Assembly (NCBI GenBank): GCA_021788675.1
Contig: JAJYKI010000001.1
Span: 1 to 28,841 of the forward strand
Origin: a bacterium
GTDB lineage: Bacteria; Patescibacteriota; Saccharimonadia; Saccharimonadales; UBA4665
DNA length: 28,841 nt
Direction of reading: 5' to 3'
Shown: piece after piece, positions 1 through 28,841 of the stretch
Layout of the letters: the number at the start of each line of letters is the position of its first letter
Numbering within the stretch: position 1 is the first letter of the stretch
Translations under genes and position numbers: made by a program
Notes under the pieces: generated by a model
Databases searched by the model: none
What the model saw: the letters and a program-made list of their open reading frames with translations, nothing else
Told to the model about the DNA's origin: nothing

Positions 1-104
1 CATAGCGCGAGGGAAACACCTGTTCCCATGCCGAACACAGCAGTTAAGCCTCGCAGCGGTTACAATACTTGGGGTTCACCCCTGGGAAAATAGCACGGTG
101 CCAA
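1..104 (+). rRNA. rrf: 5S rRNA (5' end cut by window edge)
   Basis: Conserved 5S blocks CATAGCG..., CACCTG-TCCCATGCCGAAC-CAG-AGTTAAGC and GGGG-TTCA-CCCC helix; ends ...CGGTGCCAA; followed by a terminator. Confidence 0.95.
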
Positions 105-113
105 ATTTTGATT

Positions 114-142
114 AAGACCTCCGTTAGTACGGGGGTCTTTTT
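114..142 (+). terminator. Intrinsic terminator of rRNA operon
   Basis: Stem AAGACCTCCGT(114-124)/ACGGGGGTCTT(129-139) with one G-U pair, loop TAGT, followed by T-tract. Confidence 0.85.
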
Positions 143-316
143 CATTAATGAATACTAAAATTAATAGCAGTTGTTTTAGAAAAATAACAGATGATTATGG
201 GATATTTTACAGCCAAAACTTAAGCTCAAGCGCTAATCTATAGCATAAGCCGACGGCCCAACTATGTATTGCATAAAAAAGTCGGCCAGTTAATTAAATT
301 TAACATAAATACTATA

Positions 317-345
317 TTGACGCAAAAGCAATAGCGTGATATACT
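317..345 (+). promoter_or_regulatory. Sigma70-type promoter for KGG stress protein gene
   Basis: TTGACG(317-322), 17-bp spacer, extended -10 TG-A-TATACT(337-345). Confidence 0.8.
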
Positions 346-428
346 AAACAAGATCGTACAGCGAGGAGGACTGGAATTTATTTTGCAGCTTTCCGGACTG
401 TCGACTAGTTGAAGCTAAGGAGGAAATT

Positions 429-626
429 ATGGCTGGAACTAAAACTGGTGGCAAAGCTGCCGCTAAGACCAACAAGACTAAATACGGTCCGGATTTTTAC
501 GCTCGCATCGGTGCTATGGGCGGCAAAAAAGGACATACTGGCGGTTTCTTTAAGAACCGCGAACTGGCCAGATTAGCTGGTGCTCGTGGCGGTCGAATTA
601 GTCGTAGGACTAAGAAAACCGTCTAA
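429..626 (+). CDS. KGG-repeat general stress protein (GsiB/YciG-like), 65 aa
   Basis: Small basic Gly-rich protein with repeated FY-xIG-xKGG / LA-xAG-xRGG motifs; SD AAGGAGG at 417-423. Confidence 0.8.
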   Translation: MAGTKTGGKAAAKTNKTKYGPDFYARIGAMGGKKGHTGGFFKNRELARLAGARGGRISRRTKKTV

Positions 627-647
627 GCGATAAGCCAACCTTATCCG

Positions 648-678
648 ATCCGCCTCGTTTTTTACGGGGCGGATTTTT
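648..678 (+). terminator. Intrinsic terminator between convergent genes
   Basis: Stem ATCCGCCTCGT(648-658)/ACGGGGCGGAT(664-674), T5 loop, T-tract; sits at the stop of the opposing gene. Confidence 0.8.
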
Positions 679-1147
679 ATATTAATTCAACCAAACTTTG
701 TTTTTTTAACGCGCGATAAGAACGACAGAATCTAGACGGTGACACCTGCCATTTGCTATGACAGTTAAAGCAATTATATGAATTGCATTGGTCGGATTGT
801 ATCGTTTTGGTACCACAGCTTGGACAGATACTGCGTTTATATAACCAGTCGCGGTAGCTGTCTAGACAGTCCTGGATATGGCTTTCGTCAATAACCGTGC
901 CAATTTTAGAGGCTATTTCTTTGGCCTTTTCCCAAGCTTCAACCTCCATTTCGATTAGTTCATAGTCGTTTGAATAGCTGGCGTGGTCGAGTAGGGCATG
1001 GCCGGTTTCGTGCAGGAGCGCCCAATGGGCTTTACATTGACCATCATCTTGGCTGTAGGTTATTTTGTGTTCATTGGGCGACCAGCTGAACTTCTCGCCG
1101 GGGATAAATTTAACGGCAGGAAACATGGCTTTTAGCTGATCAATCAT
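677..1147 (-). CDS. Putative zinc metallopeptidase (ImmA/IrrE-like HEXXH) with C-terminal Zn ribbon
   Basis: LLHETGHALLDH motif, downstream EMEVEAW (third ligand Glu), CPSC...CFNC Cys pairs. Confidence 0.65.
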   Translation of the reverse strand: MIDQLKAMFPAVKFIPGEKFSWSPNEHKITYSQDDGQCKAHWALLHETGHALLDHASYSNDYELIEMEVEAWEKAKEIASKIGTVIDESHIQDCLDSYRDWLYKRSICPSCGTKTIQSDQCNSYNCFNCHSKWQVSPSRFCRSYRALKKQSLVELI

Positions 1148-1149
1148 GG

Positions 1150-1962
1150 CTAATTTTTACCGAAAACTTGCTTAGCGTAATCATAGCAGCCGTAAATAAC
1201 GGCGTCTTCCGGTCTAATGGCAGGCTCAATTTTTGGCATGGGCAAAAGTGGAGTTTCCATGGTCTTCATGTATTTTGTTAGAGGTTTGACGAAGCGATCG
1301 GTGAATTGGCCAACGCTACCGCCGATTACAACTATTTCGGGTTCGGTGATGGCTACGAGCTCAATGAGTCCGAGACTAATATTTCGGGCTATGATATCTA
1401 GCGTAGGCTCGTCGGTAATATCTTTAGCCATTCGACCGAATGTAGCAACTATGGCTTTGCCGGAAGCAAAGCTTTCCCACGACATTACCTCTCCGTTATG
1501 CTCCAGCATTATAGTGTTACCGCCGCCGTCCCCAAGATTGGGGTCGATCTTGTTGTTGACGATAAGAGAATAGCCGACCCCGGTACTAATAGTTATATAT
1601 AGTAGTCTTTTATATTCCGGCTTGAGCATGGATTCGGACAGGCCGGCCAGCTTGGCGTCGTTTTCGATTGCGACTGGACTGCCAACGATCTTTTCTATAT
1701 CCGCCTGGACCGGAACGGTTTCCCAGTCTAGGTTGCCAAAAGCTCTGGCGTTGCCTTCGTCGCGGTCTATGTATCCCGGAAGTCCTACCCCAACGGCTTT
1801 AAAATCCTTATCTTTTAAACTAGCCAGGCTGTTCCCGAGATCTTTTAAAAACTGTTCATAGTTTTGAGATGTAGGGAATTTTTGTTTTTCAACTATAACG
1901 CCATTATCTTCAAGGCTGGCTACAAGCGTTTTAGTCCCTCCTACATCGATGCCCAAGTACAT
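1150..1962 (-). CDS. ROK family sugar kinase (no N-terminal HTH)
   Basis: GIDVGGTKT phosphate loop, VGVGLPG, IENDAKLAGLSE, ISTGVG, VVIGGSV motifs. Confidence 0.9.
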   Translation of the reverse strand: MYLGIDVGGTKTLVASLEDNGVIVEKQKFPTSQNYEQFLKDLGNSLASLKDKDFKAVGVGLPGYIDRDEGNARAFGNLDWETVPVQADIEKIVGSPVAIENDAKLAGLSESMLKPEYKRLLYITISTGVGYSLIVNNKIDPNLGDGGGNTIMLEHNGEVMSWESFASGKAIVATFGRMAKDITDEPTLDIIARNISLGLIELVAITEPEIVVIGGSVGQFTDRFVKPLTKYMKTMETPLLPMPKIEPAIRPEDAVIYGCYDYAKQVFGKN

Positions 1963-2004
1963 ATTAAGACCAGTCTAGCATAAACTAAATTTATGGGCAT
2001 AATA

Positions 2005-2032
2005 TTGTAGAGAATAAAGAAAAAGATATACT
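2005..2032 (+). promoter_or_regulatory. Candidate promoter, near-leaderless
   Basis: TTGTAG(2005-2010), 16 bp, TATACT(2027-2032); ATG 10 nt later, no SD. Confidence 0.5.
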
Positions 2033-2042
2033 TAAAACAGTT

Positions 2043-2888
2043 ATGTTTAATAAAAATAAAGTTTTTGTCATCAATATAGTGTCAGCCGTTTTGGTCGTGT
2101 TTGCCTTAATCTCTCCCGGTATAGCTTCGGCAGACAGTGCCACGCAGGCTGTAGCCCAGGGCTATAGCAGTACAAGTCCTCTTCAGCCAGGCATAATAGT
2201 CAGCTTGGCTAGTAATAATTCCGGTTCTGTGGCGCCGCTAAATATTAATAATATTAAGGCAATGCTTGGCGTTGTCGTGTCGTATAACCAAGCCTCTATA
2301 ACACTGGGAAACCAAAACGCCAATAATCAGGTGTTTGTTACTAACTACGGGCAGCATGATGTGCTGGTAAGTAATCAGAACGGGCCGATAACAACAGGGG
2401 ACTACATAACAATTTCTAATATTTCTGGAGTTGGTATGAAAGCTGACGGTAATGAGCCGATTGTCCTGGGTCAGGCCGCAGGATCATTCGATGGTGTCAA
2501 TAATATTGAAGGCACAGCGAGTATTAAAAACAGTAATGGTAAAAGCGTAAATGTTAATCTCGGTCTCATACCGGTTGATATAAGCATTGCCAATAACCCG
2601 CTGGCCGCAGGGCCACAGGGTCTACCTACGGTTTTGAATAACGTTAGCAAATTCGCAACCAACAAATCAGTTAGCGCTGTAAGGGTGTATGTAGCTCTTT
2701 TTGTGGCTGTAATCGGATTAATTATGGCTTTGACCATAATATATTCTGCAATTAAAAACGGTATTGTAGCCATGGGCAGAAATCCACTAGCTCGTCGATC
2801 CATAATCGGCGGTATGGTAAGGGTAATTGCTGTCGGCGTTATAGTGTTTGCGATTAGCTTAGGAGCTTCTTACGCAATATTGCTTTGA
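2043..2888 (+). CDS. Membrane protein: N-terminal signal peptide, peptidase-G2/IMC-like beta domain, C-terminal two-TM hairpin with GRNPLA loop
   Basis: Signal ending PGIASA; pattern PG-IVSL...LGVVVS...VLVSNQNGPITTGDYITIS-ISGVGMKA...VLGQA; two hydrophobic helices flanking GIVAMGRNPLA. Confidence 0.6.
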   Translation: MFNKNKVFVINIVSAVLVVFALISPGIASADSATQAVAQGYSSTSPLQPGIIVSLASNNSGSVAPLNINNIKAMLGVVVSYNQASITLGNQNANNQVFVTNYGQHDVLVSNQNGPITTGDYITISNISGVGMKADGNEPIVLGQAAGSFDGVNNIEGTASIKNSNGKSVNVNLGLIPVDISIANNPLAAGPQGLPTVLNNVSKFATNKSVSAVRVYVALFVAVIGLIMALTIIYSAIKNGIVAMGRNPLARRSIIGGMVRVIAVGVIVFAISLGASYAILL

Positions 2889-2907
2889 TAAATTGCGCCA
2901 GTTAATG

Positions 2908-3867
2908 TTAATCAACGATAAAATAATCGTATACGTAAGTCTGCCCGGCCGCCGGGCTATTGCTTGAACATACGCTAAAGCTATTGGTTGATCGATTGAC
3001 GTAATAACTTAAAGATGACGACGACGATCCGACTGGTGTTAGTAATACATGGGGAGTGCTATTAAACGGCGAAACGAAATTGACGGTTATGTAACAGCCG
3101 GCATAAGCACCGTTGCCGCTGTTAATTGTTACGGTTCCGGATGAGTCAGATCCGTTAACTGAAGTAGTGCCGCCAGATCCTGTGGCAGCGCCGGTTGATT
3201 GGGTGGGAATCGGTCCGCCTGCGGTTATATGATGATTGAGATCAAGGTTGCCGTTTAGTTGTAGCGAGCTGGTTGTAATTTGTGGTGCGGACAGCGCTCC
3301 ACCGAAAGTACCGGCGCCATTAGTGCTAAGACTTCCTTGTAAGTTTGTGTTGCCTTGGACATTAACATTTCCGCCGACCGTAAAGTTCTTATTGACTTGT
3401 ACAGTATCAAAAACGCTATTGCCCGAAACGACAATCCCGGTTAATGATAGGCTTCCACCAACCTGTAGCTTACCTGCTACTTGCAGATCGTTGCGCATTA
3501 AAACCTGACCGTTAAAAATTGAACTGCTTTGAACGGTCAATACCTGATTAGAGCCTCCGACGACTTCGTTGCTACTTGCAATATGATTCAATGCGGAAGT
3601 CGATAGGTTTTGAGTGGATAATTTGTTTTGTGAAGTGCTCGTTCGGTTCAAGTCGATCACCGTGAGCACTATCAAGCCAACCAGTAATACAAAAAATACA
3701 GGTAAGTAAATTGATGTCTTTTGAGTGATACTCGAAATAGCTCGCTTAGCGGCGCCGGATTGTTTCTGGGGCATCAACACCGGTGGCTGAGTATTAAGCT
3801 CTTGTGAGTTGTTTGACTCCAGAGAGGAGTCAAGGCTTTGTCTAGGGTCTTGATTGTCGCTGTCCAT
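2908..3867 (-). CDS. Type II membrane-anchored fibre-like protein (beta-repeat shaft plus C-terminal lectin/tail-fibre-tip-like domain)
   Basis: Polar N-terminal tail, one TM (IYLPVFFVLLVGLIVLTVI), ~6-residue LxVxGx repeats, C-terminal TVNFVSPFNSTPHVLLTP...RSTNSFSV...YDYFIVD. Confidence 0.6.
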   Translation of the reverse strand: MDSDNQDPRQSLDSSLESNNSQELNTQPPVLMPQKQSGAAKRAISSITQKTSIYLPVFFVLLVGLIVLTVIDLNRTSTSQNKLSTQNLSTSALNHIASSNEVVGGSNQVLTVQSSSIFNGQVLMRNDLQVAGKLQVGGSLSLTGIVVSGNSVFDTVQVNKNFTVGGNVNVQGNTNLQGSLSTNGAGTFGGALSAPQITTSSLQLNGNLDLNHHITAGGPIPTQSTGAATGSGGTTSVNGSDSSGTVTINSGNGAYAGCYITVNFVSPFNSTPHVLLTPVGSSSSSLSYYVNRSTNSFSVCSSNSPAAGQTYVYDYFIVD

Positions 3868-3878
3868 AATTAGTTATT

Positions 3879-3887
3879 AATATAGCA
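3879..3887 (-). promoter_or_regulatory. Extended -10 promoter for fibre-like gene
   Basis: Minus-strand TG-C-TATATT, 11 nt before ATG, no SD. Confidence 0.5.
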
Positions 3888-3913
3888 AACAAAACGCATA
3901 AAGCGTTAACGGA

Positions 3914-3941
3914 TTGTTTTTTAGGCTTAAATTTATACAAT
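3914..3941 (+). promoter_or_regulatory. Candidate promoter for first WxL-like gene
   Basis: TTGTTT(3914-3919), 16 bp, TACAAT(3936-3941); ATG 10 nt later. Confidence 0.45.
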
Positions 3942-3951
3942 ATAAGTAGAT

Positions 3952-4728
3952 ATGGGAATATTAAAGCGTATTTTTATCGTACTCGTGCTTGCGGTATTGG
4001 TATCTTCCGGATTTGTAGGATACTCTGCTGCTGCATGTGTTACAGGAGAACAGTCGTGCTCATCCAACTATGCGGTCGGCCAGATCTTTTTTGGGAGTGG
4101 CGGATCACTTGATACGACATGTTCTACGACATACTGCGCTAAACAGTCTGTAGGAGAAATAACCGTGGGTAATACTAGTGATGGTAGTAAATACCAGGCG
4201 CAAGCTGGATTCAATGTTGACAGGCAACCTTCACTTACGTTTATTGTCAATACTGCGAGTGTTAATATGGGGGTTTTAAGTTCTACGACTACAGCAACTG
4301 GAACGGCTAGCTTTTCGGTCAAGTCGTATTTGTCCAGTGGCTATAGCGTCATAACCGAGTCTCAGCCTCCACAAAACGGTTCTTATACAATGAAGGCCTT
4401 GTCTGCGCCTACAGCATCGTCTGCCGGTACCGAACAGTTTGGTATTAATTTGGTGGCCAACACAACCGGTGGATCGTGTAATGCTCCAGCTAACTTTGGT
4501 GCAAATCCACTGCAAGTTCCTAGTACTTCATTTAGTTATGGCGTCGCTGCTTCGGGCTATAACACCTGTGGATTATTTCAATATATTCCAGGCAGTATCA
4601 TAGCATCATCAAGTGAGAGTAGCGGCGAAACAGATTACACCATATCCTATATTATGAATATAAGTCCGGTTACGCCGTCAGGACAATATTCTATGGGACA
4701 GGTTCTGGTAGCCGTACCAACCTTCTAA
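3952..4728 (+). CDS. Secreted WxL-like/pilin-like surface protein 1 (Cys-rich N-terminus plus shared C-terminal domain)
   Basis: Signal peptide ending YSAAA; GTEQFGINLVAN, YTISYIMNIS, PSGQY...LVAVPTF shared with the next two ORFs; 6 Cys. Confidence 0.7.
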   Translation: MGILKRIFIVLVLAVLVSSGFVGYSAAACVTGEQSCSSNYAVGQIFFGSGGSLDTTCSTTYCAKQSVGEITVGNTSDGSKYQAQAGFNVDRQPSLTFIVNTASVNMGVLSSTTTATGTASFSVKSYLSSGYSVITESQPPQNGSYTMKALSAPTASSAGTEQFGINLVANTTGGSCNAPANFGANPLQVPSTSFSYGVAASGYNTCGLFQYIPGSIIASSSESSGETDYTISYIMNISPVTPSGQYSMGQVLVAVPTF

Positions 4729-4736
4729 AAAAGTAC

Positions 4737-4765
4737 TTGCAATTATAAACATAACAAGTTAGAAT
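4737..4765 (+). promoter_or_regulatory. Internal sigma70 promoter for surface protein 2
   Basis: TTGCAA(4737-4742), 17 bp, TAGAAT(4760-4765). Confidence 0.65.
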
Positions 4766-4799
4766 GCCATCATAAATTAAAAATTAAAGATATAAAGAA

Positions 4800-5921
4800 A
4801 TGAATAAACAAAAAACCAAAAGATTTAGTAGTGTTCTATCCGGTGTCCTAGCAACATTTATGCTGCTAGGCGGTATAGCTCCAATATTATTAGGTTCTCA
4901 GACAGTTTATGCTGCAGAACTTGAACCTAGATATATTAATATGTCTGACTCGACCGCAGGCAAAGTAGGCGTATCGTATGCAGTTAACTTTACTACTGCA
5001 ACGGCTGGAAATATTGAAGAAGTTATTGTAGATTTCTGTAGTGAAAGCGCTAGTAGCGGTGGTCCTATTATTGGTACTGCATGCGTTGCTCCAACAGGAT
5101 TAAGCGTCGGCAGCACCCCGACTGCTACGGGAGTTACAGGACTTAATTCAGGAACTTGGACAGCGGGTGATATTAATGGAACTACAACCTTTACGCTAAC
5201 AGATACTTCCGCAACTACTTCTGTAGCAGCTGGTACTGCGGTTAGCTTTAATATTACTAGTATGACAAATCCGACCGCAGAAGGCACATTTTACGCTCGT
5301 GTATATACATATGCAACACCGAATACAACATATACAGCAACAAGCATAGGAACACCTACTGATGACGGCGGTGATGCACTTTCAACTAATGCTACCATAG
5401 GTGTTACGGCTACAGTACAAGAAACACTTTCCTTCTGTGTCTATACTGGTGCATCTTGCAATACTACTGCGACTAGCGCAGCAGTTCCTTTAGGCAATCA
5501 AATAGGTACTAGCGGAATTTATGTAATTGATTCCAGCTCGGTGTACACTAATACGGTTAATTTCAGTGTATCTACTAATGCTATAAATGGCGGAACCATA
5601 TATCTTTATGGCGGAACGCTAACTAGCGGAACGAACACTATTCCAGCTGCACCTACTGGAACAACTATTACGGCAGGAACTGCGTATTTTGGACTGTACT
5701 TATCGACCCTTGGTACTAACGTAACGGTTGCAACCGGTAGTGGATATGGTAGCACTTCAACAGCATATTATTTGAATACGGCAGGTGGTCCACTTGCAAC
5801 AATATCTGCTCCGGTTAATGCATCTGTCAGTACCATTACCTACGGTGTTACCGCAAGTAACACGACAGTTCCTGGCCAATATACAGCCAATCACCAGTTG
5901 GTTGCAACACCAAAATTCTAG
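4800..5921 (+). CDS. Secreted two-domain WxL-like/pilin-like surface protein 2 (Thr/Ala/Gly-rich, candidate major subunit)
   Basis: Signal ending TVYAA; FCS...PII...CV and NP-xEGTFY-xR N-domain; TNAING...LTSG...PGQY...LVATPKF C-domain. Confidence 0.7.
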   Translation: MNKQKTKRFSSVLSGVLATFMLLGGIAPILLGSQTVYAAELEPRYINMSDSTAGKVGVSYAVNFTTATAGNIEEVIVDFCSESASSGGPIIGTACVAPTGLSVGSTPTATGVTGLNSGTWTAGDINGTTTFTLTDTSATTSVAAGTAVSFNITSMTNPTAEGTFYARVYTYATPNTTYTATSIGTPTDDGGDALSTNATIGVTATVQETLSFCVYTGASCNTTATSAAVPLGNQIGTSGIYVIDSSSVYTNTVNFSVSTNAINGGTIYLYGGTLTSGTNTIPAAPTGTTITAGTAYFGLYLSTLGTNVTVATGSGYGSTSTAYYLNTAGGPLATISAPVNASVSTITYGVTASNTTVPGQYTANHQLVATPKF

Positions 5922-5938
5922 TTAATTAATCAGGAGGG

Positions 5939-6994
5939 ATGATGTTTCACATCATCAGAGTCCGGTTATACTTTCTACCGATATGGGCATGGCAAATCAT
6001 GCCCATTATCATTGCTGGAGTATTAACTACTTCAGTGGCATATGGTGCTTTATTGGGAGAAAGGTATCTTAATATTGCTAGTGATCTGCCCGGTGCTAAT
6101 ACTACATACCAATTGGCCTTGACTACCACAACTAACGAAACCCTTGGGTCTATTGAGATTCAGTTTTGCTCTAATTCCCCGATCATCAGCATGTCTTGCG
6201 TGCCTTCTACAGGTGATCTGTCCGGAGTGATTTTACAGTCACAATCAGGAACGTCGGGATTTTCAGTTGGCAGCTTAAATAATAATACAATAATCTTAAC
6301 TAGATCACCGTCCGTTCAAGTGGCAGGCACGATGATATTTACATTTTCCAATGCCATTAATCCATCTAGTCAAGGAACGTTCTATGGACGCATACAAACA
6401 TTTTCTTCAAGTAATGCCTCCGGTAATCCTCTAGACTTCGGTGGGCTTGCAATGGCAATACTGAATTCATATTCTATATCTACGACAGTACTGCCTTATT
6501 TATTGTTTTGTGCAGGAGCAAGCATACCAGGGTATGACTGCAATCAGTCAAGTGGTAATTTAATTAATTTCGGCAGTCTTTCGCCGAGCTTTACTGCTAC
6601 GGCACAGAGTGAATTGCTTGTGGCTACAAACGCAAACAATGGTTATACCATACAAGTTAGCGGTAGCTCGTTAACATCAGGAAACTATGTGGTTTCTTCT
6701 CTGGCCAGTGATTCGGTTGCTCAGCCCGGCGAAGACCAGTTTGGGATAAATCTTGTGGCGAACAATTTACCAGCCGTAGGGTCTGGTGCTCAAGGGCCGG
6801 GTATTGGTAATCCGGCCCCTGGTTACGGTGTATCTAACGAATTTCAATTTCAAAATGGTTCAATTATTGCCGAATCCAATGGTCCCTCAGATTATAAAAA
6901 ATATACCGTAAGCTATATTGTTAATATATCTCCTAGACAGGAGCCTGGAGTTTATGCATCGACATTAACATATGTTGGTGTAGGAAATTTTTAG
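5939..6994 (+). CDS. Secreted two-domain WxL-like/pilin-like surface protein 3 (paralogue of protein 2)
   Basis: SD AGGAGG 5932-5937 (second ATG at 5942 is better spaced); FCSNSPII-SCV, NPSSQGTFYGR, TNANNG, LTSG, DQFGINLVAN, YTVSYIVNIS, PGVY...YVGVGNF. Confidence 0.7.
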   Translation: MMFHIIRVRLYFLPIWAWQIMPIIIAGVLTTSVAYGALLGERYLNIASDLPGANTTYQLALTTTTNETLGSIEIQFCSNSPIISMSCVPSTGDLSGVILQSQSGTSGFSVGSLNNNTIILTRSPSVQVAGTMIFTFSNAINPSSQGTFYGRIQTFSSSNASGNPLDFGGLAMAILNSYSISTTVLPYLLFCAGASIPGYDCNQSSGNLINFGSLSPSFTATAQSELLVATNANNGYTIQVSGSSLTSGNYVVSSLASDSVAQPGEDQFGINLVANNLPAVGSGAQGPGIGNPAPGYGVSNEFQFQNGSIIAESNGPSDYKKYTVSYIVNISPRQEPGVYASTLTYVGVGNF

Positions 6995-7050
6995 TTCTTA
7001 TGTTATTATCTCGGATAGATAATTTAAAAAACAATATTCGAGGGGATGAA

Positions 7051-8046
7051 ATGATAAGACGATATGCCGTGGCGCTGGTTGCATTGATTTCATTGGTGGT
7101 ATTTACGATATCGCCCATCTATGCGGCGACTAACAATAACCAGGGGAGTGGCTTGAGGGTTTCGCCTGTCAGAACGGATTTGACTATCAATCCCGGCAAG
7201 ACTCAGACAACGTATGTTTCAATAAGGAACCTAACTACTACCAAAGTTATACTGCAGGTTTTTATAAATGACTTTAGTGCATCGGGGAATAGCGGTAATC
7301 CCGCGCTCAATATAAATAACACAAATACGTACAATCCGCATAGCTTAAAGCAATTCGTTTCGCCTATAAATGATGTCACAGTTAATCCGGGCCAAACTCA
7401 GTCAATTCCCGTAGTTATTAAAATTCCGGCCAATAATCCAGGAGGCGGTTACTATGGGGCTGTAAGGTTTGCTCCCGCAACAAATACTCCTGATTCTAAA
7501 AAAACCGTTGAGCTGACAGCAAGCATAGCATCATTAATATTAGTGCGTGTGCCGGGGCCGGGAATTAAAGAGAATCTTAACTTAACAGGTTTTGGAGTAG
7601 AATCAAATAATCAAACAAGCAGATTGTTCTATACCAATAGTGGTTTGGAAGTCGTATCTACGTTTACAAATCAAGGAAATGTGCAAGAAGAGCCTTTTGG
7701 TAAGGTTTCGGTAACAAATGACATTACCGGCAAGGTTGTGCAGTATCTTAACATAAATGATGTTACTCCTCCTGGCAATGTTCTTCCAGATAGCTCGAGG
7801 ACATTTAGTCTAAAGTTGAATAAATTAGGATCAATCGGTAAGTATACCATTATGGGTAATTATGGTTATGGAAATAATGGTCAACTTTTAAGTGCAAAAA
7901 CCACCATTTATGTCATTACGCCAATATGGATTGTTGCATTGCTATCAATAGTAATATTGATTATTGCTATAATCTGGTTTACGCCGAAATTATTTAGAGC
8001 TTGGTACAGAAGGTCTATTCGTAAATTGAATTCAAGCAAAGGCTAG
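7051..8046 (+). CDS. DUF916/DUF3324-like (WxL-interacting, CscA-like) protein with C-terminal TM anchor
   Basis: Likely start ATG 7051 after GAGGGG (ORF open from 7000); signal peptide; VSPVRTDLTINPG...VSIRN, IPVVIKIPAN-PGGGYYGAVRF, FTNQGNV...GNVLPDSSRTF; TM IWIVALLSIVILIIAIIWF plus basic tail. Confidence 0.7.
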   Translation: MIRRYAVALVALISLVVFTISPIYAATNNNQGSGLRVSPVRTDLTINPGKTQTTYVSIRNLTTTKVILQVFINDFSASGNSGNPALNINNTNTYNPHSLKQFVSPINDVTVNPGQTQSIPVVIKIPANNPGGGYYGAVRFAPATNTPDSKKTVELTASIASLILVRVPGPGIKENLNLTGFGVESNNQTSRLFYTNSGLEVVSTFTNQGNVQEEPFGKVSVTNDITGKVVQYLNINDVTPPGNVLPDSSRTFSLKLNKLGSIGKYTIMGNYGYGNNGQLLSAKTTIYVITPIWIVALLSIVILIIAIIWFTPKLFRAWYRRSIRKLNSSKG

Positions 8047-8049
8047 AAT

Positions 8050-8943
8050 ATGTTAGGGCTAAACGCCAAAAGATACGCCAAAGCATACGTCTATTTATTA
8101 GTGTCTTTATCTTTATCTTTTGGTCTTGAAGCCCACTCAATTGCAATAGGGTCGCAGCAAAATCCGCAATCTGGCACTATGGGTTTACAGGCGACTATAC
8201 CCAGTCCGCCACCATCCCAGTCCGCCACCATTACCGTTCCGAGTAGTGGACAGTCATTTACTTCTTTGCCCATAACAGTAAGCGGCTTATGCCCTAGCAA
8301 TCTTCTCATCAAGGTTTTGGACAATAACATATTTGTTGGATCGGCGCTGTGTTCTGGCGGCAGCTACAGCCTAAAAATATTTTTATTTAACGGTCTAAAT
8401 GATCTAATCGCGCAAGATTACGATAACCTTGGTCAATCAGGGCCAATATCCAATAAGGTAAGCGTCACCTTTAATGGTGGTCAAAACTTTCTTACGGGAT
8501 CAAGAGTTACTCTTACAAGTCAGTATGCTGAGTTAGGTGCTAATCCTGGTCAAACAATCAACTGGCCGATTGTAATTAGCGGTGGGGTGCCTCCTTATGC
8601 ACTAAGCGTGGATTGGGGAGACGGCCAGCCCGCTAAGTTGCAGGCGGTTGCAAATTCAGGTACTGCTACGATTTCACATGTCTATAATACTTCCGGAGTA
8701 TACACGGTCACTGTTACCGCTACTGACAGTAAGGGCGCGACGGCCTTTTTGCAGCTTGTAGGAGTCGGCAATGGCCAAATCAACAAGACCAATAACACTA
8801 AAAAAGTTCAGACGACAACATCCAGCGCATCTACTTCTTTGCCTTGGTGGGTATTGGCTCTATTCTCGGCTTTTATGGTTGTTGCGTTTTGGTTGGGTAA
8901 TCGACACGGTAAAGTTGTCTTGCTTAAAAAGTATAACCGTTAA
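8050..8943 (+). CDS. Surface protein with Ig-like and PKD domains and C-terminal TM anchor
   Basis: Signal peptide; Ig-like ITVSGLCP...LC...Y-L...GLNDLIA; PKD motif VDWGDG...HVYNTSGVYTVTVTATDSKG; Thr/Ser linker; TM and basic tail. Confidence 0.7.
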   Translation: MLGLNAKRYAKAYVYLLVSLSLSFGLEAHSIAIGSQQNPQSGTMGLQATIPSPPPSQSATITVPSSGQSFTSLPITVSGLCPSNLLIKVLDNNIFVGSALCSGGSYSLKIFLFNGLNDLIAQDYDNLGQSGPISNKVSVTFNGGQNFLTGSRVTLTSQYAELGANPGQTINWPIVISGGVPPYALSVDWGDGQPAKLQAVANSGTATISHVYNTSGVYTVTVTATDSKGATAFLQLVGVGNGQINKTNNTKKVQTTTSSASTSLPWWVLALFSAFMVVAFWLGNRHGKVVLLKKYNR

Positions 8944-8978
8944 TCATGTCCAGTCCGTATCGCGAAGGTGTATTGCAT

Positions 8979-9006
8979 TTGCGATTAAGAAGTTAATCTG
9001 TATAAT
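8979..9006 (+). promoter_or_regulatory. rpsA-infB promoter
   Basis: TTGCGA(8979-8984), 16 bp, perfect TATAAT(9001-9006). Confidence 0.65.
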
Positions 9007-9022
9007 GTAGGTTAATCTTTAG

Positions 9023-9070
9023 GGGTTAGTTGCTAATAGTTGCTTTAAGAAGCGATTTTACACTGAACCC
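9023..9070 (+). promoter_or_regulatory. Structured 5' leader of rpsA (candidate cis-regulatory RNA)
   Basis: Outer helix GGGTTAGT(9023-9030)/ACTGAACCC(9062-9070) enclosing hairpin AGTTGCTT(9038-9045)-TAAG-AAGCGATT(9050-9057). Confidence 0.45.
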
Positions 9071-9103
9071 ACGAGAAATACATCATAAAGGAGGCATTTA
9101 TAA

Positions 9104-10198
9104 ATGCCAAAATCTACTACATTAACTATGGACGAGCTATTAGCTCAAAGCGACTTGGAGGCCCTTAAGGCCGGCGACGTCGTTGAAGGTAAGATCACGT
9201 CCATTAAAAAGCATGAGATCTGGATTGATTTGGGCGCTAAGGGTGTCGGCGTTGTTTTGCGCCGCGAAATCGGTCACGGTCAGGCGCTGGAAGTCGGTCA
9301 AGACGTTACGGTTAGCGTAATTGATCCTGAGCTTGACGAGGGGCACTCCTTGCTTAGCATGCGTCGCGCGGTCAAGGATAAGGGATGGGAAGAGCTAGAG
9401 CGAATATTCTCTGAGCAGGAAATCGTTGAAATCGTACCTTACGACGCAAACAGGGGCGGACTATTGGTCGAGCTGGAAGGCATCAGGGGCTTTTTACCTG
9501 TCAGTCAGCTGGCAGCCGGTCATTATCCACGGGTTAGCGGGGCTGACAAGGATGAAATCTTACAAAAGCTTAATGCTTTGACGAACGTTGGTTTAAGGGT
9601 CAGAATCCTGGATGTCAGTCGTAAGGACAACAAGCTGATATTTTCTGAAAAAGAGGCCGTTAAAGACGATATGGCCGCCCGATTTGCCGACCTTAAAGTC
9701 GGTGATGTCGTCGAAGGTGTGGTCACCGGAGTTATTGACTTCGGAGCTTTCGTGAATGTCGATGGCATCGAAGGGCTGATCCATATATCTGAGATATCCT
9801 GGGAGAGGGTGGATAACCCACGCAACTACGTCAAAGTCGGCCAGAACGTCAAAGCTAAGATCATTTCAATCGACAAAGACAGGTTGTCTTTGAGTCTTAA
9901 GCAAATGACCGAGGATCCATGGCTGAGTGAAGTCAAGGCCTTTAATAAGGGCGATACGGTTGAAGGTAAGATTACCAGGATTACTCCTTTCGGAGCCTTC
10001 GTTCAATTGAGTCCAAGCGTTGAAGCTTTGGTGCATGTTTCAGAGATGAGTGACGACGAAGGTGTTGATCCGGAGAAGTTATTCCAGCTTAATGAAAAGA
10101 AAGAATTTAAAGTCCTGGATATAGATACCGAAAATCGCAAGATTGCCTTGTCGCTCAAGAAAAAGCCGGCTAAAAAAGCCAAAGAAACCAAAGAGTAG
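9104..10198 (+). CDS. rpsA: 30S ribosomal protein S1 (four S1 domains)
   Basis: Repeated S1 motifs GDVVEG...FGAFV...GLIHISEISW and GDTVEGKITRITPFGAFV...LVHVSEM; SD AAGGAGG 9088-9094. Confidence 0.95.
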   Translation: MPKSTTLTMDELLAQSDLEALKAGDVVEGKITSIKKHEIWIDLGAKGVGVVLRREIGHGQALEVGQDVTVSVIDPELDEGHSLLSMRRAVKDKGWEELERIFSEQEIVEIVPYDANRGGLLVELEGIRGFLPVSQLAAGHYPRVSGADKDEILQKLNALTNVGLRVRILDVSRKDNKLIFSEKEAVKDDMAARFADLKVGDVVEGVVTGVIDFGAFVNVDGIEGLIHISEISWERVDNPRNYVKVGQNVKAKIISIDKDRLSLSLKQMTEDPWLSEVKAFNKGDTVEGKITRITPFGAFVQLSPSVEALVHVSEMSDDEGVDPEKLFQLNEKKEFKVLDIDTENRKIALSLKKKPAKKAKETKE

Positions 10199-10248
10199 AA
10201 TGAACTAGTCAAATTTAGGCCGTTAAGGCAGAAAGGAGCGCTACCGGT

Positions 10249-12009
10249 ATGGCAACCACGATAGAAGTAGAAGACACAATTACCGTCGGCGCACTGGCCG
10301 AACGGTTGATGCTGCCTGTTTCCAAGCTTATTACCGAGCTTATGAAGAATGGCATTATGGCGACAGTTAATGAGCGGATTGATTTTGACACCGCTCAAAT
10401 AATCATCCAGGAACTTGGTTTGGACGTCGAGTTAAAGACTGCGAGTAAAAAAGAGGTTGAAACAAACGAGCACCGCAAGCCTGTAGCCAGCGACAAGGCG
10501 GTTTCAAGGCCTCCGGTGGTTGCGGTTATGGGTCATGTCGATCATGGCAAGACAAGCCTATTAGACGCCATTAGACAGGCTAATGTGGCCAAGGCTGAAG
10601 CTGGAGGTATTACCCAGCATATTTCAGCGTACCAAATTGATCATAACGGCCGGAAAATAACTTTTTTGGATACTCCCGGACATGAGGCGTTTGCAGCTAT
10701 CAGGGAACACGGCGCACAATTAACAGATATTGTGATTCTAGTGGTTGCCGCTGATGACGGAGTTAAGCCTCAGACCATAGAGGCGATTCGCTATGCCCGC
10801 AAGGCTGGCGTAAAAATCGTTGTGGCCATTAACAAGATAGATAAAGAAGGGGCCGATGCCAACCGCATTAAACAGCAGCTAGCCGAGCAGAACCTGTTGG
10901 TTGAAGAGTGGGGTGGTGACACGGTAGTTCAAGAAGTTTCTGCTAAAACCGGACAAGGTATCAGCGAACTTCTCGATATGATTTTGCTGGTTTCGGACGT
11001 GGAAGAGCTCCGAGCCGACGTTGAGGTGCCGGCAAAAGGACTTATCATAGAGGCTCATGTTGAAACGGGCAGAGGCCCGGTGGCTAACGCATTAATTGAA
11101 TCTGGCGTATTAAAGCCCGGTCAGTTTATCGTCGCCGGCTCTACTTATGCCAAAGTTCGTAACCTGGAAGATTCTCTTGGCCGGGCAATTAAGCAGGCCG
11201 GTCCGTCAACGCCGGTGTCTATAACCGGGTTTAAAACTCTGCCTGAATTTGGTGATGAATTTAATGCCGTAGCCAGTGAGCGAGCCGCCAGAAGCGAGGC
11301 CGAATCCAATGCCAGTCAGAAACATCTTGCTACTAACAGGGGGGTTACTAGCAGCGAACTCCTAAGAATTATTAATCGGAGCAATGAAGTAAAGGAATTG
11401 AATGTCATTATAAAAGCCGATGTCCAGGGGTCATTAACTTCCGTAATTGATAGCCTGAAGTCGCTTGATACGGAAGAGGTGTCCGTTCGAGTTGTCGGGT
11501 CGGGTGTGGGCTCTTTAACCGAGAACGACTTAAGATTAAGCAAGACTGCCGGGGCAACGATTTACGGCTTCAACGTTCAAGCTCCGAGCGCCATCCGCCA
11601 GCAGGCTTCCAGGGACAGGATTGAACTTCACATGTATAACGTCATATATGAGCTAATTGATGATGTTAAACAGTCACTTGAAAAACTACTATCGCCGGAA
11701 GTTGTCCTTAATGATATAGGCACGCTTATAGTTAAGGGAATATTCAATACTACAAAATCAAGCGTTATTTGTGGCGGTGAGGTTAGTAAAGGTCACTTAG
11801 TCGTGCCGGCCAAAGCCAGGGTCCTAAGAGACAAAAAACAAATCGCTGAGGTTGAGGTTGTTGGACTGAAGCGCGGCCCGACTGATGTTAAGGAAGTGCT
11901 GGAAGGCGAGATGTGCGGCGTCAGTCTGACTACGTCCTCAAGGCTTGAATTGCAGATTGATGATCGTCTCGAAATGTATACCGAAGAGGTAATGGAGCGT
12001 CATTTGTAA
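10249..12009 (+). CDS. infB: Translation initiation factor IF-2 (short form, 586 aa)
   Basis: [51 protein letters not shown]. Confidence 0.97.
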
Positions 12010-12033
12010 GCTTGTGTCTCAGAGTGATACAAT
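12004..12033 (+). promoter_or_regulatory. Promoter for DUF5663-like gene
   Basis: TTGTAA(12004-12009), 18 bp, extended -10 TG-A-TACAAT(12025-12033). Confidence 0.55.
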
Positions 12034-12064
12034 TTAGTCAGATTAATAATATACGGGTAAAAAA

Positions 12065-12421
12065 ATGGCAATAAATCTGGATCGAAATCTTTTAGATGAA
12101 CTTGGGTTGGGCAGCTTACCGGAAGAAGAGAAGGGTGGCTTGCTAAATCACATATATGAAACGTTAGAGATGCGCGTTGGCATGCGTTTGGCTGACCAAA
12201 TGACCAATGAACAGCTTGATGAATTTGAGAAGTATTTTGAGGCTAAAGATGACGCCGGTGCGTTTAAATGGCTGGAAACCAACTTTCCTAATTACAAAGA
12301 TATAGTCCAAGATGAATTCAATAAACTGAAAGAAGAAGTTAAGTTGTCGGCTCCGCAGATATTGCAAGCCTCAGCACCCGCTGCCACTGACGCCCCGGCC
12401 GAGCCTCCAGCGCAGTCCTAG
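12065..12421 (+). CDS. DUF5663-like CPR-associated small helical protein
   Basis: LGLGSLPEEEK...LEMRVGMRL...QLDEF...WLETNFPNYKDIVQDEF resembles the CPR DUF5663 pattern (recalled, not searched); Ala/Pro tail. Confidence 0.65.
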   Translation: MAINLDRNLLDELGLGSLPEEEKGGLLNHIYETLEMRVGMRLADQMTNEQLDEFEKYFEAKDDAGAFKWLETNFPNYKDIVQDEFNKLKEEVKLSAPQILQASAPAATDAPAEPPAQS

Positions 12422-13347
12422 AGTTTATGGCCCCTGAGATATTCGGCACCAGACATCTCTTTGCCTCCCGGCTGAATCAGCTTGTCTATTACTAGAATCC
12501 CTGAACCGGTTTCAATACCAAAACCGCCAGAATTAGTTTTTTGTATCCGACCCGGGTTGTGGGTCTGGACTGAGTTGTCGGCGTGAGCTTGGGTTATGAT
12601 AACCGGCTGGCCGGCTATATTCGTCCGGCTTCTTGGCCAGCCGTAAAATGCTCGAATCTCACGGGACAGAAGCTCGGCTGTTTTAGTTAATTCCAGGTTG
12701 GCGTCGGATTGGCTGATCTTGTGGTCGTAAGTCGCCGAACTGTCATCCTGCGGTTCTGGCTTAAGTTGGCCGCTAATGATTGCCGGCAATAAATCAATCA
12801 GCCGCTGGGCGCCTATTTCGCCTAGACGATCGGCTAAGTACTGTTTATCTTCATTGCCGGAGAGTTCTACAATGACCTGGTCAAAGACGGGTCCCGCATC
12901 CATGGCGGCAACCAATTTCATCAAGCTGACACCCGTCAGGCTATCATTATTTAATATGGCCGATTCGACAGGGGTAGGTCCGCGGTGCTTGGGTAGCAGC
13001 GAGGGGTGAAGATTGACGATCCCGGCCGGAAATATGTCAATGATTGCTTGAGGCACGATTTTTCCGTATGCCGCCAGTATGCCGATTGTGGCTCCGAATT
13101 GTTTTAGGACGGCGACCTCGTTAGTTAGGCTACCGATTTCCAACAAGGGTATATCGTGGCTCCTTGCGAATTCCGCGACTTCGTTTTGTCTTTGTTTTCT
13201 AGAGCGATTGTCTTTTTGTGGTGTCGTCACAATGGCTGCAATTTCATAGCCGGAGCTGACCAGGCTACTTAGTAGCGGAGTTTTGGTAGTTACTCCCGTG
13301 GCCAGGCGTTCATTGCCAAAGAATAGGATCTTTTTTGACTGCATCAT
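12418..13347 (-). CDS. fmt: Methionyl-tRNA formyltransferase
   Basis: AAYGKIVP, NLHPSLLPKHRGPTP, MDAGPV, EIRAFYGWP; N-terminus overlaps def 3' end. Confidence 0.95.
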   Translation of the reverse strand: MMQSKKILFFGNERLATGVTTKTPLLSSLVSSGYEIAAIVTTPQKDNRSRKQRQNEVAEFARSHDIPLLEIGSLTNEVAVLKQFGATIGILAAYGKIVPQAIIDIFPAGIVNLHPSLLPKHRGPTPVESAILNNDSLTGVSLMKLVAAMDAGPVFDQVIVELSGNEDKQYLADRLGEIGAQRLIDLLPAIISGQLKPEPQDDSSATYDHKISQSDANLELTKTAELLSREIRAFYGWPRSRTNIAGQPVIITQAHADNSVQTHNPGRIQKTNSGGFGIETGSGILVIDKLIQPGGKEMSGAEYLRGHKL

Positions 13348-13888
13348 AGTCCAGTTTAGCTAATTTACCGTCTTGTTTCAGCTTATAGAAAGCATCGGCA
13401 TCATCTTTGATGTGATCAATAAATACGATACCGTTGGTGTGATCGATTTCGTGCTGGAAGATGCGGGCCAAGAAGCCTTCGGCGCTGACGCGAAACGGTT
13501 TGCCATCAAGACCCAGTGACTTGACTCTTACTTTGGAGTAGCGTTTGACCTTGCCGTATATGTTAGGCACGCTTAAACAGCCCTCATAGTCCTCTAAGAC
13601 GTCGCCTTCCAGCTTAGTTATCTCCGGGTTTATGAAGACCGTAAAAGACTTATCTTCCTTATCGTCGTAATTATTGCGGACGACAATTATTCTATACAAG
13701 CTATCGATTTGGACGGCGGCCAAAGCTACGCCGACCTCATGGTCTCTTGACGCATCCCAGCTTAAGGTCGCATCAATCATATTCTGGGCAATATCTCTTA
13801 TCTTGTCGGTTATAATACCGACGCGAGTAGATTTTTGCCTTAGGTGAGGATTGGGCAGGGTTATGATGTCGTCTTTCGTGTAAGCCAT
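13310..13888 (-). CDS. def: Peptide deformylase
   Basis: GVALAAVQI (motif 1 variant), EGCLSVP, QHEIDHTNG. Confidence 0.95.
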   Translation of the reverse strand: MAYTKDDIITLPNPHLRQKSTRVGIITDKIRDIAQNMIDATLSWDASRDHEVGVALAAVQIDSLYRIIVVRNNYDDKEDKSFTVFINPEITKLEGDVLEDYEGCLSVPNIYGKVKRYSKVRVKSLGLDGKPFRVSAEGFLARIFQHEIDHTNGIVFIDHIKDDADAFYKLKQDGKLAKLDYDAVKKDPILWQ

Positions 13889-13900
13889 ATTGTTGGTAGT

Positions 13901-13909
13901 AGTATAACA
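13901..13909 (-). promoter_or_regulatory. Extended -10 promoter for def-fmt
   Basis: Minus-strand TG-T-TATACT, 12 nt before def ATG, no SD. Confidence 0.5.
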
Positions 13910-13920
13910 GATTGAACAAG

Positions 13921-15849
13921 TTAGATTAGATCGATTGGATCAATGTCATATGACCATCCGGCCGGCAAGTCGGTGATTATTGCTAGCAACTGGCTTCTTT
14001 GCCTGGCTTTTACGATCAGCTGCCAGCGGTATTTGCCGGCTTGCTTTTCGTGGAAAGCCGGTGCCGGCCCGTCAATGGCAAGGTTGTCCGGCAATGAATC
14101 GGCTAACTGTTTAGCGGACCGTTCGGCATTTTTTGAATTAGCGCGCTGGACCGTCAATTTAAGCAGGTGAGCGAATGGCGGGAAATTATATGACTGACGT
14201 TCCTGAAGCTCGGCGTTATAAAAATGCTCCCAGTTGTCGTTGAGTGCATCAACGATCGTCTGATTGCCGGGCTGATAAGTTTGCACGATGGCAGTGCCGT
14301 CAACATGTCCGCGTCCAACCCTGCCAATGACCTGCTGGATTAGCTGGTAAGTCCGTTCGTTGGCTGTATAGTCGGGAATTTGCAGGGATGTGTCCGCCAT
14401 TAAAACCCCGACTACGCTTAATTTGGGCAAATCGAACCCCTTGGCCAGCATTTGGGTACCGATAATTATGTCGACATCACCGTTTTTAACACTTTCATAC
14501 TGCTGGTCAATACGCTCGGCCTTTAAATTGTCGGCATCAAAACGTTGGACTTTAGCTTGCGGAAACAAGCGATTGACTTCGTCGACGACAGCCTTAGTGC
14601 CGATACTTATGTATTTAACGGTTGGTTGCTTGCATTGTGGGCAAGAAACCGGTGCGGTCATTATGAAGCCACAGTTGTGGCATCTTAGGCTGTGATTGTC
14701 GCCGTGGTAAGTGAGCGGCAGGTCGCATTTCGGGCAGCGGGCTTGCCAGTCGCAGGTTTCACAGACCACGACTCGGGCGGTACCCCGGCGATTTAAATAG
14801 AGCAGGGACTGCAAGCCGTCACTTAAAGCTTTATCGATTGCCGTGATTAGCGGTTTGGATAGATATTGTGAGCGGTCGAATAGGGTTCGGTCCTTATTGT
14901 CGACTATTTGTTTGTTTAGTTTTGGCGGGTTTTGGTTGCTGGCAAGAGTGGACAAGCGAATTATGTTCTTGTTGAGCTGATCGGCCATATAGTAGTCGCT
15001 TATAAGGGGAGTTGCCGACCCGAGGACTAGTTTGGCGTCACAGAGGCTGCGCGCCTTGGATGCCACCCTGAGCGTCAAATAATACGGCGCCTGCTCTTGT
15101 TTATAGGCCGGTTCGTGCTCTTCGTCGATGACGATAAGGCCAATCCTTTTCAGCGGACTAAACAAAGCCGAACGCGGCCCGATTACGATTAGCGGTTGAT
15201 TGCTTGTTAGGATTTGCACCCAGCGATTTAATCGTTGCTTTTGGGTCAAGGTGGAGTGCAGGACGACGACCCGGTTGCCGAAAACGCTTTTGAACTGGTT
15301 TTCAAGTTGTCCGGTCAGGCTGATTTCAGGGGTTAATAGAATGGTTGAACGACCGGTCTTCAGGGCATCTTTGGCAAGCTCCATATAGAGGCGGGTTTTG
15401 CCGCTACCGGTTCTACCGTGTACCAGATAGGTGTCATTACTGTCTTTTATGGTTTTATATGCCAAGCTTTGGTCTTGATTTAATTCGGGTAAAGACGAGT
15501 AATCTGAATCGACCGACTTTTCTTCTTGGCCAATGATCTTGGCTTTAGCGATATCTGCAGGCAGAAACTGCTGGGTTATGGTGCCGACGCTTGACGGGTA
15601 GTAGGCCTTCAGCCAGAACATCAGATCCAAGCTGTGTTTCGGCAGACGCGGCAAATCAGGAATCGAGACTATTTCTTTGGTAGCCATAGCGGGCTTGTTT
15701 ACTTGCTTAACGATGATTCCGCTGACGGTTTCACTGCGCAGCGGTATCGTTACGATCCGCCCGATATCCAGTTTGGTGGGATGGCTATAGGTCAGGCCGC
15801 CGTTACCGTGATAACGGCTGCTCCTGACCCAGACCTCGTAATAATTCAT
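13921..15849 (-). CDS. priA: Primosomal protein N' (replication restart helicase)
   Basis: Walker A GRTGSGKT, DEEH, four CxxC pairs, GTQMLAKGFD, QVIGRVGR; ATG at 15849 preferred over the TTG at 15867, which overlaps the -10 region. Confidence 0.95.
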   Translation of the reverse strand: MNYYEVWVRSSRYHGNGGLTYSHPTKLDIGRIVTIPLRSETVSGIIVKQVNKPAMATKEIVSIPDLPRLPKHSLDLMFWLKAYYPSSVGTITQQFLPADIAKAKIIGQEEKSVDSDYSSLPELNQDQSLAYKTIKDSNDTYLVHGRTGSGKTRLYMELAKDALKTGRSTILLTPEISLTGQLENQFKSVFGNRVVVLHSTLTQKQRLNRWVQILTSNQPLIVIGPRSALFSPLKRIGLIVIDEEHEPAYKQEQAPYYLTLRVASKARSLCDAKLVLGSATPLISDYYMADQLNKNIIRLSTLASNQNPPKLNKQIVDNKDRTLFDRSQYLSKPLITAIDKALSDGLQSLLYLNRRGTARVVVCETCDWQARCPKCDLPLTYHGDNHSLRCHNCGFIMTAPVSCPQCKQPTVKYISIGTKAVVDEVNRLFPQAKVQRFDADNLKAERIDQQYESVKNGDVDIIIGTQMLAKGFDLPKLSVVGVLMADTSLQIPDYTANERTYQLIQQVIGRVGRGHVDGTAIVQTYQPGNQTIVDALNDNWEHFYNAELQERQSYNFPPFAHLLKLTVQRANSKNAERSAKQLADSLPDNLAIDGPAPAFHEKQAGKYRWQLIVKARQRSQLLAIITDLPAGWSYDIDPIDLI

Positions 15850-15855
15850 ACTTGA

Positions 15856-15861
15856 ATTATA
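15856..15861 (-). promoter_or_regulatory. -10 box of probable leaderless priA transcript
   Basis: Minus-strand TATAAT 6 nt before ATG 15849; no clear -35. Confidence 0.55.
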
Positions 15862-15911
15862 TTGCAAGTGCGGCTTTATGGTGTCACAATCTAAATTGAA
15901 CGTTAATTGGC

Positions 15912-15941
15912 TTGAAACTGACGGCTTGAATAAGCTATACT
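15912..15941 (+). promoter_or_regulatory. Promoter for wHTH gene
   Basis: TTGAAA(15912-15917), 18 bp, TATACT(15936-15941); overlaps GGCTTGAA direct repeat. Confidence 0.5.
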
Positions 15942-15975
15942 AAAGTCACGTTGTTCTAATGACAATAGGGAGATT

Positions 15976-16257
15976 ATGTTAGACGTATTTATCACATCCC
16001 GGGTTCGGCGCAAGATAATTGTTATCTATGCCAAGTATCCTGATTTCAAGACTCACGTGCGTGGTCTTGCCAAGCTGATCAAGGAAGATGCAGGCAATAT
16101 CCAACGCGAACTCAAGCGCTTGGAAAAAGTCGGTTTTTTGACAAGTGAAAAACAGGGTAATACAAAGGTTTATTCGACTAACAAACAATTCCCGATATTC
16201 AAAGAATTGCAAAGCATTGTTCTAAAAAGCCAGCGCACTCCGCAAAAACGCGCATAA
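15976..16257 (+). CDS. Stand-alone winged helix-turn-helix (ArsR-like) protein
   Basis: SRVRRKII...HVRGLAKLIKEDAGNIQRELKRLEKVGFLTSEKQGNTKVY is a typical wHTH; GGGAG SD. Confidence 0.75.
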   Translation: MLDVFITSRVRRKIIVIYAKYPDFKTHVRGLAKLIKEDAGNIQRELKRLEKVGFLTSEKQGNTKVYSTNKQFPIFKELQSIVLKSQRTPQKRA

Positions 16258-16288
16258 CGCTTGACTGATTTTGTCCGGATACAGAATG

Positions 16289-16317
16289 TTGCCAATTTTC
16301 ATCTCTTGAGGTAAACT
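16289..16317 (+). promoter_or_regulatory. Promoter of probable leaderless rpsU transcript
   Basis: TTGCCA(16289-16294), 17 bp, TAAACT(16312-16317); ATG 7 nt later. Confidence 0.6.
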
Positions 16318-16324
16318 GTAGGGC

Positions 16325-16540
16325 ATGATACAGGTGACACGCAAAGATACCAAAGAATCGCTTGAAAATATGCTTCGGAGATTCAACCGTAAGGTTCAGC
16401 AGTCTGGCAACCTAGCCGTTGTTAAGCAAGGCCAATATTTTGAAAAACCGATTAGCAAACGCGAACGAAGATTAAAGGCTATTGTTCGTCAAGAACGCAA
16501 GCTTAACAAGATCAAGCGAATTAAACTCGGGCAAAGATAA
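16325..16540 (+). CDS. rpsU: 30S ribosomal protein S21
   Basis: ESLENMLRRFNRKVQQSG...YFEKPISKRERR; upstream of yqeY as is typical. Confidence 0.9.
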   Translation: MIQVTRKDTKESLENMLRRFNRKVQQSGNLAVVKQGQYFEKPISKRERRLKAIVRQERKLNKIKRIKLGQR

Positions 16541-16547
16541 GTAGGCT

Positions 16548-17000
16548 ATGCTGGAAAAGCGGATTGAGCAGGATTTGAAAGCCGCGCTCTTAAGCGGAGA
16601 CAGCCTGAAAGCCAGTACCTTACGCTCAATCAAGAGCGCTCTTTTGTATGTTAAAGTCGAAAAAGGCAAGCGCGATTCGGGATTGACTGAAGATGAGGAA
16701 ATTGCCGTATTGGCTAAGGAATCTAAAAAGCGCCAAGAAAGCGCTGATTTATACTTACGCGGCAAGAGCGAAGAGCGGGCGGAAACTGAACTTAAAGAAA
16801 AAGCTATTATTGATCAGTATCTGCCAAAACAGCTCAGCGAAGCCGAATTGATTTCCGTGGTTGATGGAGTGATTAGTGAGTCTGGGCTGCAGGGCATGTC
16901 GGATATGGGCAAGGCCATAGCAGCCGTTAAACAAAAGACGGCCGGTGCCGCCGACGGTGCCATGGTGGCTCGATTAGTAAAGGAGCGTCTGCAAAAATGA
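16548..17000 (+). CDS. yqeY: GatB/YqeY domain protein
   Basis: LKAALLSGD...LRSIKSAL...KESKKRQES...YLPKQLSE...DMGKAI...ADGAMVARLVKE. Confidence 0.92.
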   Translation: MLEKRIEQDLKAALLSGDSLKASTLRSIKSALLYVKVEKGKRDSGLTEDEEIAVLAKESKKRQESADLYLRGKSEERAETELKEKAIIDQYLPKQLSEAELISVVDGVISESGLQGMSDMGKAIAAVKQKTAGAADGAMVARLVKERLQK

Positions 17001-17530
17001 TACTGCTTATGGGTCTGCCGGGATCGGGTAAGGGTACTCAAGGTAAGATGATGGCCGACCAGCATGGCATGCACCTGATTACCATGGGTGAGATCATTCG
17101 TCTCTACGTTTCCGGTGCTCGTCGCACCCGTATGTTAGCCGGCGAATTATTGGACGACGAAGAGGTCATCAATCTACTGGATAAAGTGCTGGATTCACTG
17201 CCCGATAAAGAAAAGTGCGTATTGGATGGATTCCCAAGAACGCTTGCTCAAGCCGAGTGGCTACTAGATAAATCCCGTAGGGATAACTTTAGCATCAGCT
17301 ATGTAATTAATTTGGAAGCCGCCGAAGATGTGGTTAGGAATCGTCTGCGCTCTAGAGGCCGGATTGATGATAAAGACGAAGTCGTGGAAGAGCGTTTCCG
17401 TGAGTATGCTAACTTGACGTTACCGCTTGTAGATTGGTACAAAGAGCATAATATAAAAGTAGTTAATATAAATGCCGAGCGTTCCGTTTACGAGGTCAAC
17501 GACGAGGTTATTCGCGAACTCAACTTATAA
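16997..17530 (+). CDS. adk: Adenylate kinase (short LID type)
   Basis: P-loop GLPGSGKGTQ, LDGFPRTLAQAE, RGRIDD; ATGA overlap with yqeY. Confidence 0.9.
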   Translation: MILLMGLPGSGKGTQGKMMADQHGMHLITMGEIIRLYVSGARRTRMLAGELLDDEEVINLLDKVLDSLPDKEKCVLDGFPRTLAQAEWLLDKSRRDNFSISYVINLEAAEDVVRNRLRSRGRIDDKDEVVEERFREYANLTLPLVDWYKEHNIKVVNINAERSVYEVNDEVIRELNL

Positions 17531-17548
17531 CTTATATTTCTGGATTTT

Positions 17549-18313
17549 ATGATGATGACGCAAGTTAAAACTGCGACCGAGATATTGGCAATGCGTGAAA
17601 GTGGCGCCATGTTGGCGGCGATTTTAAAAAAACTGGAGTCGGTCGTTGAGCCGGGTATATCCACAAAAGATTTGGCGGTGGTAGCCGACCGCGAGCTTAA
17701 GCTACTCGGCGGCCGCGCTCCGTTTTTAGGCTACCAGGGCTTCCCGGATGTTATTTGCATATCGCTCAATGACGAGGTTGTGCATGGCATTCCAAAGCCC
17801 GACCGGATTATAGGCGAAGGTGATTTGGTCAGTCTCGATTTCGGTGTAAATTACCGAGGAATGATTACGGATAGCGCCGTTACTTTAATAGCTGGCAGCC
17901 CGAAATCCAAACAACAGGCCGATCTGGTCAAGTTTACCAGAGCGTCTCTCTATGAAGGTATTGCCGTAGTCCATGACGGGGTACGTACAGGGGATATCGG
18001 TGCGGCCGTACAGGCTGTACTGGAAAAACACAACTATGGAATCGTTACCGATCTGGTTGGGCATGGCGTCGGTCATAATCTGCACGAGGATCCAAATATC
18101 CCAAATTACGGCCGGAAAAACACCGGACCCTGGCTAAAAGCCGGAATGACGATAGCAATCGAGCCGATGGCCACTTTAGGCAGTCCAAGAGTCGTTATGG
18201 AGCATGATCATTGGACGATAAGGTCATTCGACCATTCATTGTCTGCCCATTTCGAACATACTGTTTTGATCACCGAATCTGGTTCGGAAATACTGACAGA
18301 AATGCCCGTTTAA
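17549..18313 (+). CDS. map: Type I methionine aminopeptidase
   Basis: CISLNDEVVHGIP, DFGV, DSA, GHGVG-xLHEDP, IEPM, AHFEHT. Confidence 0.96.
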   Translation: MMMTQVKTATEILAMRESGAMLAAILKKLESVVEPGISTKDLAVVADRELKLLGGRAPFLGYQGFPDVICISLNDEVVHGIPKPDRIIGEGDLVSLDFGVNYRGMITDSAVTLIAGSPKSKQQADLVKFTRASLYEGIAVVHDGVRTGDIGAAVQAVLEKHNYGIVTDLVGHGVGHNLHEDPNIPNYGRKNTGPWLKAGMTIAIEPMATLGSPRVVMEHDHWTIRSFDHSLSAHFEHTVLITESGSEILTEMPV

Positions 18314-18334
18314 GGGTGGATTACAATAACGACC

Positions 18335-18364
18335 TTGCTCAATCTAAAGTGCTAGCGTTATACT
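18335..18364 (+). promoter_or_regulatory. Promoter of probable leaderless ftsA transcript
   Basis: TTGCTC(18335-18340), 18 bp, TATACT(18359-18364); ATG 7 nt later, no SD. Confidence 0.6.
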
Positions 18365-18371
18365 TACCACA

Positions 18372-19607
18372 ATGCGTGAAACGCAAACTAATTGCTTTAT
18401 TGGTCTAGACATAGGCACTGCGACTGTGCGCTGTGTTGTTGGCATGGCTGAGCCCAACTCTAACGGCCGGCTGTCAATTATTGGGCATGGGTCGGCGCCT
18501 AACAGTGGTATGCGTAAAGGTACTGTCGTACATGTTGATGATGTTGCCGAGGCTATTATAAAGGCTGTTACTGAGGCCGAACGAATCAGTGGTCAAAGCA
18601 TCAGACACGCCACGGTTAACGTTAACGGTTCGCACGTGGTTGGTTTTAATTCCAAGGGGGTTATCGCTATCAGCGCTGCTAACCGGGAAATAACTCCGGA
18701 GGATCGCTTGAGGGTGGAAGAGGCTGCCACGGTCGTTTCATTGCCGGCCAACCGTGAGATTGTGCAGTTTTTTGCCAAGAACTATAGTCTTGATGGTCAG
18801 CAGAATATTAAGGATCCGGTTGGAATGCAGGGAATCCGTTTAGAGGTAGACGCGCATATCGTTACGGCGGCCACACCAAATCTGCGGAATTTAGCGCACG
18901 CGCTTGAAAAATCCGAAATCGAGCCGGTTAACTATACGGTTTCAAGCTTGGCATCGGCGGAGGCTGTGTTGAGTCGTCAGCAAAAAGAAGCCGGGACTTT
19001 GATTTTGGATATCGGCGCCGGGACTACCAATATGATAGTCGTGGAAGATGGCGAGGTGCAGCATGTCGCAGTCATACCGGTTGGCGGAATAAATATAACT
19101 AATGATCTCGCAATCGGTCTCAAGACTGATTTGGATGTGGCTGAAAAAGTTAAATTAGAGCATGCAACGCTGTTGCCGGAACCTACGAAGACAACGATTA
19201 CGGTCAAGCATGCCAAGCAAGCTTTGTCGTTTGATTTTTCGGATGTGGTTATGATTACGGAAGCGCGTATCGAGGAACTTTTAGAGCTGGTTGACAAGGA
19301 GTTAGTTAAAATTAAACGTTCTCGTAAGCTTCCCGGAGGGGTCGTGCTAACCGGTGGTACTGCCAGCTTGCCCGGCATAGCCGAATTTACAAGAGATAAA
19401 TTACAATTGCCGGCCAGAGTCGGTCATATCCAGAATGTCGGCGGTCTGGTTGATACGGTTGAAGGCACGGCCTATTGCACGGTTGTGGGCTTAATGATGC
19501 TCGACATGCTGCTCCTGCCCTCAATGTCGGCTCCCCAGGCTAGCCTGGCTCAGTCTTATGTCGGCTTGGCAGACAAGCTGCTAAAAAGGTTTAAAAAGCG
19601 TCGTTAA
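18372..19607 (+). CDS. ftsA: Cell division protein FtsA
   Basis: GLDIGT, GMRKG, LDIGAGTT, IPVGG-xITNDL, AEKVKL, VVLTGG; basic amphipathic C-terminus; upstream of ftsZ. Confidence 0.96.
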   Translation: MRETQTNCFIGLDIGTATVRCVVGMAEPNSNGRLSIIGHGSAPNSGMRKGTVVHVDDVAEAIIKAVTEAERISGQSIRHATVNVNGSHVVGFNSKGVIAISAANREITPEDRLRVEEAATVVSLPANREIVQFFAKNYSLDGQQNIKDPVGMQGIRLEVDAHIVTAATPNLRNLAHALEKSEIEPVNYTVSSLASAEAVLSRQQKEAGTLILDIGAGTTNMIVVEDGEVQHVAVIPVGGINITNDLAIGLKTDLDVAEKVKLEHATLLPEPTKTTITVKHAKQALSFDFSDVVMITEARIEELLELVDKELVKIKRSRKLPGGVVLTGGTASLPGIAEFTRDKLQLPARVGHIQNVGGLVDTVEGTAYCTVVGLMMLDMLLLPSMSAPQASLAQSYVGLADKLLKRFKKRR

Positions 19608-19720
19608 CTCCTTAGGAACTGAATACATTAATATTGTCAGCGTCGAATTTTGTAAACTTGCTCGAATAATTTATCGGACCTTTGCGCGAACGCTATCATA
19701 GCGGCCGTATACAAAATTTG

Positions 19721-19748
19721 TTGATTTACGACTCAACAAGGGTATACT
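19721..19748 (+). promoter_or_regulatory. ftsZ promoter overlapped by a 7-bp inverted repeat
   Basis: TTGATT(19721-19726), 16 bp, TATACT(19743-19748); G-rich SD before ATG 19779. Confidence 0.55.
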
Positions 19749-19778
19749 GGATGCTAGTAAAAGTATTTAGGGGGATGC

Positions 19779-21110
19779 ATGGCCCAGGTAGTAGAGCCCG
19801 CAATTGAAACATTTGCTCAGATTAAAGTCGTAGGTGTCGGTGGGGCAGGCGGAGCGGCTATAAACCGCATGGTTGAAGCCGGAGTTTCAAACGTCGAGTT
19901 CGTATCTATTAATACGGATGCTCAAGCCTTGCACCATTCCAAGGCTGCCAAAAAAATACATATCGGTAAAGATACTACCCGAGGTCTGGGTGCCGGTGCT
20001 GATCCCAAAGTTGGACAGCAGGCTGCCGAAGAGTCATCTGACGAAATTCGAAAAGCTCTTGAAGGTGCCGATATGGTGTTCGTCACGATTGGTGCCGGCG
20101 GGGGTACCGGTAGTGGTGCGGGACATGTCGTGGCTAAGATAGCTAAGGATGCCGGCGCGCTGGTAGTCGGTTTTGCAACTAAACCGTTTGCTTTTGAGGG
20201 TGACAGGCGTCGGCGCAATGCCGAAGAGGCGATTGATAAATTACGCAGTGCTGTCGACACCCTTATAATTATTCCTAACGACCGGTTATTACAGACAATT
20301 GATCGCCAGACTCCTTTGATGGATGCTTTTAAAGTTGCCGATGATGTCTTACGCCAAGGCGTCCAGGGCATATCTGACCTTATTACCGTTCACGGCCTGA
20401 TTAACCTGGATTTTGCAGATGTTAAGGCGGTTATGAGCAATGCCGGTACGGCCTTGATGGGTATCGGCCGGGCGAGTGGTGATGATCGAGCAATGAAAGC
20501 TGCTCAGCAGGCTATCGAATCGCCATTATTGGAAGTGTCGATCGATGGCGCCAGAGGCATCCTATTCAATGTTATTGGTGGTGACGATATGGCCATGCAT
20601 GAAATTAACGCTGCGGCCGAAGCGATTACTTCTGCTGCCGACCCGGAAGCAAACATTATATTCGGTGCGACAATTAATCCTGAACTGAGCGGCGAAATGA
20701 TAATAACCGTCGTAGCGACCGGTTTTGACGCGTCTTATTACGCCCAGCGAACAAAACCGACTGAAAATAAGTCCAGAACCCTATCCACCAGCAGCTTGAG
20801 CGACGAAACGACAATGTCAGAGATTGATACGACGCTTGAAGATGAGGACGAACAAGATACCGGCTTTAATAGTGAAGCGCCTATGCCTAACATATGGACG
20901 ATTGACGAGGAAGAAGATAAGCCTAAGGACGAGACCCACCAAGATTCCTCGGATGATAAAGCCACTGATGAAAATGATGATGATACTAAGGTAGATGAAG
21001 CCATTGTTGCCAGTAAGATGGATGAAGACTTGGAGAAGCCGTCGTTTTTGAGGCGCCTAGCTAAGGTTAAACGCCACAATAAAGATGGCAGCTCGGATAA
21101 TAACGCTTAA
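19779..21110 (+). CDS. ftsZ: Cell division protein FtsZ
   Basis: [16 protein letters not shown], tubulin signature [18 protein letters not shown]-terminal core [10 protein letters not shown]. Confidence 0.98.
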
Positions 21111-21137
21111 AAAGTAAATAATACAGCGCTTATGCTA

Positions 21138-21167
21138 TTGCCAAAGCGCTATCCATGGGGCTATATT
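21138..21167 (+). promoter_or_regulatory. nrdR-nrdJ promoter
   Basis: TTGCCA(21138-21143), 18 bp, TATATT(21162-21167). Confidence 0.55.
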
Positions 21168-21194
21168 GGTAATACCAACCGCTATATATGGGCA
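21146..21194 (+). promoter_or_regulatory. Tandem NrdR-box-like sites
   Basis: GCGCTATCCATGGGGC(21146-21161) and CCGCTATATATGGGCA(21179-21194), 33 bp apart, resembling acaCwAtATaTwGtgt and flanking the -10 box. Confidence 0.55.
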
Positions 21195-21312
21195 GCAGCC
21201 GCAGCAGCTGGTGTACATTAAAGAAATAAACACCTCATCAAAAAAGCCAAAACTAGCGTATGTATTTAATACGTGAGCGATGCTGTCTTTTTTGACGAGA
21301 AGGAGGTGCGGC

Positions 21313-21798
21313 ATGAAATGCAAAAAGTGCCAAAGCGACGATATAAAGGTTATAGAGTCGCGTGACGTGGCAGATGAGCAAGCTATTCGCCGCCGCCGGA
21401 TGTGTAATGAATGCGGTTACAGGTTTACGACTTACGAAAGAGTCGAGCGCCCGCAGCTGATAGTCATTAAGCATGATGGAACCAGGCAATTATTTAATCG
21501 GGATAAGTTGCTCGCCGGGCTCTACAGAGCCTGCGAAAAAACACCGGTTACCAGTTTACAGCTGGAACACATGGTATCCGATATAGAGGAGTCTTTATAT
21601 GCTTGTGGCGATCAGGAGATCGGTTCGTCGAAGATAGGTGAACTGGTTATGCAAAGACTAAGCTTGCTTAACGAAGTCGCCTATGTCAGATTCGCGAGCG
21701 TTTACCGTCGCTTTAAAGATATAGCTAGCTTTGAAAAGGAGCTATCACACATCAGGCAGCAAAATCGAATGCTTAAATCTGACCTCGTAGAGGATTGA
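21313..21798 (+). CDS. nrdR: Transcriptional repressor NrdR
   Basis: MKCKKC...IRRRRMCNECGYRFTTYER Zn ribbon, ATP cone, VAYVRFASVYRRF; SD AGGAGG at 21301-21306 places the start at 21313. Confidence 0.96.
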   Translation: MKCKKCQSDDIKVIESRDVADEQAIRRRRMCNECGYRFTTYERVERPQLIVIKHDGTRQLFNRDKLLAGLYRACEKTPVTSLQLEHMVSDIEESLYACGDQEIGSSKIGELVMQRLSLLNEVAYVRFASVYRRFKDIASFEKELSHIRQQNRMLKSDLVED

Positions 21799-21800
21799 TG

Positions 21801-21974
21801 GCTCTCTCCGGCTACTAAAAATTAGCGGTCGCAGAGAGCTCTCAGGAAGTAGTCTTAGACGTATGTGGGTCTAACCGAATACTTTTTGAAAACTCTAACA
21901 AAAATCATAAAAATATATAAACTAAAAGGAGCGCTTCGGGTAAGGTTAAGTTGTGAGGGGCCTTATTTCCGGAG
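21801..21974 (+). promoter_or_regulatory. Three-hairpin structured intercistronic region upstream of nrdJ
   Basis: GCTCTCT/AGAGAGC (21801-21839); AAGTA+TTAGAC/GTCTAA+TACTT then T-run (21847-21887); CTTCGGG-TAAGGTT/GGCCTTA-TCCGGAG (21934-21974). Confidence 0.45.
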
Positions 21975-21998
21975 AAGACAACAGAAAGGGTAAATATT

Positions 21999-24770
21999 AT
22001 GGGACAGGCAACCGACCTAGGGGTGGGGCGGCTTTTCACCCCTGCGAAAAGCAAGGCATACGATCAACTTAAGTGGGAAATTCGTGACTCGTTGCTCACT
22101 AATCCGATGACCAATGAGGTCGTTTTTGAGCAGAAAGGCATTGAGTTTCCAGAGGGATGGTCGCAAAACGCCATCAATATAGTAGCCCAAAAATACTTCA
22201 GCGGTACTCCGGGTACCGACTCAAGAGAAGATTCGCTTAAAGATCTGATTGACCGGGTAGTCGATACGATTACCAGGCAGGGTCTTGAAGAGGGATACTT
22301 CGATTCAGAAACGATGGCCGAAGACTTCCGCGAGGAACTCAAGTACGTCTTAGCAACACAAAGAGCGGCCTTTAACTCTCCGGTCTGGTTCAATATAGGT
22401 GTGCCGGATCGCTCACAACAAGCCAGCGCTTGTTTTATTCTCGGTATCGAGGACACTATGCCGGCGATTCTGAACTGGTACGTAGAAGAGGGTATGATTT
22501 TTAAGGGTGGTTCCGGATCCGGTATCAACATCAGCCCGATCAGGTCCAGTATTGAACCTTTGGGCAAAAGTGCCGGTACGGCCAGCGGACCTTTGAGCTT
22601 CATGCGTGGCGCCGATGCCAGTGCCGGAGCTATCAAGAGCGGCGGCAAAACCAGGCGGGCAGCCAAAATGGTTATTCTAAATGTCGATCATCCGGACGTG
22701 CTTGACTTTATATGGAGTAAAGCAATCGAAGAGCGCAAAGCCCGCGATTTGCAAAACCTGGGTTGGGATATGAGTCTTGATGGTAAGGATAGTTTCTCTG
22801 TTCAATACCAGAACGCCAATATTTCCGTTCGCGTAACTGATGAGTTTATGAAAGCGGTCGAAAATGACGACGACTGGGAGCTTAAGGCTGTTACCACCGG
22901 TAAGACCTTACGAACAATTAAAGCCAAAGATCTTTTCCGTCAATTTGCCGAAGCGGCCTGGGAATGTGCCGATCCCGGCATGCAGTTCGACACAGTCATT
23001 AACAAATGGCATACTACGCCCAAGGCCGGCCGAATTAACGGTTCTAATCCGTGCAGTGAGTATATGCACTTGGATAATTCCGCCTGTAATCTGGCAAGCC
23101 TCAATTTGCTCAAGTTCCTAAGGGATGATTCCTCTTTCATGGTTGATGAATTCAAGCATACCGTTGAGCTGATATTTACGGCTCAGGAAATACTGGTCGG
23201 CTACAGCGAATATCCTACCGAGCGAATTACTAAGAACGCTAAAGCTTACCGCGAGCTTGGTATTGGCTATGCTAACCTGGGTGCGCTTTTGATGGCTCAG
23301 GGCATACCTTACGACAGTGATGAGGGTCGCGCCCAAGCGGCTGCCATAACGGCGCTTCTGACCGGCTACGCTTACGCAACATCGGCTAAGATTGCTGCTA
23401 AAGTCGGACCTTTCGCCGGCTTTAATCGTGACCGCGAAGGTATGCTTAGGGTATTGAAAATGCATCGTGATGAGGTTTCCAAGATTGATGCCAATCTGGT
23501 TAGCGAAGATCTCCTTAGTGCAGCCGCCGACGCCTGGGATCAGGCCGTTGAACTTGGCGAGCGCTACGGCGTTCGCAATGCTCAGGCCAGCGTTCTGGCA
23601 CCGACCGGAACCATTGGTCTGATGATGGACTGCGATACGACCGGAATCGAGCCAGATCTTGGCTTGGTAAAAGTTAAAAAGTTAGTCGGTGGCGGATCGA
23701 TGAGCATCGTTAACCAGACTGTGCCTCGAGCTTTGAAGTCGCTTGGATACAATAAATCTCAAATCGACGACATCGTTAAGTACATCGATAGTGAAAAGAC
23801 GATAATCGGTGCGCCGCACTTGAAAGTCGAACACCAGCCCGTCTTCGCTTGCTCGATGGGTGACAATCCGATTCACTATCTTGGTCACGTCAAGATGATG
23901 GCGGCGGTTCAGCCATTTATTTCCGGTGCCATTTCAAAGACGGTGAATATGCCGGAAGAAGTATCGGTAGAAGATATAGAACAATTACATATTGATGCCT
24001 GGAAGATGGGTCTTAAGGCGGTAGCTATTTATCGTGACAACTGTAAAGTCGCTCAGCCGCTATCCATGGCTAAAAAAGATGACGCCAAACAAGAAGATGG
24101 CTCCAAGCCTAGCGAAGAAGACAAGATCGTATTAAAGACTCCTGCTCGGCGTAAGCTGCCAAAGGTTCGCGTCAGCCGCACCTATAAGTTTCAAATTGCC
24201 GACCTTGACGGTTACTTTACGGTTGGAGAATATGAAGACGGAAAGCCCGGCGAGTTGTTCATAAACGTCAGCAAGCAGGGTAGTACGCTCAGTGGCCTAA
24301 TGGATTCGTTTGCGATTTCGGTCAGTCTTGGTTTGCAGTACGGCGTGCCGCTAAAACACTACGTTAAGACGCTCAGGGGCACCTCGTTTGCTCCGGCCGG
24401 CGCTACCGATGACAAAGATATCCGTACGGCCAGCTCTATTACTGACTACATAATGCGCCGTTTGGCGAATGATTACTTAAGCTTTGATGATCGGCTTGAG
24501 CTTGGCCTAGCCAATATTGAGGACATGGTAATCAGTCAGGATCAGACTTCTCTAATTGAAGATTCTATCGCAAGCGAACCGGAAGAAAAAACCGTGGAAG
24601 CTGTTGTTGAGGAAACTGTTACGATCACAGAAATAGCAACGACTAAAGAGGCTAAGGATCCGGTAGTTGATCCCGATGCGCCGCTTTGTTACAACTGTGG
24701 TAACGTGACTCAGAGAGCCGGCAGTTGCTATGTTTGCTCATCCTGTGGCAGTACGACTGGTTGTAGCTAG
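21999..24770 (+). CDS. nrdJ: Class II (adenosylcobalamin-dependent) ribonucleotide reductase with C-terminal TSCPD-like domain and Zn ribbon
   Basis: FNSPVWFN, SACFI, GGKTRRAAKM, catalytic NPCSE, APTGTIG, QPFISGAISKTVN, CYNCG...CYVCSSCG. Confidence 0.95.
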   Translation: MGQATDLGVGRLFTPAKSKAYDQLKWEIRDSLLTNPMTNEVVFEQKGIEFPEGWSQNAINIVAQKYFSGTPGTDSREDSLKDLIDRVVDTITRQGLEEGYFDSETMAEDFREELKYVLATQRAAFNSPVWFNIGVPDRSQQASACFILGIEDTMPAILNWYVEEGMIFKGGSGSGINISPIRSSIEPLGKSAGTASGPLSFMRGADASAGAIKSGGKTRRAAKMVILNVDHPDVLDFIWSKAIEERKARDLQNLGWDMSLDGKDSFSVQYQNANISVRVTDEFMKAVENDDDWELKAVTTGKTLRTIKAKDLFRQFAEAAWECADPGMQFDTVINKWHTTPKAGRINGSNPCSEYMHLDNSACNLASLNLLKFLRDDSSFMVDEFKHTVELIFTAQEILVGYSEYPTERITKNAKAYRELGIGYANLGALLMAQGIPYDSDEGRAQAAAITALLTGYAYATSAKIAAKVGPFAGFNRDREGMLRVLKMHRDEVSKIDANLVSEDLLSAAADAWDQAVELGERYGVRNAQASVLAPTGTIGLMMDCDTTGIEPDLGLVKVKKLVGGGSMSIVNQTVPRALKSLGYNKSQIDDIVKYIDSEKTIIGAPHLKVEHQPVFACSMGDNPIHYLGHVKMMAAVQPFISGAISKTVNMPEEVSVEDIEQLHIDAWKMGLKAVAIYRDNCKVAQPLSMAKKDDAKQEDGSKPSEEDKIVLKTPARRKLPKVRVSRTYKFQIADLDGYFTVGEYEDGKPGELFINVSKQGSTLSGLMDSFAISVSLGLQYGVPLKHYVKTLRGTSFAPAGATDDKDIRTASSITDYIMRRLANDYLSFDDRLELGLANIEDMVISQDQTSLIEDSIASEPEEKTVEAVVEETVTITEIATTKEAKDPVVDPDAPLCYNCGNVTQRAGSCYVCSSCGSTTGCS

Positions 24771-24786
24771 ACTCCAGATCATAGTG

Positions 24787-24795
24787 TGTTAAAAT
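24787..24795 (+). promoter_or_regulatory. Extended -10 for thioredoxin-fold gene
   Basis: TG-T-TAAAAT, 9 nt before ATG, no SD. Confidence 0.5.
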
Positions 24796-24804
24796 AGAAA
24801 CCGA

Positions 24805-25080
24805 ATGAAAGTACTAGTGCTTTACAAACCAAAATCAGAACATCGTCAGGCGATTGAAGATTTCATCAGTCAGTTTAAAGAAAAACACCCTCGTTCGAAG
24901 GTTGAGGTTCTAGACGTCGACCGGCGCGAAGGTATAGCGATGGCCAGCATCTACGATGTTATGCGTTATCCGTCTATTCTGGCTTTAAGAGATGACGGCA
25001 CGGTTTTACAGACTTGGGAGGGTGAAGAAAACCTGCCTCGCCTAGATGATGTTGGCGTATACGCCATCGATCAGTTCTAG
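24805..25080 (+). CDS. Cysteine-free thioredoxin-fold small protein
   Basis: Pattern KVLVLY-helix-VEVLDVD-helix-YDVMRYPSILAL-DDG...W fits the Trx fold with the cis-Pro-type YP, but no Cys. Confidence 0.55.
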   Translation: MKVLVLYKPKSEHRQAIEDFISQFKEKHPRSKVEVLDVDRREGIAMASIYDVMRYPSILALRDDGTVLQTWEGEENLPRLDDVGVYAIDQF

Positions 25081-25084
25081 AGTA

Positions 25085-25093
25085 TGGTATAGT
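25085..25093 (+). promoter_or_regulatory. Extended -10 promoter for T-box/ileS
   Basis: TG-G-TATAGT, about 12 nt upstream of T-box Stem I. Confidence 0.6.
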
Positions 25094-25104
25094 AGAGAAA
25101 ACAA

Positions 25105-25301
25105 GTCCGCTATAAGCAGCTATCCACTGCAAGGACCGGGAAGAAACAACCCCCATAGGTTGGAGTAGAACCCGTCGGAATGGCCCGTAACAGCCAAAAT
25201 TAAGTGCTTTTGAGTAAAACCTCAAGGGAAAACGGATGGTACCGTCCTTTAGAAAAGCTGAAGGATTCCGTTAGAACTTGAGGTTTTTATTATTTAAGGA
25301 G
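25105..25301 (+). ncRNA. ileS T-box riboswitch, ultrashort Stem I (Actinobacteria-like) type
   Basis: Stem I GTCC..GCAG-CTATCCA-CTGC..GGAC with ATC at 25122-25124; Stem II with GAA/AGTA S-turn; IIA TGGC-CCGTAACA-GCCA; Stem III 25207-25228; AACGGA-TGGTACC-GTCCTT...AAGGAT-TCCGTT discriminator. Confidence 0.88.
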
Positions 25302-25309
25302 TTGTTGCA

Positions 25310-28201
25310 ATGAAATTCAAGCAGAAAAGTCGTCGACCGGCAATCGAGTACGAAAAAGATCTGATCAAGTACTGGAAAGACAATAAGATATTTGAGAAAT
25401 CGGTTGAGGAAAGACCTAAAGATGATGCCTATGTATTTTATGATGGGCCACCCTTCATAACGGGTGTGCCGCACCACGGAACGCTCTTGTCCAGCATTAC
25501 CAAGGATGCCGTCCCCAGGTACTGGACGATGAAAGGCAAACGAGTCGAAAGAGTCTGGGGATGGGACTGTCATGGTTTGCCGGCCGAAGTATTTACTGAG
25601 AAAAAACTCGGGATTAAAGACAAGCGCGATATTGGCGACAAAATATCCTTAGAGGATTATATTCTGACATGCCGGGCCAATATGGTACAGACCGGTAGTG
25701 AATGGGAGGACACGATCGACCGGATTGGTCGTTGGGTTAATTTCAAAGGCGCTTATAAAACCATGGATAAGGACTACATGGAGTCGGTTTGGTGGGCGTT
25801 TAAAGAGTTGTATGATGCCGGCAAGATATATGAAGGTGAAAAGGTTTTGCTTTACTGCATCAGAGATGCGACGCCCATATCTAAAGCTGAAGTAGCCGAG
25901 GGTAATTCATACAAGGACGATACCGATCCGTCGGTCTATGTGAAGTTAAAGCTTAAGGATAGCGACGCTTATTTATTGGCCTGGACTACCACCCCATGGA
26001 CATTGCCCTCTAACACGGCGGCCGCAGTTAATCGTGATTTGGAATATGTCGAGGTATTGGTCGGCGGCGATAAATTAATTATGGCCAGAGATCTAATGAA
26101 GCGGGTGCTGCTTGATGAAAAAAATAAGCCACTGGAATACACGGAAGTCAGAAGCTTTAAGGGCAGTGAGCTGATTGGCAAGGAGTATGAACCATTATTC
26201 GAGAACCAGGGCGAAAACGCTCACAAAGTCTGGCATGCAGACTACGTGAATGTGGATGACGGTACCGGAGTGGTGCATTTGTCTCCGGCCTACGGTGAAG
26301 AAGATTTTGAATTAGCTAAACAAAACAACATACCCATAGTATCCAATCTGGATGACTACGGTATTTATGTCAGTGGTGATTGGAAGGGCGAACAGGTCTG
26401 GGAGATAAATAAGGTTATAGCCAAGAGCTTGCACGAGCGGGGAGTCGTTTGGAAGATTGAATATATAAAGCACTCTTATCCGCATTGTCATCGTTGTGAT
26501 ACCAAGCTAATATATCGTGCGCATCCAAGTTGGTTTTTAAATATTACAGATCAGCGTGATGACATGCTGAAGCTGAATAAAAATATTAACTGGTTTCCTG
26601 AGCATATAAAAAACGGTCGGTTCGCCAAGACGGTTGAGTCGGCTCCGGATTGGAATTTGAGTCGTGACCGGTTTTGGGCTACGGCTATGCCAGTTTGGAA
26701 AGGCACTGATTCTAACGGCCAGGAGCACATAAAAGTCGTCGGCAGTTATAGCGAACTGAAGGAGCTGTCGGGTGTTGAATTGGAAGATTATCACCGGCCG
26801 TGGGTCGATGACATTACGTTTACGATTGACGGTGTTGAATATAAGCGGATAGATAAAGTTTTGGACTGCTGGTTTGAAAGCGGCAGCATGCCGTTTGCCC
26901 AATTCCATTATCCGTTTGAGAATGTAGAAAAGTTTGAAAATAACTTTCCCGGTGACTTTATCGCCGAATATGTCGGTCAGGTCAGAGCCTGGTTTTACTA
27001 TCTACACTCCTTGTCTACCGGATTATTTAACAGCAATGCATTTAAAAATGTTATCGTGACCGGCACGCTCGCCGGTAATGATGGCAGAAAAATGAGCAAA
27101 AGCTATGGCAACTATACCGACCCCAACGTTCTAATGGATCGCTATAGCGCCGATGCGCTTAGGTTTCTGTTGCTTAGCTCGCCGTTGCTTAATGCCGAAG
27201 ACTTTTCTTTGATCGACAAAGACGTCGCCGATACCAGTCGTAAGCTGGCTATGATATGGAACATTTACGACTTCTTCAGCCTGTATGCTGATGTCGATAA
27301 CTGGGAATGGGACCCCTCAAATGTCTCCGCCCCAGATTCGAACAATATTCTTGATCAATGGATAGTGTCACGCGTTCACCAGCTTAATCGATCGATAGAC
27401 GAGTCGATGCAGCACTACGATATACCCGGAGCACTAAAGCCGGTCATGGGCTTCATAGATGATGCTTCAAATTGGTATGTGCGTCGCTCTCGCAAACGTT
27501 TTTGGAAGACTGAAAACGATAGCGATAAAAACCAGGCCTATGCGACACTGCATTATGTGTTAACGCAGTTGAGCATATTGCTTGCGCCGTTTGTACCGTT
27601 CTTGTCGGAAGAGCTGTATAGGCTTTTGTGTGGCGGTGAAAGCGTGCATTTGCTTGAATGGCCCAAGGCAGGTGTTGTAGATGAAACATTAATAGAAACC
27701 ATGGGCTTTGTGCGCGACATAATAAATGAAGGTCTTAGGCAGCGCGCTGAAGCCGGCATTAAAGTCCGTCAACCGCTCAACTCGGTAACAATACATGACA
27801 CTAGATCGAGACTAACAAAAGAATTGCAGGGAATAATAGCCGAGGAGCTTAATGTTAAAAAAATCGAGGTCGATGCTAAGGAAAGTGAGCTGCCGGTGGT
27901 TGTTGACCTGCGAATCACTCCCGATCTCAAGAGAGAGGGTTTAGCCAGAGAGATTATTAGGAATGTACAGAACGCAAGAAAAAATGCCGGCCTGAACGTT
28001 GACGACAGGATAGATCTGGAGCTCGGTTCTGACAGCGGTGATCTGGTATCCGTTTATGAAGATAAGCAGCTGCAGCAAGCTATAACCAAAGAGACCCTGG
28101 CAGTCAGCATCAATCAAGGTGAGCTAGGCGACGCGTACTCAGAATTAGTTAAAGTCGAGGGTATGGAGTTAGGAATAAAGCTTAAAGTTGCTGCTAACTA
28201 G
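25310..28201 (+). CDS. ileS: Isoleucine--tRNA ligase, type 2 (IleRS2)
   Basis: FYDGPPF, HIGH variant HHGT, WGWDCHGLP, AWTTTPWTLP, WFESGSMP, KMSKS; C-terminal LKREGLAREIIR-VQ-RK domain with no Zn finger. Confidence 0.97.
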   Translation: MKFKQKSRRPAIEYEKDLIKYWKDNKIFEKSVEERPKDDAYVFYDGPPFITGVPHHGTLLSSITKDAVPRYWTMKGKRVERVWGWDCHGLPAEVFTEKKLGIKDKRDIGDKISLEDYILTCRANMVQTGSEWEDTIDRIGRWVNFKGAYKTMDKDYMESVWWAFKELYDAGKIYEGEKVLLYCIRDATPISKAEVAEGNSYKDDTDPSVYVKLKLKDSDAYLLAWTTTPWTLPSNTAAAVNRDLEYVEVLVGGDKLIMARDLMKRVLLDEKNKPLEYTEVRSFKGSELIGKEYEPLFENQGENAHKVWHADYVNVDDGTGVVHLSPAYGEEDFELAKQNNIPIVSNLDDYGIYVSGDWKGEQVWEINKVIAKSLHERGVVWKIEYIKHSYPHCHRCDTKLIYRAHPSWFLNITDQRDDMLKLNKNINWFPEHIKNGRFAKTVESAPDWNLSRDRFWATAMPVWKGTDSNGQEHIKVVGSYSELKELSGVELEDYHRPWVDDITFTIDGVEYKRIDKVLDCWFESGSMPFAQFHYPFENVEKFENNFPGDFIAEYVGQVRAWFYYLHSLSTGLFNSNAFKNVIVTGTLAGNDGRKMSKSYGNYTDPNVLMDRYSADALRFLLLSSPLLNAEDFSLIDKDVADTSRKLAMIWNIYDFFSLYADVDNWEWDPSNVSAPDSNNILDQWIVSRVHQLNRSIDESMQHYDIPGALKPVMGFIDDASNWYVRRSRKRFWKTENDSDKNQAYATLHYVLTQLSILLAPFVPFLSEELYRLLCGGESVHLLEWPKAGVVDETLIETMGFVRDIINEGLRQRAEAGIKVRQPLNSVTIHDTRSRLTKELQGIIAEELNVKKIEVDAKESELPVVVDLRITPDLKREGLAREIIRNVQNARKNAGLNVDDRIDLELGSDSGDLVSVYEDKQLQQAITKETLAVSINQGELGDAYSELVKVEGMELGIKLKVAAN

Positions 28202-28221
28202 GGCATTTTAGATCTCTCTCT

Positions 28222-28250
28222 TTGACACTTTGGTCTATCTCTGATAGAAT
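28222..28250 (+). promoter_or_regulatory. rplU promoter
   Basis: Consensus TTGACA(28222-28227), 17 bp, extended -10 TG-A-TAGAAT(28242-28250). Confidence 0.8.
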
Positions 28251-28286
28251 CTATCGGTAACTTTTAGAGAAAATAAGGTAAAACCT

Positions 28287-28592
28287 ATGAAAAAAGCCGT
28301 TATTGCAACCGGATCAAAACAGTACCTGGTAAAAGAAGGTGATGTTTTGTCGGTCGAAAAACTAACTGCCGACAAAAAAGTCGACTTCGAGCCATTACTT
28401 GTAATTGATGGAGACAAGGTAAGCGTTGGCAAGCCTAATGTAGCCGGTGCAAAGGTTTCGGCGGAGATATTGGAAGCGGACAAACTGTCCGAAAAGACAG
28501 TATCGATACGCTACAAGGCCAAAAAGCGCGTTAACACCAAGCGCGGTCACCGTCAGCATCAGACAACCATTAAGATTGCAAAAATAGCTTAG
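28287..28592 (+). CDS. rplU: 50S ribosomal protein L21
   Basis: AVIATGSKQYLVKEGD...VGKPNVAGAKV...KRGHRQHQT-xIKI. Confidence 0.96.
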   Translation: MKKAVIATGSKQYLVKEGDVLSVEKLTADKKVDFEPLLVIDGDKVSVGKPNVAGAKVSAEILEADKLSEKTVSIRYKAKKRVNTKRGHRQHQTTIKIAKIA

Positions 28593-28611
28593 GCAATCTA
28601 ATTTAAGCCGC

Positions 28612-28650
28612 TAGGGTTTGGATGTGGATAAGTCCAAACCCTATTTTTTT
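28612..28650 (+). terminator. Intrinsic terminator after rplU (loop contains TGTGGATAA)
   Basis: Perfect 11-bp stem TAGGGTTTGGA/TCCAAACCCTA, 10-nt loop, T-tract. Confidence 0.9.
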
Positions 28651-28841
28651 ATGTAGTACGAATATCTACATAAAAGCATAAGCTTTAATAAAGTGAGATT
28701 AGGTCTATTAATAATGTCTATATGGTTTAAAACTTATTAAAATTGAAAAATTAACAACGAAAATTTATAAAAAAATATAGTTTTATTTGTTCTATTACGC
28801 ACATATAAATTACTCAAAAAAACCTTGATTACACCTATGGA

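What the first reader, a model, noticed from the sequence alone, without database searches (positions are those of the whole stretch)
25105..25309. Ultrashort-Stem-I ileS T-box riboswitch in an apparent CPR genome
Seen: all modules are present in order. Mini Stem I with the Ile codon ATC in the apical loop (25122-25124); Stem II S-turn (GAA/AGTA); IIA with CCGTAA; Stem III; and a TGGTACC bulge between two helices. Its 3' strand ATTCCGTT can alternatively pair with the SD region AAGGAGT (25296-25302). Established: this compact translational T-box class is described for actinobacterial ileS. Inference: tRNA-Ile-sensing translational control in a lineage thought to have minimal regulation; I am not aware of it being described in CPR.
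Basis: partly seen in the sequence, partly recalled or inferred. Interest (0 to 1): 0.8.

Follow-up and report, generated by a model that had tools for sequence, protein, structure and literature searches.

The report
Isoleucine T-box with nested terminator
The leader of the isoleucyl-tRNA synthetase gene in this Saccharibacteria (CPR) genome is a genuine tRNA-sensing T-box riboswitch, but it most likely stops transcription, not translation, using a terminator hairpin that wraps around the tRNA-end-binding helix and takes one strand of the neighbouring Stem III.

Summary
Window 25105-25295 holds every T-box module in order, upstream of ileS (25310-28201). The contig is Saccharibacterial and syntenic with relatives.

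Rfam's T-box model scores only 36 bits against a cut-off of 93. Models I built from relatives find the element in 75 of 80 Saccharibacteria ileS loci and 15 of 18 same-genus genomes. AUC is invariant in a 7-nt apical loop, and every helix shows compensatory changes.

The proposed translational mechanism is not supported. Pairing of the antiterminator 3' strand with the SD is weak and not conserved. Instead, an 11-bp helix (25216-25226 with 25277-25287) followed by a U tract encloses the intact A1/bulge/A2 hairpin. It shares six bases with Stem III. All 12 of its modelled pairs covary, and 8 of 9 Stem III pairs covary. So this is probably a transcription attenuator whose OFF helix captures the 5' flank of helix A1.

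T-boxes as such are not rare in CPR. Rfam's model hits 51 of 151 sampled Patescibacteria, and those I folded mostly have canonical terminators. The same nested layout controls ileS, valS and thrS in other families.

I found no paper describing this. This scan has already reported the same element on at least 41 other genomes.

The parts
25085..25093 (+). Candidate extended -10 promoter element (TGgTATAGT). The predicted transcript start is about 25100.
   Evidence: Read directly from the sequence. Similar TATAGT/TATAAT-like hexamers lie about 20-30 nt before the Stem I base in relatives. The simple promoter scan did not list it because there is no -35 match. This part is inference.
25105..25136 (+). 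Ultrashort Stem I. Closing helix 25105-25108/25133-25136. Asymmetric, K-turn-like internal loop. Apical helix 25116-25119/25127-25130. Seven-nt specifier loop with AUC at 25122-25124.
   Evidence: A 4-bp stem plus a NNAUCNN loop is found at the same place in 57 of 60 relatives. All 4 stem pairs show compensatory changes, and A10, U11 and C12 are invariant. The base after the codon is C here and in two close relatives, and A in most others.
25137..25174 (+). Stem II. Lower helix 25137-25140/25171-25174. S-turn-type purine motifs AAGAA (25141-25145) and AGUAGAA (25164-25170). Upper helix about 25147-25151/25158-25162.
   Evidence: On a MAFFT alignment that was not fitted to the structure, all 5 lower-helix pairs show compensatory changes and 93.6% of cells are paired. 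The AGUAGA letters are invariant or nearly so.
25176..25196 (+). Stem IIA (25176-25178/25185-25187), with CCGUAA, and a putative IIB pseudoknot (UGGC 25181-25184 with GCCA 25193-25196).
   Evidence: Stem IIA is 90.7% paired. Complementarity for IIB of at least 4 bp occurs in 27 of 50 relatives, with mean length 3.5 against 2.9 in shuffles. That is suggestive only.
25202..25230 (+). Discriminator 5' part. Purine string AAGUG (25202-25206). Stem III 25207-25214/25221-25228 with loop 25215-25220. AA linker 25229-25230.
   Evidence: Stem III has 9 pairs; 8 show compensatory changes and 92.5% of cells are paired, against 29-58% when the partner is slid. The flanks match the RRRxG-Stem III-AA motif described in PMC7583486.
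25231..25272 (+). Antiterminator-type element. Helix A1 25231-25236/25267-25272. T-box bulge UGGUACC 25237-25243. Helix A2 25244-25252/25258-25266, with a closing G25244-U25266 wobble.
   Evidence: A1 is 99.4% paired and A2 95.7%, both with compensatory changes. The bulge core is invariant. UGGU is complementary to the ACCA end of Saccharibacterial tRNA-Ile(GAU), which has A73 and an encoded CCA.
25216..25287 (+). Outer (terminator) helix. AAAACCUCAAG 25216-25226 pairs with CUUGAGGUUUU 25277-25287. It encloses A1/bulge/A2 and shares 25221-25226 with the 3' strand of Stem III.
   Evidence: This is the minimum-free-energy fold. Across 60 relatives, all 12 modelled pairs show compensatory changes and 93% of cells are paired, against 37-55% when slid. 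The OFF fold is 7.7 kcal/mol more stable than the ON fold here, and 8.6 on average.
25284..25295 (+). U tract (UUUUUAUUAUUU) directly after the outer helix.
   Evidence: At least 6 T in the 9 nt after the outer helix in 56 of 60 relatives.
25296..25312 (+). Shine-Dalgarno AAGGAG (25296-25301) and the ileS start codon (25310-25312).
   Evidence: Read from the sequence. The ORF 25310-28201 is a class I tRNA synthetase with anticodon-binding and DUF5915 domains.
25310..28201 (+). ileS, the regulated gene (963 aa).
   Evidence: Pfam tRNA-synt_1 at E 4.9e-113, plus Anticodon_1 and DUF5915. It is 62-77% identical to Saccharibacteria IleRS.

Best explanation
This is a tRNA-Ile(GAU)-sensing T-box leader that most likely controls ileS by transcription attenuation.

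Shown:
- The decoding half (ultrashort Stem I with AUC in its apical loop, Stem II, Stem IIA) and the discriminator half (purine string, Stem III, A1, UGGUACC bulge, A2 with a G-U closing pair) are conserved and covary.
- Two covarying helices are mutually exclusive because both use bases 25221-25226. One is Stem III. The other is an outer helix that pairs the Stem III loop and 3' strand with the sequence just downstream of A1.
- The outer helix is followed at once by a U tract.

Inferred:
[quoted passage not shown] The 5' flank of A1 then cannot be captured, no hairpin abuts the U tract, and RNA polymerase reads into ileS.
- Without tRNA, or with charged tRNA that undocks Stem III, the downstream strand invades Stem III. 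It closes a long hairpin (outer helix, A1, bulge, A2) against the U tract, and transcription terminates.
- Unlike textbook T-boxes, the NCCA-binding helix is not unfolded in the OFF state.
For: T-box identity:
- The Rfam match is full length at E 1.5e-6, and it is the only candidate in the genome.
- AUC is invariant in the specifier loop in 57 of 60 relatives.
- The UGGU bulge fits the A73-CCA end of tRNA-Ile(GAU), including in same-genus genomes.
- In other Patescibacteria, the same model finds leaders whose specifier and bulge change with the gene: GUC before valS, ACC with a UGGA bulge before thrS, AUC before ileS.

Switch:
- The outer helix is present in the minimum-free-energy fold of 53 of 57 leaders.
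- All 12 outer-helix pairs are compensatory, at 93% paired against 37-55% when slid.
- Eight of 9 Stem III pairs are compensatory.
- The OFF fold is favoured by 7.7 kcal/mol here and 8.6 on average, and 56 of 60 leaders have a U tract.
- Two Saccharibacterial ileS leaders (L018, L054) have an ordinary terminator at the same position, built from the A1/A2 3' strands. This argues that the output is termination.
- Canonical T-boxes from other Patescibacteria, folded the same way, show canonical terminators in at least 4 of 8 cases and none shows the nested one. So the nested result is not a folding artefact.

Plausibility from the literature:
- In the M. tuberculosis ileS T-box, charged tRNA still pairs with the antisequestrator, but the linker and Stem III undock (PMC12647780).
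- Stem III is an integral part of the aminoacylation sensor (PMC7583486).
Against: - There is no experimental or RNA-seq evidence for termination at the U tract.
- The hairpin has a roughly 50-nt structured insert, and a simple terminator scan does not list it.
- Four of the 11 outer pairs here are A-U pairs that overlap the U tract.
- The literature I read says transcriptional T-boxes need the long Stem I elbow contact, which this leader lacks.
- About ten relatives lack Stem III, and their outer helix pairs the linker itself. Competition with Stem III therefore cannot be the whole mechanism.
- The base 3' of the specifier is C here rather than the usual purine.
- One relative (L010) has a UGGC bulge although its tRNA-Ile has A73.
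- tRNA-Ile(GAU) is not in this 85%-complete assembly.
Confidence: 0.7

Rival explanations
1. This is a translational T-box. Without uncharged tRNA, the 3' strand of the antisequestrator (AUUCCGUU, 25265-25272) pairs with the SD region (25296-25302) and blocks ribosome binding.
For: In this window the pairing is possible, at -6.6 kcal/mol against -3.4 for shuffled SD regions. The decoding domain resembles the actinobacterial translational ileS class, which has an ultrashort Stem I.
Against: - Across 47 relatives, the pairing averages -4.8 against -3.9 kcal/mol for shuffles. Only 4 reach -8.
- The UCC it relies on is conserved anyway, as the A1 partner of the invariant GGA.
- The pairing would have to displace a hairpin of about -15 kcal/mol.
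- A conserved, covarying helix plus U tract lies between the antiterminator and the SD.
Confidence: 0.07
2. The T-box is real, but the long nested hairpin is not a conditional terminator. It could be a constitutive or leaky terminator or a stabilising or processing structure. Regulation would then come by another route, for example tRNA-dependent protection from RNases, or combined transcriptional and translational effects.
For: The OFF hairpin keeps the tRNA-binding bulge intact, so secondary structure alone does not make tRNA binding and hairpin formation exclusive. The variants without Stem III have no competing helix.
Against: Strict conservation of discriminator features has no purpose without a tRNA-dependent switch; these features are the purine string, the AA linker and, in about half of the relatives, a G-U closing pair of A2 (GU in 29-30 of 60-61). 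The outer helix sits immediately against a U tract in 56 of 60 leaders. Relatives with canonical antiterminator/terminator wiring sit at the same locus.
Confidence: 0.17
3. This is a decaying or non-functional remnant of a T-box in a reduced genome.
For: The score is below Rfam's threshold. The base after the specifier is C rather than a purine. Six of 80 related ileS loci have lost the element.
Against: All modules are intact. Compensatory changes occur throughout, even within the genus, where leader identity is 69-87% and every helix is kept.
Confidence: 0.03

Closest known systems
Actinobacterial ileS T-box with ultrashort Stem I (Mycobacterium tuberculosis / M. smegmatis / Nocardia farcinica; the translational Ile class in TBDB)
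   Same: - The regulated gene (ileS) and the AUC specifier mounted in the apical loop of a very short Stem I with no distal elbow-binding platform.
- A Stem II with S-turn-type motifs plus a IIA(/B) element.
- A discriminator made of purine string, Stem III, A1, 7-nt bulge and A2.
   Different: - The host is Saccharibacteria (Patescibacteria), not Actinobacteria.
- There is no conserved SD-sequestering helix.
- Instead there is a helix plus U tract that encloses A1/A2 and competes with Stem III.
- I could not run the TBDB translational model, and the original papers (Sherwood 2015, Battaglia 2019) were not held.
Canonical transcriptional T-box (Bacillus subtilis tyrS / glyQS type; Rfam RF00230)
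   Same: - The probable output: intrinsic termination against read-through, decided by uncharged tRNA.
- The T-box bulge pairing with NCCA.
- An OFF state that is more stable than the ON state.
   Different: - Canonical terminators use the 3' strands of A1 and A2 as their 5' strand, and so unfold the antiterminator. Here A1 and A2 stay folded, and the terminator's 5' strand is the Stem III loop and 3' strand.
- Stem I lacks the long arm and the elbow contact that the review calls essential for transcriptional T-boxes.
- The Rfam score is 36 bits against a cut-off of 93.
Canonical long-Stem-I T-boxes found here in other Patescibacteria families (for example L162, L163, L170, L171)
   Same: The phylum and the T-box core sequence.
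   Different: They reach 68-103 bits with Rfam. L162 and L163 are above the 93-bit cut-off at about 102 bits; L170 (70 bits) and L171 (68 bits) are below it. They have ordinary terminators built from the antiterminator 3' strand.

Membership tests
T-box riboswitch (Rfam RF00230) | A specifier codon that matches the amino acid of the regulated gene, presented in Stem I | tested here: met
   AUC at 25122-25124 lies upstream of ileS. It is invariant in 57 of 60 relatives. Related leaders carry GUC before valS and ACC before thrS.
T-box riboswitch (Rfam RF00230) | [quoted passage not shown] | tested here: met
   UGGUACC at 25237-25243. A1 is 99% paired and A2 96% paired, with compensatory changes. 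Saccharibacterial tRNA-Ile(GAU) ends in A73-CCA. One exception is L010, with UGGC against A73.
T-box riboswitch (Rfam RF00230) | Stem III flanked by RRRxG and AA (the discriminator) | tested here: met
   AAGUG, then Stem III, then AA, at 25202-25230. Eight of 9 Stem III pairs are compensatory. The motif definition comes from PMC7583486.
T-box riboswitch (Rfam RF00230) | A Stem II S-turn and a IIA/B pseudoknot | tested here: inconclusive
   The Stem II lower helix covaries in 5 of 5 pairs, and the AAGAA/AGUAGAA motifs are conserved. Pseudoknot IIB has only weak statistical support.
T-box riboswitch (Rfam RF00230) | A score at or above Rfam's gathering threshold | tested here: not met
   36 bits against 93. 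E is 6.3e-7 for the genome.
T-box riboswitch (Rfam RF00230) | A terminator or sequestrator whose 5' strand is the 3' strand of A1/A2, so that it is mutually exclusive with the antiterminator | tested here: not met
   The downstream strand 25277-25287 pairs with 25216-25226 (Stem III loop and 3' strand) and encloses A1/A2. The canonical wiring is seen only in L018 and L054.
T-box riboswitch (Rfam RF00230) | Binds its cognate uncharged tRNA and responds to it | not testable with these tools
   This needs binding and transcription assays.
Actinobacterial translational ileS T-box (ultrashort Stem I) | The specifier sits in the apical loop of a short Stem I without a distal platform, with the Stem II domain present | tested here: met
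Actinobacterial translational ileS T-box (ultrashort Stem I) | An SD-sequestering helix alternative to the antisequestrator | tested here: not met
   Mean -4.8 against -3.9 kcal/mol for shuffled SD regions across 47 leaders. The U tract and terminator helix lie between the antiterminator and the SD.
Actinobacterial translational ileS T-box (ultrashort Stem I) | A match to the TBDB translational_ILE covariance model | not testable with these tools
   The model is not available here. It is described in the TBDB preprint.
Intrinsic (Rho-independent) terminator | A stable stem immediately followed by a U tract | tested here: met
   An 11-bp outer helix ends at 25287, and the U tract spans 25284-25295. 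The helix duplex is -14.8 kcal/mol. Fifty-six of 60 relatives have at least 6 T in the next 9 nt.
Intrinsic (Rho-independent) terminator | A compact hairpin with a short loop | tested here: not met
   The 'loop' is the roughly 50-nt A1/bulge/A2 hairpin. The consensus scan, which allows loops of 3-8, does not report it.

The most novel reading that the evidence does not exclude
A distinct T-box switching logic may be at work. The aminoacylation signal would pass not by unfolding the NCCA-binding antiterminator but by releasing its 5' flank (Stem III and the purine linker). A downstream strand then captures that flank to close a terminator around the still-folded tRNA-binding helix. This '5'-flank capture' platform would permit transcriptional control with an ultrashort Stem I that has no elbow contact. 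It is used for ileS, valS and thrS across several Patescibacteria families.
Probability: 0.55. Interest if true: 0.75.

Novelty: new variant of a known kind. Interest (0 to 1): 0.62.

Why it matters
T-boxes are the model system for RNA sensing of tRNA charging, and they are antibiotic targets. All mechanisms in the papers I could read have the terminator or sequestrator unfold helices A1 and A2. They also pair transcriptional control with a long Stem I that grips the tRNA elbow.

A conserved class that leaves A1 and A2 folded, switches through Stem III or the linker, and terminates transcription with an ultrashort Stem I would do two things:
- It would test directly the recent idea that Stem III and linker undocking is the primary read-out of aminoacylation.
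- It would show that ultra-small CPR bacteria keep tRNA-based feedback on their synthetases.

It also marks a gap in annotation. Rfam's model misses this type in every genome sampled from the window's order.

Tried and rejected
- Rfam at the gathering threshold found only the 5S rRNA.
- The simple terminator and promoter scan listed neither the nested terminator nor the extended -10 element.
- I tried to test covariation between the bulge N and the tRNA discriminator. tRNA-Ile(GAU) is not assembled in the window's genome, nor in the four genomes with UGGA bulges. The one informative case, L010, is a mismatch: UGGC against A73. All 20-odd Saccharibacterial tRNA-Ile genes found have A73.
- For expression, no RNA holder was listed. 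Only four DNA runs from one mine-drainage study hold the stretch. I did not lay reads, because older RNA runs are kept only as contigs, which cannot show 3' ends.
- Statistics for pseudoknot IIB were weak.
- SD sequestration was tested and found not conserved.
- Sherwood 2015, Battaglia 2019 and Vitreschak 2008 are not held in the library. My comparison with the actinobacterial class therefore rests on reviews and later papers.
- Literature searches pairing T-box with Saccharibacteria, Patescibacteria, candidate phyla radiation or TM7 returned nothing relevant.
- I could not reach Actinobacteria or Firmicutes genomes with my models, so I do not know whether the nested layout exists outside Patescibacteria.
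- I considered transfer of ileS from an actinobacterial host but did not test it with a tree.

Full report
**What is there**

The gap between a conserved 91-aa ORF (24805-25080) and ileS (25310-28201; class I synthetase, anticodon-binding and DUF5915 domains) holds a structured leader. Read 5' to 3', it contains:
- a possible extended -10 element (25085-25093);
- a short Stem I: closing helix 25105-25108/25133-25136, apical helix 25116-25119/25127-25130, and a 7-nt loop CUAUCCA with AUC at 25122-25124;
- Stem II: lower helix 25137-25140/25171-25174, flanked by AAGAA and AGUAGAA;
- Stem IIA (25176-25178/25185-25187, then UAA), with possible IIB pairing 25181-25184/25193-25196;
- the purine string AAGUG (25202-25206);
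- Stem III (25207-25214/25221-25228) and an AA linker;
- helix A1 (25231-25236/25267-25272);
- the bulge UGGUACC (25237-25243);
- helix A2 (25244-25252/25258-25266, closed by a G-U pair);
- a downstream strand (25277-25287), a U tract (25284-25295), the SD AAGGAG (25296-25301) and the ATG (25310).

**Is it more than chance, and where does it come from?**

- Rfam finds nothing here at gathering score. With E-value reporting, the T-box model matches full length at 36 bits, E 1.5e-6. It is the only candidate in the 731-kb, 109-contig, 85%-complete genome. The leader folds better than all 200 shuffles (z = -3.0).
- IleRS is 62-77% identical to proteins of Candidatus Saccharibacteria/Saccharimonadales MAGs. 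The flanking small ORFs are syntenic in 62 and 54 of 80 such loci. The contig is therefore Saccharibacterial and not chimeric.
- A covariance model of the discriminator plus downstream region (R1) hits 73 of 80 related ileS loci, and the window at 67.6 bits. Two more loci have the discriminator with a different terminator. Six have no element.
- By plain DNA similarity, 15 of 18 same-genus genomes carry the leader at 69-87% identity with all modules kept.

**Identity as an Ile T-box**

- A 4-bp stem with a NNAUCNN loop sits at the same place in 57 of 60 relatives. The stem and the Stem II lower helix show compensatory changes on an alignment that was not fitted to the structure.
- tRNA-Ile(GAU) is missing from this assembly, probably because the rRNA operon runs off the contig edge at the 5S gene. 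In other Saccharibacteria, including the same genus, it has the anticodon GAU and ends in A73-CCA, complementary to UGGU.
- The same model also finds, outside the window's order, leaders with GUC before valS, ACC with a UGGA bulge before thrS, and AUC before ileS. Specifier and bulge tracking the regulated synthetase is the classic T-box signature, and it is independent support.

**The expression platform**

- In this window that duplex is -6.6 kcal/mol.
- Over 47 leaders the mean is -4.8 against -3.9 for shuffled SD regions.
- It would have to displace an A1/A2 hairpin of about -13 to -15 kcal/mol.

What is conserved instead is complementarity between the Stem III loop plus 3' strand and the sequence just after A1.
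- It is present in the minimum-free-energy fold of 53 of 57 leaders.
- On 60 sequences aligned to R1, all 12 outer pairs show changes on both sides. 93% of cells pair, against 37-55% when the partner is slid by 1-3 columns.
- On 61 sequences aligned to an ON-state model (R2), Stem III has 8 of 9 compensatory pairs.
- In the window the two helices share 25221-25226, so they cannot coexist.
- The OFF fold (outer helix, A1, A2) is 7.7 kcal/mol more stable than the ON fold (Stem III, A1, A2), and 8.6 on average.
- The outer helix is followed by at least 6 T in 9 nt in 56 of 60 leaders.

These alignments were fitted to the models, which leans the counts towards the modelled structures. The slide controls and the raw sequences show that the effect is nonetheless real.

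**Controls and variants**

- Two Saccharibacterial ileS leaders (L018, L054) carry an ordinary terminator at the same place, with its 5' strand formed by the A2/A1 3' strands.
- T-boxes from other Patescibacteria that score 68-103 bits with Rfam, folded with the same script, show canonical terminators in at least four of eight cases (L162, L163, L170, L171). None shows an outer helix around the bulge.
- So the nested layout is not a product of my procedure, and termination is the likely output at this locus.
- About ten relatives lack Stem III. There, the outer helix pairs the linker that follows the purine string. The general rule is that the OFF helix captures the 5' flank of A1. Competition with Stem III is the form this takes in the window.

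**Mechanism (inferred)**

Reviews state three relevant points:
- In canonical T-boxes the 3' strands of A1 and A2 become the 5' strand of the terminator.
- In the M. tuberculosis ileS T-box, charged tRNA still pairs with the bulge, but the linker and Stem III undock.

This fits a model with two states:
- Uncharged tRNA-Ile keeps Stem III and the linker docked. The downstream strand cannot invade, and the polymerase passes the U tract.
- Otherwise Stem III is displaced. The long hairpin closes against the U tract, and transcription stops.

None of this has been shown experimentally. I found no RNA data for this organism.

**Known or new**

- T-boxes are not rare in CPR. Rfam's model hits 51 of 151 evenly sampled Patescibacteria genomes at E <= 0.001, five above its cut-off, with up to nine hits in one genome.
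- It finds none of the six genomes sampled from the window's order (one of the same family, five of other families), where R1 finds five.
- I found no paper that links T-boxes with Saccharibacteria, Patescibacteria or CPR. I also found none that describes a terminator nested around the antiterminator.
- The primary actinobacterial papers were not available to me.
- This scan's own notes report the same element and the same reading on at least 41 other genomes. I reached my reading before seeing them, and I tested it independently here.

**Verdict**

It is wrong about translational control, and it overstates how unusual T-boxes are in CPR.
- The element is a new variant of a known kind. It combines an ultrashort Stem I decoding domain with a conserved nested terminator that switches through Stem III.

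Noticed in passing
window 1-106: A 5S rRNA gene is cut by the contig's 5' end (73.5 bits). The rRNA operon therefore runs off the contig. That probably explains why tRNA-Ile(GAU) is missing from the assembly.
   Followed up: partly
window 24805-25080: A 91-aa ORF with no Pfam match lies directly after a class II (B12-dependent) ribonucleotide reductase. It is conserved just upstream of the ileS leader in 62 of 80 Saccharibacteria loci. Its function is unknown.
   Followed up: partly
L018:1363-1483 and L054:1404-1473: Two Saccharibacterial ileS T-boxes use the canonical terminator, with its 5' strand formed by the A2/A1 3' strands, instead of the nested one. Both wirings therefore occur at the same locus within the lineage.
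   Followed up: partly
L008, L013, L025, L028, L036, L040, L064, L072, L126, L137 (discriminator regions): These variants have no Stem III. The purine string is followed directly by a short C-rich segment that pairs with the downstream strand before the U tract.
   Followed up: partly
L127, L129, L130, L132 (valS); L131, L133, L135, L140-L142, L144 (thrS); L134, L137, L143, L145 (ileS): Patescibacteria outside the window's order carry T-boxes with the nested terminator before valS (GUC specifier), thrS (ACC specifier, UGGA bulge) and ileS. Some genomes hold two of them (G074, G105, G215). Some of the thrS leaders have a long canonical-looking Stem I.
   Followed up: partly
L046, L056, L061, L063, L070, L015, L080, L051, L030, L058, L049, L071, L055: In these loci the T-box lies 350-1400 nt upstream of ileS, so another ORF probably sits between the leader and ileS.
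   Followed up: no
L085:1612-1762 (and the matching place in L086): A roughly 150-nt stretch downstream of tRNA-Val(UAC) ends in a tRNA-like T-arm, acceptor strand and ACCA that is 95% identical to the 3' end of tRNA-Ile. It has no GAU anticodon loop. ARAGORN and Rfam call nothing there. ARAGORN and DNA searches found no ordinary tRNA-Ile(GAU) in those two genomes, whose ileS T-boxes have UGGA bulges.
   Followed up: partly
L010:1052-1135 and L082:1480-1556: This relative's ileS T-box has a UGGC bulge, although its tRNA-Ile(GAU) has A73. That predicts a C-A mismatch at the discriminator position.
   Followed up: partly
L009, L011, L016, L034 and others, upstream of the specifier hairpin: Many relatives carry an extra small hairpin inserted in the internal loop at the base of Stem I, making a three-way junction. 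The window lacks it.
   Followed up: no
L004, L006, L012 (ileS upstream regions): The conserved 91-aa ORF is still directly upstream, but the intergenic gap is too short for a leader (about 40 nt in L004). The T-box appears to have been lost in a few lineages.
   Followed up: partly
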